Of a stretch of DNA of 64,000 nucleotides, positions 1-64,000 are shown one piece after another. Origin of the DNA: Nitrosopumilus sp. (lineage in GTDB: Archaea > Thermoproteota > Nitrososphaeria > Nitrososphaerales > Nitrosopumilaceae). Both the position numbers and the translations under genes were made by a program. How positions within the stretch are numbered: position 1 is the first letter of the stretch; every line of letters starts with the position of its first letter. The notes beneath the pieces were generated by a model. That model saw nothing but the letters and a program-made list of their open reading frames with translations, did not search any database and was not told the origin of the DNA. The stretch spans positions 1,440,001 to 1,504,000 of the forward strand of contig OZ242041.1 in the NCBI GenBank assembly GCA_965205215.1, given 5' to 3'.

Positions 1-173
1 TTTGTCGCCGTTGTTGCGGGCAAGTCAGTCCCTCTTGCACGCCGGCGTCTCGGTGACGGTGAGCGCGGCAGTAGCGGCAGCGACGGCGCGGGGCCGCGAT
101 ACGTCGCGCCGCATCGGCAACGGAGGTCCGGCGTGATCAATCTTTTATGGGGGCGTGCACCCCGCCACTAATC

Positions 174-344
174 ATGGATTCAAACGACGCGGGTCCGGAT
201 ACGGGCGGCGACGCATACGCCTCTGATGATCCGACCGACACGTCTGCTGCCGAACAAGAGAAGATGGCATTGGAGGCGGTAGAGAAGTTCAAGGCACTCT
301 GCGGGGCCGGCGACTCTGATGACAGTGACAAGCGCGGAGCGTGA
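174..344 (+). CDS. small acidic hypothetical protein
   Basis: TATA-like TCTTTTAT at 141-148, ~26 bp before ATG 174 (leaderless pattern); helical EQEKMALEAVEKFKAL segment. Confidence 0.4.
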   Translation: MDSNDAGPDTGGDAYASDDPTDTSAAEQEKMALEAVEKFKALCGAGDSDDSDKRGA

Positions 345-544
345 CGCACGTGGTGGCACCCGTAAGCGACTCATAATCGGCGCGGCAAGCGGCACCGATG
401 TCGCACCCTTTGACCGTGCCCGGCCTTGAACTGGCTTGCTCTGCTTCCCTACGCCGCCCCCACATGCGCCCGCATGTCAGAGCGCGGCGCAATCATCCGC
501 TCGTGCTGCAATCCCACAAAATGTAAATTCGTGCCGTATACAGC

Positions 545-1408
545 ATGTGCGTGGGATTCTTCAACTTTGGTCGCGGCGGGGACATTGTCGGCAGCCGCAT
601 CTCCGAGTCTGACTCAAAGGAGATCCTGAACAGGGCCGACTCGCTTGCGGGATCCGGCAAGCCCAAGGATGCCATCTCCCTGTACAACAAGATACTAAAG
701 TCCGATCCACGCAGCATCAGGGCCCTGTACGGCAAGGGCATGGCGCTCAACATGGCCAAGAAGTATTCCGACGCGGTCACCTGCTTTGACCAGCTGCTCG
801 CCATATCCCCCGACGACGTCAAGGCCCTCAACAACCGGGGAATCGCGATGGCCGAGATGGGCAACATACAGGACGCCGCCGAGTATTACCAAAAGGCAAT
901 AAGCGCCGATCCCAAGCACGCCGCGTCGTACTTTAACATGGGCGTCCTGCTTGATCGGCTGCAGGAGCGCGAGGACGCCCTCGAGATGCTCGAAAAGGCC
1001 CACTCGCTTGATCCGAAAAAGGCAAACGCGTTGTTTTACAAGGGAATAGTGCTTGGAAAGATGAGGATGCACCCCGAGGCCCTGGAATGCTTTGAGCGCG
1101 TCTTGAAAAAGCACCCTGATCACACGGACGCGCGCTTCCACAGGGGGATCGAGCTTGCAGAGACGGGCCGGCACGAGGAGGCCCTTCGGGTGTATGACCG
1201 TTTGATGTCGTCGCACGGCTCAAACGTGAACCTGACGTACGCAAAATCCCGCAGCCTTGCCGCACTGGGACGCTACCCGGAGGCCCTGGAGCTCCTAAAG
1301 CAGGCCGCCTCGTCGCGCTCAAAGACAATACGCCAATGGGCAAAGGATGAGCCGGCGTTCGTGCCCCTCCATGACAATCCCCAGTTCAGAAGGATTGCGC
1401 GCCTATAG
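545..1408 (+). CDS. tetratricopeptide repeat protein
   Basis: Several 34-aa TPR motifs (ALYGKGMAL..A..CFD.LL...P, ALNNRGIA, YFNMG, ALFYKG); true start may be GTG 551. Confidence 0.9.
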   Translation: MCVGFFNFGRGGDIVGSRISESDSKEILNRADSLAGSGKPKDAISLYNKILKSDPRSIRALYGKGMALNMAKKYSDAVTCFDQLLAISPDDVKALNNRGIAMAEMGNIQDAAEYYQKAISADPKHAASYFNMGVLLDRLQEREDALEMLEKAHSLDPKKANALFYKGIVLGKMRMHPEALECFERVLKKHPDHTDARFHRGIELAETGRHEEALRVYDRLMSSHGSNVNLTYAKSRSLAALGRYPEALELLKQAASSRSKTIRQWAKDEPAFVPLHDNPQFRRIARL

Positions 1409-1709
1409 GGGTGTGGGGGCCCGGCGGCAAAGACTCGTGTGCACGCGACTGCGGTGTGCCTCTCTTGGCGCGGACCTGCATGTCTGTGCATACTTGCCGA
1501 CAATCGTATTCTCATGACTGTACTTGCACGACGCAATTATTCCAAAGCACGCGTTTGGAATCTGACTGATCTTGTGATTTGACGCGCACTTGTTGCCCCC
1601 TGCCTGTCAAACCCGGCAGTGGGGACTGGCCGGCACGGGTTTTCCCGAGGCCCGAACCTGCTCTGGCGCTATGCAAAGAATTATTACGTGCCCTCCCGTT
1701 GCACATCGT

Positions 1710-2075
1710 ATGGCTTCTGAAAGCGACGGCTATATCGGGAAGTTTCTAAAAAAGGCCGACGAGGCAGTACAGGAAGGCGTCAAAAAGGCCGATGCAGTTC
1801 TTGCCGAGGCCGTCGAAGTCGGCGCAATCTCTGCCAAGGAGGCAGCCAAGACGGGCAGAAAACTTAGCCAAAAAGCCTTGAGAGAGGAATCAAAGATGCA
1901 AAAAAAGGCCGAAAAGATACTCAACGACAAACTAAAGAATCTGAAGGGCGGCGGTAACCGCGACTCAATGCGTGACCTGGAGTTAATCGAGAAACTAGGC
2001 GAGCTAAAGGACAAGGGCGTGATTACTGAGCGCGAGTTCCAGTCCAAAAAGAAAAAGATACTAGATCAGATATGA
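1710..2075 (+). CDS. SHOCT domain-containing coiled-coil protein
   Basis: C-terminal LEKLGELKDKGVITEREFQSKKKKIL-type SHOCT motif; start trimmed to ATG 1710. Confidence 0.8.
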   Translation: MASESDGYIGKFLKKADEAVQEGVKKADAVLAEAVEVGAISAKEAAKTGRKLSQKALREESKMQKKAEKILNDKLKNLKGGGNRDSMRDLELIEKLGELKDKGVITEREFQSKKKKILDQI

Positions 2076-2536
2076 GAAAGGCAAACATCAACAGCAAAAG
2101 CAACCTGAGAAAGGTCGATCCGAACTGGTTTACCGGCCGCACTTGGATGCGCTCCGTATCCGACGTGGTAGGATCCAAGGGGCACGACATGTACCATGTC
2201 CACTTCGAGTCGGGCTCCAGGACCAAGCTTCACGCCCATAACGGCGATCAGATTCTGATGGCCACAAAGGGGGCTGGAAGCCTCGAGGTTTTTGAGAAAC
2301 TAGACGGCTCTAGGCGCCGCTTTGCAATGAGGCGCACCCGGACAGTAAAACTCTCGGCCGGGGACGTGGTGTACATTCCGGCCGGCATGCTGCATACGCA
2401 CGGCTCTGTTGACCGAAAGAGGACGTTCTCTCATGTGGCCATCAACGTACTGCCGGGCCGGCGCGGCGGCGGCACTTCCTACAAGACCGTCTGGTACGAA
2501 TCGGACTTTGAACGGTCCGTATCTGCGATTATATGA
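2072..2536 (+). CDS. cupin domain protein
   Basis: Cupin motifs HAHNGDQIL..G.G and GDVVYIPAGMLHTHG; ATGA overlap with upstream gene. Confidence 0.85.
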   Translation: MRKANINSKSNLRKVDPNWFTGRTWMRSVSDVVGSKGHDMYHVHFESGSRTKLHAHNGDQILMATKGAGSLEVFEKLDGSRRRFAMRRTRTVKLSAGDVVYIPAGMLHTHGSVDRKRTFSHVAINVLPGRRGGGTSYKTVWYESDFERSVSAII

Positions 2537-2621
2537 CTGCGGCGGCGCGTCTTGAATTCGCCCCTGCTACCGTATGCCCTGATGGCAGTCCCGGGACTAT
2601 CGCGCACAGTTTTGTAGTCGA

Positions 2622-2706
2622 TGGCGCCGGGAAAGGGACTCGAACCCCTGAACGCTTTCGCGTAGCCGTTTTCGAGACGGCCGCCTTACCACTTGGCTAT
2701 CCCGGC
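2622..2706 (-). tRNA. tRNA-Ser(CGA)
   Basis: Reverse complement GCCGGGATAGCCAAGTGGTAAGGCG-GCCGT-CTCGAAA-ACGGC, long variable arm, GGTTCGAGTCC, encoded CCA. Confidence 0.95.
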
Positions 2707-2828
2707 AACATTCCTGATTTGCACTCCGTAATAAAGCAAGACGAACCTGCGTCTGACTACTCCCATTCCTGCCGCGGCAACCGCGTCCGCGGCAGTCTTT
2801 ATTACCGCCGTCATGGCGCCCCCCGCGC

Positions 2829-3179
2829 ATGCCGTATGAGTTTGACGCGACCAAGGTGTTTGTCCACCGGTGGCCCCACGATACTCCCAAGTGGAGCGGG
2901 GACTTTCAGGAGGCCGTGGATGCTAAAATCAACACAAGCTCGGCCCTGCGCAAAGTCGAGCTGGCCGACCGGAGCGTTACAATAAACGGGTGCGGTTTTG
3001 AAGCGCTGAAGAACGTGGGAGTCTCCGTACCATTCTTTCGAAAGGAATGCAGGATGATGTTTGAGGGCGTTTGCATGGGTAATTACGCCCACGTCCATGT
3101 GTACGCGGCCTTGGGGGCGGATCGCTATCTGGAAGCTTTTGCTGGCATTGCGGACTGGATGCGCGCTCACGGATACTGA
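2829..3179 (+). CDS. conserved hypothetical protein
   Basis: Globular-looking 116-aa ORF with normal codon usage; TATA-like CTTTATTA ~25 bp upstream. Confidence 0.7.
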   Translation: MPYEFDATKVFVHRWPHDTPKWSGDFQEAVDAKINTSSALRKVELADRSVTINGCGFEALKNVGVSVPFFRKECRMMFEGVCMGNYAHVHVYAALGADRYLEAFAGIADWMRAHGY

Positions 3180-3286
3180 CGCGCCGCCGTTCCTGCCCGC
3201 GTCCCTTGTATTTCGTGACGCGAGCTGCCATGCGGCGCCTCTGCCGTCTGGGGATGCGCGGCGGCGCCCCGCAGCGGCTTGCGATG

Positions 3287-4594
3287 CTACTTGTGATGCC
3301 TCTTGAAATCCTCTGACGCCGCTATAAGCCGTTCTATGTCGTCGTCCGTATGCGCGCTGGATATTGCACCCATCTTGCCGGGAAGCATGAATATTCCATC
3401 CTGCGCAATCATCTTGAGGTGGTACTGGTGAAGCTTGTCTTGGTCACACAATGCAGCCTGCTCCGCGTTGCGCACCTCCGCGTGCCTCTTGTCGGGCGTT
3501 GCAAAATGCACCATGAATATGGAGCCGGTTCCAGTTACGTCCGCAGCCTCGTCTCCAAAAACCTCCGTAACTCCAGCCCTTGCGCGCTCCCCCATACTTG
3601 ACAACCTGTTGTATGTGGACTGGTTGTCCCTCATGTGCTCGAGCGTGGCCCTTCCTGCTGTCATGGACGCCGGGTTTGCAGAAAACGTCCCTCCTCCGAT
3701 ATAACTGCGGTCAGCGCTTGATGTGTCGGCGTGCGCCATTATCTCGTCGGCGCCGCAAACCGCCCCTATCGGCATTCCCCCGCCTATTATCTTTCCCAAG
3801 GTTATGACATCCGGCTCAAGCGGCATCGATTCGTACGTGCAGCCATATCTGAGCCTAAAACCAGTCACAATCTCATCCAGTATGAAGAGCGCGCCGCATC
3901 CGTGGACAAACTCCTGAACGCCTGCCAGGTATTCGGCCGATGCGGGAATGCCGCCGGCACCGCCCAGCACGGGCTCGACTATGATGCCCGCAAGCCTGTT
4001 TTTGCACCCTGACAGGATCTTTGCCGTCGCATCAAGATCGTTGTACGGGACGGAGACTATGTTGTCCGCGCCCACGAGCCCAGAGCTCTCCGACTCATTG
4101 AAGGGCCAGTTTACGCTCTTCAGTAGATCCGACGCGTACCCGTGCCACCCGCCGTCGACCTTTGCAATCACGTCCCTCTTGGTGTGTGTGCGCGCAAGCC
4201 TTGCTGCATACATGACTGCTTCGGTACCGGATGCGGTGTATCGTATCTTCTCTGCCGCCGGCACCGCGCCTGATATGATTTTTGACAGTTTTATGGTCTG
4301 CTCGTTTACCGTCCCGTACATCCAACCGTCTTCCAACTGATCGTGCAGGCTGCGTACTACGTGTTTGGGCGCATGCCCCTGTATGAGGCTCCAGTGCCCC
4401 ATCCAGTAGTCTTTATACCTGTTGCCGTCGACATCTGTCAGGCTGCCGCCCTCCGATGATTTTACGACAAACGGGTACGGTTCAAAGTATCTGATGTTGT
4501 GCGACACCCCGTTTATGTGCATTTTTGCTGATTCTGCAAACAGTCTGGCCGATGTCGGAGTCTTTCTTGAATATTCTGCCTCGTATGAGTTCAA
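3287..4594 (-). CDS. hemL: class III aminotransferase, glutamate-1-semialdehyde 2,1-aminomutase-like
   Basis: DVDGNRY.D, SGTEA, GGWHG, FILDEIVTGFR, PLP-Lys TLGKIIGGG, GGTFSANP; divergent from the rRNA operon as in marine thaumarchaea. Confidence 0.85.
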   Translation of the reverse strand: MNSYEAEYSRKTPTSARLFAESAKMHINGVSHNIRYFEPYPFVVKSSEGGSLTDVDGNRYKDYWMGHWSLIQGHAPKHVVRSLHDQLEDGWMYGTVNEQTIKLSKIISGAVPAAEKIRYTASGTEAVMYAARLARTHTKRDVIAKVDGGWHGYASDLLKSVNWPFNESESSGLVGADNIVSVPYNDLDATAKILSGCKNRLAGIIVEPVLGGAGGIPASAEYLAGVQEFVHGCGALFILDEIVTGFRLRYGCTYESMPLEPDVITLGKIIGGGMPIGAVCGADEIMAHADTSSADRSYIGGGTFSANPASMTAGRATLEHMRDNQSTYNRLSSMGERARAGVTEVFGDEAADVTGTGSIFMVHFATPDKRHAEVRNAEQAALCDQDKLHQYHLKMIAQDGIFMLPGKMGAISSAHTDDDIERLIAASEDFKRHHK

Positions 4595-5058
4595 CAGCTT
4601 ATTCTTCTGTGCTTGTAATTTTAACCAATCCTGGGCGCGTGCTGATCGTGACGCCGCCGACTGGCCGCAGACGCGGCCATGATTCTTCTGCCCGCTGTAA
4701 CACCGCGCCGGCGCGCTGCGGACCCTCCCCGCTTGAAATCCTGCCGCGGGCCATGATCTGTCCGTGCCTCCCTGTTGTGCGGGCGTAATAGACTAGAGGA
4801 ACCGGGAGGTGCTTGACATGGCGCAAAGAGAGAACGCGCTGCGCCGCATCGGCGTTACGTTTTACGAAGTGCTGCGGCCATGCAGGCACCGAGTTCCGGG
4901 GCATGTGTGGGGGAAGAGAGACTGCCTTTCCGCCGAAGGGCAGTTACTCTGATCTCCTGAAATTTTTGGGCAGCTGGCGCGTGCGCACTCGCACATGAGC
5001 TGGGCATCGTGCCTAGATCAGGCCCGGGCGGAGGGCCTGCGCGCGCGGCTTCTCGCAT

Positions 5059-5069
5059 GGTTTATATGC
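5059..5069 (+). promoter_or_regulatory. putative TATA box of rRNA operon
   Basis: GGTTTATATGC at the start of the AT-richer leader before 16S. Confidence 0.5.
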
Positions 5070-5308
5070 TTTTTAGGGGATAATACAATCTGCATGCGTT
5101 TCGCAATAGGCGGCGCCTGTGATGAAGTGTGGCAACATGCCACGTTGTGATTCACGGGCCTCCAGTCACGCATACAGAGATGAGGATTTGATCAAGCGGT
5201 CAATATCTGAGATGTGAAGATTATGTGCAATAACAGCAACCACCAATTCCGACAACAAACAAAAGTCATACACAAAGACGAACGTATCTTGTGTAATCAT
5301 CATTTCAG

Positions 5309-6779
<1,471 letters not shown>

Positions 6780-6929
6780 TAGAAAACTCGGATGCGGTGC
6801 GTTGTTGTTATTATCACATATCTTCTGCAGTACGCCATTAACGTGGCGTATCAAGGATCGAGCGGGCGCGCCCCCACCCGGGGCCGCTTGCTGTGAGGTC
6901 GTGCATGGTCGTGTAATATGTGGCTGAAT

Positions 6930-9912
<2,983 letters not shown>

Positions 9913-10150
9913 AGTCACTTACATAGAGGCCATGCGCGACATATCTCATACGTGTCGCGATGACGTCGACTCTCATATATTACACGACCGCTTGCAAATC
10001 CTCATTTTTTTCAATTTGATGGTACGGTAGCGTAAGCTGCGCCCGCCGGCGCGGCGCCCGCCTGCCGCCGCCTCGATACCCTTACACGACCGTCCATGTT
10101 CTTGTCTGCTGTACATGGTTAATATCTGAACGAGCCCAACGGCCCGTGGC

Positions 10151-11107
10151 ATGCTTGGCGTGTACGACATACTGAAGTGGTCCATAAGCAGGGATCCGCG
10201 CAGCGTGGCGGCCATGTACGACGTGCTGTCCCCGCTCATGTGCGGCATTGCGGGGAGCCGGATGCTCAACTTTGGATACTGGGACGACGCGCACGACACG
10301 CCGGCGCTCGCGCAGGAGAACATGTGCGGGGTGGTCTCGGAGATGGCGGAGCTCGGCGGCCCCCTCGCGGTGGTCGACGTAGGGTGCGGCTTTTGCGCCC
10401 CCGCCGCGTACTGGAAGCGCGCCAACCCAGAGCTGGCCGTATACTGCGTGAACACTAGCTATGCGCAGCTGCGCGGGGCATCCGCCTGCGACGCCGGCGG
10501 CGGCAACGGCCGCATGCGCCCTTCTGGCGCCGTGCCGGACGGTGAAGGCAGCGCCGCCCGCAGGAGTGATCACGGGGACGGCGCCGCGTCCGTGGAAGCC
10601 CCCGTAGCCCTCAATGTGATAAACTCGTCGGCGACCGCGCTCCCGCTTGCATCGGGCTCCGTGGACCGAATTATCGCGCTCGAGTCGGCCCAGCACTTTA
10701 GGCCGCTTGGCTCCTTTGCATCCGAGTGCAGGCGCCTGCTCTCCGAGGACGGGATCCTGGCAGTCGCGATCCCCGTCGTGACGCGGAGCCGCATGACTTC
10801 TGCCCGCCTCGGCATACTGAATTTTACATGGGCGTCAGAGCACTATCTGCTCCCGTACGTCCGCCAAACCCTGCATGACTGCGGCTTTGAAATATCCGAC
10901 GAGCGGCTTGTCGGCGACTCTGTTTATGAACCCCTTGCGGATTACTACCGCTCGAACCGCCGCGACATAAGGGAGGCGGTGCGCGACATGGGGTACCCGT
11001 CATACCTTGAGCCTGTGATGGCCGCCTCGATGAGAAAGATGGGCCGGGCGTCAAGCGCGGGGATCATCCAGTACGCCCTGCTAAAGTGCCGCCCCCGCCC
11101 GCCTTGA
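10151..11107 (+). CDS. class I SAM-dependent methyltransferase (sterol/tocopherol MTase-like)
   Basis: LNFGYW, motif I VVDVGCGFCAP, LPLASGSVDRIIALESAQH. Confidence 0.85.
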   Translation: MLGVYDILKWSISRDPRSVAAMYDVLSPLMCGIAGSRMLNFGYWDDAHDTPALAQENMCGVVSEMAELGGPLAVVDVGCGFCAPAAYWKRANPELAVYCVNTSYAQLRGASACDAGGGNGRMRPSGAVPDGEGSAARRSDHGDGAASVEAPVALNVINSSATALPLASGSVDRIIALESAQHFRPLGSFASECRRLLSEDGILAVAIPVVTRSRMTSARLGILNFTWASEHYLLPYVRQTLHDCGFEISDERLVGDSVYEPLADYYRSNRRDIREAVRDMGYPSYLEPVMAASMRKMGRASSAGIIQYALLKCRPRPP

Positions 11108-11657
11108 CGCTCTTTTTTCTCTCATGTACGGCCGCCGCTCGTCGCGACGGCATGACCGTGGCCATGCACCGCTGCTTACGCCGGGCCCTACTGCCCTGAA
11201 GATTCTGCACCCCGGGACCTCTGCGGCGCTCGTGCGCACCAATGCCCCTGAAGGCTGCGGTGCAGGCGAACGCAGGCACATCCGCCTGCACCCTGCGGGC
11301 GGTGAAGCAGGGACGGGGGGGGGGGGGGGGGTGGAGTGGAGTGGAGAACCCGTTGATACTCCAAGAGGGCTGCAAAGCCTGATGCCCCTCGACGCTTGTA
11401 TGCATATGGAACAACCTTGAACAAATATGACGCGGCGGTGTTCTGCATGGCCGTGTGCCTTGGCACAATGCCGCTCCGCGCCGTTCGCCGGCAGTATTGC
11501 AGACACCTATCGTCTCGGGGCACCGAGCGCGGCCCCGGACACTCGGCCGCTTGATGGCGTGCCTCGCCTGGCCGTTCCTTCCCCTCCCACCACGCATGCG
11601 TGTATTGGTGCTGCCCATATGCTCTAGGTTTTTATCGCAGGCGTGCGTATTTCATGC

Positions 11658-12155
11658 ATGCATTCTGTCGATCCCGCGCCGGGGCTGTACGCCCAAAAGT
11701 GCAGCAAGCTGCTCTCCGAAGATGAGATCAGGTTTGCGGGAATCGTGAACTCCGACGGCAAGCTGATTGCCGGGGGCTTTAAGGATGGCATCACCCCCCA
11801 CGAGAACGACGAGACACGCCTGCAGTCATTTTTGGAGTTCGTATCCCGGGTGTCCATACGCAAGGAGCACGACGAGAGCCTGGGACCGATAAACTATCTT
11901 GCGGCCAGACGCGACAAGGCGGTGCTGGTGAGCTTTCCGTTTCCGGTGACTCGCGTGCTGCTGCTGATCTCTGCGGAGCCCACTGCAAACATCGAGAAGT
12001 TGGCCAAAAAAGCCGTGGATATGTTTACTTCTCCTGTTGACTGTCAATTGCCGCTGACAGCTGCTGGGTTGGGGGGAGACCTTGACCGGGAACCGCCACC
12101 GGACACGGGTGGCGGCAATGCGTCTCCAAAAGATCGCCAAGAGGTATCGTCGTAG
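11658..12155 (+). CDS. thaumarchaeal roadblock-like (DUF6659-type) protein
   Basis: IRFAGIVN..GKLIAGGFK, R.EHDESLGPINY...RRDK..LVSFP pattern typical of this expanded family. Confidence 0.75.
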   Translation: MHSVDPAPGLYAQKCSKLLSEDEIRFAGIVNSDGKLIAGGFKDGITPHENDETRLQSFLEFVSRVSIRKEHDESLGPINYLAARRDKAVLVSFPFPVTRVLLLISAEPTANIEKLAKKAVDMFTSPVDCQLPLTAAGLGGDLDREPPPDTGGGNASPKDRQEVSS

Positions 12156-12326
12156 GCTGGATCTTGCCGCCTACTGGGGAGAGGGGGCAGTTCACAGGAT
12201 CCGATGCGCGCCCGATGCCGCGTCCTTGCAGGATTGCCCGCACGCGCCGATGCCGGGATGCGCGCGGAATGGCCCGCAGTACGCCGCATCCGATCATCTT
12301 TTAATGCCCGTTATCCCCGCATACTC

Positions 12327-12782
12327 ATGAAGGCCACGTTTGGCGCGGGATGCTTTTGGCACGTCGAGCACATCTTTGCAAACACAAAGGGCGTTACATC
12401 CACCGCGGTGGGGTATACGGGCGGACGCGTGGAGGATCCGACCTACGAGGAGGTATGCACGGACCGGACGGGCCATGCAGAGGCCGTCCAGGTCGAGTAC
12501 GACCCCGACCAGGTGTCCTACGACGACCTGCTTGGCGTGTTCTGGTCAAACCATGATCCCACGACCCTCAACCGGCAGGGCCCCGACGTCGGCATCCAGT
12601 ATAGGTCGGCCGTCTTTTGCCACAACGGCGAGCAGAGGCTTGCAGCCGAAAAGTCGCGCGACGCGCTTGCGCAGTCAGGCAGGTACCGCGGCCCGATCGT
12701 GACCGAGATTGTGCCTGCTGCGCCGTTTTACCGCGCCGAGGAGTACCATCAAAAATACTTTGCAAAGCGCGGCATTGCATAG
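12327..12782 (+). CDS. msrA: peptide-methionine (S)-S-oxide reductase MsrA
   Basis: GCFW active site, [39 protein letters not shown]. Confidence 0.97.
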
Positions 12783-13090
12783 CGCCGGATGCCGTCCGCT
12801 TGGCCGAAGGCCGGCCTGTGCTTCCGGAAGGGGATGGAGCTTGCAACGGCGCCTGGCGGGCTCCTGCCTGATCCCGCGCCCAAGCCCGGGCCGCCGCCGG
12901 AGCTGTCCGTGCTGGGCCCGTTTGAAGTACTTTTGCGTTACTTGTTCCGTGCGCCCTCAGGCCGGTTGAGATCACAGGCATAAAGTTTATGAATGACACG
13001 TCACTCTAGGCGTGGATTTGGGAACAATCTGAAGGCGTACCTTGCTCCGCTACATAAATTTTAATATAGCACGGGTTTTGCTCACTGACA

Positions 13091-13816
13091 ATGAGCCGCA
13101 GCATTGGGACGTCGATTCCCGAGATGTTTCGCTCCGTTGATCTAGGAGGAACCATAATTGACTGCAATCTGGCGTATGCGGAGAGGCTGGGGTACACACT
13201 TGAGGAGGTAATCGGCAGGTCGTTTCTTGACCACACGCCAGAGAAATACCGCGACGCACTGGTGGCCAACTTTGAGGAATGGAAGAAGACTCGGGCGCAC
13301 TCGGCCGGGCACATAGTCCTTATGACCAAGTCCGGCGAGGAGTTCGAGGTCATGTTGGCGGCGATGAGCCTGTATGACGACCACAGGAAACTCATAGGCC
13401 GCAACTCCGTCATAAGGGAGATCGCGCACCTCGAGAAGATGAGCAGGATGTACGACGTCTCTTCAAGGGAGGGATACGAGCACCCGGAGATCCTGCACAG
13501 GTCGGTAAACTACAACGGCATCATCATAGACTGCAACCAGACGTACATTGACAGGCTGGGATACACAAAGGAGGAGGTGGTGGGCGTCAGCCTGCTGGAG
13601 CACACAGCCCCGCGCTCACGCGGTAACATAAGCGCCCACATGGAGAACTGGAGGAACGGGGTACACGACACTGCAAAGATCTGGATGCTGCGAAAGGACA
13701 AGAGCGAGTTTCTCGTGTCCCTTACCGCCACGGACGAGCGCGACGAGGACGGCGCTCTGGTCGGCAGGACCGTCGCGCTCAGGCCCATGTCGGGGCCCGC
13801 CTGCCCGGTACAGTAG
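13091..13816 (+). CDS. stand-alone tandem PAS-domain protein
   Basis: Two PAS repeats (G.IIDCN..Y..RLGYT.EEV.G.S.L.HT) each followed by a PAC segment; no output domain. Confidence 0.85.
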   Translation: MSRSIGTSIPEMFRSVDLGGTIIDCNLAYAERLGYTLEEVIGRSFLDHTPEKYRDALVANFEEWKKTRAHSAGHIVLMTKSGEEFEVMLAAMSLYDDHRKLIGRNSVIREIAHLEKMSRMYDVSSREGYEHPEILHRSVNYNGIIIDCNQTYIDRLGYTKEEVVGVSLLEHTAPRSRGNISAHMENWRNGVHDTAKIWMLRKDKSEFLVSLTATDERDEDGALVGRTVALRPMSGPACPVQ

Positions 13817-14132
13817 CCATGCGCCGCCGAGCAAGGGGCCTTCCAACAGACGGTATTCGTCATAGGCGGGTTGAGATGCAAACGGACAGACTGGGAGGCG
13901 CAAAGGGTGGCCGCATGAAGGCCGTTACGGATGAGGGGAGAGCCTGCCGGCGGGGGACAGTACGGGATGCCTTGTGGGAGGGGGGATAGTTCTGCATGAA
14001 AAACTCATGCAGGCCGGATCCTGCTTCTTGACTCGCCCCATGACGCCTGCCGGGTTCTAATGTGTTCGGATTTTGTTCCATATCCTGCCCGAACGACTAG
14101 ACTTATCAATGCATGATACGTGCGTCCTGTGG

Positions 14133-14936
14133 ATGAAGGAGCGCTTTGTCGACGTGGGGGGCCACCACATCCGCTACCTTGAGGGTGGTGATCCGACTGA
14201 CGGCACGATGGTCCTGCTGCACGGGCTTGGCGGCTCCGCGGAGCGGTGGGACAAGGTCTCTCCCATATTTGAAAGGAGGTTCAGAGTGGTGGTGCCCGAC
14301 ATGATCGGGTTCGGACTCAGCGACAAGCCGCCGTCTGACTACACGCCGGACTTTCTGACCTCGTTTCTTGGGGATTTCGTGCGCGCCACCTGCGGACAGC
14401 GCATATTCCTAGTGGGCTCGTCGCTTGGCGGCCAGGTCGCCGTCATGTACGCGGCCTCGCATCCGGCCAGCATAGACAGGCTCGTCCTAGCCTCGCCCGC
14501 GGGCACGATGAAGAGGACCACGCCGGCGTTTGACATGTATATGATGGCCGCAATGTACCCCGGCGAGCAGTCCGTGTCCAGGGCCTTTGAGGCAATGGAG
14601 GCCTCCGATCAGGGGGCGGACGCGGATCTGGTACGGGGATTCATCAAGAGGATGAGGCTCCCGAACGCAAAGATGGCGTTCATGTCGGCCGTGCTGGGGC
14701 TCAGCAACTCCGGGCTCACGGAGGCAACGCTGCACTCGATAAACTCCCCCACGCTGCTGGTCTGGGGCGAGGACGATCCCGTCGTCCCAATCCAGAACGC
14801 CGGATTCTTCCTGTCCTCGATAAGGGACTGCACCATGTTTAGAATGAAGGGCTGCGGGCACACCCCCTACGTGCAGAGCCCCGAGGCCTTTGCAAAGCGG
14901 GTGCTCGAGTTTTTGGGAAGCTCCACGGCCGGGTGA
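14133..14936 (+). CDS. alpha/beta fold hydrolase (candidate PHA depolymerase)
   Basis: LLHGLGG, PDMIGFGLS, nucleophile GSSLGG, WGEDDPVVP Asp, CGHTP His. Confidence 0.9.
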   Translation: MKERFVDVGGHHIRYLEGGDPTDGTMVLLHGLGGSAERWDKVSPIFERRFRVVVPDMIGFGLSDKPPSDYTPDFLTSFLGDFVRATCGQRIFLVGSSLGGQVAVMYAASHPASIDRLVLASPAGTMKRTTPAFDMYMMAAMYPGEQSVSRAFEAMEASDQGADADLVRGFIKRMRLPNAKMAFMSAVLGLSNSGLTEATLHSINSPTLLVWGEDDPVVPIQNAGFFLSSIRDCTMFRMKGCGHTPYVQSPEAFAKRVLEFLGSSTAG

Positions 14937-15120
14937 CCCTGCGAGCGGTTATGCATCCCAGACGTCACTGGGAGCATCCGGCCCTCCATGAGGCGGCTGC
15001 CTGCAGGGCGCGGCCAGACGTGCCCAGCCGGCCGCGCACGGACGCGTCCCCCGCCGAGTTCCCACCCCTAGTTTTGCCAGACCGGTTGCTATTTATACCT
15101 CTTATTTCACACCATTACCA

Positions 15121-15558
15121 ATGAATGGTAATAGCAACCAGTATGATCCTACAAGGATGTTCCAGGACTGGATACAGAGAGGCGGTGAGGCGCAGGCCGA
15201 GTTTGTCAAGAACTTCGGCTCGCTGATGACCGCTGCAGGCCAGACTCCGGGGACGTTCAACCCGCTTGAGACGCTGCGTCAGATGTCCGAGACGGCTCAG
15301 AGCGCGCAGTCTAGGATGATGGAGAACGTCTCTAGCATGCAGAGTAGGGGCATGGATGCCGTGATTGGCATGGGGCAGGACATGATCTCCTCCATTGCCG
15401 GCTGGGGCGCCTACAAGACCACTGTCAGCAGCAACGGGCGGATCTCCATACCGGAGGCCGAGCGCAAAGCGCTCGGAATCGGGGAGGGAGACCTGGTGCA
15501 GGTGATCATACTGCCTATTCCTAACAGACAGAAAAGGGAGGTGAACAAGCAAATATGA
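15121..15558 (+). CDS. AbrB/MazE/SpoVT-domain regulator, PhaR-like
   Basis: C-terminal TTVSSNGRISIPEAERKALGIGEGDLVQVII AbrB motif; Q/M-rich amphipathic N-terminus; PHA context. Confidence 0.8.
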   Translation: MNGNSNQYDPTRMFQDWIQRGGEAQAEFVKNFGSLMTAAGQTPGTFNPLETLRQMSETAQSAQSRMMENVSSMQSRGMDAVIGMGQDMISSIAGWGAYKTTVSSNGRISIPEAERKALGIGEGDLVQVIILPIPNRQKREVNKQI

Positions 15559-16010
15559 CTGACAAAAGCAATAACAGCAACAACAGTAGTAACAACGCGT
15601 CAAGGCCGTCTTCAAACGACACGTTTGGCGTATTCAAGCAGAACCTTGACAAGATGTTCAACGGCATTCGGCAGTCGGTACCGCAGTACCACCAGGCCAT
15701 AACAAACGTGCAGCAGGAGTACCTGCAGGCATGCGAGAACGTTGCAAACTCTGCATTTGAATTCCAGAGGGAGGTGGCGCGCAAGTCCGGACTGTCTACG
15801 GGCATCCCGGAGGCTGCAGTACGCACAATCGGCGGAACGACTGAGGAGATTGCAAAGATTGCATCCATAAACAACCAGGTCATACTGACCACGATCGATG
15901 CGACTCAGCAGAACATCAAGACGTTCAACGACAACGCAAAGTCCTTTTCAAACATCAACCACGACATACTAAAGTCCTGGATATCGGCATTCCGTTTCAG
16001 GGCCAACTAG
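15555..16010 (+). CDS. phasin-like (PhaP-like) amphipathic helical protein
   Basis: 151-aa N/Q-rich all-helical protein, ATGA-coupled to the AbrB gene, near phaEC; function inferred. Confidence 0.6.
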   Translation: MTDKSNNSNNSSNNASRPSSNDTFGVFKQNLDKMFNGIRQSVPQYHQAITNVQQEYLQACENVANSAFEFQREVARKSGLSTGIPEAAVRTIGGTTEEIAKIASINNQVILTTIDATQQNIKTFNDNAKSFSNINHDILKSWISAFRFRAN

Positions 16011-16017
16011 TCGCGGC

Positions 16018-16051
16018 AAAAAGCCCGCAAGGGCGTTTTTCTTTTATTTTT
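16018..16051 (+). terminator. terminator after phaR/phaP-like operon
   Basis: AAAAGCCC-GCAA-GGGCGTTTT hairpin followed by long T tracts. Confidence 0.7.
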
Positions 16052-16272
16052 GATTTTTTTTCTGACATTGGTTTGGCGGTATGATCCGCCGATCCGGGGT
16101 ACGCGCACTTGGTGTGCGCGCATGGCGACGCATGCATTGCAGGTGGCACCGTCCGCCACACGGGCTACCCGCCACCGCCACCCCCTTCCTAATCTTTGGC
16201 GGGCTGGTTTTCCGTACAATGGGCTGTCCCCCCTTCCTCGCAAGTCTTTAATTCTGGCACGGCCGTCCCCCC

Positions 16273-16785
16273 ATGTTGGCAAGCGAGACGGAGCCGGACA
16301 GCCTCGGGGCCGAGGATATCCGTCTGGCAATAGACGATCTGCAGGCGCGCCTGGACAAGATGGGCCCCCCGCCGTCGCCGCTTGCGGAGGTCGTGGACTC
16401 TACGAATACACTGCGTACAAACGAGTACCTCTCCGCTAGGGACGTGATATGCGCGGAGCTGCTGTCGCACTATGCTCGGTATGCGCGCATGCTCGAGTCG
16501 GTGGTGAGGGACGCGCTTGACGTGCAGTCAGGACTCTTGGAGGTGCTAAGGGCGCAGTCGGAGCTGCTTGAAGATGGAAAGCCGCCTGCCCGCACGCGTG
16601 CCGCCAAGGCCGCCAAGGGAAGGAGCAAGGGCCGCGGCAGCGGCAGCAGTGGTGACAAAAAGACTGCGGCAGCATCCGCCGGCGGGCGCAAGACCGGCGG
16701 CAGGACGCCTGCAAAAAAGAGGGTGCGGACGACAGCCAGTCCAAGGCCGGCGGCCGCGGGAAGGCCCCGCACCGGGCGGGCCTGA
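16273..16785 (+). CDS. hypothetical coiled-coil protein with basic K/R/A/G-rich C-terminal tail
   Basis: Helical N-terminal ~100 aa, then RAAKAAKGRSKGRG...PAKKRVR tail; TATA-like CTTTAATT upstream. Confidence 0.7.
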   Translation: MLASETEPDSLGAEDIRLAIDDLQARLDKMGPPPSPLAEVVDSTNTLRTNEYLSARDVICAELLSHYARYARMLESVVRDALDVQSGLLEVLRAQSELLEDGKPPARTRAAKAAKGRSKGRGSGSSGDKKTAAASAGGRKTGGRTPAKKRVRTTASPRPAAAGRPRTGRA

Positions 16786-16862
16786 CCCCTGATACACGCC
16801 ATATGCAAGAGTACGCGTACGCCGGCACCGGACGGCCGTAACTGGCACTCGCCGATCCAAGA

Positions 16863-17963
16863 TCATGCAGCGTATTCCAGGCTTCCTGCCATGAGCTCGA
16901 CCTGCCTCCGGCCGTCCCTGCCCGGACCGTCCGTTCTGACCACAAGCATGCCGCCGTCGTTTATTCGGGTGGCGGTTCCGGTGACCTTTTGGCCGTCAAC
17001 GGTTGCGCTGACCCTCCTGCCGATGGTCGACGATCTCTTGGCCCACTCCGACGTTATGGCCTTGGTCCTCCCGCCAAGCAGCATGCCGTATGCGGCGTCG
17101 AGCCTGCGGAGCATTGTTCTTACCAGCTCCACCTTGGATGGCGTCCTCGGCGTGCCGGCCGATTCGGCCTCTTGCCTGAGCGACGCCGCGCCGTAAAAAC
17201 CGGGCGTGCCTGAAAACGTTTTTTCTATGCCCTTTGCATCCACGTCAAAGTTGACCCCTATCCCGAGACGCACGTTCTGTATGCGGTCGAGCTCCATCTC
17301 GGCCTCTGTTATTATTCCCGCCACCTTTCTTCCCCGGATCGTCACATCGTTGGGCCACCTGAGCTCGGGCTTTATGCCGTACGCCTCCTCTATGGACTCC
17401 GCCACTGCAACGCCGGCCGCTATGGGTAGCAGGGACGCGGTTGCAGCCCTGCAGTCCGGATGCAGCACGACGGACATCCATATGCCGCCGCGCGGGGCCG
17501 CCCACCTCTTCCCTGTTCTGCCCCTTGCGTTGGACTGCGTGGCCGATATGACGACGGCCCCGTCGTTTCCGGGCATCCCTGCCAGAGTCGCCGCGACGTC
17601 CTGGGTGGAGCCGGCAGTGCCCACGTCATCGTAATAGTACGCCCTCTTGCCCACCGTGCTGGTCCCTATGCCCTCTGTGATCTCCCACGGGTATGGCTCG
17701 CCGCTTGAACCCCTCAGCCTGTATCCGACCTTTTGCCTCGACTCTACGTCGTATCCCAGGCTCCGCAGCGTTCTGATGTGTTTCCACACCGCCACCCTGC
17801 TGATGCCCAGCACGTCGCCAAGGTCCCTGCCTGAGAGGTATTCGGTGCTGTGCGCCTTTAGGAACCGGAGCGTCCTTGCGGGGCCACGGCGATCCGCCGA
17901 GTCGTAGTATGCGCGGCTACCGTATGCGCCGTCGCTGTTTTTGCGCCTCTTGCTATCCGGCAT
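16863..17963 (-). CDS. birA: bifunctional HTH/biotin--[acetyl-CoA carboxylase] ligase
   Basis: HTH LSGRDLG..LGISRVAVWKHI, GSTQD, Q..ARGRTGKRW, RWPND, KVAGII.E, LGIGVN. Confidence 0.93.
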   Translation of the reverse strand: MPDSKRRKNSDGAYGSRAYYDSADRRGPARTLRFLKAHSTEYLSGRDLGDVLGISRVAVWKHIRTLRSLGYDVESRQKVGYRLRGSSGEPYPWEITEGIGTSTVGKRAYYYDDVGTAGSTQDVAATLAGMPGNDGAVVISATQSNARGRTGKRWAAPRGGIWMSVVLHPDCRAATASLLPIAAGVAVAESIEEAYGIKPELRWPNDVTIRGRKVAGIITEAEMELDRIQNVRLGIGVNFDVDAKGIEKTFSGTPGFYGAASLRQEAESAGTPRTPSKVELVRTMLRRLDAAYGMLLGGRTKAITSEWAKRSSTIGRRVSATVDGQKVTGTATRINDGGMLVVRTDGPGRDGRRQVELMAGSLEYAA

Positions 17964-17968
17964 TGCTC

Positions 17969-18538
17969 TTAGAAACCAATGTCAAAGTCAAATCCTCCGC
18001 CGTCCATGCCCGCGCCGCCGTCGCCGTCCATGCCCGCGCCGCCGTCGCCGTCCATGCCCGCGCCGCCGTCGCCGTCCATGCCCTCCGGCATGCTTTCCGG
18101 CGGAACATACGAGGCCATGGGCATCCCGATCATGCTGAACATCATGCTGAACATCATAATGTCTATGACGCCAAAGAAGAGCATCATTGGGAGTATGGAG
18201 CGGTTGCTATCCATAAAGCTCCTCATCTTTTCTTTGTCACCAGACTTGTAGATGGCCTGCATCTGGCCCCACTTGGCCTGCATCTCCCGTATGCCCTCGT
18301 CTACCTTGTCCGAGCCAGACTTTGTGACGTGCAGCTCGATCTTGGTGCCCAGCCAGCCTTTCTTCTCCCTTACCGCTATGTCTCCCTGCCTCTCCAGCCT
18401 CTCGAGTATGGAGTTCAGTTCCTCGGGCGACAGCCTTGTCGTCTTTTGTATGCGGCCGAACTTTGTAATGCCGTTTCGTATGGCCTCAAGCACGATGATC
18501 TCCTTTGAAACAGGGGATCCGTCGTCGCGGTCTTCCAT
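17969..18538 (-). CDS. winged-HTH protein with hydrophobic segment and Gly/Asp/Met repeat tail
   Basis: wHTH-like N-terminus (ELNSILERLERQG..IAV), Met-rich hydrophobic stretch, GMDGDGGA repeats ending FDFDIGF. Confidence 0.75.
   Translation of the reverse strand: MEDRDDGSPVSKEIIVLEAIRNGITKFGRIQKTTRLSPEELNSILERLERQGDIAVREKKGWLGTKIELHVTKSGSDKVDEGIREMQAKWGQMQAIYKSGDKEKMRSFMDSNRSILPMMLFFGVIDIMMFSMMFSMIGMPMASYVPPESMPEGMDGDGGAGMDGDGGAGMDGDGGAGMDGGGFDFDIGF
17999..18083. repeat. 24-bp tandem repeat x3.5 (GCCGTCCATGCCCGCGCCGCCGTC)
   Basis: Exact units encoding GMDGDGGA on the minus strand. Confidence 0.95.
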
Positions 18539-18871
18539 GAGCGGGATTCTCCCGGTACCATTAAAATCTCTTTTTAATTCGTGGCGCCCACCCCTATGGC
18601 CGTTTGGCTCCGGATCGGGCGTGGGCGCCGCCATGCAGTTCCGGCGGTATCTGACCGCGCCGTACGCGGGTGGTCTGGACATCATCATGGCGCGACTGCA
18701 CGTGTACGAATACGGTACCCGCAGGGACTTGGTGTGCCCGCTGGGGGAGGGGAGTCGGATCCAAGGGCACGACCTGTTTTTATACGCTAATTGATCAAAT
18801 TATCTTGCATCAAACGATTTCGACCCGGGGGCGTATCGTCCTCCTTTGTCTAACTATTTATTATTGAAATC

Positions 18872-20452
18872 ATGATGAACCCTGCCATGACCGTTGATGA
18901 TTCTGAATTCCGGGACGCATCTGAGCACTACAAACAGCTTGCGACGTTCTGGACCGACATACTGCATCTGATGTCCAGCAAGCCTGGGGCGCTGGCATCG
19001 GTTGGGCCCATGAGGGCGCTTGCGGCAAACTCCAAGAAGATTACAAACGAGATGATAGAGATGAGTGAGGACATGGTGACGTTCAGCAAACATTTGACAG
19101 AGTATTATTCACAGCTTGCAGACACCTGGGGCGGGGCGCAAAAAAAGGTCAACCAGAAGATGTCGGACATACCACAGGACGTGGAGCAGATCGAGGCGCT
19201 CAAGCGCGTCTGGATTGACATGTTTGACAACGACTTTACCGAGCTCTTTGACTCGCCAAAGTTTGGCTCAAACTACGGCAAGCTGGTCTCAAAGGAGCTC
19301 GAGATTGTAAAGCACTGGAACAACATATCTAACACAGTGCTGCAGTCGGCCAACCTGCCAAGCAAGGAGGAGATCGACGACGTGTACCGCGAGATTCACT
19401 CCCTAAAGAAGAGGCTGAGGCTCTCAGAACTGGAGCTGCAGCGCCTGCGGCGCGCGGGTTCTAGCGCCGCTTCGAAGGGAGTGTCGGACTCGGCGCCCGC
19501 TACGGGTGTGGATAATGTACCTTCAGACCCGGAAAGGGGCGATACTCCTGCAAAGCCTGCTGCTTCCGTTGTGGCTGGCGATGGGGGCAAGCTGCAGCCG
19601 CAGGATGTTCAAGAAATGTCACAGTCGACACAACACAGACCACAGCACCAACCGCCGCAACAGCCACGCGGTGTACGGGCACAACCGCCGCGCCAGGCGT
19701 CGCAGCCTCCAGCACCGTCACGTCCGCGCGATACTGCACCATCCGGCGGCCCTGCCGAGGGACCGGCTCCCCGAGAACCGGAGAGCGGACTGCCTTCCTC
19801 AAAACCAGATTCAGTGTCTTCCCCCTCCGCACCAAGTCCGCCTGATCAACCCGGCGTCCCCCCCTCGGCACAGAACGCCAAAAACCCGAGACGACGCCGC
19901 AGGCGCCCCCGACGCAGGCTCTCAAAGTCGGGGCGGCCCGGCGGCCCCAACCCCCCCTCAATGCAGCCAGAGTCAGCGCCAAAACCCGCGCCAGTACCTA
20001 GCAGTCCAAAGGACGCGCATACTGCTGCTGTAGCGCAACATGCGCCAGATGCATCGTCCGGTTCTCTATCACGTCCACCGCAGGATGCGGCCAAACGGGC
20101 AGGGACGGCCCCTGGCGGCGCGGCAGGTGCACCTGAAGCCGCTGCCAAGAAAAAAAGGCGCAGGCGCCACAGGCCCGACAGGCATACCAGACGTATGCAG
20201 CAGCAGCAGCAACAACAACAGCCACAGCAGCAGGGGCAGTCGAGACCATCGCAGCCGCAGCCCGCCGCTGACACGCGCCCCGCGCCTTCTCAGGAGCCAC
20301 AAGACGTGCAGAATCCTGAAAACACCAACGACTCCGGGCGCCGGACGCGTGACGCCAGTGGTGATTCGGCCCGGCAGAATCCCCCCAGCAGCAAGCCCGG
20401 CACGGCCGCGGACGGTGGATTGCCCCGGAAGGACGGTGACACCGAGACGTGA
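18872..20452 (+). CDS. phaE: class III PHA synthase subunit PhaE with long low-complexity C-terminal extension
   Basis: PhaE-like core (KRVWIDMFDNDFTELFDSPKF, NLPSKEEIDDVYREIHSLKKRLR); GTGA overlap with phaC. Confidence 0.88.
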   Translation: MMNPAMTVDDSEFRDASEHYKQLATFWTDILHLMSSKPGALASVGPMRALAANSKKITNEMIEMSEDMVTFSKHLTEYYSQLADTWGGAQKKVNQKMSDIPQDVEQIEALKRVWIDMFDNDFTELFDSPKFGSNYGKLVSKELEIVKHWNNISNTVLQSANLPSKEEIDDVYREIHSLKKRLRLSELELQRLRRAGSSAASKGVSDSAPATGVDNVPSDPERGDTPAKPAASVVAGDGGKLQPQDVQEMSQSTQHRPQHQPPQQPRGVRAQPPRQASQPPAPSRPRDTAPSGGPAEGPAPREPESGLPSSKPDSVSSPSAPSPPDQPGVPPSAQNAKNPRRRRRRPRRRLSKSGRPGGPNPPSMQPESAPKPAPVPSSPKDAHTAAVAQHAPDASSGSLSRPPQDAAKRAGTAPGGAAGAPEAAAKKKRRRRHRPDRHTRRMQQQQQQQQPQQQGQSRPSQPQPAADTRPAPSQEPQDVQNPENTNDSGRRTRDASGDSARQNPPSSKPGTAADGGLPRKDGDTET

Positions 20453-21513
20453 CGATCAGCTCTAACATCGATCCAAAGCTGATCGAGGAGATTCTGAAAT
20501 TTGGCCGCAACGTCGTAAACGCGCCCCAGATGGTCTCCTCTCCGGATCAGATCATACTTGACGTGACCCGGCATGACGTGGCCTCTAGCATCGACAAGAC
20601 GCGCCTCTTACACTATAGGCCTCTGACCGAAAAACGACATGCGACGCCCCTGCTGATATCGTACGCGGTAATCAACAGGTTCCACATCCTTGACATTCAT
20701 CCCGAAAAGAGTTGGGTGCGCAGCCTGCTGCGCCAGGGCTTTGACGTGTACATGCTTGACTGGGGGACGCCCACCAGCATGGACAAGTATCTGGACTTTG
20801 ACGACTACGTGAACGGATACATGGACACTTACGTGGAATACATCAAGGACGAGTCTTCCGTAGAGTCCGTGTCTCTGCAGGGATACTGCACGGGCGGCAC
20901 CATCTCCGCCATGTATGCCGCACTCCATCCGGAGAGCGTCAGAAACTACGTGGCCACCGCGCCCGTCGTGGACGGGTGGAAGGACACCACCGTGATCAGC
21001 AATCTTGCAAAGCACATGGACGTGGACAAGATGGTCGAGACAATAGGCAACATGCCCCCCGAGTTCATGTACTATTGTTTTTCCGTGCTCAAGCCGTTTG
21101 AGCAGGGCGTCGAAAAATACGTCAATTTCTTTAGAAACATACACGACAAGCGGTTTGTGGACAACTTTCTGCGCGTCGAGAAATGGCTGGGTGACACGCC
21201 CCCAATACCGGGAGAGCTGTTCAGGCAGTGGATACGCGACATCTACCAGCGGAACCTTCTGGCCCGCAACAAGATGCACGTGGGCGGCGTGCACGTCGAC
21301 CTCAAGAGGATCACCATGCCCATGTTCATCCAGATTGCAGTAGGCGACCACCTGGTCTCGCCGGAGTGTAGCATGCCCCTGTACTCCGCCGTGGGAAGCC
21401 GTGACAAGACACTGCGCATATACCCCACCGGTCACGTGGGCATGATTGCAAGCTCCTTGTCCCAGAAGAGGGTGCTGCCCGAACTGGGCGCGTGGCTTGC
21501 AGAGCGCTCGTAA
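20449..21513 (+). CDS. phaC: class III poly(R)-hydroxyalkanoic acid synthase subunit PhaC
   Basis: TPLLISYAVINRFHILD, YMLDWG, lipase box GYCTGG (catalytic Cys), GDHLV Asp, TGHVG His; 354 aa. Confidence 0.96.
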   Translation: MTISSNIDPKLIEEILKFGRNVVNAPQMVSSPDQIILDVTRHDVASSIDKTRLLHYRPLTEKRHATPLLISYAVINRFHILDIHPEKSWVRSLLRQGFDVYMLDWGTPTSMDKYLDFDDYVNGYMDTYVEYIKDESSVESVSLQGYCTGGTISAMYAALHPESVRNYVATAPVVDGWKDTTVISNLAKHMDVDKMVETIGNMPPEFMYYCFSVLKPFEQGVEKYVNFFRNIHDKRFVDNFLRVEKWLGDTPPIPGELFRQWIRDIYQRNLLARNKMHVGGVHVDLKRITMPMFIQIAVGDHLVSPECSMPLYSAVGSRDKTLRIYPTGHVGMIASSLSQKRVLPELGAWLAERS

Positions 21514-21670
21514 CTGCGGATGTACGCGGCCGGTAAAGTAGTGGCAGGCCCCCGTCTGCAACCTGCGCGTATATTGCAGTGAGCCCGTCCTACACTGCGG
21601 ATGTTTGAACGGGGGGGGGGGGAAGAGTACACCGTTCGACTTTATTACGCAAGCATCCCTCCTCATACGC

Positions 21671-22918
21671 GTGGACGCCCGCGAGATCAAGGACGAGATT
21701 GCCAGACGGTGGCACAGGACGCTTGCGCAAGGCACCGGCACCGAAGCCGGCGGTGCGCGCACTGGGCGCGGCATGTCGGTCAGCGGTTCGACGCCGCCCT
21801 CGGTGTTCGTGGGCTCGTACGGGTATCCCAAAGTGTACGTGGGCCCCATGGTGCCCCCAGTACACGGCGATACTGCGATATTTGACAGCCCCGAAAGATG
21901 GCGGGGACTCTCGCTTGGCGATATCGTGGGCCTGAGGCTTGGGATGATCCGCGGGGTGAGGCAGGTGCGCTCCGATCTGACCGGCTCCGGAGGGGACAGC
22001 CGGTACGTGGAGCAACTGCAGGAGGTCGCCATGTCCTCGGCCCCTCTCGGATCGGACATCTCCTTTGAGGGGCCCGTGCGAGTCAGGACCGCCCGAAATA
22101 ACTACAGTGATGACACGGGAACCCCCTTTGGGCCGATCGGGCTGGTGCGTTCCGCAGAGTTCTCGGACATGCCGCGTCCCTCGAGGCAGATCGAGAAACT
22201 GTACTATGACACGGATGCGAACGCATCGGATGCAATGTTCTCGCTGTACGAGTCGGGCGTCGCCATGTCCGACATACAGAGATGTCTCAGCATTGGAATG
22301 CTCGGCTCAAGGCGCAGGCTGGTTCCGACAAAATGGAGCATTACGGCGGCCGACTCTGCGATATCCTCCCGGCTGCTTGGGCATGTGAGCGAGTGCGACG
22401 TGATAGATTCGTGCAGGGTCTTTTGCCACGAGCACCTTGGAAACGCGTTTGCGGTGGTGCTGTTTGAGAACCGGTGGCTCTTTGAGCTGGTGGAGGCGTG
22501 GCATGCGCCGGCCCCCGATGGCGGCAGCAGCGGTAGCGGCAGCGCTTCAAAGGCCGCGGGACGGGCATCATTTGCCTCAGACTGGGAGACCTCGCACCTG
22601 CAGCGCGCGCCTCAGAACACGGCGGGGGCATACTATGCGACCCGGCTCGGGGTTCTGGAGTATTTGGCAGAGAGACACGTGCAGGCCGGCGCGCTGGTGC
22701 TGCGGGAGATCCGCCCCGAGTATTCTGTGCCCGTGGGCGTATGGCAGGTGCGCGAGGGCGTCAGGGCCGCGATGAAGAACCCTGTCGCGGTGGCAGACAG
22801 CATGGCCGATGGCGTGCGGCTTGCCGCGTCCGCCACGGGCATTGACGCATCCGACTGGCTCGGACACGCCGATACCACAAGGCTTGCAAGACAGCGCACG
22901 CTCGGGGACTATGCATAG
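21671..22918 (+). CDS. nreA: Nre family DNA repair protein
   Basis: GSTPPSVFVGSYGYPKV.VGP, RRLVPTKWSITA.D, GAYYA.RL, PVGVWQVRE, C-terminal PIP box QRTLGDY; start set at GTG 21671 behind a TATA. Confidence 0.9.
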   Translation: MDAREIKDEIARRWHRTLAQGTGTEAGGARTGRGMSVSGSTPPSVFVGSYGYPKVYVGPMVPPVHGDTAIFDSPERWRGLSLGDIVGLRLGMIRGVRQVRSDLTGSGGDSRYVEQLQEVAMSSAPLGSDISFEGPVRVRTARNNYSDDTGTPFGPIGLVRSAEFSDMPRPSRQIEKLYYDTDANASDAMFSLYESGVAMSDIQRCLSIGMLGSRRRLVPTKWSITAADSAISSRLLGHVSECDVIDSCRVFCHEHLGNAFAVVLFENRWLFELVEAWHAPAPDGGSSGSGSASKAAGRASFASDWETSHLQRAPQNTAGAYYATRLGVLEYLAERHVQAGALVLREIRPEYSVPVGVWQVREGVRAAMKNPVAVADSMADGVRLAASATGIDASDWLGHADTTRLARQRTLGDYA

Positions 22919-23095
22919 GCGCGCGTAGCCCTAGTCTGGCGCCCGCGCCCCTGGCAAACGGCCCGCGCCGTACCACGCGCAGATGCACGCCGGCAACAAG
23001 TGACAAAACCTGCGCTTGGATTTTTTTTTGCCGCGATACAATCCAGTTGATCCCGTGCTTTTACAGTTAAATCCCCCGCCTGCGACACCACCGGC

Positions 23096-23941
23096 ATGAA
23101 GTTTGTTGCAAGCGGCAAGGTCAAGGACATCTACGAGCTGGAGGACGACCCGGGACACCTTCTGTTCCGGTTCTCTGACCGCGTGTCCGCATACGATGTG
23201 AAATTCTCACAGGACATTCCGCGCAAGGGGGAGATACTGTGCAGATCCGCCGAGTTCTGGTTCGACCGGCTGGATGTGCCGAACCATTTCGTGCGACGCG
23301 TTTCGGACACTGACATGGTGGTTCGACGGATGAGGATGCTGCCACTCGAGTGCGTGGTGAGGGGCTACCTGTATGGAAGCATGTATGACCGGTGGAAGGA
23401 CGGGACGCTGACGCTTCCAGAGGGCTCCGGAACGCAGCTGGCATCCCGGCTCTCAAGGCCCGTGTTTGATCCGACCACAAAGTCCGAGCATGACGTGCCG
23501 GTAGACAGAGAGGCCGCAGTAGGCATGGGGCTGGTCTCCGAGCAGCAGTACGGTTGGCTTGAGGAGAGGTCCATCCGCATATACGAGGACATGTCGCGCG
23601 TGGCAGACTCCGCCGGATTCATCCTGGCCGACCTGAAGCTGGAGTTTGGCATCCTCGAGGGCGAGGACGGTGACGGGCAGATGACCCTGGGCGACTCGAT
23701 AGGGCCTGACGAGTACCGCATGTGGCCCAAGGACGCGTACAGTCCGGGGGACGTCCAGACGTCATACGACAAGCAGATACTCCGCGACTGGCTTGCAGAA
23801 CACGGCTACAAGAAAAAGTTTGAGGATGAGCGCAGTGCGGGCAGGGCGCCGACGGCCCCCGAGATTCCGCCTGACGTGGTGTCGGCCATGACTCTGCGGT
23901 ACGTGGACTCTTTTGGCAAGATAGCGGGGAAGCCCGTGTGA
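23096..23941 (+). CDS. purC: phosphoribosylaminoimidazolesuccinocarboxamide synthase
   Basis: [49 protein letters not shown]. Confidence 0.97.
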
Positions 23942-24010
23942 GATCCATGTCTGACGCCGTTGCAGGAAAGATCCGCCCGCATCGCGCAAAGTAAAAAATT
24001 GTGACAATCT

Positions 24011-24340
24011 ATGAGGCTCCGATACAAGGCATCCTTGGTTGTGGCATGCTTTGTTGCATTTTATGTGGGAATTACGCCCTTCGGGGCGATCTGTATTGAA
24101 CCTGCCAACAACTGTACTTTTATCAAAGAACTGGGGATAAACACCGGGCTGACAGTTCCCGGCGGTAGTAAAGACATTGAATATCCGGGAACCGTCCAGG
24201 GAGTGGAAGAACCAAATGTCGGAATCTTCATCTCAGATAACATTTCGTTCTTTGCCGTGATGGTAATCGCTCCTATGTGTGTTATCCTTGCAATTGCATT
24301 TATCGAAAAGCGCAAAAACTCCGTCCGGCCTGTATCCTAG
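24011..24340 (+). CDS. small two-TM membrane protein
   Basis: Hydrophobic N- and C-terminal segments, Cys pair in loop, basic tail; lower GC than flanks. Confidence 0.65.
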   Translation: MRLRYKASLVVACFVAFYVGITPFGAICIEPANNCTFIKELGINTGLTVPGGSKDIEYPGTVQGVEEPNVGIFISDNISFFAVMVIAPMCVILAIAFIEKRKNSVRPVS

Positions 24341-24503
24341 ACGACATCATACACGGTAAATATTGTCACGCTCCCTGAGCCCCGATGCCAGCGTCCGGCA
24401 TTGCACCGCGGTCCTGACGCCGCTCATCGCCTGTCGACCTTGATCTCACCTTCGACTCGAATTTGCAGGCCATCCGGTTTTGCCGTCTTGCCACCGGCTT
24501 GAT

Positions 24504-24553
24504 CCGCCCCCCTGCCGCCCCCCTGCCGCCCCCCTGCCGCCCCCCTGCCGCCC
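24504..24553. repeat. 11-bp tandem repeat (CCGCCCCCCTG)x4.5
   Basis: Exact tandem units; four G6 runs on the minus strand. Confidence 0.95.
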
Positions 24554-24903
24554 TCCCACGGCCTCGATCGCCGACCACTACTAAATTTTTCATATTACTA
24601 TAATTTACTTACAATAATACTAAAAAAATCATTATATCACTATAATTATAGAAATAACATGATATGTTCAATCTTAAACCATATACATCAAATTAGTCCC
24701 AATATCATACTACCACAAGTTCCATCATAGCGATCCTTGATGGGTTACTTGCCCCTGCATGCGTCAACATACTGCCGAAATAGTCAACATGCTATCATTA
24801 TTATCAGAATAGCGCCACGCACGAGGTTGGTTCAAAATATTTGCCCGGCAGGACAACAAATTGTGACATGGGCTCTCTTTAACGAACCCGTTGACTGGAC
24901 CGC

Positions 24904-25551
24904 ATGGCTACGCTACTGGACAGGCAGATCCGGACAAACCGGACCGTGTCAATCACCATGCAGCACGCACGTGCCATAGGGGACCCGATACGCTCAAGGA
25001 TCTTATCCATGCTGTACGGCCAGACGCTGTCGGCAGAAGAGATCACAGCAGCGGTGAACAGGACGGGACCTGAAAAGGCGCTGTCGACTGTGCGACACCA
25101 CATAGACATCCTCAGGACGACGGGCCTCGTTGAGGTGATGAGGATAGTCGAGTCGCGCGGCGGGATTACGAAGTACTACGGGGCGTCCACGAGGTTGCTG
25201 GACCTCGAGGAACCTGAGAACTTTGAGTCTGCGTACTCGTCGGTGATAGACAGGACGGCAAGACGGCTGGAGGAGATTCTCGGCGGAGTTCTCTCAGATA
25301 TTGCCGCGTCCGGAAACGGCGGCAGGCCTACTGCCGAGTATTCGGCGTACCTGGTGGTGGAGATAATGAACCGCGCCATTACCAAGGTGCTTGAGAAGGG
25401 AAAGAGGCGCAAGCGGCAGGGGAGTGGCCGAAAGGCCACGCGGCAGGCCTCGTCTAGAAAGGCGGATTCGCGTGGGGAGAAAACAACGGCAAGTTCGCGG
25501 TCCGGTAACGACGGAGAGAACGCCGAAAAGGGAGAAACCGGCAACGGCTGA
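24904..25551 (+). CDS. ArsR-like winged-HTH transcriptional regulator
   Basis: AIGDPIRSRILSML, ALSTVRHHIDILRTTGLVEV, GGITKYY. Confidence 0.88.
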   Translation: MATLLDRQIRTNRTVSITMQHARAIGDPIRSRILSMLYGQTLSAEEITAAVNRTGPEKALSTVRHHIDILRTTGLVEVMRIVESRGGITKYYGASTRLLDLEEPENFESAYSSVIDRTARRLEEILGGVLSDIAASGNGGRPTAEYSAYLVVEIMNRAITKVLEKGKRRKRQGSGRKATRQASSRKADSRGEKTTASSRSGNDGENAEKGETGNG

Positions 25552-25699
25552 CATCTGTCCTGCGCATCGCCGTCAGTGACGGCGGGGGAATGCGCGGACC
25601 GGATTGTCGGTTGTGGGAGTTGCCTCTAGGGTGCACTGGTCACGGGGCCGGGCAGATTATATACTGCAGACTGCGCAGCGCGGTGGTGTTCTGGTGCAT

Positions 25700-26140
25700 A
25701 TGGCGCGTGTAAATGTCGATGCGGACTCGGTGAGGCACCTAGAGCGCCTGCTCTCGGGACGGAACCTGGTGTACGTAGCGACCGTAATGCCAGACGGCTC
25801 GCCGCAGGTGACGCCGGTCTGGGCAAACTGGGCTGACGGGTTCATAATGGTCAACACAGCCGAGGGCAGGACAAAGCACCGCAACGTTCTGCGCGATAAC
25901 AGGGTGGCCGTATCGGTCACGTCGGCCGACGATCCGTTGCAGATGGTGTCGGTCCGGGGCGTGGTCGAGGAGATGATCCCCGATTATGACTACAAGTACG
26001 CCGACATCCTGACGCGGCAGTATATGCCGGGGAAGGACAGGTACCCCTTCCGCCGCCCGGGTGAGAGGCGCACTACACTCCGGATAAGGCCCGTCAGCGT
26101 GTACGTCATGCCGGAGATACGGGCGGAGCCCGGCGACTGA
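25700..26140 (+). CDS. PPOX-class F420-dependent oxidoreductase (pyridoxamine 5'-phosphate oxidase family)
   Basis: VATVMPDGSPQVTPVW, NTAEGRTKHRNV.RDNRVAVSV. Confidence 0.9.
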   Translation: MARVNVDADSVRHLERLLSGRNLVYVATVMPDGSPQVTPVWANWADGFIMVNTAEGRTKHRNVLRDNRVAVSVTSADDPLQMVSVRGVVEEMIPDYDYKYADILTRQYMPGKDRYPFRRPGERRTTLRIRPVSVYVMPEIRAEPGD

Positions 26141-26145
26141 TCCGC

Positions 26146-26173
26146 ATGTTTCACAACTCGTATTTAGAAAGAT
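26146..26173. promoter_or_regulatory. 28-bp palindromic site copy 1 (ATGTTTCACAA-CTCGTA-TTTAGAAAGAT)
   Basis: 11-6-11 imperfect inverted repeat similar to copies at 27877 and 29424; function unknown. Confidence 0.6.
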
Positions 26174-26423
26174 TTGGTCGGTGCCCGGCAGTTGCCCGGA
26201 TCCGGCCTCATGCCCGCAGACGCTAAAATGCATTCGTCCTGACGGCACCGGCGCCTGGCGCCATGCGCTATCATTACCCATCGAATTTTTACGCTTTTAA
26301 TGAAAATCAAATAATTACGTTGGTAAGCAGTTGCGCGTCGATGGGACGGGACAAACTCGATTGATTGTGCCTATGTTCGCATACATATGCTCCTGTCGCC
26401 ATTTGACTCGCACATAGGCGTCG

Positions 26424-26915
26424 TCACTCAATGTGGCAGTTTGCAATGCATATGGAGCCTATGTCCTTGAAGTTCTGCTCCTTTTGCGGCCTTATCAGTA
26501 TGTCATACCTAGAGTCCTCATCAAACGGCACGTCAAACTGCGTGCTTCTCTCCACCACGTCGCCCGGCTCGAGCCACTCCACCAGCAGGTCCCTTTGCGA
26601 AAAGTTGCCGTATACAGCCTGGTGCCTCACGCTATCCTCTCCCTCGATGTAAAACTGGCCGCCCGAAAGGAGTGTCCTGTCCTCTCCCTTGTTCTCCGCC
26701 GTGAGTGCAACCATAACGTATACATGCTCTGGCTGCTCCTCCTTGTCGCCCATGTGGGTATTCTCAAACGACACCGTATACTCGACGGGCCCCACCATCA
26801 CGGGCTCGCCCGCGGAGACCTCGAGGTGGTCCGGCGTGTACTCTACGTACATGTAGCCTGCTATGATCATGGACGCTATTATTGCGCCAATGACTATTAC
26901 TACTATTGCAGCCAT
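26424..26915 (-). CDS. membrane-anchored DUF4352-like Ig-fold protein
   Basis: N-terminal TM helix; YVMVALTAENKG, QFYI, LEPG......FDVP pattern. Confidence 0.8.
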   Translation of the reverse strand: MAAIVVIVIGAIIASMIIAGYMYVEYTPDHLEVSAGEPVMVGPVEYTVSFENTHMGDKEEQPEHVYVMVALTAENKGEDRTLLSGGQFYIEGEDSVRHQAVYGNFSQRDLLVEWLEPGDVVERSTQFDVPFDEDSRYDILIRPQKEQNFKDIGSICIANCHIE

Positions 26916-27338
26916 GTGTCTCTCTCCGCCTTTGTCGTATAATATTCTTGAGATTGCCTCCCTCGACTCCCAAACATTGGATCAAATATCCGGATGGCAT
27001 TAGGCCCACATCTTGGTGGCATTAGAACCACGTGGGGGGGGGGGGATTTGGCCCTGTTTTGCCCCCTCTAGTGTACGTCTCCGATCTTCATTGGGATGTC
27101 AGGTGGAAAAGATCAGCTGCTAGCATGACGTTTTTTTGCGTGGAACCGTACGGGCGTGTGAAATCCAAGTCTGTTGGCTGCTTGTTGCAAGGCCTCCAAC
27201 GGTTTTTTGGCTGATTATTTTACGCGTTCTGCCATGTCATTGGGTCGGAATATCGTGGTTTGGTGAGCGTCTATCCTCCCGCCCTGCCGTATACGTATCG
27301 CGCCTCGTGTTTTCTACTAAGTAATCAGTAAAAACACC

Positions 27339-27539
27339 TTTGAGAGGGGGGTTTAGCTTTCACGCCTAGCATGAAACGATTGCACATCCCGGGCCCAGCT
27401 AGCGGGATGGTTTGACCCTTGGATCCCGTATGCAGGCGTGGAAGCTAAACCCCCCCTCAAAATTGCGTTTTCCAGATATTTGGGATTGTGCCTGAACGCG
27501 TGGAGCCGGGAGGGGGGTTTAGCTCTCAGGCGTGAAGCT
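27339..27539. repeat. G-string inverted/direct repeat cluster (GAGGGGGGTTTAGCT core)
   Basis: Near-perfect ~28-bp inverted pair 27339-27367 / 27434-27461 plus a third direct copy at 27510-27533. Confidence 0.85.
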
Positions 27540-27876
27540 GCAAAATGGGTGTTTGGGGGTACTGTCGGCGTTTTTTTTTGGACCTGCAGGACTGCGGCCA
27601 AAAATTGGCCTTTTGCATCCCCCTGTTGCGGGCTCCCCCCGCTTCCTGCCGAATGCCAGTTTGCAGATTGGCGGAAATGGGTTGTATGACATGTGTGGTT
27701 CGTGGTACACCCGGGATGTCGATGCTGGTAGTCTTGCAATAGTCATGGAATCGAGGTTGCGCTATGCCAAAGACATTGTGGAGTTCGGTCCTTGGTATTT
27801 GCAAAGTCGTTTGTAATGTGTTCTGACGTTGGTCTTTCGACAGCATGTCTGGCGTGTCACCGGCACTTGATTTTTG

Positions 27877-27904
27877 ATATTTCTAATTTCGAGTTTAGAA
27901 ATAT
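27877..27904. promoter_or_regulatory. 28-bp palindromic site copy 2 (ATATTTCTAAT-TTCGAG-TTTAGAAATAT)
   Basis: Arms match 10/11 as an inverted repeat around a 6-bp spacer. Confidence 0.7.
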
Positions 27905-28222
27905 TCATAATGGACGCGGCGGGTATTTTATGGAGCCGCCCCGTGCCGCGACACGATGTGCATGTACGTGCTGCTACACATGCGGGCATCGTTCTCCTTT
28001 CCGCGTCTTTCGCACGGTTTTGTGGGGGGCGCTTGGCGACATATGCAATAAACCGACATGCCTCCTGATGTTCTCGGGGTGCGTTTGGCATGTGCCTTGT
28101 ACGTATCATTCGTCGTGGCGGTGGCGGTGAAACCTGCATCATCCGGCCTGCAATGTATGCTGTTGTGGTGGGCAGAAAATGAAAAAACGACTGTGGTTCG
28201 ACGGCGTGTCGGCCCGTATGTG

Positions 28223-28624
28223 TCAGCACAGCGGGGGTATTTGGTCTGCCACGTCCGGCCCCTCTATGATTTCCATGCTCAGGCCGTCAGGATAGAAGCA
28301 GATGTACTCCATGTTTGTCACCGTACCGTCCGCACCCTGCTCTATCGTGAGCTGTGAACCGTCATATCCGGATACGATTATCAGCTTGGTTACACCGGAT
28401 TCAAGGCTCTCCGTCTCGACGTAGATGTCTCGATGCTTCTCCGCGAATGCCACTGCTGCAGGATACTCCATGACGTCTGATGGGAGCGTATCCATGTCCA
28501 TCGAGCCGGGTTCGTCCGTGTCGGGTGGCATGTCAAGCAGGGAAGGCGCAACGTATGAGCTGGCCGTGGCCACTATGATGCCTATGACCGTAATTGCGAT
28601 CAGCGCGATTAGCAATTTTCCCAT
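28223..28624 (-). CDS. membrane-anchored/secreted hypothetical protein
   Basis: N-terminal hydrophobic signal/anchor, acidic globular remainder; TATA-like GTTAAATA upstream. Confidence 0.75.
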   Translation of the reverse strand: MGKLLIALIAITVIGIIVATASSYVAPSLLDMPPDTDEPGSMDMDTLPSDVMEYPAAVAFAEKHRDIYVETESLESGVTKLIIVSGYDGSQLTIEQGADGTVTNMEYICFYPDGLSMEIIEGPDVADQIPPLC

Positions 28625-28824
28625 GCGCGCTGCTTGCCGCCTTTGTATTTAACCGCCAATCTTTGGTTCTTGTGCGATGTCGACACGCCCTGCATTGATG
28701 TCTGTTCTACTGGCACGCGTGTTCGAGTCTGTCTGTGGGTGTTTCAAGCTAATGCATACGGAAGTGACGAGCGGCCGTGATTGGGGGGGGGGGTGGAGAG
28801 GGTTGCGGCAGGCCCGGCTTTTGG

Positions 28825-29277
28825 CTACGTGGCGCGCCTGATGTGCTCCTTTACCTGGTCTGCTATCCTCGTTATCTGTCTCAGGGACTCAGAAAAGTCC
28901 GACTGATTCTGCCTGTCTGCAGAGTCAATTACGACGTATACGCCCACTATGTTGCGCCCGCTGTCCATCAAAAAGCGGTGCACCGCTCCAACGTAGTTGC
29001 AGTACTCTGTGATTCGCTCTCTCACCCTTTGCTGCTCAGATGCAGTCATGTTCAAAAACCGTTGGTTCAGCCTTGTGCCAAACGGGCACCTCCTGCCGAC
29101 CACTATTACGCCCGGCTGCTTGGCCGGCTCAAATATCTCGGTGTCTATGTCGCGTACGTTCGGGGGGCCGCTTATCACAACCTTGAATGAATGTTCGTCA
29201 TCCGGTTTTTGGTACTTGAATCTCAGGCCCTCGTGGATCAGCCAACGCTCTACGTTGTTCTGGATTCGCGATGTCAT
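28825..29277 (-). CDS. DUF2299-like protein
   Basis: MTSRIQNNVERWLIHEGL.F N-terminus resembles the thaumarchaeal DUF2299-type family; start trimmed. Confidence 0.7.
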   Translation of the reverse strand: MTSRIQNNVERWLIHEGLRFKYQKPDDEHSFKVVISGPPNVRDIDTEIFEPAKQPGVIVVGRRCPFGTRLNQRFLNMTASEQQRVRERITEYCNYVGAVHRFLMDSGRNIVGVYVVIDSADRQNQSDFSESLRQITRIADQVKEHIRRAT

Positions 29278-29423
29278 GATATGCGGGATCTGGCGCCACA
29301 ATGCAATATATGCCAAACATGTTGCAGATGATCGTACCGCGTGCTCGGCAGGGTTCCGTGGGGATTTTGGCGGCGTTGTGCGGATTTGTCCTCCCCGTGT
29401 GTCGCCGCTCCTCCATTTTGCCA

Positions 29424-29451
29424 ATGTTTCTAAATTCGAATTTGGAAACTT
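29424..29451. promoter_or_regulatory. 28-bp palindromic site copy 3 (ATGTTTCTAAA-TTCGAA-TTTGGAAACTT)
   Basis: 11-6-11 imperfect inverted repeat. Confidence 0.7.
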
Positions 29452-29481
29452 TGTGTGTTGCCTGCGTCTGGCGGATCCTGA

Positions 29482-29772
29482 TTATGTCTCGTAGTTGAGG
29501 TTGATCATCGAAAACTCGTCTGGCGGGAGCATCCACACGTGTTCGTCCTGAATCGGGGTTCCAAATGCAAGGAGCAACGCGATGGGTACGATAATCGCGG
29601 CAATCCACAGCGCAGTGAGTGTGGCACCTAGCAACAGGCAGTTTTTGGCCTTTGCCGGATCGTCTTGTTTCAGCGCAAAGTATGCTATGATGCCACCCAG
29701 CAGTTGGAGCGTCACAGGCAGCAGGAACCACCACCTGCTGCGGATTGTCTTTCCGCTGCTACTAAGTATCAT
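29482..29772 (-). CDS. small membrane protein, paralog 1 (RS.WWFLLP...GGIIAYF.L..DDP.KA.NCL)
   Basis: Shared motif with two downstream paralogs. Confidence 0.85.
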   Translation of the reverse strand: MILSSSGKTIRSRWWFLLPVTLQLLGGIIAYFALKQDDPAKAKNCLLLGATLTALWIAAIIVPIALLLAFGTPIQDEHVWMLPPDEFSMINLNYET

Positions 29773-30084
29773 GCTGTATGTGATGTGTGGTTGCTTAAGT
29801 AGTTATTTCTATCGACGCCTCAATCGGTTGCATCGGTATGCGCTCGCGGTACGTGCTGCAAGTCCTTTGTCGCCTACGTTCTGAAATTGAAACAAGAACT
29901 ATGGTTTGCTACGTGGTGCCATGCCTGTTCCTCTTATGGTGCGTGATCGAAACGGCGGGCAAACGCATCACAAAGAGGCGCGCGAAGGAAGCCTAATGGT
30001 CCATCAGATCTGCTGGAATTTGCCGGGATTGGAATCTCGCGGAGGTGCAACGTGACGTATGCGATGAGGCGCTACGCGCCGCGG

Positions 30085-30420
30085 TCACATGATCTGTATC
30101 GACGCGAACCACTCTACAATCTCGGAGAGCAGCCATGAAAAGAACCCTTCAATTGTGGACGCGTCGGGAGCGGCTTCCGCGCCAGACTGGTTGGCGTCTG
30201 CTGGATGTGGTGGTGATAATTCCGCCGCCGCCCTTTCTTCTTCCTCCCTGCACTTTGCAAGCTCCGCTTGATAGTCCTGTTCGACGCCGGCGGCTTCCAT
30301 GCTGTCGACTCCCATCTCGCATTCGGACCTGGTTTCTACGTATCCTTCCGGGGTGGGCATGCAGATGTCGCCTATGAGGCTGTATCCATCTCCACACGGA
30401 GACGCCATGCATGTGGGCAT
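30085..30420 (-). CDS. Cys-rich hypothetical protein, possibly a 5'-truncated remnant
   Basis: CGDGYSLIGDIC motif and amphipathic C-terminal FFSWLLSEIVEWF; in-frame stop shortly upstream and no signal peptide. Confidence 0.45.
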   Translation of the reverse strand: MPTCMASPCGDGYSLIGDICMPTPEGYVETRSECEMGVDSMEAAGVEQDYQAELAKCREEEERAAAELSPPHPADANQSGAEAAPDASTIEGFFSWLLSEIVEWFASIQIM

Positions 30421-30963
30421 GACGCAGTCTATTTGTGCGTTGTTCTTTGCACTTGTTCGGGTGCCTCGCTGAGATTGTGCATGACGGCGTCACACTTTAC
30501 CCAAAACCAGGCCCGGACTGAACCCGTATTCTTTAACGGATACGGTAAGATTTCGCATGCATGTCGCCACGGCGTTTGCCGCATGCGCGACGGCCGCCGA
30601 CACCAAGCGGCGCGGCGCCGTATTGTGCGTCTCGTGCTGCTGTTTGCATGCTCTGCCGTCGAGGCCACGGCTGGCGGGGATTTAGAAAAATGGTCCGAGT
30701 TCTGCATCCCCTTGGTGTCGATCATCGCGCAGGCCCACCACCACGTTGCGCCCGCTTTCTGCCAACAAGTGAGTATTGCGCCGCGGAGTCGTAGCGCCTC
30801 CGTGATTCACTCCGGCATCCCTGACACTCCGACATCGTCATGCTCGGAAACCGTTGGATGTGCTTGAGGCTCTCGTTCTCCTTTTTCGTGGCCCTCGACG
30901 GATCTGTCTTGTCCGAATGTGTTGTGTTCGCGTTTCCGCATCCTGTGAGCCTCTGCCTCTGGG

Positions 30964-31149
30964 CTACCCTGGCAGCACATATGCAAGTGCTATGTGTATC
31001 ACAAGCAGTACGGCGCCCAGCATGAGACAGTTTCTGGCCTTTTGCGGATCGTCGTGCCGCAGCACAAAGTATGCGATTATTCCGCCCACTATGGTGAGTA
31101 GTATGGGGAGCAGAAACCACCAATTGCTCCGTCTTTTCTCGTTGTACAT
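30964..31149 (-). CDS. small membrane protein, paralog 2
   Basis: MYNEKRRSNWWFLLP...; TATA GTTATAT ~25 bp upstream. Confidence 0.85.
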   Translation of the reverse strand: MYNEKRRSNWWFLLPILLTIVGGIIAYFVLRHDDPQKARNCLMLGAVLLVIHIALAYVLPG

Positions 31150-31447
31150 GACTCTGGACTGGCGGGTCTGCATATAACCGTTGGAGAACGCCGCGGACCG
31201 GTATCCTGCGGGAACAGCTTTGGGCTCCACCTTCGCGCGGATCACTTGCATACCCCTCGGAGCCTGACGCGCGTATGCCCATCCGCCAACAGCGCGCCGC
31301 GCGGCAGGTTGGCTAGCAGCTGCTGTCTATGGCCCGTTTTGGCCTTGTGCTGGGATCCGGCTCATGTCGGCGTCTTGAGGCCGTCGACTCGAGGCCTTAT
31401 GCGGCCTGATAAGTAAATAAAAAATTACGTCCTTCGTAGTGCGCGTG

Positions 31448-31648
31448 CTAGTCTGCTGCCGGCAGCGCGTCCAATCCGAAGCCTAATACTATCGGTATTG
31501 CAAGCAATACTGCACCAAGCATAAGGCAGTTCCTGGCCTTTTGCGGATCGTCGTGCCGCAGCACAAAGTATGCGATTATTCCTCCAACTATGTTCAGGAA
31601 TATCGGCAACAGGAACCACCAGTTACTCCGAGTCGTTTGGATCTGCAT
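31448..31648 (-). CDS. small membrane protein, paralog 3
   Basis: MQIQTTRSNWWFLLP...; ~50 bp identical to paralog 2. Confidence 0.85.
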   Translation of the reverse strand: MQIQTTRSNWWFLLPIFLNIVGGIIAYFVLRHDDPQKARNCLMLGAVLLAIPIVLGFGLDALPAAD

Positions 31649-31761
31649 GATGCCAGGTCACCAAGTGTGCTTTTAACCGCTTCGTATGTGTCAGAACACG
31701 GCCTGTGATGTGCGGGGGTGGCCGCCCATTGCCATTCTGTACTCTTCGAAGAGCGGCAGAG

Positions 31762-34173
31762 TTATCTGCATATTCTGACGGGCGTTGTCGACTCGATCGT
31801 CTCAGACGCGGAATCAAAGACCAGCAGGGAGACGGACTCTCCCCCTGTCGTGCGATAAACGCTGTAGTTTACCGAGTTTGCGTCCAGGTCGCCGTTCTCG
31901 TTGAATACAAGCGGCACCCCCAGCGCGGTGGGTTGCACCGCGTTCTGGTAAATGCCGCTGCTTGCGCGCGCAAGAGGAACGTTGCCAGTCACGCCGCCCT
32001 CCCTTTGCAATACCTCTATCAGAAGCCGAGTCGCGTCGTACGCGTGGTACGAGTAGATGTTTGCGCCCGGAGCCTCGGAAGCTATGCGCGCGTTTAGCGC
32101 GTTGGGTTCATGCTTGACGGTCACCGACGTGTATCCGACCCTCTCGATCCATTGTGTGATGCCTGCGTTGTCGGCCTGCGACCTGATGTTAATCCCGTAC
32201 CACCTGCCTTCCTGCAGGCGTGGGTCGGATGCGGCGGACCTGACTATGTCGTCTTCCTCCCCAAAGGACAACAACATCACCGCCGTGCTGGGCGCGTCCC
32301 CTGCGCCCGCAGCGCCAAGCGCGTCGGCGAGGCGGTCCGTCACTGTAGAATAGTCAGCGGTACCGGGCGCGTACGCGACGCCGTCAATCAGCGCGATGCC
32401 GGTACGCTCTGCAACGATGTCGTACATGGACGCGCTGGTTATCCTGCCCCATGCGTCGTCCCTGTGCACGACTATGAGGTTCTCGATTCCGTCTTGTGCC
32501 ATTATCTCTGCGTATACCTTTGAGGTGGCCGTGTTGTCTGGCAGTACGCGGAATATGTTGTCGTCCGGGGTGCTGAACTCGGGTGAGCCCGACCCATAGC
32601 TTACGGCTATGATGTTGCCGCTGCTGAGCGCCGCTATGCTCCCGACTCCCCCGCTGTACGCGGGCCCGACTATCGCGTTTGAGCCGAGTGCCTCGAGGGC
32701 TCTTGCCTGCTGTGCGGTGCGTGACGGATCGGTGCCGTCGTCGCGCTTTATCAGGTCTATCCTGTAGTCGGTCCCGGCCCTGAACTGCTCTATGTTAAAG
32801 TCGGACACGGCGAGGCTTATGGCGGCGCTTGCGGGCTCCATCACCCATGCAAGCTCTCCGGTCTCCGACACGATTGCGCCAAGCTTCCGCCTCTCCGGCT
32901 CCGAGAACGGGGCGAGCTCAGTTATGCCGTGGTGGTCTGGATCATACTCTTGCGTGATGACGAATTTGCCGTTTCTTATCTCCGATATGTGGACGTCCCT
33001 CTCTGCAGCGTCGCCGTACTCATCGAAATTCGCGTCTATGCCGCGCGCAGACACGGGCGAATAGTCCTGGGCGGCCCGATCCATGTTCTGCCTTATGGTG
33101 GCCGTGTCAGTGGCCGAGCCTGCGCTGTCGATGGCCCTTCCTAGTATCTGGACTGTAGAGTACGCGTCGTACGTCAGGGCCGCCAAGGCATGGCCCAGCA
33201 GGCTGTCGAGGCGTATGTTAAGCTCGTTTTCGTGTATGCCCGTCTCGATTCCCCTGTAGCCGGTCTTTTCCATGAACTGCAGCACCCTTTTGCTGCCTTC
33301 GATGCCGGGCTGCAGTGTTCCGGTTCCGTAGAACGTGGTCTTGCCTATGGCCGAGTCGTCCCTCGTGTCCAGGCCTGCCATTATCCCGAGTACCCCCGCG
33401 CTGGAGGGAATCCCGGTGACAAAGATTCCGACGTTCTCGTGGTTGTCGGTACTTTGGAGTATCTGGATCATCTCGCCCCGTATCCTCCCGGCGTCGCCTG
33501 CTATGCTGTTGCCAAACTTGATAGAACCCAGCATGGACATGCCGTCCACGTCCTCGATCATCCTGTATATTGTCGAGTTGAATGTCTGTCCCACCCGAAA
33601 GTCCAGGAACAGGTTGATGATCTCGGTCTTGCCGTCCTGCTGCATTACGTTTACGAACGCGTCTGCCACGTTGTTGTACGCGGAGGCCGTCCTGAATATG
33701 TTGTCGCGCAGGGAGAGATCCGGCAGTCCGGAGCTGGATGTGACTACTATCATGTTGTTCTGATGTATTGTGCGGTATGCGTCAGCGACCCCCGCGTCGC
33801 CTATGAATCCGGCCACCGCCTTTATCCCCTTTGCGTTCAGGCCGTTGATTGCACCCGTCGTGTCGCGGGCGTCACGTATCGTGACAAATTCTGCTGCCAG
33901 CCGCCAGTCTCGTCCATCTCTGGCCAGTTTCTTGTTAAAGTCCTCCAGCGCGATCTCGAATGTGAGCTCCATTCTCTCGGCTACGTCCGGATTGTCTTGG
34001 ATTACGATTATGCCGATTGTCCTGATCTCGGGCTGCTGCTCTTGTGCATGCGCCACCTGCTCTGCCACATGCGGCAGTGCTCCTGCCGCGGCCAGAATCA
34101 AGGCGGTTGCGGCAACTGCTGCCACGGCCGGCACCGCGTATCGGGGGTTGCTATGTTTCAAACCCACATCCAT
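31762..34173 (-). CDS. secreted protein with two type-1 periplasmic-binding (LivJ/ANF-receptor-like) domains
   Basis: Signal peptide; duplicated features: DNIFRTA/DNIFRVLP, DDGTDP, IVGPAYSG, RDDAWG, YDAY/AYDA, FDEYGD/FNENGD. Confidence 0.88.
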   Translation of the reverse strand: MDVGLKHSNPRYAVPAVAAVAATALILAAAGALPHVAEQVAHAQEQQPEIRTIGIIVIQDNPDVAERMELTFEIALEDFNKKLARDGRDWRLAAEFVTIRDARDTTGAINGLNAKGIKAVAGFIGDAGVADAYRTIHQNNMIVVTSSSGLPDLSLRDNIFRTASAYNNVADAFVNVMQQDGKTEIINLFLDFRVGQTFNSTIYRMIEDVDGMSMLGSIKFGNSIAGDAGRIRGEMIQILQSTDNHENVGIFVTGIPSSAGVLGIMAGLDTRDDSAIGKTTFYGTGTLQPGIEGSKRVLQFMEKTGYRGIETGIHENELNIRLDSLLGHALAALTYDAYSTVQILGRAIDSAGSATDTATIRQNMDRAAQDYSPVSARGIDANFDEYGDAAERDVHISEIRNGKFVITQEYDPDHHGITELAPFSEPERRKLGAIVSETGELAWVMEPASAAISLAVSDFNIEQFRAGTDYRIDLIKRDDGTDPSRTAQQARALEALGSNAIVGPAYSGGVGSIAALSSGNIIAVSYGSGSPEFSTPDDNIFRVLPDNTATSKVYAEIMAQDGIENLIVVHRDDAWGRITSASMYDIVAERTGIALIDGVAYAPGTADYSTVTDRLADALGAAGAGDAPSTAVMLLSFGEEDDIVRSAASDPRLQEGRWYGINIRSQADNAGITQWIERVGYTSVTVKHEPNALNARIASEAPGANIYSYHAYDATRLLIEVLQREGGVTGNVPLARASSGIYQNAVQPTALGVPLVFNENGDLDANSVNYSVYRTTGGESVSLLVFDSASETIESTTPVRICR

Positions 34174-34497
34174 CTATGTGGCCCTGTCGGAATAGCCTAA
34201 TAGCATTTATTATCCTTCGGGTATGCGTTCGGGCCGACTGAAATTTTATACCCGTAGTTACGGTATGCACGATACTCGGGAGCTGATCTAGAATCGGCCT
34301 GTGTGTGCCCTTCCAGTTCTGCCTGGGTTCCCTAGCCGGACGGAGGTTCCGGCGGTGGTCTTGGGAGGGGCATTGGAGCTAGCTGCGGGGCTGTAGATGC
34401 ACACCATCTCATCTCGAGTCACCTCTGGATTACTTTGCCGCCGCTGCCGCCGCCGGTTCGGCAACGGTTTATGTGCGGCCCGCACGCGCGCGGCGTC

Positions 34498-35394
34498 GTG
34501 GATCTTCTTTCTTCTACCTCGGCGCTGGTACTGCTGTGGTCCGACGGCAGGGCGCACACGAGCGCTCCGGCCCAGAGGTTCCTCAGCATGCTGGACTTGG
34601 GCCTGGGCGAGGGCATCATGAGGGAGTGCGACCAGTTCTGGCCGCACTATCCGGAGGTGATAAAGAACAGAAAGTCATGCGTACTCGACCTCGCGCTGGA
34701 CTGCGTCGAAAACGACGGCACGCGGCAGGTGGTGATACTGGGGGCCGGCATGGACGCCCTGTCAATAGAGCTCTGTTCGCGACTCGACTGCGTGGTCTTT
34801 GACGTCGACTCTGCAGGCATGGGCCGCAAGGAGCAGCTTGCCGGCCCACTTGCGCGGGATCTGCGCGGCACCCTGAGGTGCGTCACCGCCGACGCGTCAA
34901 GGCGCGCGTCCGTGATGTCCGGACTGGCCGGGGCTGGGTGGATCCGGGACGAGCCGTCGCTGCTGGTGGTGGAGGGGCTGTCGTATTATCTGACTGCCGG
35001 GGATCTCTGGGGGCTTGCATCGGGATTCGCCACCGCGCACCGCGGCAACAGGATGATCCTGGAATATCTTCTTCCCACCTCCGACATACCCGAGGATCTC
35101 AGGCCGGTGGCGAGCCGCCCGTTTGACCTCATTGTAAAGGAGGCGTACGAGTCGGTCATACCTCTGGCCGCGTTTCCGATGCCGCACCATCCGCCCGGCC
35201 TGACGGCCGAAGACTCGCTGTGGGCCTTTACGACGCGGTACGGCCCCGGTGACATCGAGGCGCGCGCGGCCGGACTGGGTGGGGCCATTTTGTCGCGCCA
35301 CGATATGAGATCGATGGAGATGAGGAGGACCGGGAACAACGCGGTATTTGGCGAGCGGAGCGGGTGGATAGAGGTCTGCAAGATCGCCCTGTGA
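34498..35394 (+). CDS. LCM-family (leucine carboxyl/O-) SAM-dependent methyltransferase
   Basis: QVVILGAGMD, VFDVD, LLVVEGLSYYL; start at GTG 34498 behind GTTTAT. Confidence 0.85.
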   Translation: MDLLSSTSALVLLWSDGRAHTSAPAQRFLSMLDLGLGEGIMRECDQFWPHYPEVIKNRKSCVLDLALDCVENDGTRQVVILGAGMDALSIELCSRLDCVVFDVDSAGMGRKEQLAGPLARDLRGTLRCVTADASRRASVMSGLAGAGWIRDEPSLLVVEGLSYYLTAGDLWGLASGFATAHRGNRMILEYLLPTSDIPEDLRPVASRPFDLIVKEAYESVIPLAAFPMPHHPPGLTAEDSLWAFTTRYGPGDIEARAAGLGGAILSRHDMRSMEMRRTGNNAVFGERSGWIEVCKIAL

Positions 35395-35733
35395 CGCGGG
35401 GCTCCATACGCGCAACCTGTGATTTTGCGCCGCGTGTGTCGTCGGTTATGTGGGGATCTCGCGCCCTAGGGGCCGGCAGTCTATGCGACTCTTGCTTGGA
35501 TTCTTTTTCAACCGATGTGCGCGCCCTGCCGCAACCGGCATGTCACCTGCTCGATATCCGCCTTTTTCGAACCGCCACCGCGTTGCATTGCCGGTACCGT
35601 GCTGCAGGTGCGGGGGAGTGTGGGGGGGGGGGACGGACATCGTTTTGGAGGAAAATCTAGAGGCGCAAACCTGCCCAATACCACCAAACCCCCGGTCAGG
35701 CCACTTTAAATCGCCGGGCGTCCCCGTACGCGT

Positions 35734-35958
35734 GTGACCGGCCCTTTCCCCGTCAGGGATCAGATACGCAAAGGCTGCAGGGTAGGAATCGAGACAAAGG
35801 CCGATCAGGGCACCGGCCGGCTGATGGATGGGACAGTAAGGGAGATCCTGACGTCCTCAAAATTCCACCCCCATGGCATCAAAGTCAGGCTGGAAGACGG
35901 CCGCGTCGGGAGGGTCAAAGAACTGAGGACGTCTGGGATTCCCGATACAAGTGACTAA
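35734..35958 (+). CDS. YwbE (DUF2196) family protein
   Basis: K.DQ.TG.L..G.V.EILT.S..HPHGIKVRL.DG.VGRV signature. Confidence 0.9.
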   Translation: MTGPFPVRDQIRKGCRVGIETKADQGTGRLMDGTVREILTSSKFHPHGIKVRLEDGRVGRVKELRTSGIPDTSD

Positions 35959-36187
35959 TTGCCGGTCGGCACCAAAAAAAAAGGAGCAAGGAATATGTTG
36001 CAAGAGAGATTGTTGGCGTATTCTCTAGTGCCGGCAGTAAGTAGGTTCTTGGTCCTCGTGCGTTGATATGGGGCTTGGTTGTCTTGCAGAAATTACAATG
36101 CATATCTGAGGAGACTAAACCCGCTAGGGATGCCCAATAGATATGACCGAATAAAAAAGTTGGAATTGCCAGTTCTTGCCACATTGA

Positions 36188-36502
36188 CTAATACAGATCC
36201 TGCCTTGCCATGACAGAAAGAATTGGCATCGCGTCCCACCTGTACATCTCAGACACAAGGAATCCAGAACAGATATTTTTCCACTGTTGAAACAATTCCT
36301 GCGCTTCTTTTGTGCTTGCCGCAACGACTGTCATCGATGATGTTTTGTTGTCAAACGGGCCTGACAGCATTATTCTGCCCTTGGAGTGCCAGTCGTCCAC
36401 AAGCGACGTAATTCTGGATATGATGGTCGGAATCTCGTCGGCCTTTGCGTCCTGATCCATGTTGCTGACCATGACCCAAAGATGGGTCACTTCGCCACTC
36501 AT
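36188..36502 (-). CDS. YciI/dimeric alpha-beta barrel-like small protein
   Basis: KGRIMLSGPF...SSMTVV.A...EA pattern. Confidence 0.65.
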   Translation of the reverse strand: MSGEVTHLWVMVSNMDQDAKADEIPTIISRITSLVDDWHSKGRIMLSGPFDNKTSSMTVVAASTKEAQELFQQWKNICSGFLVSEMYRWDAMPILSVMARQDLY

Positions 36503-36861
36503 GTTATGTCAAATCTGTAATTGTCTTTTAAAGGTGGTGAGTGTCTTACGGTTATGTTGCGACAACATGATTTATGATTTTGGTTTATGATACTATACTT
36601 CAGCTCACGGCGCCGTATCCAGAACGCAAGATGACTTGATCAGACGTCTCCAAGTCCCGCCTGTTTGGTGCGTGGATAGTCAAAAGGCTTGGCCTTCTGG
36701 TCATACGCGCGGTACTCTGCGGCATGTAAGGTGCGCGTGCCAATACACGTGATGTCGGGGTGGCCTGTGGTGACCGGGGCGCGTTGCTGCCGGTGGTGGT
36801 GGTGGCACCGCGTGTGCGACATGACGTGATGGTGCCGGCCCGTCCGCCATCTGCCCGTCGG

Positions 36862-39246
36862 TCAGGCCCTGCCGCCGGCGCCTGCCTGCGAGCCGTCGGT
36901 CCCTCTTGCCTGCCTTCTTGACTGCCTCATGGCCGCAATCGCCCTCTCCCTTCTGGGCCTGACTATCAGTATGTATACGGACGCAACCATGTATACGCCG
37001 AGCAGAACGACCTGCCCTATCACCGTCTCAAGGGTCGGGTATATGCCGGTCATAGTGGCCATGTTGATGTCGAGGCGCGGTATTGTTCCAATCATGCTTG
37101 TGTACGGCACGATGTCGAGCACCTGCAGCTCCCTTATCGCGTTTCCCAAGAAGGCGATTGAGAGGTACGCGCCTATTCCCATCGTAAGCCCGAACAGCAC
37201 GCGCAGCGGGAGCCGCTTGCCCATCATCCTCATTACAAAGTATATGGCAAGAAGGGATCCAATGCCCAGGACGAACCCGAGCCCGACGTACATCTCCATA
37301 TACTTGGCAAAGCCGAACATCGCCTGGTAGAACAGCACCGTCTCAAAGCCCTCCCTGTACACGGTGAAGAAGGAGAGCATTACGAAGACCATCACGCTGC
37401 CCGTGGTGGTGGCCTGCCAGACCTTTGCCTTTACAAACTCCATCCATTTTTTATGCTCTATCTTGTTGAGTATCCAGAAGCTGACATAGAACAGTACGGC
37501 GGTGGCCGACAGCGCAGCAATGGCCTCTATCAGCTCGCGGCTGGCCCCCGATATCTCTATCACGTACGACGCCACAAACCACGTGGCCGCGGTCGCCCCG
37601 ATTGCGGCGACCACGCCGTAGTGTACGTAGGGTTTGAAGCGGCTGTTGCGCGACGCTTCCAGATAGGTCATTATGGCCCCCAGTATCAGGACCGCCTCCA
37701 GCCCTTCGCGGAATATTATGGCAAACGACGCGGAGAACGCAATCAGCGGGGCGACTTGTCCCGTGCCCGTCACGAGCCTTTCGGACTCGTCGAGGTTGCG
37801 GTCTATCTGCGCGACAAGCGAGCGCACCTCGTGGACGGGCGCCTCCTTCTTTATGGCGCTGCGCAGCTCGGCAAACAGGTACTCTACCTCTAGCGTAAAG
37901 TCCGGGGCTATGGGCCGTAGCGGTATCTCGACGTACTCGTAGCTGTCAAGGTATGCCGTGCGGGCGGTCGCATACGCCGACTCGTAGTCACCCGACTCGT
38001 AGAGTATGATCATGTCCTGCAGGCTGTCCCTGATAAAGTCGATCTCGGTGCGGACCTCGGACTGCTCGGACTCTGTGGTGTCTCCCATCGCCCTTAGCTC
38101 CATGCCCGTGTCTGCCAGCGCGACTCCTGACTGGGCCGCGGCTGACTGCTCACCCAGGTACTCGATGGCAATGGACTCGCCCTGGTCCAGCTTTGGCAGT
38201 ATCGTGCCGTCGAGAAGCTCCAGTATGTCCTCTGCCGGCTCTTCTTCGCGTATCATGTCGCGAAGATCCTCGCGCATCTCTATCTCGAGCGCGTACATAA
38301 ACTCGGCATCGGCGGCCTCCAGGGTGGGCTCGAGATACTCAAAGTTCTCCAGGTATGCCTCTATGGCGTACTCTTGGGCCGCATCGTAGTCGCCCTCGCC
38401 AAGGGAGGCGCGCATGTCCGCATACAGGTTGCGTATGTTCTCAAAGTATATCGCGTGGTCGCGCGCCTCTGTGGTTTCTGTCCCGAGCAGGTCGCGCTGT
38501 ATCGCGCTGACTATGGTGCCCACCGTCACAAAGCTGTCCCTTTCATCCACGGCCCTGACCAGGTCGCGAAAGAAGGACTGCTGCTCCAAGTCGAGCATGA
38601 CAGTCGTATCCGCGTCGCGCGCAAACATCTCAGAGGACTGCCTGAACAGGATCTGAGATATCATGTATGCGGCCTCGTTTTCCCGTGCGCCCTCGCCGGC
38701 CTCGAGGTACTGCTCCTCGGCGACGGTGAGCATATAGATGACTGACGCTCGTGGATCGGCCGCTCCCTGCATGTCAAACTGTTCAAGATCGTCTATCGTC
38801 TTGGATATGACGCCGGCGCTCTGCTCGGCCGGGGCGTCGCTTATGGTTGCCCCTATGTCGAGCAGCGCGACGTGCACTTCGTCAGCCGCGTCGCGGTCTA
38901 TGCTCCGGAACGATTCAAGGCCCCGGGCAAACTGTCCCGATGCAAGCTGCGCCGCATGCGCAGCCCCTTCCAAGTCCCCCGCGCCAAGCAGCTCGTGTGC
39001 GACGTCGAGTCCGGCGTCCACCGTATAAAACGCGGCGGGCGTTGGCTGCGCGACGGCTCCGATGTCGGCAACAGCCGAGTCGAGGTCCGTGGCATACACC
39101 TGTGTCCAGAAGTGGGTGGGATCCGCGGAGTCGCTGGATATGGCCGCAATAGGCGTGATAACAAGCAAAAGCGGCAGGGCCAAAAGCACAGGCGTCGGAG
39201 AGAATCGGACCGCAATCTTACGCTTGTCACGTCCTGAGCGCATCAA
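36862..39246 (-). CDS. FTR1-family high-affinity iron permease with large extracellular N-terminal region
   Basis: Two RExxE motifs (REGLE, REGFE) in a 7-TM C-terminal domain; helical acidic ectodomains with AYLENFEYLE/AYLDSYEYVE. Confidence 0.93.
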   Translation of the reverse strand: MMRSGRDKRKIAVRFSPTPVLLALPLLLVITPIAAISSDSADPTHFWTQVYATDLDSAVADIGAVAQPTPAAFYTVDAGLDVAHELLGAGDLEGAAHAAQLASGQFARGLESFRSIDRDAADEVHVALLDIGATISDAPAEQSAGVISKTIDDLEQFDMQGAADPRASVIYMLTVAEEQYLEAGEGARENEAAYMISQILFRQSSEMFARDADTTVMLDLEQQSFFRDLVRAVDERDSFVTVGTIVSAIQRDLLGTETTEARDHAIYFENIRNLYADMRASLGEGDYDAAQEYAIEAYLENFEYLEPTLEAADAEFMYALEIEMREDLRDMIREEEPAEDILELLDGTILPKLDQGESIAIEYLGEQSAAAQSGVALADTGMELRAMGDTTESEQSEVRTEIDFIRDSLQDMIILYESGDYESAYATARTAYLDSYEYVEIPLRPIAPDFTLEVEYLFAELRSAIKKEAPVHEVRSLVAQIDRNLDESERLVTGTGQVAPLIAFSASFAIIFREGLEAVLILGAIMTYLEASRNSRFKPYVHYGVVAAIGATAATWFVASYVIEISGASRELIEAIAALSATAVLFYVSFWILNKIEHKKWMEFVKAKVWQATTTGSVMVFVMLSFFTVYREGFETVLFYQAMFGFAKYMEMYVGLGFVLGIGSLLAIYFVMRMMGKRLPLRVLFGLTMGIGAYLSIAFLGNAIRELQVLDIVPYTSMIGTIPRLDINMATMTGIYPTLETVIGQVVLLGVYMVASVYILIVRPRRERAIAAMRQSRRQARGTDGSQAGAGGRA

Positions 39247-39467
39247 CGCACGCTATTCCCGTCAGATCAATTTAAACCCGAATCTCATTCTAAGACTATA
39301 GAAATTGAGACATCGCATGATTATGTAACTGTCACACCGTCGTACCGGGATTGTTCTGGGATAGTCTGGTATGGAGTGGTGGTGGTGGTGATGGGCAGCA
39401 TGTGAAGCCGTCGATGCGCTTGACCGCATACATAATCTAAAATAAAGAAATAAAGAATTTGGATGCT

Positions 39468-41249
39468 CTATACGGTTCGCGTCGGTAGTGTTGAGATGCT
39501 TGCAAAGCGGCGACTGCGCATGGAAAAGACCATCACCAGTGCAACTGCTGCTGCAAATACGACAGATGCCATGACCCCAAACTCTGGGACGACCACTGCC
39601 ACTGCCTCCATCTCTATCAGTATCGCGTCTATCTGGTCACTGACCTCTGATGCGGGAGCGCCCTGCTTTATCATGTTGCGCAGCTCTTCTCGCATCATCA
39701 CCTCGACCCTTTCCATAAGCTCCCTCTCGCCTGCCTCTATGAGCGGAGCCTCTAGAAACTCATAGTTGTTCAGGTACGCCTTTGTGACGTGGCTCAGGGC
39801 CAGATCAGAGTTGCCTGCATTGTACTCTTTGCGTGCCTCCTCAAGTAGCATGTTGATGTTGTTCACATACGTCAGAAGCGTGTCTTCCTCGCCGCCTGTT
39901 ACGCCGAGAATTTCGTTTATCTCTGCAAGCAGGTAGCTGGTGCGCTCGTCGATCTCCGACGGGTCGAGCCTGTCGTCGTACGCCTCGTTTATCTCGCCTA
40001 ACACCTCGACGAGCTCCTCGTAGCCGTCTCCGCTCAGATCATCCTCCGCCGTGCGCAGGATCTGCTCGGCCCGCCACACGAATGCGGATCCGTCCTGGAA
40101 CTCTGCCATTTCGGTTATCCTTCCGTCTGACACGGCCTCGCCGTACTCGGCAATGGACGTCTCAAGCAGGGTCGTCATGAGCATCAGCTTGAATCCGTAG
40201 TAGGAGCTGAGTTCCGCGCCGATAACGGCCATGCGGGCCTCCTCAACTGCCTCCTTTGCGTCGTCGATTGTGGACTGCGCCGCGCTCCGGCTCATCTCTG
40301 TACTTGCCTTGTCCCTTAGCTCGCCAAGCATGGTTCCGAACTTTCGGTCAAGCGCGGGATCGGCCGCGGCCAGCGTTGGTTTCATCGAGTCGTACAGTTC
40401 GGCCACCGGGTGCGTTGCATGCGTCATGGCAAGCTCTGTGTTGCCGGCGTCCAGGTTCTGCTCGAGCGCCCTGAAGTGCCCCAGCGTCTCCTCGAGTGCG
40501 GCTCCGAATTCGAGCCTTTCTGCAAGCTGCTCGTCAACTGCAACCTCGACCTGTCCGAGTACCGCGTCCGTAAGTCCGGACACCTCGGAGGGATCAAGCC
40601 TTGCGTCATACGCATCCCAGAGGCTTCCATATGACAGCTTCAGGTATCCATACGTCTCAGAGTCAAGTTCGGATTCCATGGTCTGCAGTATCTGCTGCGA
40701 GCGCCACACGAATGCGGATCCGTCCTGGAACTCTGCCATTTCGGTTATCCTTCCGTCTGACACGGCCTCGCCGTACTCGGCAATGGACGTCTCAAGCAGG
40801 GTCACCATGAGATTTAGCTTGAATGCGGGGTCGGAGCTGAGTTCCGCGCCGATAACGGCCATGCGGGCCTCCTCAACTGCCTCCTTTGCGTCGTCGATTG
40901 CGGACTGCGCCGCGCTCCGGCTCATCTCTGTACTTGCCTTGTCCCTTAGCTCGCCAAGCATGGTTCCGAACTTTCGGTCAAGCGCGGGATCGGCCGCGGC
41001 CAGCGTTGGTTTCATCGAGTCGTACAGTTCGGCCACCGGGTGCGTTGCATGCGTCATGGCAAGCTCTGTGTTGCCGGCGTCCAGGTTCTGCTCGAGCGCC
41101 CTGAAGTGCCCCAGCGTCTCCTCGAGTGCGGCTCCGAATTCGAGCTTTTCTGGCACACCAATCTCTGCGTATGCAATATTCGGGGACGCGGCGGCGAGCG
41201 CCACGGCCACTGTCAATATGGATGTCATTATTGCTGTTCTTCTAATCAT
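39468..41249 (-). CDS. PEFG-CTERM surface protein with duplicated metal-binding helical domain (partner of FTR1)
   Basis: Signal peptide; THATHP..E and EFQDG motifs twice; AYLNNYEFLE; C-terminal VPEFG + TM + RSRR; start trimmed to ATG 41249. Confidence 0.88.
   Translation of the reverse strand: MIRRTAIMTSILTVAVALAAASPNIAYAEIGVPEKLEFGAALEETLGHFRALEQNLDAGNTELAMTHATHPVAELYDSMKPTLAAADPALDRKFGTMLGELRDKASTEMSRSAAQSAIDDAKEAVEEARMAVIGAELSSDPAFKLNLMVTLLETSIAEYGEAVSDGRITEMAEFQDGSAFVWRSQQILQTMESELDSETYGYLKLSYGSLWDAYDARLDPSEVSGLTDAVLGQVEVAVDEQLAERLEFGAALEETLGHFRALEQNLDAGNTELAMTHATHPVAELYDSMKPTLAAADPALDRKFGTMLGELRDKASTEMSRSAAQSTIDDAKEAVEEARMAVIGAELSSYYGFKLMLMTTLLETSIAEYGEAVSDGRITEMAEFQDGSAFVWRAEQILRTAEDDLSGDGYEELVEVLGEINEAYDDRLDPSEIDERTSYLLAEINEILGVTGGEEDTLLTYVNNINMLLEEARKEYNAGNSDLALSHVTKAYLNNYEFLEAPLIEAGERELMERVEVMMREELRNMIKQGAPASEVSDQIDAILIEMEAVAVVVPEFGVMASVVFAAAVALVMVFSMRSRRFASISTLPTRTV
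40073..41147. repeat. intragenic direct repeat, 630-bp period
   Basis: 40204-40517 vs 40834-41147 nearly identical; 40073-40172 vs 40703-40802 identical. Confidence 0.92.
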
Positions 41250-41774
41250 TAAACCCGACACGGGATGTTTTGTTATAAACAGTCCGTATACTTTATGGGT
41301 TTGATTTAGATTTCTAGAATTGGCCTTTATCGTTGCCAATGCCAATGATCCGAGTGTGGTGGTGACAGTGACAATCATCATCATCATGATGATGGTGATG
41401 ATGATAATGATGATGGAAGTGGTAGCGGTGACTATGCGCGACATGCGGCGCGCCTGTTCATACTCTGGACGCCCTAATTACTTTTTGAATACTTATAATG
41501 AACACTGGTCGCAATGCGGTGTGCTGTCATTGTTGCCGTCATATGATCTTGCATCCACGCGCGTGTCGGATGGTGCATTCTATTTGCACTATATGCACGA
41601 GTTTGAGAATAGCCTGAATTCTGAATGTGTGACTCATCACGTTGTAAGCGTGGGTCACATCCGTCTTTTTAGCGGTGATGCCTGCCCAACCCTGACCGTG
41701 ACACATACCACCACAATTCCAATCGTGGTGGCGGGAACTATGATGGAGAATGCAGAGGCATAAATGGTGATGGC

Positions 41775-44159
41775 ATGAGCAGCAGCAGCAACCGCGGCGA
41801 CGAAGCCCACATGCACGGCGACAACGACACCGACAAAAACACGGATGGCAGTAACAGCGAGGATCTCGGCAGCGCCGCCTGCCGCCGACGCGTCCGTATT
41901 GGCATAGATGTGGGGGGCACGTTCACAAAGGCTGTCGCAATAGACTCTGCCACAGGGGACATCGTCTCGGTATCTACGGTGCCGACCACGCACGATGCCC
42001 GGCGTGGCGTGTCGGATGGAATACTTGATGCGTTTACGCGCGTGGTGCATGATTCGGACACGATGCTCGGCGACATAGATCTGGTCGCGCACAGCACCAC
42101 GCAGGCCATAAACGCTCTGCTTGAGGGCGACACGTACCCTGTCGGGATCGTGGCAATGGGCGTCGGCCCGACAAAAAAGGACGTCATTAAAAGAACCCGG
42201 CTAGATGAAGGCAGCTCAATACTTCAAAGCCATAAGGGCAGTTCAAACAAGAACCTGCACACGTACCACGAATTCCTAGACACGTCACACCTGATAACAG
42301 AGCAAGAGGTCTCAGGCGTGATAGCGCGCATGCGCGACTCGGGCGCCAAGTGCATAGTCGCCACTGAGATGTTCGGGGTAGACGATCCCGCAAACGAGGA
42401 GTTTGTCGCAGAGCAGGCGGCAGCAGCTGGACTGCCATGCACCGCGTCGCATGAGATATCGGGCACGTACGGGCTTGAGATTCGCACGCTGACTGCGGCC
42501 GTGAACGCAAGCATAATGCCAAAGACGCTTCAGGTCGCCGACTTTGTCGAGGGGGCCATGTCAGAGGCCGGCGTCACCTCCCCCCTGCTGATAATGCGCG
42601 GCGACGGGGGGGTCACCAGCATGTCGACGTTCCGCTCGAGGCCCATCCTTACGGTGCTGTCCGGCCCCGCCGCCAGCGTGGCGGGCGCGCTCTTGCACCT
42701 GCGCGTCACAAACGGGATATTCATAGAGGTGGGTGGCACCTCGACTAACATCTGCATAATAAAGGATGGCAGGCCCGAGATACGCTACGTTACTATACGC
42801 GACCACCCCACGTGCATACGCTCTATGGATGTCCGGATAGTGGGGGTGGCAGGGGGCAGCATGGTTGTGGTGCGCAAGAAGCGCGTACACCGCGTCGGGC
42901 CGAGGAGCGCCCACATTGCGGGGCTGCGATACGCATGCTATGCAGAGGACGCATCGGATATAGAGTCGGGGCAGCTTGTCATGATAAGCCCCCGGCCAAA
43001 CGACGAGCCCGAATATGCGGCAATAAGGTGCAGCGACGGCACTACCTACGCAATAACGAACACGTGCGCCGCAAATGCGCTCGGGCGCATACCGAGCGGC
43101 GATTATTCCGAGTGCGGCAGCAGCGGTGGCGGCAGCGAGGCTGCCGCAAAAGCCGCCCTGCGCAAGCTCGGTGACGCCATGGGGGTCTCGTATTCGGAGG
43201 CCGCGATGTCGGTAATCCTAACGTCCGCCCAGGAGATTACAAAGACAGTGAGCCGGGTCCTAAAAGAGTACCAGATGGAGGCCCGGACAACAAAGGTGAT
43301 AGGGGGTGGCGGAGGGGCGTCCGTGCTCGTCCCGGAGGTGGCAAAAAACATGGGCATGGCATACGAGAAGGCCCCGCATGCGGAGGTCATATCGTCAATA
43401 GGCGTTGCGTCATCCATGCTGCAGGAGGAGCTTGAGGTTGCAATGTCTGATCCGACGCCGGAGATGATATCTGCGGCCCACAAGGATGCGCGCACCGGCC
43501 TGATCAAGAAGGGAGCCGTCCCGGAGTCCGTCAGGATAGACAGCCGGCACATATCGGACAAGGGAATACTGCGCATTACGGCAATCGGCAGCGTTGCAAT
43601 GGAGGAGGCCTCTGCCGGCCTGCATGGGACGGGTGCAGGCGGGACGGGATCTGGTCGCGGCAGCAATGGCGGCGGCCAAGACGACAGGGTCGCAGCGGCG
43701 GCGCCGACTGCAGCGGCTGCGCCGTCCGGTGCCGGGGTGCTTGCCGCATTCGGCCCCGATGAGGCGCTCAAAAGGGCGTCTGAGATAATGCAGGTGGACG
43801 CCGGCCTGATAAACCTGGAGTTTGAGTCGGATCACTTCATGGCGATGGTCGGACCAGCGGCGCGGCGGCGCCTGTTTGGCAAGAATGACAGGCGGCGAGT
43901 CTTGGTGCTTGACAGATTTGGCAGGTCAAAGTTGGACGTTGCATGCGGCGTGATCTTTCACGGCGACAAGCATGCCGTAACCGAGAAGCTTGATGACTAC
44001 ATGAAGTCCAGACACTCCGGGATAGCCCCGCCCGTCCATCTGATAGACGACGTCAGAATGCTGGACTATTCCGGGCTGACATCGCCGTCTCACGTGCTGA
44101 GCGCCGTACATGACGAGCTGGCCGAGGATGCAAGAGCGGCCATAATAATAGAGACATGA
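41775..44159 (+). CDS. hydantoinase/oxoprolinase family protein
   Basis: IGIDVGGTFT, HSTT.A.NALL, R.LTAAVNASI, LSGPAASVAG, EVGGTST, GGGS. Confidence 0.9.
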   Translation: MSSSSNRGDEAHMHGDNDTDKNTDGSNSEDLGSAACRRRVRIGIDVGGTFTKAVAIDSATGDIVSVSTVPTTHDARRGVSDGILDAFTRVVHDSDTMLGDIDLVAHSTTQAINALLEGDTYPVGIVAMGVGPTKKDVIKRTRLDEGSSILQSHKGSSNKNLHTYHEFLDTSHLITEQEVSGVIARMRDSGAKCIVATEMFGVDDPANEEFVAEQAAAAGLPCTASHEISGTYGLEIRTLTAAVNASIMPKTLQVADFVEGAMSEAGVTSPLLIMRGDGGVTSMSTFRSRPILTVLSGPAASVAGALLHLRVTNGIFIEVGGTSTNICIIKDGRPEIRYVTIRDHPTCIRSMDVRIVGVAGGSMVVVRKKRVHRVGPRSAHIAGLRYACYAEDASDIESGQLVMISPRPNDEPEYAAIRCSDGTTYAITNTCAANALGRIPSGDYSECGSSGGGSEAAAKAALRKLGDAMGVSYSEAAMSVILTSAQEITKTVSRVLKEYQMEARTTKVIGGGGGASVLVPEVAKNMGMAYEKAPHAEVISSIGVASSMLQEELEVAMSDPTPEMISAAHKDARTGLIKKGAVPESVRIDSRHISDKGILRITAIGSVAMEEASAGLHGTGAGGTGSGRGSNGGGQDDRVAAAAPTAAAAPSGAGVLAAFGPDEALKRASEIMQVDAGLINLEFESDHFMAMVGPAARRRLFGKNDRRRVLVLDRFGRSKLDVACGVIFHGDKHAVTEKLDDYMKSRHSGIAPPVHLIDDVRMLDYSGLTSPSHVLSAVHDELAEDARAAIIIET

Positions 44160-44265
44160 CGAAGAGGCTCTGCCGCCCTTACGTCTGCCGCAATGCATCT
44201 GCCGCCAAGCCGGCCCCCGTTGGTCTATGCTGCGGGCGCGTTTGGGACAGAACGGCCGCGGCCGG

Positions 44266-44517
44266 TCACGTATGGCCTTTGCCGGCCTTTTTGCGTTCTT
44301 GCGTAATCTCTACCTCTACTGCCTCAAGCGGCTCGTCCACCTGGTTGCGGCGTATTGAGAGCAGCTTTGGCTTCTCAAAGTCGGCCGTGCAGTCGGGGCA
44401 CGCATACACCAGCACCCTGTGTTCGTTTGGCGCCTTTGGGTTTGAGAGGCGCGGATAATACACGAGCCTCGCCCCGCAGTCCACGCAGTATCTGTTGGCC
44501 CTCCTGGTCCTAGGCAA
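44266..44517 (-). CDS. small CxxC/CxxC zinc-finger protein
   Basis: YCVDCG...YACPDC; probable TTG start at 44517. Confidence 0.65.
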   Translation of the reverse strand: MPRTRRANRYCVDCGARLVYYPRLSNPKAPNEHRVLVYACPDCTADFEKPKLLSIRRNQVDEPLEAVEVEITQERKKAGKGHT

Positions 44518-44675
44518 CCGCGTACAGCCCCATGACACTGGATGGCCGGCCCGGTATTTACCGTATGCGGTACGGGGCCGGCGCGCAGGAGCCTGCATGG
44601 CGTGCGGGCGGGTTGCGGCAGTGGTGCGACGGCGATGCGGGCGGCAATGACGGTGGCGGGGTGAAGAAGGTGTGA

Positions 44676-44752
44676 TGGCGCCGCCCATCAGACTTGAACT
44701 GACGACCGTCCGATTAACAGTCGGATGCTCTACCACGCTGAGCTAGGGCGGC
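44676..44752 (-). tRNA. tRNA-Asn(GTT)
   Basis: Reverse complement GCCGCCCTAGCTCAGCGTGGTAGAGCA-TCCGA-CTGTTAA-TCGGA...GTTCAAGTC...CCA. Confidence 0.96.
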
Positions 44753-44799
44753 CCTTGGGTAGCGTCCGGGCATTTGTGATTTAACCCTTGCGTCCTGCA

Positions 44800-46547
44800 T
44801 AGCGTGTTGCATAATTCCCCAAGCTGCCCCGCTCGAAGGGTGCGGCTCTGCAGCATGGTGCAGGCCGCTCGGCTGCCCCGCAAACCGAACAGGACGTACT
44901 GCGTGCCTCCGCGCCATGGTGCCGGTACGGTTCCCCGGCAACAGGCGGCAAGCAAGCCGCGCTTCCAGGCCTGCGGAGAGTACGGGCAAGGCACGGCGCG
45001 TTACGCGCCTTGACGCCCTGCGGGTACCGACACGTATTGTCCGGGGCCGTATTTAACGGGCCGTGCCGCGGGTGCGGCTTCAGCTGACAGGCGCGGGTGG
45101 TTAAATATGCACGATGCGAGATCCCACCGGCTAACTAATGATGGGATCAACGCACATGCAACTGCATGTCACGGGGCGCGAATTTAACGGCAGCTGCGCG
45201 CTGCGGCATCCCCCGGGGCCGGGTGCGGCGGGTGCGGCGTGAGCGGGGACGCGGACGGGAGCAAGGCGGGAAGGGCGAGGCCCGGCAGGAAAAGGCCGAG
45301 GCAGGAATCCTGGCGCAGGACCAACGCCAGGTACGTGGGACGGGCAAGGCACCTTTTCGGGGTGCTGCGCCAGCTGGCCGATCTCCGCCGGAACGACGCC
45401 GAGCTGGCCGCCATGAACCACAAAAAGCGCGGCCGCCCCTACAAGTACACGCACAGCATGGTGGCGGCCATATCGTTCCTGCGCGACAGGCTGCAGCTCG
45501 ACTTTAGGGGGTGCGAGGGCATGGCGGCCGCGTTCGCGGACGGCGGGGGCCCCGAGTTCACCACCATATTCAGGAGGATCAGCTCCCAGGACGCGCCCAT
45601 AGGGGGGAGCCTCTCAGGCGTCACATGCGAGGACGTCGCGATAGACCTTGTCCCGGACGGTACCGGTATGACGCCCGCCGTGCGCAGCGAGTACCTGCGC
45701 GTCACGCACAGGCTGAAGCGCGGCTTTTTCAGGCTTACGATAATGATCAACAAGAAGACGCTGGAGATCGTCGCGTTCGAGCTCACGGACGACTCGGTAG
45801 GCGAGCCCACCGTGTTCAGGCCGCTCCTGGAAAACGCCCTGGCAAACATGGGGGTGGATCCTGACGGGAGGCGCAAGGCGGTCTCGGGGCAGAAAAACAG
45901 CCGCGGCAGGACGTACGCCGCCATCACGCTGATGGCCGACGGCGGGTACGACAGCAGGGAGATCTTTTCGGAGTGCAGGAGGCTGGGCATCCGGACGCGC
46001 ATACGCGTCCGCAAGAACGCCAACTGCAGGGCGGACGGAACGGACAGGGCGCGGGCCGAGGCGGTGCTCGAGCAGCTCGGGGGAGGATCCGGCGTTACGG
46101 CCGAGGAGTACGCCGCCATGGACGAGGCGGAGCGCGAAAGGAACCGCAAAGAGTGGAAGAAGCTAGTCGGCTACGGGACCCGGTGGCTTGTAGAGATTGT
46201 CATATCGGCGTTCAAGAGGACGTACGGCGGCTCCGTAATGGCAAGGAAGCTGGGGTACATACGCCAGGAGATCCGGCTGAAGATCCGCACGTACAACACG
46301 ATGCTACGGGTCGGCAGGGAGGCGGCCGCGGAGGCCTGACCGGCCCAGGCCGATCGCCGCCTGCCTCCCGCCGCATGCCATGCGCATGCGGGCAGCCTGC
46401 AGCCGACGAACCTCGTCCAGAAACAAGACGTTGCGGCGGGGGCCCTGCAATGCGGTCGGCACACCTGGCGCGCGCCACAGCAACCCTGTGATCGTCAAGC
46501 GAGGATGGCATTTTGCCAAGGAGGTCGACGAATTATGCAACACGCTA
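44800..46547 (+). mobile_element. IS5-family insertion sequence, 1748 bp
   Basis: Perfect 18-bp TIRs TAGCGTGTTGCATAATTC (44800-44817, 46530-46547); 8-bp TSD GTCCTGCA (44792-44799, 46548-46555). Confidence 0.93.
45239..46339 (+). CDS. DDE transposase (IS5/IS4 superfamily)
   Basis: GRPYKY, PDGTG, ADGGYDS, Y-x2-R-x3-E-x6-K signature (YGTRWLVEIVISAFK). Confidence 0.93.
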   Translation: MSGDADGSKAGRARPGRKRPRQESWRRTNARYVGRARHLFGVLRQLADLRRNDAELAAMNHKKRGRPYKYTHSMVAAISFLRDRLQLDFRGCEGMAAAFADGGGPEFTTIFRRISSQDAPIGGSLSGVTCEDVAIDLVPDGTGMTPAVRSEYLRVTHRLKRGFFRLTIMINKKTLEIVAFELTDDSVGEPTVFRPLLENALANMGVDPDGRRKAVSGQKNSRGRTYAAITLMADGGYDSREIFSECRRLGIRTRIRVRKNANCRADGTDRARAEAVLEQLGGGSGVTAEEYAAMDEAERERNRKEWKKLVGYGTRWLVEIVISAFKRTYGGSVMARKLGYIRQEIRLKIRTYNTMLRVGREAAAEA

Positions 46548-46636
46548 GTCCTGCATGTCGTGTTGCCGGCGGGCTCTGGGTGCTCGATGGATCATCTGCT
46601 GTTACTGCAGCGGGCAGTATGCGTGCGGCCCGCCTA

Positions 46637-49600
46637 TCATCTGCACACATTTTTGAAGGCGCCACCAAAACCCGGACCGGACGGGGGCGTGGCAAGGATG
46701 TCCGACGTATAGTATCCGGCCCCGAATATCAGGCCGTCAAACATGACGAGCCACGAGCGCTTGGTCTCCGCCTCGCCGGTCACGGGGTTGGTGTGCGGGT
46801 AGCTGACCCACGTGCCGGTTCCCCTGCTTATCACGTCTATAATGTCTCGTGACAGGTGCGCCGAGGTAATGGCGCCCCAGTCGGTGACGTAGCCTATCGC
46901 GTCGGGATCCACGTTCTGCGCCACCGTGTTCCCGGTTTCTGGGTCGACCACAAAGGCGTACGTGGTGAACGGCGCATCGGGGATCGAATTGATGGAGGCG
47001 ATGGCGGCGTCCCTGCCGTCGCGCTCGTACTCTAGTATGCGGCTGTGCGACGCCGACTGCACGCTAGAATCCAGTATGTAGTATCCGGACCCGAACACCA
47101 GCCCGTCGTGCAGCTGGAGGTACGAGCGCTTGAACTGTTCGACATCCGTGGCGGGGTTGTGGAAAATGTACGTCACCCACAGGCTTCCCTTCTCCTCGAG
47201 CTCTGCAAGCACGTCCCCGGGTGTTCTTGCAGACGTGTCGAGTATGGTCTCCGGCTGCCCGACCCGGGCGGGCACGACGCCGTCTGCCAGCCTGGTCCAG
47301 GTGGCCGCGTCTATCACGAACGGGTAGAGCGCGTCAGTCGTGATGGGCGCATCCGGCGTTATGATGTCGATCCACGCGTCGTCTGCCTGGTTAGTCTCGT
47401 AGATGCGTATCGCGTTGCTGACTGCAAACCTGACGTCTAATGCTGGTATGTCTGACGTATAGTATCCGGCCCCGAATATCAGGTCGTCGAACATGACGAG
47501 CCACGAGCGCTTTGTCTCTTCTTGGCCGGTTACGGGGTTGGTGTGCGGGTAGCTGACCCATGTGCCGGTTCCCTTGTCTGTCGCGGCCCTGATGTCATCA
47601 GCTCGGTGCACGGCCACGATGGCATCCCAGTCGGAGACTCCTATTAGTCTTGGATCGGCGTTTTGCGCCACCGTGGACCCCGTCGAAGAATGTACGGCAA
47701 AGACGTACGTGGATACGGGACTTTCGGGGATCGTGTTGATGGAGGCAAGGGCGGCGTCCCTGCCGTCGCGCTCGTACTCTAGTATGCGGCTGTGCGACGC
47801 CGACTGCACGTTGGACTCCAGCACATAGTAGCCGGACCCGAACACCAGCCCCTTGTGCAGCTGGAGGTACGAGCGCTTGAGCTGCTCCACGCCCGTGGCG
47901 GGGTTGTGGAATATGTAAGTCACCCACAGGCTTCCCTTCTCCCTGAGCTCTGCAAGCACGTCCCCGGGTGTTCGTGCAGACGTGTCGAGTATGGTCTCGG
48001 GCTGATTGACCCGGGCGGGCACGACGCCGTCTGCCACCCTAGTCCAGTCGCTAGCGCGTATCACAAACGGATATAGCGCGTCAGTCGTGATGGGCGCGTC
48101 CGGAGTTATGATGTCGATCCACGCGTCGTCTGCCTGGTTGGTCTCGTAGATGCGTATCGCGTTGCTGACTGCAAACCTGACGTCTGACTCGGGTATGTCC
48201 GACGTATAGTATCCGGCCCCGAATATCAGGCCGTCATGCATGGCAAGCCACGCGCGCTTGGTCTCCGTCTCGCCGGTCACGGGGTTGGTGTGCGGATAGC
48301 TGACCCACATGCCGGCTCCTTGGCCCGTGGCGTCGATGATCTCTTGCGCCGACAGCACGCCTGTGATGGCGTCCCAGTCGGTGACGGAGCCTATCGCGCC
48401 GGGATCCACGTTCTGCGCCACCGTCTCCCCGGTTCGTGGGTCGACCACAAAGGCGTACGTGGTGAACGGCGCGCTGGGGATCGTGTTGATGGAGGCGATG
48501 GCAGCATTCCTGCCGTCGTTCGAGTACTCTAGCATCCTGCTTTGCGTTACTCCCTGGACGTGGGAGTCGAGCAGATAGTAGCCGGATCCAAAGACTATGC
48601 CGTCGTGCAGCTGGAGGTACGAGCGCTTGAGCTGCTCCACGCCCGTGTCTGGATTGTGGAACGTGTACGTCACCCACGTCCTGCCGTTGGCCCTCAGGTC
48701 GGCAAGCACGTCCTCGACTGATCTTGCAGACGTGTCGAGTATAGTCTCCGGCTGCCCGACCCGGGCGGGCACGACGCCGTCCGCCAGTCTGGTCCAGGTG
48801 GACGCGTTTATCACGAACGGGTATAGCGCGTCTGTCCTGATGGGCGCGTCCGGCGTTATGATGTCGATCCACGCGTCGTTCTCCCGGTTGGATTCGTAAA
48901 TGAACCTCGCATAGTCGGTGACCGACTGTGCGTCTGCATCTGAAACGATATACGTCGCCCCGAACAGATAGGAGTCATAAAACATCCAAAAGGTGCGCTG
49001 GATCTGCTCTGTGCCGGTAAGCGGGTTGACAAATGAAAATTGTGACCACAGCGATCCCCCGCTTCTTATGAGCGCCTCTCTCGCATCTGCAAAATTCCTT
49101 AATCCCTCCACTTGGGGCGACGTCCCGATCAGGCCGGGCACTGCACCGTGCGCAACTATGTGCGTCGCGTTTCTGACTACTGGAAAGACGTCTATCCTGT
49201 TGAGGGCCCCGGAGTTTATCGTCTCGAAGCCGGTCTGGGGGTTGTTCCTGTATGTGAATATTGCGTCGTCGACCACTGACTGCAGCCTGATATCGGGCAG
49301 TGAGTAGCCGGCGCCAAAGATGTACCCATCGTGCAGGGATAAGTAGGTGTGGGTAAGCTGGTCTGTCTGGGTGGCAGGGTTTCGGGCCATGTGCCATATC
49401 CAGATGCCTTTCTCGGCGTCCAGTCTTTCGTTGATGCGCTTCAGGGATATGTCTGCCGACGCAAGGTGCGTATCAGTCGTGCCCACCAGCCCGGGGGATC
49501 TGCCATGGGCCTCTATTCTCAGGGTATCAGCATCAAGCACAAAAGTAGACCGCGTTGAGAACGGATCCGGCTCATTCGGCGTTATGAGGTTAAACGCCCT

Positions 49601-50566
49601 ATCCCCGCGCGCCGTATACAGGATTATGGCCGCATCCACCAGTGACTGGGCCGTGGAGTCGTGCGGATAGTATCCGGATCCAAACACATAGCCGTCATGC
49701 AGGTAGAGCCACGTTCGCTTGAGCTGCTCTATGTCCGTGGCCGGATTGTGAAACGTATACGTCACCCACGTACCCTCGTTTGCACTGAGATCCAGACGGA
49801 CGCCGTCGACGGACCTGCTGGAGGTGTCAAGGATGGTATCTGTCCGCCCCACCCTATCAGGCACCACCTCGTCTGCCACCCGCATCCAAGACGAGTATTC
49901 TATCACAAACAGGTACAGCTCGTCCGTCAGGACGGGACTGTTGGGAGTAATACTGTTAAAAAAGGCCTGCGCATTACCGTGCGATTCGTACTGCCTTACC
50001 TTTTCCTCTATGAACAGCTGGACCTCGGAGTCTGCGAGGTAGTGGCCGGCGGCAAATATGTAGCGGATGCCGTCGTCGCCGACGTGCAGTTGCAGCAGGG
50101 TCCGCTTTGCCTGGTTCTGGCCGTTGGCCGGGTTTATGCCGATGTGCTCTATCCACGTCTCGCCATTCTGCGCCAATTCGGCGCGAATCTGAGGGAGGGG
50201 CTTGTCTGCCCTGGCCAGACCGTGTGCAGTTTGGCCGACAAAATTTGGAACCGCCCCGTGCGCCACGATCTGTAAGTTGTCGGCCCTTACGACAAACGGA
50301 GTTATCTTGTTTACGTTTGACACTCTTTCGGGCGTGATAGTATTGAATGCCTCCTCGCCCTGCGCGACGTACAGATTCACTGCCCGTGTTACCTCTGCCT
50401 GAACCCGCGACTCTATGCTCCCAAGATCATATGCGGTGCGCACTTGGGCCTCTGCGTCGGTTACAAGTGCAGGGATGGCGCACAGTGCAAACGCGATCAG
50501 CGCAATTGTAATGGATGAGGTCGCATTCGTCTTGATCGGGCGCAGGGCATCAAGTATCATACTCAT
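46637..50566 (-). CDS. secreted protein with ten tandem single-Cache-like domains
   Basis: Signal peptide; ten ~125-aa units with Y.F(V/A)..., G.W..Y.F.NP.TG..E.K, (I/V)FG(A/S)GYY; no TM or output domain; start 50566 or 50560. Confidence 0.85.
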   Translation of the reverse strand: MSMILDALRPIKTNATSSITIALIAFALCAIPALVTDAEAQVRTAYDLGSIESRVQAEVTRAVNLYVAQGEEAFNTITPERVSNVNKITPFVVRADNLQIVAHGAVPNFVGQTAHGLARADKPLPQIRAELAQNGETWIEHIGINPANGQNQAKRTLLQLHVGDDGIRYIFAAGHYLADSEVQLFIEEKVRQYESHGNAQAFFNSITPNSPVLTDELYLFVIEYSSWMRVADEVVPDRVGRTDTILDTSSRSVDGVRLDLSANEGTWVTYTFHNPATDIEQLKRTWLYLHDGYVFGSGYYPHDSTAQSLVDAAIILYTARGDRAFNLITPNEPDPFSTRSTFVLDADTLRIEAHGRSPGLVGTTDTHLASADISLKRINERLDAEKGIWIWHMARNPATQTDQLTHTYLSLHDGYIFGAGYSLPDIRLQSVVDDAIFTYRNNPQTGFETINSGALNRIDVFPVVRNATHIVAHGAVPGLIGTSPQVEGLRNFADAREALIRSGGSLWSQFSFVNPLTGTEQIQRTFWMFYDSYLFGATYIVSDADAQSVTDYARFIYESNRENDAWIDIITPDAPIRTDALYPFVINASTWTRLADGVVPARVGQPETILDTSARSVEDVLADLRANGRTWVTYTFHNPDTGVEQLKRSYLQLHDGIVFGSGYYLLDSHVQGVTQSRMLEYSNDGRNAAIASINTIPSAPFTTYAFVVDPRTGETVAQNVDPGAIGSVTDWDAITGVLSAQEIIDATGQGAGMWVSYPHTNPVTGETETKRAWLAMHDGLIFGAGYYTSDIPESDVRFAVSNAIRIYETNQADDAWIDIITPDAPITTDALYPFVIRASDWTRVADGVVPARVNQPETILDTSARTPGDVLAELREKGSLWVTYIFHNPATGVEQLKRSYLQLHKGLVFGSGYYVLESNVQSASHSRILEYERDGRDAALASINTIPESPVSTYVFAVHSSTGSTVAQNADPRLIGVSDWDAIVAVHRADDIRAATDKGTGTWVSYPHTNPVTGQEETKRSWLVMFDDLIFGAGYYTSDIPALDVRFAVSNAIRIYETNQADDAWIDIITPDAPITTDALYPFVIDAATWTRLADGVVPARVGQPETILDTSARTPGDVLAELEEKGSLWVTYIFHNPATDVEQFKRSYLQLHDGLVFGSGYYILDSSVQSASHSRILEYERDGRDAAIASINSIPDAPFTTYAFVVDPETGNTVAQNVDPDAIGYVTDWGAITSAHLSRDIIDVISRGTGTWVSYPHTNPVTGEAETKRSWLVMFDGLIFGAGYYTSDILATPPSGPGFGGAFKNVCR

Positions 50567-50656
50567 CTCTAATAAAAATGGGGGCATGAGTGTCCAAATA
50601 AATGCGTCGGTTTCGCGCTCTTGCAAATTCGGGGGCTGATGCATTGGCACATCTGG

Positions 50657-50739
50657 CAAACACCATTATTAAAACCGGCCCTGTGCCAAACCCAATTGTT
50701 ATTAAAACCGGCCCCTGTACCAAACCCACTTATTATTAA
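50657..50739. repeat. 2.5 copies of a 30-34 bp direct repeat upstream of the Cache gene
   Basis: CAAAC..(A/T)TTATTAAAACCGGCCC(C)TGT units. Confidence 0.8.
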
Positions 50740-50884
50740 TATTGGCACGCATGTCAAGCGTCATAGTAATGTTCCAAGACATATTGTCATAATGCATGCG
50801 CAATAAGCGGTTCTGTCGTCTGGCTGGTCCCGAACTCGCAAGAGCCCGGCTTCGGCGCCGCTGCCCTGTCGACGCTTCGCGGGG

Positions 50885-51190
50885 TCAGTTGAACCTCAAG
50901 AACGCGTCGCGTATGGAGTCGGAGCGCTTCTCCACGATGCTGGCAATCTCTGCATGCTCCTGCGCTGTGGGTTCCCGTCCGTATCTGGACTGCAGCGCGG
51001 ATGTGGCCGCACCGATCATCTCCCCTACAAAGAAGCCACACATAAAGTCCCCCACGTTCTGGCACCCCCACACGTCGGCGGTCCTGGGTGCGGGCCGCGC
51101 CATTCTGTGGATGTCCAGCATCTGCCCCACGTAGCCGTCAAGCCAGTCTGCAAACTCGGGGGCTAGTCCGCCGCCGTCCTTTTCGGCCAT
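50885..51190 (-). CDS. conserved hypothetical protein
   Basis: Helical 101-aa ORF (DFMCGFFVGEMIG) co-oriented directly after rpl6. Confidence 0.75.
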   Translation of the reverse strand: MAEKDGGGLAPEFADWLDGYVGQMLDIHRMARPAPRTADVWGCQNVGDFMCGFFVGEMIGAATSALQSRYGREPTAQEHAEIASIVEKRSDSIRDAFLRFN

Positions 51191-51211
51191 ACGCGCACCT
51201 AGTCCATGCGG

Positions 51212-51772
51212 CTACTTTTCGGCAATGCCCTTTGACTTTTCATACGCGTATATCCCGTCAAGGAAGACGCGGTGGTCCTTGCCCTTCACCCTGGTGGCGA
51301 GCTCTATGTTCGCGGCAGTCTGCGTCACGTCGGTCCACACGGCGCCAGTTATTACAACGTCGTCTCCCTTTGACACCACCTTCGTGGCGGGGCCCACTAT
51401 CCTGGTGCGGCGCGCGGCGCGCTCGCCCTGGAAGTTCTCTATTATGACCTCGCTGCCCTCGGCCTTTACCGTAATCGGAAAGTGGGCGAACACCACCTTC
51501 ATCTTTATGGTGTACCCGCTGACAAGCCCCTCGCAGATGTTTCTTATGATGGAGCGCGCCGTGTGCAGTATCGCGTAGTCCCGCTTGCGCGGGCCCGCCG
51601 CCTTCAGGGTTATGCGGCCGTCGGCCACCTCTATCCCTACGGGTATGCTCCTAAAGCTCTGGAACGTCTTACCCAGCGGGCCCTCGAATCCGAGCATGTG
51701 CTTTTTCTTTGTGACCGTGACGCCGTCGGGGACCTCCACCACGTCCTGCATCTTTTCGGGCCTAGTATACAT
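51212..51772 (-). CDS. rpl6: 50S ribosomal protein L6
   Basis: VFAHFPI, ENFQGER, QTAANIE, DHRVFLDGIY. Confidence 0.97.
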   Translation of the reverse strand: MYTRPEKMQDVVEVPDGVTVTKKKHMLGFEGPLGKTFQSFRSIPVGIEVADGRITLKAAGPRKRDYAILHTARSIIRNICEGLVSGYTIKMKVVFAHFPITVKAEGSEVIIENFQGERAARRTRIVGPATKVVSKGDDVVITGAVWTDVTQTAANIELATRVKGKDHRVFLDGIYAYEKSKGIAEK

Positions 51773-52154
51773 ATCCGATCAGAAACCCCCCTATTCCCTT
51801 CTGCAGCGCCTCGCGGTGCGACATGACGCCCTGGTTTGTAGTGACAAGCAGCATGCCCCTGTCGTACGCCGGCAGGTACTGCTGCTCCCACTTTCCGAAC
51901 TCGTCGTTGCGCACCTTGAACCTGGGCGAGATTGCGCCGCACTTGTTTATCTTTGCAAGCAGCGTGATCTTGAACTTGCCGCCCCGCCTGTCGTCCACGT
52001 GCTCGAAGCTGCCGATGTACTCTTCGCGCTCCAGCGTCTTTAGCACCTCGACGGCGAGGTTCGAGGTGGGCAGTATGGTGCACTCGCGCTTGCGGCGCGC
52101 CTCGTTGTTGTATAAAGTGACAAACAGGTTTGCGAGTATGTTAGTTGCCGGCAT
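51762..52154 (-). CDS. rps8: 30S ribosomal protein S8
   Basis: DDRRGGKF, INKCGAISPRF, TTNQGVMSH.EA...IGG. Confidence 0.97.
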   Translation of the reverse strand: MPATNILANLFVTLYNNEARRKRECTILPTSNLAVEVLKTLEREEYIGSFEHVDDRRGGKFKITLLAKINKCGAISPRFKVRNDEFGKWEQQYLPAYDRGMLLVTTNQGVMSHREALQKGIGGFLIGYVY

Positions 52155-52159
52155 CCGTC

Positions 52160-52339
52160 TCACCTGTTCTTCCTGAATCCCAGGGAGGGCGCAACCTCCC
52201 TAAAGCACCGCCGGCATATCATGAGGTTGTACTTTTGAATCACCGCGGTATAGTCGCCGCACCGCTTGCACCACCTTGAGCCGCGCCCAAAGTCGTGCTT
52301 TTTTCTCCCGGTAAACTCGTATGAACGGTCTTTTGCCAT
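52160..52339 (-). CDS. rps14: 30S ribosomal protein S14 (zinc type; absent from ORF track, 59 aa)
   Basis: Manual translation MAKDRSYEFTGRKKHDFGRGSRWCKRCGDYTAVIQKYNLMICRRCFREVAPSLGFRKNR. Confidence 0.95.
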   Translation of the reverse strand: MAKDRSYEFTGRKKHDFGRGSRWCKRCGDYTAVIQKYNLMICRRCFREVAPSLGFRKNR

Positions 52340-52344
52340 TGCTG

Positions 52345-52950
52345 CTACACCACCTGCACTCCGAACTCGGACGCCACGAACTCCTGCGCCTCTGCGCTCG
52401 TGATTGCGTGGGCGCGCCCGACGCTCGCCTTGTGCTTGCTGCGCTTGCGTATGGAGTATCCGGGGCGGGCGAGGGCGACTGAGACGCCGAGCCCGAGTAT
52501 GCCTATCTGCGGTTCGTACTTTACGCCCGGAATGTCGATGTGCTCCCCTATCCCAAAGGAGTAGTTTCCAAAGTTGTCAAAGGAGCGCCCGTTCACCGCG
52601 TTGCCCTTTGCCTCCAGCAGCCTCTTGAGCAGAGCCCTTGCCTCCTCGCCGCGGATCGTGACGGATACGCCTATGGGCTCGCCCTTGCGGACGCCCCAGT
52701 CGCGCTGGCTGCCCCTCGCGTCGCGCTGGCAGGGCTTGCGCCCCCCGGTGATCTGCTCGAGCGCCTTTTTTGCGATGTTGATGGCGTCCCCGGAGCGGCC
52801 CATGCCCATGTTGAGCACGACCTTTTCAAGGTATACGCGCCTCATCGGGTTCTTCGGCGCGGGGGCGGCAGCGGCAGTAGCGCCGCCGGCAGGCAGTTCG
52901 CGGTCTTGTTCCCCCCCCTCTATCGTCTCTGCCTGCTGTACCGACATCAT
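52345..52950 (-). CDS. rpl5: 50S ribosomal protein L5
   Basis: NPMR...EKVVLNMG, GVRKGEPIG, FD.FGNYSFGI.EHIDIPG. Confidence 0.97.
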   Translation of the reverse strand: MMSVQQAETIEGGEQDRELPAGGATAAAAPAPKNPMRRVYLEKVVLNMGMGRSGDAINIAKKALEQITGGRKPCQRDARGSQRDWGVRKGEPIGVSVTIRGEEARALLKRLLEAKGNAVNGRSFDNFGNYSFGIGEHIDIPGVKYEPQIGILGLGVSVALARPGYSIRKRSKHKASVGRAHAITSAEAQEFVASEFGVQVV

Positions 52951-52954
52951 GTCA

Positions 52955-53674
52955 TCACCTTATCGCAATAACGGGCTTGTCCCGTCCTATGGGCATTATT
53001 ATGTCCGCGGGGATCTCGATCTTGCGCTCCTCTAGGGCAAGCAGCACCCTCTTTGGCAGTATGAACGTGCCGGGCTCTATCGCCTCGATCTTACCCGTGC
53101 GGCCCGCGTTTATCCCCCTGGTCACCAGGGCCTGGCAGCCCTCCTCGAGCCTCAGGACCTCGAGTATCTTCTGCTCCGGCACCTGCAGCAGGCACGCGTC
53201 GCCCACGCTGAGATCGGTATTGGTGATGAGGGAGCGGCCGTCGTGGAACCCTACCTGGGTGCGGCCGCCGGAGATCGTGGTCTTGCTCTTTACCCTTGCA
53301 AGCTTCTTGGTGGTCTCCTTCCCGTCTGTAATCGTGATTGGCGCAAGCAGCCGCCCGTCGGTTGGCACCATCCTGTACGCGTCGGGCATGCCGTCAAGCT
53401 CCACCACGTCCATCAGCCCGATGGGGTGGTGCAGCGACTTTCTGACCACGCCGTCGACCCTTACCTTGCCGGCGTATATGGTGGACTTTGCCTCGCGCAG
53501 GCTGGTGACTATTTTGAGCATGTCGCGCAGAAAGACCGCCGTGGGAACCGCCACGTGCCTGCCGTGTGGTCCGGGCCTCGTGGTGACTACAAACCTCTTG
53601 TCCTTGCGCGTGATTCCCCAAAACAGCGGGGCCATCTGCCGCTTTAGCTTTTTGCTTCCGGATATGCTCACCAT
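52955..53674 (-). CDS. rps4e: 30S ribosomal protein S4e
   Basis: KKLKRQMAP..W, PGPH, VRVDGVVRK..HPIGLMDV, HDGR. Confidence 0.97.
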   Translation of the reverse strand: MVSISGSKKLKRQMAPLFWGITRKDKRFVVTTRPGPHGRHVAVPTAVFLRDMLKIVTSLREAKSTIYAGKVRVDGVVRKSLHHPIGLMDVVELDGMPDAYRMVPTDGRLLAPITITDGKETTKKLARVKSKTTISGGRTQVGFHDGRSLITNTDLSVGDACLLQVPEQKILEVLRLEEGCQALVTRGINAGRTGKIEAIEPGTFILPKRVLLALEERKIEIPADIIMPIGRDKPVIAIR

Positions 53675-54387
53675 TATACCTCATCTCCCGGGCGATTCTG
53701 CTTGGTTTTATCTGCTTGCCCGCCGTATTCGTTATCCTCCACATCGCTATCCCTGACGCCGTCAGCGTCGTTACCCGCATCGACACCCCTGTCCGCATCC
53801 TGGTCGCCGTCCTGGCCGTCATCTGCCTGCATGTCCTCGTCAGTCTCATCCGTGGTGGCCTGCGCGCCGTCTTGGGGCTCTGCGCCTGCCTCGGCGCCCC
53901 CCGGCGTTCCTGCTTGGAGGCGCTCGCCGCCAGTGGTCGCGGCGTCATCTGTAGCAGCAGCCGCAGCAGCCGCAGCAGCCGCAGCAGCGCCATCACCGGC
54001 CCCGGGGCCGTCCACGGTCTCGTCAGTCTCGTACTCGCCGGTCGCCCCGATCTTGTCACGGCGCCGCTGGTCACTCAGGTTCAGCCCGGTCACAAGGACG
54101 TTGGATGCGTGTATCATAACGTCAAACTTGTCCCCCTTTGCCTTTTCCTTCTTGACTCCCGCAACCGAGATGCGCCCAGACTCGACGTCGATCTTTTCCA
54201 CCTTGCCCGGCACGTCCGCGTACTCTCCGCGCTTTATCATCACCGTGTCGCCCTCCACGACCCTGATGCTGCGCCTGCCGTACTTTGAGCGGAGCCCGTT
54301 TGAGAGGTTTGCAGACACCTGCTTGCTTCGCAGGGTTTGGGACGCCCTGTAGATCTGCCTGTTTCTCATCTTCGTCGGCTTTACCAT
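53674..54387 (-). CDS. rpl24: 50S ribosomal protein L24 with long acidic/poly-Ala C-terminal extension
   Basis: [27 protein letters not shown]. Confidence 0.95.
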
Positions 54388-54810
54388 TTACACCACCATC
54401 GACGCTAGGTTGGCCACCCTGGGCCACTTTTCAGAGGCTTCGGCCGCGACGGGGCCCTTTATGTCGGTGCCCTTCGTCTCGCCCTCCGGCGTGATCAGCA
54501 CCGCGGCGTTGTCCTCAAAGCAGACCCTGACGCCGTTGAGCCTGCGAACCGCGTACTTTTGGCGCACTATCACGGCCCCGTACACCTGCTTGCGGAGCTC
54601 GGCGGGTCCCTTCTTGACCACCACGTTGCAAAAGTCTCCCACCGCGGCGGCGGGAAGCCTGGACGCGCGCGTCTTGTGCCGCGGCACGTTTATCACCTCT
54701 AGTATCTTTGCGCCCGAGTTGTCGGCGCATACTATGTTGGCGCCCACCGGTATCGACCTTGTCACGTATGGGCGGAACTCCTCTACCCCCTTGCCGGCCT
54801 GCTTTGCCAT
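54388..54810 (-). CDS. rpl14: 50S ribosomal protein L14
   Basis: CADNSGAK, VKKG..ELRK, FEDNAAV, IKGPVA.EA. Confidence 0.97.
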   Translation of the reverse strand: MAKQAGKGVEEFRPYVTRSIPVGANIVCADNSGAKILEVINVPRHKTRASRLPAAAVGDFCNVVVKKGPAELRKQVYGAVIVRQKYAVRRLNGVRVCFEDNAAVLITPEGETKGTDIKGPVAAEASEKWPRVANLASMVV

Positions 54811-55175
54811 TACTTGCGCACCTCCACCACCACGTACGAGACCGACTTTGAGATCGGCCTGCACTCTGCTGCAAGGACGCTGTCGCCGTCCTGTACCTTG
54901 ATGCATCCGGGGACGTGCGCGTGTATGGTGCTCTTGTCCCTTGCGTACCTCTTGAACTTTGCAAAGTATACCGGGACGTCCTTTTGGAGCGTGGCAGTCT
55001 GCCTCGCCTTTGCGCCCGTCACGCGCCCGTCAAAGAGCTTCCCCCTGACTGACAGTCCCCCGTGGTACGGGCAGTTCCTGTCGCCGCACGGCTGCCCCGG
55101 CGCGCGTCCGGAGCCTACCCCGATGTTCCTGGCGCTGTCGCGTCCCTCGCTGCCGTTCTGATCCTTTTCTGACAT
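54810..55175 (-). CDS. rps17: 30S ribosomal protein S17
   Basis: C.D.NCPYHG.LSVRG, ECRPISKS. Confidence 0.96.
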   Translation of the reverse strand: MSEKDQNGSEGRDSARNIGVGSGRAPGQPCGDRNCPYHGGLSVRGKLFDGRVTGAKARQTATLQKDVPVYFAKFKRYARDKSTIHAHVPGCIKVQDGDSVLAAECRPISKSVSYVVVEVRK

Positions 55176-55191
55176 CCTGCACATCCTCCTC

Positions 55192-55584
55192 CTATGCCGC
55201 CGTCCTCTCAAACGGCCTCTTTAGCATGGCGTCCCCGCTTGCCTCGCCTATGCGCGCCCCGTTCCGCGAGAACTCTAGGACGGCCCCCCTCTTTGGGATC
55301 CCCTTTGGAGCGTCGCGGCAGAGCGGCCCCTCGCTGTGGTGAGGCGGCCGTCGGCCGGCGCGATCCCCGGCGTGCGCGCGCCGGTCTCCTCCCTCTGCAA
55401 TTGCAATCATCGACTTTGTCTCGTACTGGATCCTGCCGCTCAGGCCCACCAGCGACCGGTTCGGCGCGCCGAGTACCCTGACGTCCAGCCCGACAATCTC
55501 GTGGAACGGCACGTCTTCGGCAGATATGGCTGCGCGGTGCGCCGCATCCTTGGCGGCCAGGACCGGCATGGGCGTTACGGTCAC
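55192..55584 (-). CDS. rnp1: ribonuclease P protein component 1 (Rpp29)
   Basis: HEIVGL.VRV, GLSGRI.YETK, IPK, G.....RPFER; canonical position. Confidence 0.88.
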   Translation of the reverse strand: MTVTPMPVLAAKDAAHRAAISAEDVPFHEIVGLDVRVLGAPNRSLVGLSGRIQYETKSMIAIAEGGDRRAHAGDRAGRRPPHHSEGPLCRDAPKGIPKRGAVLEFSRNGARIGEASGDAMLKRPFERTAA

Positions 55585-55826
55585 TAGTCACCGCCCCCTC
55601 CGGACTCGAGTGACTGCGCGTACTCTTCCATCCTGATCTCGCTGAGGCGGGTCTCCATGCGGGCGATGTCGCGGCGTATGGGCCTCAGCCTGCCGCTGTC
55701 CTTTTTCAGCGTGCCCTTTGTTGCAACGACCCTCAGCTTTGCAAGCTCTCCCCTGGTTTCGCGTATCTTTCCCTCCAGTTCCTTCCTGTCGTATTCCCGT
55801 ATCACTGCCATGCTCCTCCTTCTCAT
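55584..55826 (-). CDS. rpl29: 50S ribosomal protein L29
   Basis: EL..KI.E.R.EL, G.LR.IRRDIAR..T. Confidence 0.93.
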
Positions 55827-56647
55827 CTCATTGCGGCCTCCTCTTCTTCCATGGTGTCGAGCTCCTTTATGCGCTCCCCCTCTATCTTGATGTGCTCGGA
55901 CTCGGTGGCCGGGCTGCCGTCGCTTGGCGCGTCGGCATCCTTCGCCCCGCCGTCCGCTGCATTGCCGCCATCGCCACTCCCATCATCTTTATCATTATCG
56001 TCATCATCGACTCCGGCCTCCTCCCTTGCAATCTTTTTGGCCTTGGCAAGGTCTTCTGCCGATCTCATCTCGAACTCCGGAGGCCTCCGCTCCTTGTGCG
56101 CTATCCTTATCCGGACCCCGATGAGCCCCATCGGCGTGTTGACATGGGCTACGTCCTCGTCGACTATGACCTCCGCATGGTGCCCTGCGCGCGGCAGGAC
56201 GCCGGCGGTGTGCTTTTCAAAGGCCGAGCGGTCGCCCCTCAGTTTGCCGGAGACCGTAATCTGGACCCCCATGGCCCCGTTCTCCATGACCTGGTTGAGC
56301 GTCCACATGGTGGCCCTCCTGAACGCAGTACCGCGCTCCAGGTGTGCGGCCATCCTGTTGCACATCACGCTTGGCGAGAGCTCGGGCACCTCGATCTCGG
56401 TGACGGAGACCTGCGGGTTCTTCAGGCCAAAGTTGTGCTCGAGGCGCTCCGTCAGTTCGCGTATGCCCGTCCCCTTGCGCCCGATCACGATGCCCGGGCG
56501 CGTCACGTGCAGCGCGATGCGCGTACCCGTGGGGGTCTTTGATATCTCGGCGTGCGAGAAGCCGGCCTCCTTTATTGCCTGCTTGAGGTAGTCGTGCAGG
56601 AGCATCATATTGTAGTTGTCCTTTATGACGTTCTTTACGGCGGACAT
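55823..56647 (-). CDS. rps3: 30S ribosomal protein S3
   Basis: [41 protein letters not shown]. Confidence 0.97.
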
Positions 56648-56648
56648 C

Positions 56649-57116
56649 TCATATCTCCCTTGCCACCAGTTCCAGGTGCGTCATTACGTTGTTCTTTGGG
56701 GTCGCCCTTCCCTGCGCCCTCGGTATGATGCGCTTTATCACGACGCCCTTGTGGACTGTCGCGTTGACTATCTTCAGCCTGTCCACGTCGAAGCCCTGGT
56801 ACCCGGCGTTCGCCTCCAAGTTGTCGAGGGCCCTTATGAACTCGTGCGCGGTCTTCTGGGGATAGCGGCCCGCCATCATGCCGGGATCCGAGCGGTGGCC
56901 GACCTGGCCCTTGTATCTTCCAAACGGTATGGCCCTCTCCTTGTTTGTCACGGCGGTAAGGTAGTCGCGCGCCTTTTCCAGGCTGAGCCCCGATATGGCC
57001 TTTGCGACCTCGCGGGCGTGCTTGTGCGACATGTCCTTATCCCGCACCGAGGCGCGGACGTGCTGCGTGGAGTCGAATCCCTGAAACGCATATCCGTACC
57101 GTGTCATAACAATCAC
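56649..57116 (-). CDS. rpl22: 50S ribosomal protein L22
   Basis: [28 protein letters not shown]; start may be 57107. Confidence 0.96.
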
Positions 57117-57508
57117 TTCAGCGGGACATAGAGGCTTGACCTCGAGGCCCCGACGCCCGGCGCGCCGTGGGAGACCTTTTTGTTAGTAATCACGTACTCG
57201 CCCAGGTAGTGGCCGATCATCTCCGGCCTCAGCAGGACGGGCGCAAACTCCTTGCCAGAAAACACGTTTACCGTAACGCCCATCATACTGGGCAGGATGA
57301 TGAGGTCGCGCAGGTGCGTCTTTATTGGGTTCGTAAGGGTTCCAGCCTTGGCCGCCTTTATCTCCTCTATGAGCTTGCGCTTTGAGTCGGTTATGCCCCT
57401 GGTAAGCGAGCGCCGCTGCCTGGAGTTCAGCAGCGAGAATACCTTCTCAAGGGACAACGACTCCAGTTCGGCAATCGGTATTCCGCGATAGTTGAACTCT
57501 TTTACCAT
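57113..57508 (-). CDS. rps19: 30S ribosomal protein S19
   Basis: F.YRG, IKTHLRD.IILP, PEMIGHYLGE, HGAPGVGASRSS. Confidence 0.97.
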   Translation of the reverse strand: MVKEFNYRGIPIAELESLSLEKVFSLLNSRQRRSLTRGITDSKRKLIEEIKAAKAGTLTNPIKTHLRDLIILPSMMGVTVNVFSGKEFAPVLLRPEMIGHYLGEYVITNKKVSHGAPGVGASRSSLYVPLK

Positions 57509-57786
57509 CTGTATGGCACCCCTCTGGTTTGCCCGGACCTGATGGCGGCCGCGCCGGCTGCTGCCGCGGCGTCCGTCATGCGTGATGCACCTGCAGTCAT
57601 TATGCGGGCCGTGCGTGGCAGGCGGTTATTATATGTGATGAAATTATTATCTGTCCGCGTCCGACATGCGATGCGGGCTGCCGGCGCCTTGGCGGGCATG
57701 CGTGTTGCCGTGGGTATGGTTGCCGTCATCTTCGCGCCCCTTGTCACCGTCGTCATCATCATCATCATTGTCCTTGCCACTCTCAG

Positions 57787-58089
57787 TCACAGCATTCCAA
57801 TGTCCGTCGCAAGATCCCTTGCCATCTCCGCGTTCTCAAACTGCACAAACGCCTTCTTGCCGTATATGGTCCGGGCCGTGTTGACACCGCGCGCCGTCTT
57901 TCCGTACAGCACCTTTATGGCGTCCGCAATCTCGTGCTTTGTCGCCGTGCGGCTTACGATAAAGCAGATCTTCGCCTCCGACTCTACCATCTCAAAGGTG
58001 CGTTCCGTCACGTAGGGCCTGATCATGATGCGCGCGGCGGTGTCGGCGTCCATCTCCCTTGCCTTGCCGCTGCCGCTGCCACTGCTCAT
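57787..58089 (-). CDS. rpl23: 50S ribosomal protein L23
   Basis: RPYVTE, F.V...ATK.EI..A...LY, VNT.RT..GKKAFV. Confidence 0.95.
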   Translation of the reverse strand: MSSGSGSGKAREMDADTAARIMIRPYVTERTFEMVESEAKICFIVSRTATKHEIADAIKVLYGKTARGVNTARTIYGKKAFVQFENAEMARDLATDIGML

Positions 58090-59027
58090 TTCAGTTCTGC
58101 CTCCCTCGGTTTGTCGTCACCTGCGGGCTCGCCGCCGGGCATCATGCCCATCACGTCCAGGTGGGCGGATCTTACGCGCCCGAGCTGCTCGACTGCGGAC
58201 CTCGTAAACACAGTAAGCCTTATCGGATCCGAGCCCGGCGCCAAGTCAAGCACGCTCAGCTCGGAGACCCCGCGCGCCTCGACCCCCGGAAGGGACCCTA
58301 CGGCGCTCTTCAGCGGGACGTTGCCGTCGCCGGCCACCACAAACAGCACGCTCTTGCCCCTCTTCTTTGAGCGGCCCCTGAGCGAGGGGCGTCCGGAGCG
58401 GGCCTTGCGACTCCTGAGCCGCTCCACGTCGTCGCCGAGCCCGAGCTTTTCGACGAGCGCCAGCACCTCGCGGGTCGTTGCATGCTGTCCTATGTCGTCC
58501 TCTATTACAATTGGAAATACTCCCTTCATCCCGTCCGCGTACCCCGCGACCTTGTGCCCCCTCGACTCGACAATCCTCCTGGACGCCGTGGCCGCGACCG
58601 CGGAGCAGAACGCCAGCCTGCCCTCCTTCTTGTTGAGTTTCTTGTAGATGGCCTTTTCTGCAGCCGGCGGGTGGGCCTGCCTGCCTCCCCGGGTCGACGC
58701 GACCTCCGCGCCCTCGCCGCGGCGCCTCCCGCCGCCCCCGCGGGCCCTTGCAATGCGCGCAATGCCCCTTCCTGTGGGCGGATCGTTGGTGTCGGCCACC
58801 ACGTCCATGCCGGCCGTGGGATGCCTTCCCTGCGGCTGGAAGGAGTGCGAGGACAGGTGCACGAACGCCTTGTGTATCAGGTCGGGCCTGAACGGCGTCT
58901 GAAATATCGGCGGCAGCGGCAGCGCGTGGCCGGAAGAACCGTTATCGTCACCTGCAGGAGGCACCTCGCCGCTGGCTGGGATCACGGAGACTACTGCAGC
59001 TGCCGCGTTTGTATTGTTCCGGGCCAC
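58086..59027 (-). CDS. rpl4: 50S ribosomal protein L4
   Basis: RPDLI.KA, GRGIARI.R, GGRQAHPP, KKLNKKE, LAPG..P.RLT; GTG start overlapping rpl3 stop (TAGTG). Confidence 0.94.
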   Translation of the reverse strand: MARNNTNAAAAVVSVIPASGEVPPAGDDNGSSGHALPLPPIFQTPFRPDLIHKAFVHLSSHSFQPQGRHPTAGMDVVADTNDPPTGRGIARIARARGGGGRRRGEGAEVASTRGGRQAHPPAAEKAIYKKLNKKEGRLAFCSAVAATASRRIVESRGHKVAGYADGMKGVFPIVIEDDIGQHATTREVLALVEKLGLGDDVERLRSRKARSGRPSLRGRSKKRGKSVLFVVAGDGNVPLKSAVGSLPGVEARGVSELSVLDLAPGSDPIRLTVFTRSAVEQLGRVRSAHLDVMGMMPGGEPAGDDKPREAELK

Positions 59028-60154
59028 TATACCACGACCTCCAGTATGTTCGGCTTTGAGACCTTGGCGGGCTTGTTTCTGACCTGGCTTCGCAGCTTGA
59101 CAAGCCTCCTGTACGTTCCGGGAACCGAGCCCTTCAGGATTACGTACTCGCCCTTTACCAGCCCAAAGTGCTTGTAGCCCCCGGCCGGGTTGATGCCCCT
59201 GTTCTGCTGCTGCAGCTGCTGCGCGGATTGGGAGCCGGCGCCTCTGCGCCTTTTTACGCCGTCGGACTTCTTCGAGCCCGCGGCAGCGGCGGCGGACTGC
59301 GCCTCCATCTCCTGCCGCCTCTGCTCCTCCTCTGCCGTCGCGTCGCCCACTATCATTATCCTCTTGTTGTATTCGGTCCTCTGGTGGAAGCCGAACTGTC
59401 CGGCCCTCGGAACCGTATACATGACGCTCTGCGGCGATATGGGCCCAAGCGATCCGACCTCGCGCACGGTCTTTCTTGACTTGTGCTGCTTCTTCTTTAC
59501 GTTCCACCGCTTCAGGACGCCCTGCCATCCCTTGCCTTTTGTGATGGCCGCCACGTCAACGCTGGAGCCGGCCTCAAATGTGTCCGATATGCTGACCTGC
59601 TTGCCGAGCATCCCGCTCAAATACTCAAACTGTTGCGCGATGGTGCCGCCGCCCACCATGCCCTCAAATATGTAGGGGTTCTTCTGCTCCAGTCCCGCCT
59701 GCCTCGGCGAGACTGCCAGTATCGCGTACAGCTCGCTTATGCGGCCGAGTGACGCCTCCGCATTCTTGAGGGCGTTCTCGTCCCCGTTCTTTAGCTTGAT
59801 CACCTTTGCCATCTCGCGCGGCATGTCCTCCGCGTACACGTCGAATGCCGCGTACAGCCCGCGCGCGGCGTCCCTTGCATAGCCGCGAATACCCAGTATC
59901 AGCACCGGCGGGGTCGCAAGGACGGTTCCCAAGCTCACAAGCTGTTTGCCGGCGTTGGGCACCTTCTCCCTGTCGTCGATGCTTACTATCTGCACGCAGC
60001 CGGCCTTGAAGCCGCAGTGCGCAAGTATGCGGGGCTCCTGTGTCTCGTCAACCTCGGGCCACGCCCTTATGCGGGCCTCCATGCTCTTGGCCCTTGCGCG
60101 CGGCGAGTATGCCAGGCTTCCGCGCCGTGGCGAGTGTCTCTTTCTTGCACCCAT
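59027..60154 (-). CDS. rpl3: 50S ribosomal protein L3 with internal low-complexity insertion
   Basis: PRRGSLAYSPR, GFKAG, TKGKG.QG, PRAGQ.GFHQRTEYNKRI, LKGSVPG. Confidence 0.97.
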   Translation of the reverse strand: MGARKRHSPRRGSLAYSPRARAKSMEARIRAWPEVDETQEPRILAHCGFKAGCVQIVSIDDREKVPNAGKQLVSLGTVLATPPVLILGIRGYARDAARGLYAAFDVYAEDMPREMAKVIKLKNGDENALKNAEASLGRISELYAILAVSPRQAGLEQKNPYIFEGMVGGGTIAQQFEYLSGMLGKQVSISDTFEAGSSVDVAAITKGKGWQGVLKRWNVKKKQHKSRKTVREVGSLGPISPQSVMYTVPRAGQFGFHQRTEYNKRIMIVGDATAEEEQRRQEMEAQSAAAAAGSKKSDGVKRRRGAGSQSAQQLQQQNRGINPAGGYKHFGLVKGEYVILKGSVPGTYRRLVKLRSQVRNKPAKVSKPNILEVVV

Positions 60155-60178
60155 GCTTGGGGCGTGAAATTTCCGCCT

Positions 60179-60196
60179 CTTTTAAACCCTTTTGCA
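60179..60196 (-). promoter_or_regulatory. BRE/TATA promoter of the rpl3 operon
   Basis: Minus strand GCAAAAGGGTTTAAAAG ~25 bp upstream of ATG 60154. Confidence 0.6.
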
Positions 60197-60921
60197 GAGT
60201 GGTTAACCTTGTCGTGAGAGATATTAGCTATTTGTAACGGTGGGGCTTTCGTCTACGCTGCGGTTGTGGCTGCTGCTGCTGCTGCTGCTGCGGCTGTTGT
60301 TGTTGTTGCCGGATGGGTAAAAAGAAGCATGATCGACGGGCCTTGCATGCGCGTAAAGGTCTTGGAGCCTTGAGATGCCGCCTGCGCCTACTTGCCAACT
60401 TTGCTCAAGGCTGCCGGGCAGCTCCTGCAAATTCATTCTTGAAGGGAGGATCTATGCCTGTGGATTTGAATTCGGCATCGACCCTCGCCGTAGCGCAATC
60501 AATATATGAATCCGATGCCGTTACAAGTTGATCTTGGGAATGCCGCACGCAGCGCAACGCACTGGCAGCAGACTAACTTGTAGCCTTCCGACGGCTTGCG
60601 TACGCCGGAGTCTTGTAGCAGCACACAGAATGGCGCGTGCGCGCGATACCGGCATGTCCGGACGGGATAGATTGTTGTGACAGTTATGAAAGATGATAAG
60701 GGCGTGTCAGGTACGGGTGCGGCGGCATCTGGGGCGGCAGCAGCAGGTACGACGGTGTTGGAGCAATAGATGGACGCCGCCATAGTTCCCCCTGACACCT
60801 CCGTCATGATTTACAGAGCCGCAGCACGGGCCTTGCTCCGCGCCGCTTCACGCGGCATGCACGCGCCGTTGCAGAGGCGCACTGCGGCGGGATCCACGGC
60901 AGTCCAGGGAGGCGCCGCCGC

Positions 60922-62226
60922 ATGGTAGACATCTGGGTCGAGGCCGCCGCGCTCGCGGCGCTCTTGGGGCTGTCCGGATTCTTCAGCGGGCTCGAGGTGG
61001 CCCTGGTGGGCGTCCGCATGTCTGCCGTGGAGCAGATGCTCTCGGAGGGCAAGAAGGGCTCAAGGGCGCTGCACCGGCTAAAGTCCAACCCGGGATGGAT
61101 GATGTCAAGCGTCAACCTTGGAAACAACCTGGTCAACGTGGGCGCCTCGGCCCTTGCCACCAGCGTCGCAATCAGGCTGTTTGGAAACGAGGGGCTCGGG
61201 ATCGCCATCGGGGTGATGACCTTCCTCATACTGATATTCGGCGAGATCACGCCAAAGACGTACTGCAACGCGAACGCGGCAAAGATAGCGCTCCGGTACG
61301 CGCCAGTCCTGCTCGGGTTCAGCTATGCGCTGTACCCCGTGGTAAAGTTCTTTGAGATAGTGACGAGGCGCGTGGTGCGCCTGACGGGCAGCAGCGACTC
61401 CCCTCCCCCCATAACCGAGGAGGAGATACGGGGCGTGATAGAGCAGGGCCGCAAGGAGAAGGCCCTGGAAAAGGAGGAGGTCGACATGCTCCACGGGGCC
61501 CTGAGCTTTGACGACACCGTGATACGCGCCGTGATGACGCCGCGCACGAAGATGTTCGCGCTAAACGCGAGGATGATGCTCTTCGAGGCGCTCCCGGAGA
61601 TCAACCGCAGCGGCCACTCTAGGATACCGATATACGGCGACTCCGCGGACGACATCGTGGGTTTCATCCACGTCAGGGACGTGCTCAGGGAACTGGAGCG
61701 CGACAACAAGATGACCCGGCTCGACAAGATATCGCGCGAGGCCGTGTTCGCATCGCAGGAGAAGACGATAAGCGCCCTTTTGCGCGAGATGCAGGGGCGG
61801 CAGACGCACATGGCCATAGTGGTGGACGAGCACGGCGGCGTGGAGGGACTGGTGACGCTCGAGGACCTGCTGGAGGAGATCGTCGGCGAGATAGAGGACG
61901 AGACGGACGCCGCGCGGCGCGCAAAGTACACGCGCGTCGACGCGGACACCATAATCGCGGACGGGGACATCGAGATCGATGCGGTGAACGAGGCGCTCGG
62001 GGCAAGCGTCCCGATGGGCGACGACTATGCGTCGCTCAGCGGGCTGCTGCATGAGAAGCTGCAGGACATACCGCAGGCCGGCGACAAGGTGGAGGTCGGG
62101 GGGCTGCGCATCATAGTCGAGAAGACCTCGAGGAACGTCCCGCAAAAGGTCCGGATAGAGAGGACCGCGGAGGCGGCGGCAGGCGGCGCCGCGTCAAGAA
62201 ACGGCGGCAGCGGCAGCGGCGCATGA
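60922..62226 (+). CDS. CNNM/CorC-HlyC (hemolysin family) CBS-domain membrane protein
   Basis: SGFFSG.E.A, GNNLVN, FGEITPK, VMTPR, HSRIPIY, VVDEHGG.EGLVTLED.LEEIVGEI.DE. Confidence 0.93.
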   Translation: MVDIWVEAAALAALLGLSGFFSGLEVALVGVRMSAVEQMLSEGKKGSRALHRLKSNPGWMMSSVNLGNNLVNVGASALATSVAIRLFGNEGLGIAIGVMTFLILIFGEITPKTYCNANAAKIALRYAPVLLGFSYALYPVVKFFEIVTRRVVRLTGSSDSPPPITEEEIRGVIEQGRKEKALEKEEVDMLHGALSFDDTVIRAVMTPRTKMFALNARMMLFEALPEINRSGHSRIPIYGDSADDIVGFIHVRDVLRELERDNKMTRLDKISREAVFASQEKTISALLREMQGRQTHMAIVVDEHGGVEGLVTLEDLLEEIVGEIEDETDAARRAKYTRVDADTIIADGDIEIDAVNEALGASVPMGDDYASLSGLLHEKLQDIPQAGDKVEVGGLRIIVEKTSRNVPQKVRIERTAEAAAGGAASRNGGSGSGA

Positions 62227-62253
62227 CGCGCCCCGTGCCAGATCCGCGCCGGA

Positions 62254-63345
62254 CTATGCAAACGTCTCCTGCAGGATGCGCTTCTTTTCTGCCATGTGGA
62301 ACACCCTCTCCGTGTGGGCCGCGGCCTCCTCGTAGGGCCGGCCCATCGCCATGGCCTGCAGCAGCATGTGGTTCTCCGGGATCACGATGCCGGTCTGGTC
62401 GTCCGAGTACATCACCTGTATGGTGTCGCCGTGCACCTCCGTCATGTTTGCGTGCACGTGCACGAGGTTTGTGTCCACAAAGCTGAATCCCATCTTCCTC
62501 GCGCACTCCCGTATCTCGGCCGTGCCCTTCGCCCCGTGCAGTATGGCGATCCCGGGCTCCCGCCCCAGAAGTCCGTGCAGCTCTGCCGCGTCCGGCACGG
62601 CGCCCGACTCGGCCGCCTCGCGGGAGAAGCGTATGTCCATTATGTGCAGGTGCATCTGCCGCGTGGGCACCTTCACGGCCCTGACGTGCAGTGGGGGCGG
62701 CAGGTCGGCCTTTCCGCTGCCTCCGCCTGTCCCAAACGCCGCCATGACGTCGCGGCCGTGGTGTGGTGCCTCGGTCATCTCTATCGTGTCGGGAACCTCC
62801 TTGTCTGCCTGCTCGATGTCGGCCCACCTCCGGATCAGCGTCACGTCGATGCGGCTTATGCCGTTTCCGTACGCGTTGCGCAGGGGCATCAGCATGCGCC
62901 CCATCCCGGTCACGTTGCAGCTCCCCTGCATGACGTGTTTCGCGTTTATCGCCCTGTCGTAATTGGTCCGGGAGTTGAACAGCAGGTCCGACACGGCCTC
63001 GGGCCCCTCGACCGACTCCCCGCCCTGGTATATTGCAGGTATGCCGCCCGGCTCGTAGAGGTGCGTCTTGTTTGCGTACCCGCACCCGCCCGGCGACGCG
63101 TCTATCACGATGTCGGACTTTGCAATGGCCGATTTTATGGTGCCCCTCACGCCGCCGTACCCCTCAAAGTCCGGCAGCTTGGATTCGGGCACGTACACGT
63201 CGATGCCCTTCGAGGCGGCCTCTGCCACCTTGGGGTCCGGAGACTGCTTGCCCACCCCGGTGACCTCCAGTTCCGGGTCGTCTAGCAGGAACGACGCCAG
63301 CCTGCTCCCTATCGAGCCGTACCCGTTTACAAAGACCCGTTTCAT
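62254..63345 (-). CDS. gap: type II (archaeal) glyceraldehyde-3-phosphate dehydrogenase
   Basis: VNGYGSIG.R, IYQGGE, catalytic SCN.TG, RR.AD, HHG.DV, IVIPEN. Confidence 0.92.
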   Translation of the reverse strand: MKRVFVNGYGSIGSRLASFLLDDPELEVTGVGKQSPDPKVAEAASKGIDVYVPESKLPDFEGYGGVRGTIKSAIAKSDIVIDASPGGCGYANKTHLYEPGGIPAIYQGGESVEGPEAVSDLLFNSRTNYDRAINAKHVMQGSCNVTGMGRMLMPLRNAYGNGISRIDVTLIRRWADIEQADKEVPDTIEMTEAPHHGRDVMAAFGTGGGSGKADLPPPLHVRAVKVPTRQMHLHIMDIRFSREAAESGAVPDAAELHGLLGREPGIAILHGAKGTAEIRECARKMGFSFVDTNLVHVHANMTEVHGDTIQVMYSDDQTGIVIPENHMLLQAMAMGRPYEEAAAHTERVFHMAEKKRILQETFA

Positions 63346-63459
63346 GCCGATGAACCGGGGCGTGGGATATTTAGTCTGTTTGCCCGCGCCCGGATGCGCC
63401 CGCGCCCGGAGGGCGGCAGTGCCGCGCGGGGAATCCCGGGCGGGGACTTGCGCAGGTCG

Positions 63460-64000
63460 TCAGCCGGGCCTGATCAACCCGGCCTCGATCAGATGCGACA
63501 GGGCCGCCATGGCGTCGTCGTCGCTGACATCGCCGGACTCCCACCACATGAGAAGGGTTGCGACCCAGTCCGGTATGGACGGCCCCGCCTGCTCGTCCGG
63601 GGGCAGGGGTTCTGGCAGCAGCGAGTGCTCGGACAGCAGCAGCAGCGATGTGTACGCCGCACTGTCCGGGGCGGCTCCGGACGCCCACGCCCACATGTCC
63701 TGCCGTATGTAGTCGGCCAGCAGGGCAGGCAGTGTCTCGCCCCGCTCAAAGCCGCGTATCGTAAAGACGTCCTGGGAGTGGCCGCGCACGTCAAATGAGA
63801 CGTGCCACAGCCCCATGTCGTCTGCGCGCTGCGTATGGTTGATGGACTCGCCGTTCCTGTACACCTCAAACGACTCGTCGCGCGTGACGGGAGGTATCTC
63901 CACCGTTGCAAACGTCTCAAAGGGGTAGCTGTTGGTGCTCTGTATCTCGACGCTGAGTCCGTCCTCTGCAAAGACGGGCCTGTAAAGCCAGGCCCCCGAC
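63460..64000 (-). CDS. partial (5' end outside window) thaumarchaeal surface/secreted protein
   Basis: Frame stays open to the window edge; C-terminal IPDWV...MWWESG.VSD......L.HLI..GLI domain typical of thaumarchaeal exported proteins. Confidence 0.75.
   Translation of the reverse strand, partial: SGAWLYRPVFAEDGLSVEIQSTNSYPFETFATVEIPPVTRDESFEVYRNGESINHTQRADDMGLWHVSFDVRGHSQDVFTIRGFERGETLPALLADYIRQDMWAWASGAAPDSAAYTSLLLLSEHSLLPEPLPPDEQAGPSIPDWVATLLMWWESGDVSDDDAMAALSHLIEAGLIRPG

Follow-up and report, generated by a model that had tools for sequence, protein, structure and literature searches.

The locus analysed here raises the question of whether two overlapping genes upstream of a PHA synthase in Nitrosopumilus sp. 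encode the regulator and the phasin of a PHA granule in ammonia-oxidising archaea (AOA). The window, i.e., the whole stretch of 64,000 nucleotides that was analysed, had been described in a sequence-only reading as holding an AbrB gene overlapping the gene for a small amphipathic helical protein, upstream of class III phaE-phaC, and all these genes were found where that reading had placed them. We consider it probable that the window carries a rearranged copy of a conserved AOA five-gene PHA-granule module, which comprises a hydrolase, a phaR-like gene, a phasin-like gene, phaE and phaC. This gene set beside the PHA synthase is common to almost all relatives able to make PHA. The alpha/beta hydrolase upstream of the phaR-like gene is the first gene of the conserved module and had been overlooked. 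The features of the locus are as follows.

14073-14936, + strand: alpha/beta hydrolase, 287 aa, with a GSSLG serine motif
15092-15097, + strand: TATA-like box TTTATA, 24-29 nt before the phaR-like ATG
15114-15132, no strand assigned: 7-5-7 inverted repeat ATTACCA-ATGAA-TGGTAAT spanning the phaR-like start codon, candidate operator
15121-15558, + strand: phaR-like gene, 145 aa, AbrB/SpoVT domain C-terminal
15555-16010, + strand: phasin-like gene, 151 aa, amphipathic, three helices
16023-16063, + strand: short GC hairpin then T runs, seen by eye, likely end of the phaR-phasin transcript
18872-20452, + strand: phaE, PF09712 match
20449-21513, + strand: phaC, TIGR01836 match, GYCTG motif

The synthase and the conserved gene neighbourhood

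The phaE and phaC genes, which overlap by 4 nt, encode a class III PHA synthase, as PhaC passes the TIGR01836 cut-off (400.3 bits; cut-off 365.3), has a cysteine lipase box, read in the translation as the lipase-box-like GYCTG motif, and is adjacent to PhaE (PF09712, 44.8 bits; cut-off 25.7). PhaC is 39-43% identical to haloarchaeal PhaC. PhaE consists of a conserved core (residues ~14-183), 46-74% identical to PhaE of 12 Nitrosopumilaceae-like (family f1) loci, and of a low-complexity tail of ~330 aa; most loci encode a PhaE of 188-220 aa, and locus L005 one of 500 aa. For N. maritimus, PMC11082331 reports granules resembling PHA as well as a Raman band of PHA. The claim that the PHA system is complete was not borne out with respect to monomer supply, as a search of the entire genome at E <= 0.01 detected no MaoC domain and the best SDR of the genome scores 129 bits, against the PhaB cut-off of 302 bits.

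The phaR-like stop codon overlaps the phasin-like start codon in the ATGA at 15555-15558, and 2.86 kb with three other genes lie between the phasin-like stop and the phaE start. This separation of ~3 kb is a derived rearrangement; the operon abuts phaC in most relatives. Synteny was compared in 20 loci, which we chose around a phaC or phasin match. The order hydrolase-phaR-phasin, convergent with and abutting phaC-phaE, was found in 11 of them, and the AbrB gene lies at most 5 kb from phaC in 16; in 15 loci the hydrolase immediately precedes the AbrB gene, and one further locus (L012) has it next to phaC. Several loci also share conserved neighbours that are unrelated, namely BirA and wHTH genes. 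Departures from the common layout include locus L006, where phaR abuts phaC and the locus has no phasin-like gene, the g24 loci, where the PhaE query used gave no PhaE-like match beside phaC, and the Nitrososphaeraceae-like genus g31, in which the three genes are 37 kb to 670 kb apart. All six genomes of genus g26 have PhaC and five of them have the phasin-like gene, with a PhaR-like match at 1e-5 in none.

Among the 236 genomes of the AOA order, PhaC is present in 221, the hydrolase (E <= 1e-20) in 219, the phasin-like family in 216 and the PhaR-like gene, as a single copy, in 212. The 15 AOA genomes that lack PhaC (nine genera, completeness 92-100%) all lack the PhaR-like gene, the phasin-like gene and the hydrolase as well, and neither the PhaR-like nor the phasin-like gene occurs in the 64 genomes of other orders of Nitrososphaeria; related genomes are not independent, thus these counts overstate the support. 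The phylogenetic profiling against phaC that had been proposed as a check is in favour of the two genes, and linkage of the phaR-phasin pair to phaEC throughout the AOA order, as well as their joint loss, is supported.

The PhaR-like regulator and the transcript signals

Residues 99-129 of the 145-aa protein score above the curated cut-offs of both TIGR01439 (31.6 bits; cut-off 28.3) and PF04014 (MazE_antitoxin, 25.1 bits; cut-off 24.7). N-terminal helices are predicted at residues 10-41 and 48-93, followed by an AbrB/SpoVT DNA-binding domain at ~96-133, and the structure model is of low confidence (pLDDT 52). In a comparison with the characterised haloarchaeal protein, BLASTP gave 63% identity over 38 aa to H. 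mediterranei PhaR (E 3e-15). Of the seven loci that the AbrB model finds in the 2.1-Mb genome, Haloferax PhaR as a query matches one, its single match being the window gene (E 2.3e-11, query residues 19-103 of 110). A search of 72,556 plasmid records with the PhaR-like protein yielded only six matches, all of them annotated haloarchaeal AbrB genes, for four of which (from three organisms) the record also contains phaC, at a distance of ~1.1-1.3 kb; a Halogeometricum plasmid gene is 46% identical over residues 49-133. Judged by these sequence comparisons, the AbrB gene is specifically related to the characterised PhaR of haloarchaea, beyond generic AbrB likeness. This relatedness strengthens the earlier proposal that it encodes a granule regulator, for which we infer binding to the granule and to DNA.

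According to reviews, Haloferax PhaR is an autorepressor of the AbrB type that associates with granules and whose gene is co-transcribed with phaP (PMC7137286, PMC9049629). The H. mediterranei protein (GAP12), a PHA-responsive autorepressor of the phaRP operon, shares the C-terminal AbrB-like domain with the window protein, and each of the two genes leads a two-gene operon in which it overlaps the gene for a helical protein of ~150 aa, linked to class III phaEC. The PhaR orthologues of other AOA families (L012-L015, L019) have 102-118 aa, near the 110 aa of Haloferax PhaR, whereas the Nitrosopumilaceae form carries an extra N-terminal segment of ~35-40 aa; the N-terminal halves of the window protein and Haloferax PhaR align weakly. 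The operon and phaC-phaE are convergent in most AOA, while in Haloferax the operon is upstream in the same direction, and unlike in the Haloferax system, a maoC/phaJ gene is not adjacent in the AOA locus.

The position of the TTTATA box implies a leaderless or near-leaderless phaR-like mRNA. An equivalent TTTAAATA/TTTATATA box was seen by eye at the same distance in 12 other Nitrosopumilaceae-like loci, and an RNA-library contig of run X19 that starts at 15120 is a weak hint of a near-leaderless mRNA. We hypothesize that the inverted repeat over the start codon is the PhaR operator. The pattern ACCW-N5-WGGT has nine occurrences in the window, compared to 2.24 +/- 1.46 in shuffles. Nine of the 13 family-f1 phaR-like starts (the window and 12 loci) have it at -4, the family-f5 locus L019 has it at -33, and in the H. 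mediterranei phaRP promoter it lies at -61, beside ACCA repeats; an exact N5 match was not found in 8 of the 19 phaR-like starts examined, and the repeat is confounded by its overlap with conserved M-N/S-G-N codons.

The terminator said to close the gene pair was recognised by eye as a 4-bp GC hairpin (16023-16034) with T runs (16036-16063) after the phasin-like stop codon (16008-16010), and it likely marks the end of the phaR-phasin transcript. It is absent from the list of the terminator scan because its stem is below the limit of five pairs. An X19 RNA-library contig ends at 16005 and the cover falls to 0.51 in 16032-16285, which is a weak hint of the same end, and one contig (892 nt, 95% alike) that covers 15120-16005 including the phaR/phasin junction is a weak hint of an operon. 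RNA-library contigs from two studies cover both genes, and such contigs are proof neither of transcription nor of one single transcript.

The small helical protein and the upstream hydrolase

The 151-aa protein does not exceed the cut-off of any Pfam or NCBIfam family. Its AlphaFold model is all-helical with low confidence (pLDDT 61; helices 23-41, 47-78 and 86-146), and the hydrophobic moment of its helices averages 0.372, compared to 0.209 +/- 0.029 in 500 shuffles (z 5.7), so that strongly amphipathic helices are common to this protein and Haloferax PhaP (z 7.8). The family comprises 432 representative clusters at E <= 1e-3, often with 2-8 matches per genome, and is restricted to the AOA order among the genomes searched. 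H. mediterranei PhaP (154 aa) is of the same size class, and its gene likewise follows and overlaps phaR. In contrast to Haloferax PhaP, the window protein is not acidic (D+E 13 and K+R 15, against 35 and 12), and no sequence or profile similarity to haloarchaeal PhaP was detected by BLASTP (E 31) or hhalign (probability 0.67% with 16 against 8 sequences and 3.8% with 51 against 8). According to a review, PhaP homologues are confined to haloarchaea (PMC9049629).

The protein family also shares general features with bacterial phasins (Phasin_2, PF09361; PhaP_Bmeg, PF09602), which are small, helical and amphipathic, often present as several paralogues and encoded beside phaC. Phasin_2 is the commonest sub-threshold Pfam match in the family (12 of 51 members, best E 0.0052), but unlike in bacterial Phasin_2 proteins the gathering score is reached by no scanned member. 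No Phasin_2 match above the gathering cut-off (24.9 bits) was found in 101 AOA-order genomes scanned, and at E <= 1 neither the window protein nor any other of its genome matches. The weak Phasin_2 matches fall on phasin-like family genes in all three cases in one AOA genome (G171) and in none of three in another (G138). The best PDB profile match is apolipophorin-III (E 0.0025). In the Atlas, the four clusters with a Pfam family that lie nearest to the small protein all belong to PHA-granule families, with scores of 0.84-0.88, i.e., below 0.9 and obtained with a query of low recognition value.

The homologues of both genes are expressed at the protein level in N. maritimus. In the supplement of PMC11082331, the phasin-like WP_012215375/Nmar_0992 (142 aa) is listed with seven peptides, 67.6% coverage and an intensity of 3.3e10, PhaC with 7.5e8 and the AbrB protein WP_012215376 with 1.65e8. 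The phasin-like protein thus reaches ~44 times the intensity of PhaC, which is a measure of abundance and not of granule location, and a high abundance relative to the synthase is a feature shared with haloarchaeal PhaP. Our literature search found no granule proteome of any AOA, including the organism of the window. Small size, amphipathic helices, abundance in a relative and encoding with pha genes, by which phasins are functionally recognised, were all found for this protein. The earlier assignment as phasin loses its haloarchaeal homology, while a phasin role is indicated by the genomic context, by the amphipathic helices, by the abundance seen in a relative and by a likeness to bacterial phasins that stays below threshold. 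The protein can hardly be called unrecognised, as the supplement of PMC11082331 gives the UniProt name of Nmar_0992 as "Phasin family protein" and some UniRef entries are named likewise.

The upstream hydrolase (PF00561, 104.9 bits) shares the alpha/beta fold, the GxSxG serine motif and the length of ~290 aa with scl-PHA depolymerases (NF050089; PDB 8ynv), and it is co-inherited and syntenic with phaC. Its score against NF050089 (intracellular scl-PHA depolymerase) is 79.7 bits, far below the cut-off of 300, and the PHB depolymerase 8ynv matches residues 25-145 only (E 7.4e-18). It matches meta-cleavage-product hydrolases, its nearest solved relatives (1j1i, E 1.2e-30), better than scl-PHA depolymerases. 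The known haloarchaeal depolymerase is patatin-like, with a fold other than that of the hydrolase (PMC7137286). Synteny and co-occurrence are what make this enzyme a candidate intracellular PHA depolymerase.

A granule model and its alternatives

In the model that we propose, PhaEC would polymerise hydroxyacyl-CoA into granules, and the 151-aa amphipathic helical protein, made in quantity, would coat the granule surface in a phasin role. The 145-aa protein would be the AOA counterpart of haloarchaeal PhaR, binding its own promoter through the C-terminal AbrB domain and repressing the leaderless bicistronic phaR-phasin transcript, with ATTACCA-N5-TGGTAAT over the start codon as the candidate site. 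Its helical N-terminal half may bind granules, so that the growing surface would titrate the repressor and release phasin synthesis. The hydrolase, as the candidate depolymerase, could mobilise the PHA store.

It is unlikely that the 151-aa protein is linked to PHA without being a coat, i.e., that it is a synthase accessory or activator like PhaM, a PhaE-like subunit or a class IV PhaR subunit, with the AbrB protein still its regulator. Such a partnership would agree with a phasin-like gene that abuts phaC in most AOA, with one nearest Atlas cluster bearing PHA_synth_III_E (score 0.87), and with the layouts of L006 and of the g24 loci. However, the intensity relative to PhaC in the N. maritimus supplement is closer to what a stoichiometric coat would show than to that of a subunit of an enzyme, the multiple paralogues per genome are usual for phasins, and the window also has PhaE.

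We regard it as quite unlikely that the two genes have no part in PHA metabolism, encoding a general regulator and a small structural protein, and lie near phaEC only through inherited gene order in a slowly rearranging lineage. Genomes within one order do share synteny by descent, as the conserved BirA and wHTH neighbours illustrate, and the genes are dispersed in g31, but the joint absence of regulator, small protein and hydrolase from all PhaC-lacking genomes speaks against mere inheritance of order, as do the closest non-AOA relatives of the regulator, which are haloarchaeal PhaR genes themselves adjoining phaP-phaEC. A toxin-antitoxin-like module of an AbrB/MazE-type antitoxin and a small toxin is suggested by the best Pfam name, MazE_antitoxin, and by the overlapping two-gene operon with the AbrB gene first, yet it is highly improbable. 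Single-copy presence in nearly the whole AOA order with 50-70% identity within the family is a stable breadth unusual for toxin-antitoxin systems, the 151-aa partner matches no toxin family in Pfam or NCBIfam, and the AbrB domain is C-terminal, behind ~95 helical residues. Moreover, in the supplementary proteome data the homologue of the partner ranks with the more intense proteins of a healthy N. maritimus culture.

A conserved PHA-granule module and its distribution

The locus is a real and conserved PHA-granule module, and the window, which is part of a single-contig genome of 2.10 Mb, holds an ordinary, rearranged copy of this module found in most relatives. The sequence-only reading had described an AbrB gene coupled to a small-protein gene, with a terminator-like site on the 3' side and phaE-phaC nearby, and all of these elements were recovered by the ORF listing, family scans and reading of the sequence.

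Genes of the module and its surroundings in the window
14073-14936, +, alpha/beta hydrolase (ORF listing and family scans)
15121-15558, +, 145-aa PhaR-like protein (AbrB domain at residues 99-129, above both curated cut-offs)
15555-16010, +, 151-aa phasin-like protein (no family reaches its cut-off)
16273-16785, +, small ORF (ORF listing)
16863-17963, -, BirA (family scan)
17969-18688, -, wHTH protein (weak DUF4423 match)
18872-20452, +, PhaE (family scan)
20449-21513, +, class III PhaC (400 bits against a cut-off of 365)

The last bases of the AbrB gene, ATGA, are shared with the start of the 151-aa gene. A TTTATA box is present 24-29 nt 5' of the AbrB-gene ATG, and the stop of the 151-aa gene is followed by a short hairpin with T runs; the terminator scan listed no site after 16010. 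For both the 145-aa and 151-aa proteins, the named homologues belong to Nitrosopumilus, Nitrosarchaeum and "Marine Group I thaumarchaeote". The genes on either side of the module encode a double-PAS protein (upstream, 13091-13816, +) and an archaeal Nre protein with N- and C-domains (downstream, 21605-22918, +).

To sample diversity, we picked 20 loci ourselves, taking phaC as the centre of 18 and a phasin match as the centre of two, and located the genes by tblastn. In 11 of the 20, hydrolase, phaR and phasin run in this order convergently with, and abutting, the phaE-phaC pair on the opposite strand. Locus L005 is arranged as in the window, in L006 phaR abuts phaC with no phasin match, and in L012 the phasin gene lies 5' of phaR about 4 kb from phaC. 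The three loci of genus g24 read hydrolase-phaR-phaC, and the three of the Nitrososphaeraceae-like genus g31 have phaE-phaC alone, with the phaR-like and phasin-like genes 37-670 kb off. Against L003, the left flank of the window is collinear with the common arrangement, and phaE-phaC is inverted and moved past the conserved small-ORF/BirA/wHTH block.

The small ORF of this block owes its noise-like look to a basic low-complexity tail; its first ~90 residues are kept beside BirA at 33-41% identity in L003, L006, L020, L021 and L022, L004 gives a sixth match that is weak, and a contig from the RNA-library run X19 lies on it at 16275-16520. The wHTH-like protein contains a hydrophobic segment and, at its C-terminus, serial GMDGDGGA repeats; it is a conserved neighbour of BirA in several loci, and another X19 contig covers 18218-18538 within its gene. 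PhaE carries a low-complexity tail of ~330 aa rich in P/S/Q/R/A (19470-20452, the C-terminal two thirds of phaE), whose end still overlaps phaC by 4 nt; PhaE measures 188-220 aa in most related loci, in contrast to 500 aa in L005 from genome G012, which shares the gene order of the window.

Matches to four module proteins in the same 300 Nitrososphaeria genomes (236 of the AOA order, families f1-f6; 64 in nine other families)
PhaC: 221/236 AOA-order; 2/64 others, weak and below cut-off
Phasin-like protein: 216/236 AOA-order; 0/64 others
PhaR-like protein: 212/236 AOA-order; 0/64 others
Hydrolase: 219/236 AOA-order; 3/64 others, E 1e-37 to 1e-26

The counts include the unpublished genomes G132, G230 and G282, and the conclusions are independent of these three. 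All 15 AOA genomes without PhaC, from nine genera and 92-100% complete, also lack the phasin-like gene, the PhaR-like gene and the hydrolase, and none of the 300 Nitrososphaeria genomes carries a phasin-like or PhaR-like gene without PhaC. Related genomes are non-independent; the joint absences are nonetheless spread over several genera. The regulator, the coat candidate and the depolymerase candidate, the last being the upstream hydrolase at 14073-14936, which is an unreported candidate for this role, follow PhaC in both inheritance and loss, and the phylogenetic profiling against phaC suggested in the earlier reading bears out the linkage in both joint presence and joint absence. Five PhaC-positive genomes, all drafts, gave no phasin-like match (G251, G258, G220, G285, G298), and no PhaR-like match was obtained in the PhaC-positive G251, G258, G158 and all six genomes of genus g26. 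The latter (G138, G170, G185, G227, G231, G285) have PhaC and hydrolase in 6/6 and the phasin-like gene in 5/6, with a PhaR-like match at E <= 1e-5 in 0/6; this lineage may have lost or replaced the regulator.

A PhaR-like regulator and its candidate operator

The comparison locus was that of Haloferax mediterranei plasmid pHM300, whose pha genes comprise maoC followed, in the annotated order, by an AbrB gene, phaP, phaE and phaC. Haloferax PhaR and the 145-aa protein are 63% identical over a 38-aa AbrB core, and when searched against the whole genome PhaR (residues 19-103) found one match, the AbrB gene of the window (E 2.3e-11). A generic AbrB model hit seven places in the same genome. Conversely, the 145-aa protein matched only six of 72,556 plasmid records, all at annotated haloarchaeal AbrB genes, four of which lie ~1.1-1.3 kb from phaC on the same record (Halogeometricum, Haladaptatus, H. 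larsenii and one H. mediterranei record). The likeness to PhaR is specific, because a single genome match stands against seven generic AbrB places and the few plasmid matches are all haloarchaeal AbrB genes. Orthologues from other AOA families (102-118 aa) resemble Haloferax PhaR (110 aa) in length and have nearly the same C-terminal domains. Judged by sequence, the haloarchaeal PhaR kind gains a new member in this regulator; its proposed identity as the AOA counterpart of PhaR held in the genome, plasmid and BLASTP comparisons, and its DNA and granule binding are predicted. According to two reviews, Haloferax PhaR is granule-associated, is co-transcribed with phaP and represses the phaRP promoter via its AbrB-like domain (PMC7137286, PMC9049629).

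The AbrB-gene start codon lies inside the inverted repeat ATTACCA-ATGAA-TGGTAAT (15114-15132), which we put forward as a purely hypothetical candidate PhaR operator. The window contains nine occurrences of the pattern ACCW-N5-WGGT, where 2.24 would be expected. It stands at -4 in 9/13 starts of the Nitrosopumilaceae-like family f1, where it coincides with the conserved codons M-N/S-G-N, and three more starts are one base off by eye. It recurs at -33 in locus L019 of family f5 and at -61 in the Haloferax phaRP promoter, near ACCA repeats ~10 bp apart; a review describes four tandem repeats in this promoter that are thought to be the PhaR site (PMC9049629). An exact N5 match is absent in 8/19 starts, including all loci of family f2 and genus g24.

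The phasin-like protein and its expression

The small protein had been read as an unrecognised archaeal phasin, and this claim held in part. BLASTP detected no similarity between the 151-aa protein and Haloferax PhaP, and the profile-profile comparison with eight haloarchaeal PhaPs, proposed earlier as a check, gave no match (probability 0.67% for 16 AOA sequences, 3.8% for 51 diverse family members); on these comparisons the protein does not belong to the haloarchaeal PhaP family. The PhaP profile was shallow, because the haloarchaeal PhaP search returned eight proteins only, and a deeper profile might yet reveal a link.

The AOA family, 432 representative clusters at E <= 1e-3, gives sub-threshold Pfam matches among 51 members, most commonly to Phasin_2 (12/51, best E 0.0052) and also to PhaP_Bmeg (2/51) and apolipophorin-III (3/51), the last being its best PDB profile match as well (E 0.0025). 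Of the Atlas clusters that bear a Pfam name, four lie nearest, namely PhaP_Bmeg, PHA_synth_III_E, PHB_acc and Phasin_2 (scores 0.84-0.88, under the 0.9 line). Of the three weak Phasin_2 matches in genome G171, 3/3 lie on genes of the family, against 0/3 in G138; over 101 genomes of the order the Phasin_2 matches are at noise level, with a control also matching in 10/14 genomes, and cannot serve as proof. The family signals are weak and share a theme, bacterial phasins and lipid-droplet coats; no cut-off was reached, and the protein is therefore placed in no phasin family. A low-confidence predicted model has three helices (pLDDT below 62, as for the 145-aa protein), and the helical hydrophobic moment exceeds that of shuffles by 5.7 SD, compared with 7.8 SD for Haloferax PhaP. 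The protein thus appears physically phasin-like in its predicted helices and amphipathicity, and with this and its context its predicted role is most likely that of a phasin. The family has eight matches in the Nitrososphaeraceae-like G171 (3.4 Mb), 2-8 in many genomes and one in the genome of the window.

The N. maritimus counterparts are three adjacent accessions in a proteome supplement (PMC11082331); a single digest is assumed for these rows, given that their peptides end in E.

N. maritimus proteome rows (PMC11082331, supplement)
WP_012215374, PhaC: 8 peptides, intensity 7.5e8
WP_012215375 (A9A3F6, Nmar_0992), phasin-like: 142 aa, 7 peptides, 67.6% coverage, intensity 3.3e10
WP_012215376, AbrB protein: 141 aa, 2 peptides, intensity 1.65e8

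WP_012215375 is a "hypothetical protein" in RefSeq and a "Phasin family protein" in UniProt, and with this automatic name the protein can no longer be called unrecognised. A paralogue, Nmar_1590 (164 aa, "Phasin domain-containing protein"), has an intensity of 6.1e9 in the same supplement (PMC11082331). Contigs of RNA-library runs from two studies lie on both the AbrB and 151-aa genes: in X19 a single contig of 892 nt, 95% alike, spans the gene junction (15120-16005), and X20 has two, 100% alike (15243-15525 and 15790-15946). Parts uncovered in X19 or X20 are uninformative and contig depths do not rank the genes; such contigs prove neither transcription nor a single transcript, and offer a weak hint of a leaderless bicistronic phaR-phasin message.

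Monomer supply and the PHA gene set of AOA

The locus had also been called a complete PHA granule system, which the whole genome does not bear out. No MaoC/PhaJ domain was found in it at E <= 0.01, and of five SDRs matching the PhaB model the best (C1:447013-447681) reached 129 bits against a cut-off of 302; with no MaoC and no SDR at the PhaB cut-off, "complete" therefore overstates the system. The organism is a 3HP/4HB-cycle autotroph, and its route to (R)-3-hydroxyacyl-CoA is unexplained by MaoC/PhaJ/PhaB genes.

Oceans and soils count AOA among their most abundant microbes, and any banking of fixed carbon by them would bear on their survival under ammonia starvation. Carbon-rich granules and a PHA Raman band are reported for N. 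maritimus (PMC11082331). Three papers credit AOA only with PhaE, PhaC and generic enzymes of the beta-oxidation type (PMC4084955, PMC6790972, PMC11082331), and the main text of PMC11082331 names as PHA genes only PhaE, PhaC, BdhA, a hydratase and two dehydrogenases. Our literature searches, with subscription journals outside their coverage, found no paper naming a phasin, PhaR or depolymerase in AOA. The present data extend this list by a regulator one relative of which has been characterised experimentally, a candidate coat protein of high abundance and a candidate depolymerase. We tentatively hypothesize, as a possibility somewhat short of even, that AOA and haloarchaea share one PHA control unit, ancestral or laterally exchanged, in which an AbrB-type PhaR recognising ACCA/TGGT-type repeats of its own promoter is coupled to class III PhaEC, and that AOA later recruited another coat protein, from a divergent phasin family that grew to up to 8 paralogues, and an MCP-hydrolase-like alpha/beta hydrolase as a new archaeal type of intracellular PHA depolymerase. 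If true, the whole make-coat-sense-degrade cycle of carbon storage would reside in one five-gene module among Earth's most abundant archaea, with three of the five genes absent from published AOA PHA gene lists. Granule proteomics, promoter-binding assays and heterologous reconstitution could be aimed at the three co-inherited genes, and a simple four- or five-gene marker set could call PHA capacity in AOA genomes.

phaEC has been reported absent from another sponge symbiont (PMC6790972). DNA near-identical to window 14000-21600 occurs in sponge-metagenome runs and several coded organisms from 13 studies, and the genome of the window is probably that of a sponge-associated archaeon.

Follow-up and report, generated by a model that had tools for sequence, protein, structure and literature searches.

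Bacterial fork traps consist of termination sites one of which adjoins the gene of the terminator protein and mediates its autoregulation, and in enterobacteria the MatP dimer binds short palindromes that occur in the terminus only and ties this region to the division apparatus. Dif-like sites are expected at the switch of the skew, and ArsR/SmtB-type operators are 12-2-12 inverted repeats, i.e., long palindromes of a geometry similar to that of the sites described below. The archaeal XerA/dif system (Thermococcales, Sulfolobus, Thermoplasma) is described as using a 28-bp site with inverted arms that lies in the chromosome half opposite oriC and away from the recombinase gene (PMC2958812, PMC8371274), the arms being imperfect 11-bp inverted repeats around a 6-bp spacer (PMC2958812). 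Invertase sites, palindromes of 26 bp, lie on both sides of a segment carrying the recombinase gene (PMC2427008), ZapT of Caulobacter is reported to link the terminus to the division apparatus (PMC7188993), and genome segregation in N. maritimus follows soon after termination (PMC5120986). The window (the whole stretch of 64,000 nucleotides from a Nitrosopumilus genome that was analysed) contains three palindromes of 28 bp whose cluster resembles dif, Ter and matS in its placement, yet is not a Xer/dif system.

The palindromes and the replichore junction

The letters and positions of the three 28-mers reported in the original prediction were reproduced exactly (Table 1); start to start, copies 1 and 2 are separated by 1,731 bp and copies 2 and 3 by 1,547 bp. 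With TTTCTAAAYTCGARTTTAGAAA and up to 3 mismatches, three matches were obtained in the window vs. none in each of 100 dinucleotide shuffles. The absence of any further full copy, stated for the window, extends to the whole genome of 2,098,239 bp, in which the best score outside the three copies was 5.4 bits with a symmetrised weight matrix trained on 83 sites from relatives; the motif is confined to one locus and not scattered over promoters. When the genome was scanned more crudely, for TTTCTAA-N8-TTAGAAA with up to 3 mismatches, 30 matches were found (6 with up to 2 mismatches), among which the TCG centre occurred only in the three copies of the window. A predicted half-site at 30681 is without meaning (TTTAGAAA occurs 24+20 times genome-wide, and the matrix gives no match at this position). 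The proposed 11-6-11 division agrees with the length of the site, but the conserved unit is the whole 28-bp palindrome with a symmetric centre, YTCGAR, the near-invariance of which is partly by construction because all 83 matrix sites were chosen for a TCGA centre. Other centres are also present (TTGA, TCAA, TCGG, and TCGT), and the centre of copy 1 (CTCGTA) is one exception to the symmetry.

All three copies are intergenic, as the coordinates of the flanking genes confirm, and copy 1 does lie between convergent genes: it begins 6 nt past the stop of the PNPOx-family gene (26140), with which the plus-strand genes of the left replichore end, and the DUF4352 gene has its stop (26424) 250 nt away. 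Copy 2 is located in the gap 26916-28222, and copy 3 in the interval 29277 to 29482, 147 nt before the DUF2299 gene and behind the gene of a small membrane protein. In one public sequencing run (X5), a contig passes from 27531 to 28885 through 95 other letters and is devoid of copy 2.

Table 1. Features of the window around the palindrome cluster (window coordinates; matches to Pfam models with E-values)
Feature	Position	Strand	Remarks
ArsR-type winged-helix regulator gene, 215 aa	24904..25551	+	HTH_20 3.4e-8, HTH_5 8.7e-6
PNPOx-family (pyridoxamine-phosphate-oxidase-like) gene	25604..26140	+	PNPOx_N 1.8e-13; stop abuts copy 1
Palindrome copy 1	26146..26173	.	Weakest copy, 34.3 bits, centre TCGT; site D of relatives
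DUF4352 membrane-anchored protein gene	26424..26915	-	DUF4352 4.2e-9; conserved inner neighbour of site D (synteny)
Strain-variable segment	27532..28884	.	Holds copy 2 and the gene of the 133-aa protein
Palindrome copy 2	27877..27904	.	Best copy, 50.6 bits; extra site, without counterpart in most relatives
133-aa membrane-anchored protein gene	28223-28624	-	No Pfam match
DUF2299 gene	28825..29277	-	DUF2299 3.8e-8; conserved inner neighbour of site C (synteny)
Palindrome copy 3	29424..29451	.	41.3 bits; site C of relatives
Small membrane protein gene, mem75 family, first of three paralogues	29482..29772	-	Repeat D1
Other two mem75 paralogues	30964-31251 and about 31451-31639		
Zinc-ribbon protein gene (ZnR)	44284..44517	-	tblastn 87% identity to the G012 protein
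tRNA-Asn(GTT)	44679..44752	-	Rfam tRNA

Gene orientation appears to track replication in these archaea. In the genome of the window, ORB repeats adjoin the sole cdc6 gene at about 418.8-419.1 kb, and the antipode of this origin (about 1,468,100) falls between copy 2 and copy 3, the cluster being 50% of the circle away. The cumulative gene-strand bias (1,564 ORFs, computed with a shorter PNPOx-family gene that starts at the ATG at 25700) is lowest at 439,125, at a distance of 20 kb to the origin, and reaches its genome-wide maximum at genome position 1,466,140 (window position 26140), 6 nt before copy 1 and at one of 323 convergent junctions; the gene-orientation switch that had been predicted here is even sharper than claimed. 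In 13 single or main contigs of known length, the distance between the cluster and the main Cdc6_C match amounts to 39.8-50.0% of the circle, and in two further genomes with rounded sizes at about 43% and 47%.

Among the relatives, the strand switch coincides with a site in three genomes, is 4 kb off in a fourth and is absent from the sites in a fifth; the three f1 genomes, that of the window included, provide little more than one observation because they are mutually syntenic. In G010, the strand maximum (604,266) and the GC-skew maximum (604,498) enclose the site at 604,288, the geometric antipode being at 680 kb. In G012, a site (838,923) is again close to the strand maximum (838,878), and the sites do not coincide with the GC-skew maximum of the span. 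In G112, from another family (f15), the strand maximum (1,357,984), the GC-skew maximum (1,358,082) and a site (1,357,994) again coincide, in a span with 76 convergent junctions. In G087 (f15), both maxima fall at about 1,941.6-1,941.8 kb within an 800-kb span; the last strong site is 3.8 kb away and the antipode 310 kb. The counter-example is the complete genome G026 (f9), in which both maxima are at about 545 kb in a 400-kb span, 160 kb from the sites, and the sites coincide with a local bump only. Skew and strand bias cannot be counted as two independent measures, because gene orientation largely produces the GC skew, which has the opposite sign in the genome of the window. In addition, part of the local switch is due to the ribosomal-protein cluster, which always adjoins the sites. 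The cluster is conserved at a comparable place in the relatives, with G026 as the one counter-example found.

Conservation of the sites and the candidate binder c4

The site of the relatives reads ATRTTTCWAAAYTCGARTTTWGAAAYAT and forms one cluster of 2-5 copies per genome, which spans 15 kb or less. We found it (relaxed pattern, up to 1 mismatch) in 98 of 100 genomes of four families: the family of the window's genome (f1, 40/40) and three others that also carry amoA (f4, 9/9; f9, 10/11; f15, 39/40). Outside these families, matches were present in 3 of 100 genomes, each a single-copy one-off, and the reversed pattern, used as control, matched in 7 genomes. Within the order, the families with a palindrome cluster are exactly the four with amoA. 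In BLAST searches, the 28-mer was nearly the only DNA of the region matched in 17 of 18 genomes of the genus (G002, G014, and G018 additionally match parts of the region at 68-73%).

The sites keep their place while the surrounding genes change. In f15, f4, and f9 the intervening DNA holds the bio operon and a recombinase gene (PF00239 being detected in f15 only), in f1 it holds DUF2299...DUF4352. Site D is located 9-20 nt past the PNPOx stop in at least 13 loci of the genus, and in the genome of the window, as in every genus locus that reaches it, between convergent gene ends. Sites follow the stop codons of unrelated genes (PNPOx, bioF, c20) by 0-20 nt or stand behind tRNA-Asn, where, in the genus and in f4, the palindrome begins 2-8 nt past the 3' end. 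The gene for the zinc-ribbon protein, which in relatives lies directly behind sites A and B, is displaced by 15 kb in the genome of the window, and no palindrome was found in its upstream sequence, nor, when the sequence was read, after the 3' end of tRNA-Asn(GTT); both genes left the cluster without their sites, and a new site (copy 2) arose in place. The sites show no promoter preference: of 94 sites classed by a crude ORF call, 27 are flanked by gene ends on both sides, 12 by gene starts on both sides and 49 by one of each.

The best candidate for a protein that binds the palindromes may be c4, as suggested by its gene neighbourhood, charge and distribution. It is a basic, helical, clade-specific protein of 112 aa (median pI 10.3), encoded at genome position 1,519,613-1,519,948, 15.6 kb past the right end of the window. 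The gene is single-copy in f1 (40/40), f4 (9/9), f9 (9/11), and f15 (38/40) and absent from the 100 genomes sampled outside these families; its co-occurrence with the motif is no more specific than the amoA clade. It is always arranged tail-to-tail with the gene of a CdvB (ESCRT-III) paralogue. In all 19 genomes of f15, f4, and f9 that were examined, a palindrome precedes the aligned coding part of c4 by 21-59 nt, whereas in f1 the c4 promoter carries no site and the gene is found 11-50 kb from the cluster (about 200-425 kb in two f1 genera). No Pfam match and no DNA-binding fold were recognised for c4 (best Foldseek E = 2.2; best VIA Z = 5.8).

Possible functions of the cluster

The sites are unique, conserved and situated where the replichores meet opposite the origin, and because of this the cluster probably marks the terminus; for the full claim, that the palindromes are copies of one 28-bp predicted protein-binding site marking the replichore junction or replication terminus, we consider the chances about even. 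A symmetric dimer of a clade-specific DNA-binding protein, possibly c4, would sit on each palindrome, and the bound cluster would act on the chromosome at the end of replication and not as a gene switch. It might be a stopping place for converging forks and converging transcription and/or the place where sister chromosomes are unlinked and handed over to the division machinery; in f15, the serine recombinase that resides among the sites may use them for crossover. Of the two readings offered by the original prediction, clustered terminus-organising sites agree with the evidence (the cluster is antipodal to the Cdc6/ORB origin and placed at the orientation flip), whereas the XerA cassette array does not.

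The main rival, which appears unlikely on balance, is that the palindromes serve locally as operators, bound by a dimeric transcription factor (c4, the zinc-ribbon protein or another one). Its targets would be a handful of neighbours (c4, ZnR, DUF2299, and the bio operon), and the sites would lie at the terminus by accident, through inherited synteny with the ribosomal-protein cluster. The short, fixed distance between site and c4 in 19/19 genomes of three families agrees with such a function, as do sites upstream of ZnR in f1, f4, and f9, site C, which in most genus loci precedes the DUF2299 start by about 64 nt (range 52-65 nt), and, in G026, both a site that abuts the TATA-like box of c4 and the position of the sites off the main strand switch; few sites at one locus are also typical of a local regulon. 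However, a promoter position is seen for c4 in f15, f4, and f9 and for DUF2299 in the genus but not for site D (copy 1), copy 2 or c4 in f1. Convergent gene ends around site D and sites closely behind unrelated stops and a tRNA gene are not what operators would require, the putative targets differ by family (genes lose sites, and sites remain at the locus), near-identity over 28 bp in four families is unusual, and the match with the strand-bias maximum, at 1 of 323 junctions (1 of 76 in G112), would have to be chance.

Rather improbable is a set of crossover sites of a small serine recombinase of the resolvase/invertase type, active in f15, where its role would be to invert the bio segment or, at the terminus, to resolve chromosome dimers; in f1, the enzyme would have been lost and the sites would be reused otherwise or be slowly decaying relics. 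A protein of about 200-220 aa with PF00239 and HTH_7 is single-copy in 39/40 genomes of f15, is encoded between or beside palindromes in 7/7 loci examined there, and can be aligned from end to end with a DNA invertase (E = 8e-13) and, at E = 1e-16, with the resolvases of Tn3 and gamma-delta. Known invertase sites likewise surround a recombinase gene, the position of the palindromes at the strand switch matches that expected of dif-like sites, and the block from bioA to bioF is oriented in genus g28 opposite to four other f15 genera. But this difference is no clean site-to-site inversion (the c20 gene misfits), the region upstream of the G112 recombinase gene holds one palindrome and not a three-part res site, and PF00239 was detected neither in the genome of the window nor in f1 (0/40) or f4 (0/9), in which the sites are conserved as in f15. 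Gene order is identical in 17 loci of the genus, contrary to the predicted shuffling of genes between sites, and no strand-changing joint occurs in the contigs of four public runs (9 joints are listed for the 4 runs, all of them skips, and contigs hide rare forms).

An array of XerA/dif sites with gene cassettes, as originally proposed, is very improbable. The length of 28 bp, the inverted arms, the terminus location (in the terminus region near the skew switch, as for dif, except in G026) and the different lengths of the C-D interval among relatives speak for it, but the best match to the XerA model NF040815 in the genome of the window has 33.3 bits against a cut-off of 220, and none of the 201 genomes of the order passes this curated cut-off, which 4 archaeal control genomes do. 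The complete genome G010, with 5 sites, yields neither a PF00589 match (E <= 0.1) nor a match to the XerA model (E <= 0.01). The window itself holds no recombinase gene, as had been stated: the PF00589 matches in its genome are all outside it (602,692; 1,223,546; 1,225,599; 1,974,660). Moreover, there are 2-5 copies per genome (three here) and not one, the centre is symmetric, whereas that of dif is asymmetric and thereby gives recombination a direction, and what varies is DNA that two conserved genes enclose within the C-D segment, not the DNA at the sites. Equally remote is an RNA-level 3'-end element, a transcribed hairpin that ends or stabilises transcripts: many sites do follow a stop codon or the tRNA 3' end closely, in G012 a T-run stands behind site A, and arm changes tend to be symmetric (66/83 vs. 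49 expected at positions 8/21 and 60/83 vs. 45 at 12/17, an excess confounded by phylogeny), but the 28-bp sequence itself is conserved beyond pairing, mispairing mixed arms are tolerated (17/83 and 23/83 sites, respectively), most copies lack the T-run, thousands of genes outside this single locus have no such element and a search of Rfam gave no match.

Comparison with known systems

The ArsR/SmtB operators resemble the cluster in that, in the genome of the window, the gene of an ArsR-type regulator, with weak likeness to the archaeal ArsR-type protein PH1932, lies beside it. They differ in that no palindrome is present at the promoter of this gene and that site D is placed between convergent genes; the regulator is unlikely to be the universal binder because no orthologue of it was detected in G026 and G216, and in G033 and G087 the orthologue is distant from the palindromes.

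The inner A-tract/T-tract layout of the palindrome may resemble that of invertase sites. Near-palindromic sites of 26-28 bp flank a recombinase segment in Hin/hix, Gin/gix and Tn3/gamma-delta (res site I) (PMC2427008), and f15 retains such an enzyme among its palindromes. On the other hand, the enzyme was not found in the genome of the window, f1 or f4, no enhancer, accessory subsites or clean inversion were seen, and the sites are chromosomal, at the terminus and apparently inherited vertically. With XerA/dif, the cluster shares the 28-bp site with inverted arms, here at the switch of the strand bias; it differs in the lack of a XerA above the cut-off (in this genome and in the 201 genomes of the order), in the clustered copies and in the conserved symmetric centre.

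Like Tus-Ter of E. coli and RTP-Ter of B. subtilis, the cluster consists of several, here predicted, protein-binding sites around the terminus, and, as in fork traps, a site is present in the promoter of the putative binder gene c4 in three families (f15, f4, f9). Ter sites, however, are asymmetric and polar and are dispersed across hundreds of kb without marking the switch of the skew, whereas the palindromes form one cluster of up to 15 kb exactly at the switch, with no opposed polar groups, and Pfam and fold searches revealed no similarity of c4 to Tus or RTP. Perfect palindromes cannot supply the polarity of the known fork traps and dif sites.

The cluster shares with MatP-matS and ZapT the restriction of the sites to the terminus region, and the pairing of the c4 gene with the CdvB paralogue gene might reflect a comparable tie to division. 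The matS sites have 13 bp and are scattered over a large domain, whereas here 2-5 sites of 28 bp occupy one spot, and the link to Cdv is suggested here by gene neighbourhood alone. If the palindromes do mark the terminus, they would do so in a group of archaea without the usual Xer/dif system.

Distribution and layout of the palindromes

The genome of the Nitrosopumilus sp. under study (G000), an archaeon in which amoA is present, is a single contig of 2,098,239 bp with 60.3% G+C, of which the window covers 1,440,001-1,504,000, and within it the three 28-bp palindromes (copies 1 to 3; see table) form AT-rich islands whose sequences read exactly as originally reported. The pattern TTTCTAAAYTCGARTTTAGAAA, with up to 3 mismatches allowed, matched three times in the window and not once in 100 shuffles. 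A weight matrix built from 83 sites of relatives was run over the entire genome, and copies 2, 3 and 1 scored 50.6, 41.3 and 34.3 bits, respectively; the gap between the last of these and the next best genome position (5.4 bits) indicates that there are exactly three sites in the genome, all within 3.3 kb. A lone half-site that had been noted at 30681 is noise, judging from how often its sequence recurs in the genome (24+20 times) and from the matrix scan.

When 3.6 kb of the region was compared by BLAST with 18 genomes of the same genus, the 28-mer was nearly the sole DNA recovered in 17 of them (parts of the region also match at 68-73% in G002, G014 and G018), and the copy number per genus cluster is two to five. 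Across the order, 201 genomes were searched with the relaxed pattern TTTCNNAAYTCGARTTNNGAAA (at most one mismatch), the reversed pattern serving as control. The motif was present in 40/40 genomes of f1 (the family of G000), 9/9 of f4, 10/11 of f9 and 39/40 of f15, and amoA was found in the same four families (40/40, 9/9, 11/11 and 38/40, respectively) and in no other. All other families pooled gave three single-copy one-off matches, and the reversed control matched seven genomes. The site consensus is ATRTTTCWAAAYTCGARTTTWGAAAYAT, the W positions of which covary between families (TTTCTAAA in f1; TTTCAAAA in f4; TTTCATAA or TTTCAGAA in f9 and part of f15). One genome with amoA, G091, misses both the motif and c4 (a basic, clade-specific protein and candidate binder), and in G158 the motif, c4 and the recombinase described below are all missing, which suggests that the locus is probably unassembled. 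The unpublished genome G237 underlies none of the claims made here.

Gene order is constant in the genus (17 loci of 16 genomes): rpS8, rpL6, a 95-aa gene, tRNA-Asn, site A, 71 bp, site B, a zinc-ribbon gene (ZnR), a small membrane-protein gene, site C, DUF2299, a variable stretch, DUF4352, (a lysine-rich gene), site D, PNPOx, an ArsR-type regulator and purC. Site A begins 2-5 nt past tRNA-Asn, and site D lies 9-20 nt past the PNPOx stop and ~44 nt past the stop of the convergent gene. Copy 1 of G000 corresponds to site D and copy 3 to site C; sites A and B were lost, the tRNA-Asn and ZnR genes now being 15 kb off with no site beside them. Copy 2 was gained, on a 1.35-kb segment (copy 2 and the gene of a 133-aa membrane-anchored protein) in place of which a contig of the related strain in sequencing run X5 has 95 other letters, so that the extra site rides on strain-variable DNA. 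In f15, f4 and f9, the sites flank bioF-bioB-bioA and the c4 gene (product of about 110 aa), which is paired with a CdvB paralogue; a small serine recombinase gene is among the flanked genes in f15 only.

The suggestion that the sites delimit a cassette array shuffling small surface genes does not agree with these collinear loci. In this genus of f1 the gene order is fixed and the variable DNA lies inside the C-D segment, away from the sites; a contig of run X1 that covers 24524-31063 shows no difference, and none of the nine joints listed in four runs changes strand, all being skips (in contigs, where rare forms are invisible). Contig ends at 27877, 27878 and 29425, which could pass for recombination junctions, have flanking 30-mers that are absent from the window at up to 3 mismatches; we read them as related-strain contigs that align only from the conserved palindrome onward.

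Two other elements were observed at the locus. The mem75-type small membrane protein (motif WWFLLP...GGIIAYF) is encoded by three tandem paralogues in G000 and by one copy in relatives, and a contig of run X5 joins 29449 to 31028, which suggests fewer copies in that strain. A long GC-rich hairpin with a third arm (arms GAGGGGGGTTTAGCTTTCACGCC and complement) has a folding energy well below that of shuffles (-97.5 kcal/mol, z = -5.2) and no Rfam match; part of it recurs elsewhere in the genome and, at 68% identity, in the same locus of G002. An ncRNA is one possible identity for this hairpin, a miniature mobile element another.

Coordinates of the palindromes, strand-bias maxima and associated features (w, window; g, genome)
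Feature	Genome (family)	Position	GC-skew maximum	Site or detail
Copy 1	G000 (f1)	w 26146		
Copy 2	G000 (f1)	w 27877		
Copy 3	G000 (f1)	w 29424		
Segment replaced in run X5	G000 (f1)	w 27532-28884		
Hairpin	G000 (f1)	w 27339-27462		third arm w 27510-27534
Recurrence of part of hairpin	G000 (f1)	g 948,890-948,926		
mem75-type paralogues	G000 (f1)	w 29482-29772; 30964-31251; ~31451-31639		
ORB-type repeats	G000 (f1)	g about 418,813-419,146		239-572 of locus extract L001
c4 gene	G000 (f1)	g 1,519,613-1,519,948		minus strand; 112-aa product
Tyrosine-recombinase-like ORFs	G000 (f1)	g 84,424-86,007; 1,223,141-1,224,739; 1,225,329-1,226,795; 1,973,814-1,975,469		~490-550 aa
Strand-bias maximum, whole genome	G000 (f1)	g 1,466,140		copy 1 starts 6 nt later
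Strand-bias maximum, 200 kb	G010 (f1)	g 604,266	604,498	site 604,288
Strand-bias maximum, 200 kb	G012 (f1)	g 838,878	917,517 (away from sites)	site 838,923
Strand-bias maximum, 400 kb	G112 (f15)	g 1,357,984	1,358,082	site 1,357,994-1,358,015
Strand-bias maximum, 800 kb	G087 (f15)	g 1,941,594	1,941,819	last strong site 3.8 kb off
Strand-bias maximum, 400 kb	G026 (f9)	g about 545 kb	about 545 kb	sites 704-710 kb
tRNA-Asn gene with intron	G087 (f15)	L050 16604-16710		
tRNA-Asn gene with intron	G112 (f15)	L052 4341-4452		

Position on the chromosome and the strand switch

G000 has a single cdc6 gene, just upstream of which four ORB-type repeats (three direct, one inverted) likely constitute the replication origin, and the same arrangement is reported for N. 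maritimus (PMC5797428, PMC4010727). The antipode of this origin, ~1,468,100, is flanked by copies 2 and 3. The distance of the cluster from the main Cdc6_C hit, with contigs taken as circles, is 39.8-50.0% of the circumference in 13 single or main contigs that have a known length and represent all four families, and about 43% and 47% in two more genomes with rounded sizes. The cluster itself was rejected as an origin: it lies opposite the repeats beside cdc6 (~419 kb), which are of the canonical ORB type and do not resemble the palindrome.

Strand bias was computed from crude ORF calls (with a GC3 filter in G000) by summing +1 or -1 per coding base along the whole G000 genome and along parts of five others. 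In G000 (1,564 ORFs, 80% of the genome) the genome-wide maximum coincides with the PNPOx stop codon, at one of the 323 convergent junctions, and this bears out the gene-orientation switch that had been noticed at the palindromes; at the other extreme, the curve is lowest at 439,125, 20 kb away from the origin. The geometric antipode of G010 is at 680 kb, whereas its switch is at the site, which argues that the sites, not the antipode, carry the switch. The span analyzed in G112 contains 76 convergent junctions. In G087 the strand-bias and GC-skew maxima are 310 kb from the geometric antipode, and a tRNA-Asn gene, the intron of which holds a degenerate copy of the palindrome, is found at the switch junction. 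G026 is a counter-example, its sites being on a local bump only, and the three f1 genomes tested are mutually syntenic. In f15 the tRNA-Asn genes (G087 and G112) have their intron placed after the D arm and before the anticodon stem, and neither locus yielded a tRNA in the ARAGORN listing.

GC skew for the most part tracks the composition of the coding strand, and in G000 it was not accepted as independent evidence: its cumulative minimum is at 1,408,263, the curve is irregular, and the sign is opposite to that of AT-rich relatives, so the skew mainly reflects coding-strand composition. We infer that gene orientation bias follows replication direction, the one support here being the strand-bias minimum beside the ORB origin. 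In the whole G000 genome, runs of at least 8 G (56) outnumber runs of at least 8 C (39), and G runs concentrate at 0.9-1.5 Mb, the plus strand of the replichore ending at the palindromes.

The candidate binding protein c4

The c4 gene is single-copy in 40/40 genomes of f1, 9/9 of f4, 9/11 of f9 and 38/40 of f15, and is found in none of the other 100 genomes; its co-occurrence with the motif is no tighter than the amoA clade. The protein is strongly basic (median pI 10.3, 34 members) with an all-helical AlphaFold model (mean pLDDT 87.7, pTM 0.49). It matches no Pfam family, no fold could be assigned (Foldseek against PDB, best E = 2.2; VIA wide search, best Z = 5.8), and what the ESM Atlas gave was confined to unnamed clusters of Nitrososphaerota. 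A palindrome is located 21-59 nt before the aligned part of the c4 gene in all genomes examined of f15 (7/7), f4 (3/3) and f9 (9/9), and the simplest reading of these sequences is that c4 is autoregulated as the protein binding the site. In f1 there is no site at the gene, which is 11-50 kb from the cluster, and in two other f1 genera it is hundreds of kb away, the sites there still being about 43-47% of the circle from cdc6. The c4 gene is always paired with a CdvB paralogue gene. The ArsR-like neighbour was rejected as a universal binder (neither G026 nor G216 yielded it, and in G033 and G087 it is far from the sites).

A proposed terminus mark and its alternatives

We put at about even the chance that the palindromes mark the replication terminus, with c4 as the likely binder. 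A chromosomal role is favoured because there is a single cluster per genome, conservation over 28 bp is extreme, the sites persist while flanking genes change or leave, a conserved site lies between convergent genes, and the match to the global strand-bias maximum is exact. The original prediction had offered terminus-organising sites as an alternative, and this part of it gains from the antipodal position and the strand-bias maximum in G000, G026 being the counter-example. Such a mark might act as a fork or transcription barrier, as an unlinking or resolution site, or as a tether to the division machinery.

That the palindromes are instead a local set of operators is possible, though we consider it rather unlikely. 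The fixed promoter-proximal sites at c4, ZnR and DUF2299 and the counter-example of G026 speak for it. Operators scattered over the genome were rejected, since the matrix scan of G000 and the order-wide search show the motif confined to the cluster.

A primary function as serine-recombinase sites is improbable. The f15 enzyme (Resolvase plus HTH_7, 113 bits) resembles Tn3 and gamma-delta resolvases (E = 1e-16) and a DNA invertase (E = 8e-13), is single-copy in 39 of the 40 f15 genomes, and its gene is among the sites at the f15 loci examined; no serine recombinase was found in G000, in the 40 f1 genomes or in the nine of f4. The bio block of genus g28 has an orientation opposite to that in four other f15 genera, and this change is not a clean site-to-site inversion.

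The XerA dif array of the original prediction now appears highly improbable: the best match to the XerA model in G000 has 33 bits (cut-off 220), none of the 201 genomes of the order reaches the curated cut-off, which four archaeal control genomes do, only 15 of the 201 give any match at E <= 1e-30, and no tyrosine-recombinase match was obtained in the complete genome G010, in which five sites are present. In G000 the weak PF00589 (tyrosine recombinase) matches belong to four paralogous ORFs of about 500 aa, all distant from the window. Four closely related ORFs of G000 (see table), two of them adjacent, show a weak tyrosine-recombinase signature of catalysis and end in low-complexity tails of poly-G, poly-H and poly-Q; mobile elements may be the source of these ORFs, as integrases. 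That the palindromes function as RNA hairpins is scarcely credible, and Rfam gave no match over 26000-31500 at E <= 1.

Returning to the terminus mark, we tentatively suggest, with less confidence, that amoA archaea might have a terminus system of their own. Small basic proteins of a new family, c4, would bind the two to five palindromes at the replichore junction, and the bound cluster would stop converging forks and/or recruit enzymes that unlink or resolve sister chromosomes (the serine recombinase in Nitrososphaeraceae-like genomes and some other factor elsewhere). A further role of the cluster would be to pass the terminus on to the Cdv/ESCRT-III division machinery, a step proposed alongside the constant pairing of the CdvB paralogue gene with c4.

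These results bear on how archaea with one origin finish replicating, separate their chromosomes by resolution or unlinking, and tie these steps to Cdv-based division, in a globally abundant group, the ammonia oxidisers. They provide a cis element at the junction of the replichores that is precise, conserved and easy to test, together with a candidate binder and, in f15, a candidate recombinase. If the palindromes are ordinary operators, the clade would still gain from them a clean and deeply conserved marker of a regulon. In the literature searched, no description of the motif, or of any dif/Ter element, in ammonia-oxidising archaea was found, and among the matches listed for literal motif strings, all from mammalian papers on other subjects, there was just an 18-mer centred on CTCGAG and no 22-mer. 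Thaumarchaeota, Nitrosopumilus and Cenarchaeum do not figure in the main text of the XerA/dif paper (PMC2958812); its supplementary figures and tables could list such genomes. XerA scores below the cut-off across the order raise the question of chromosome-dimer resolution in these archaea, and if the palindromes and c4 do mark the terminus, no replication-terminus element or terminus-binding protein would have been defined before them in archaea, Xer/dif apart.
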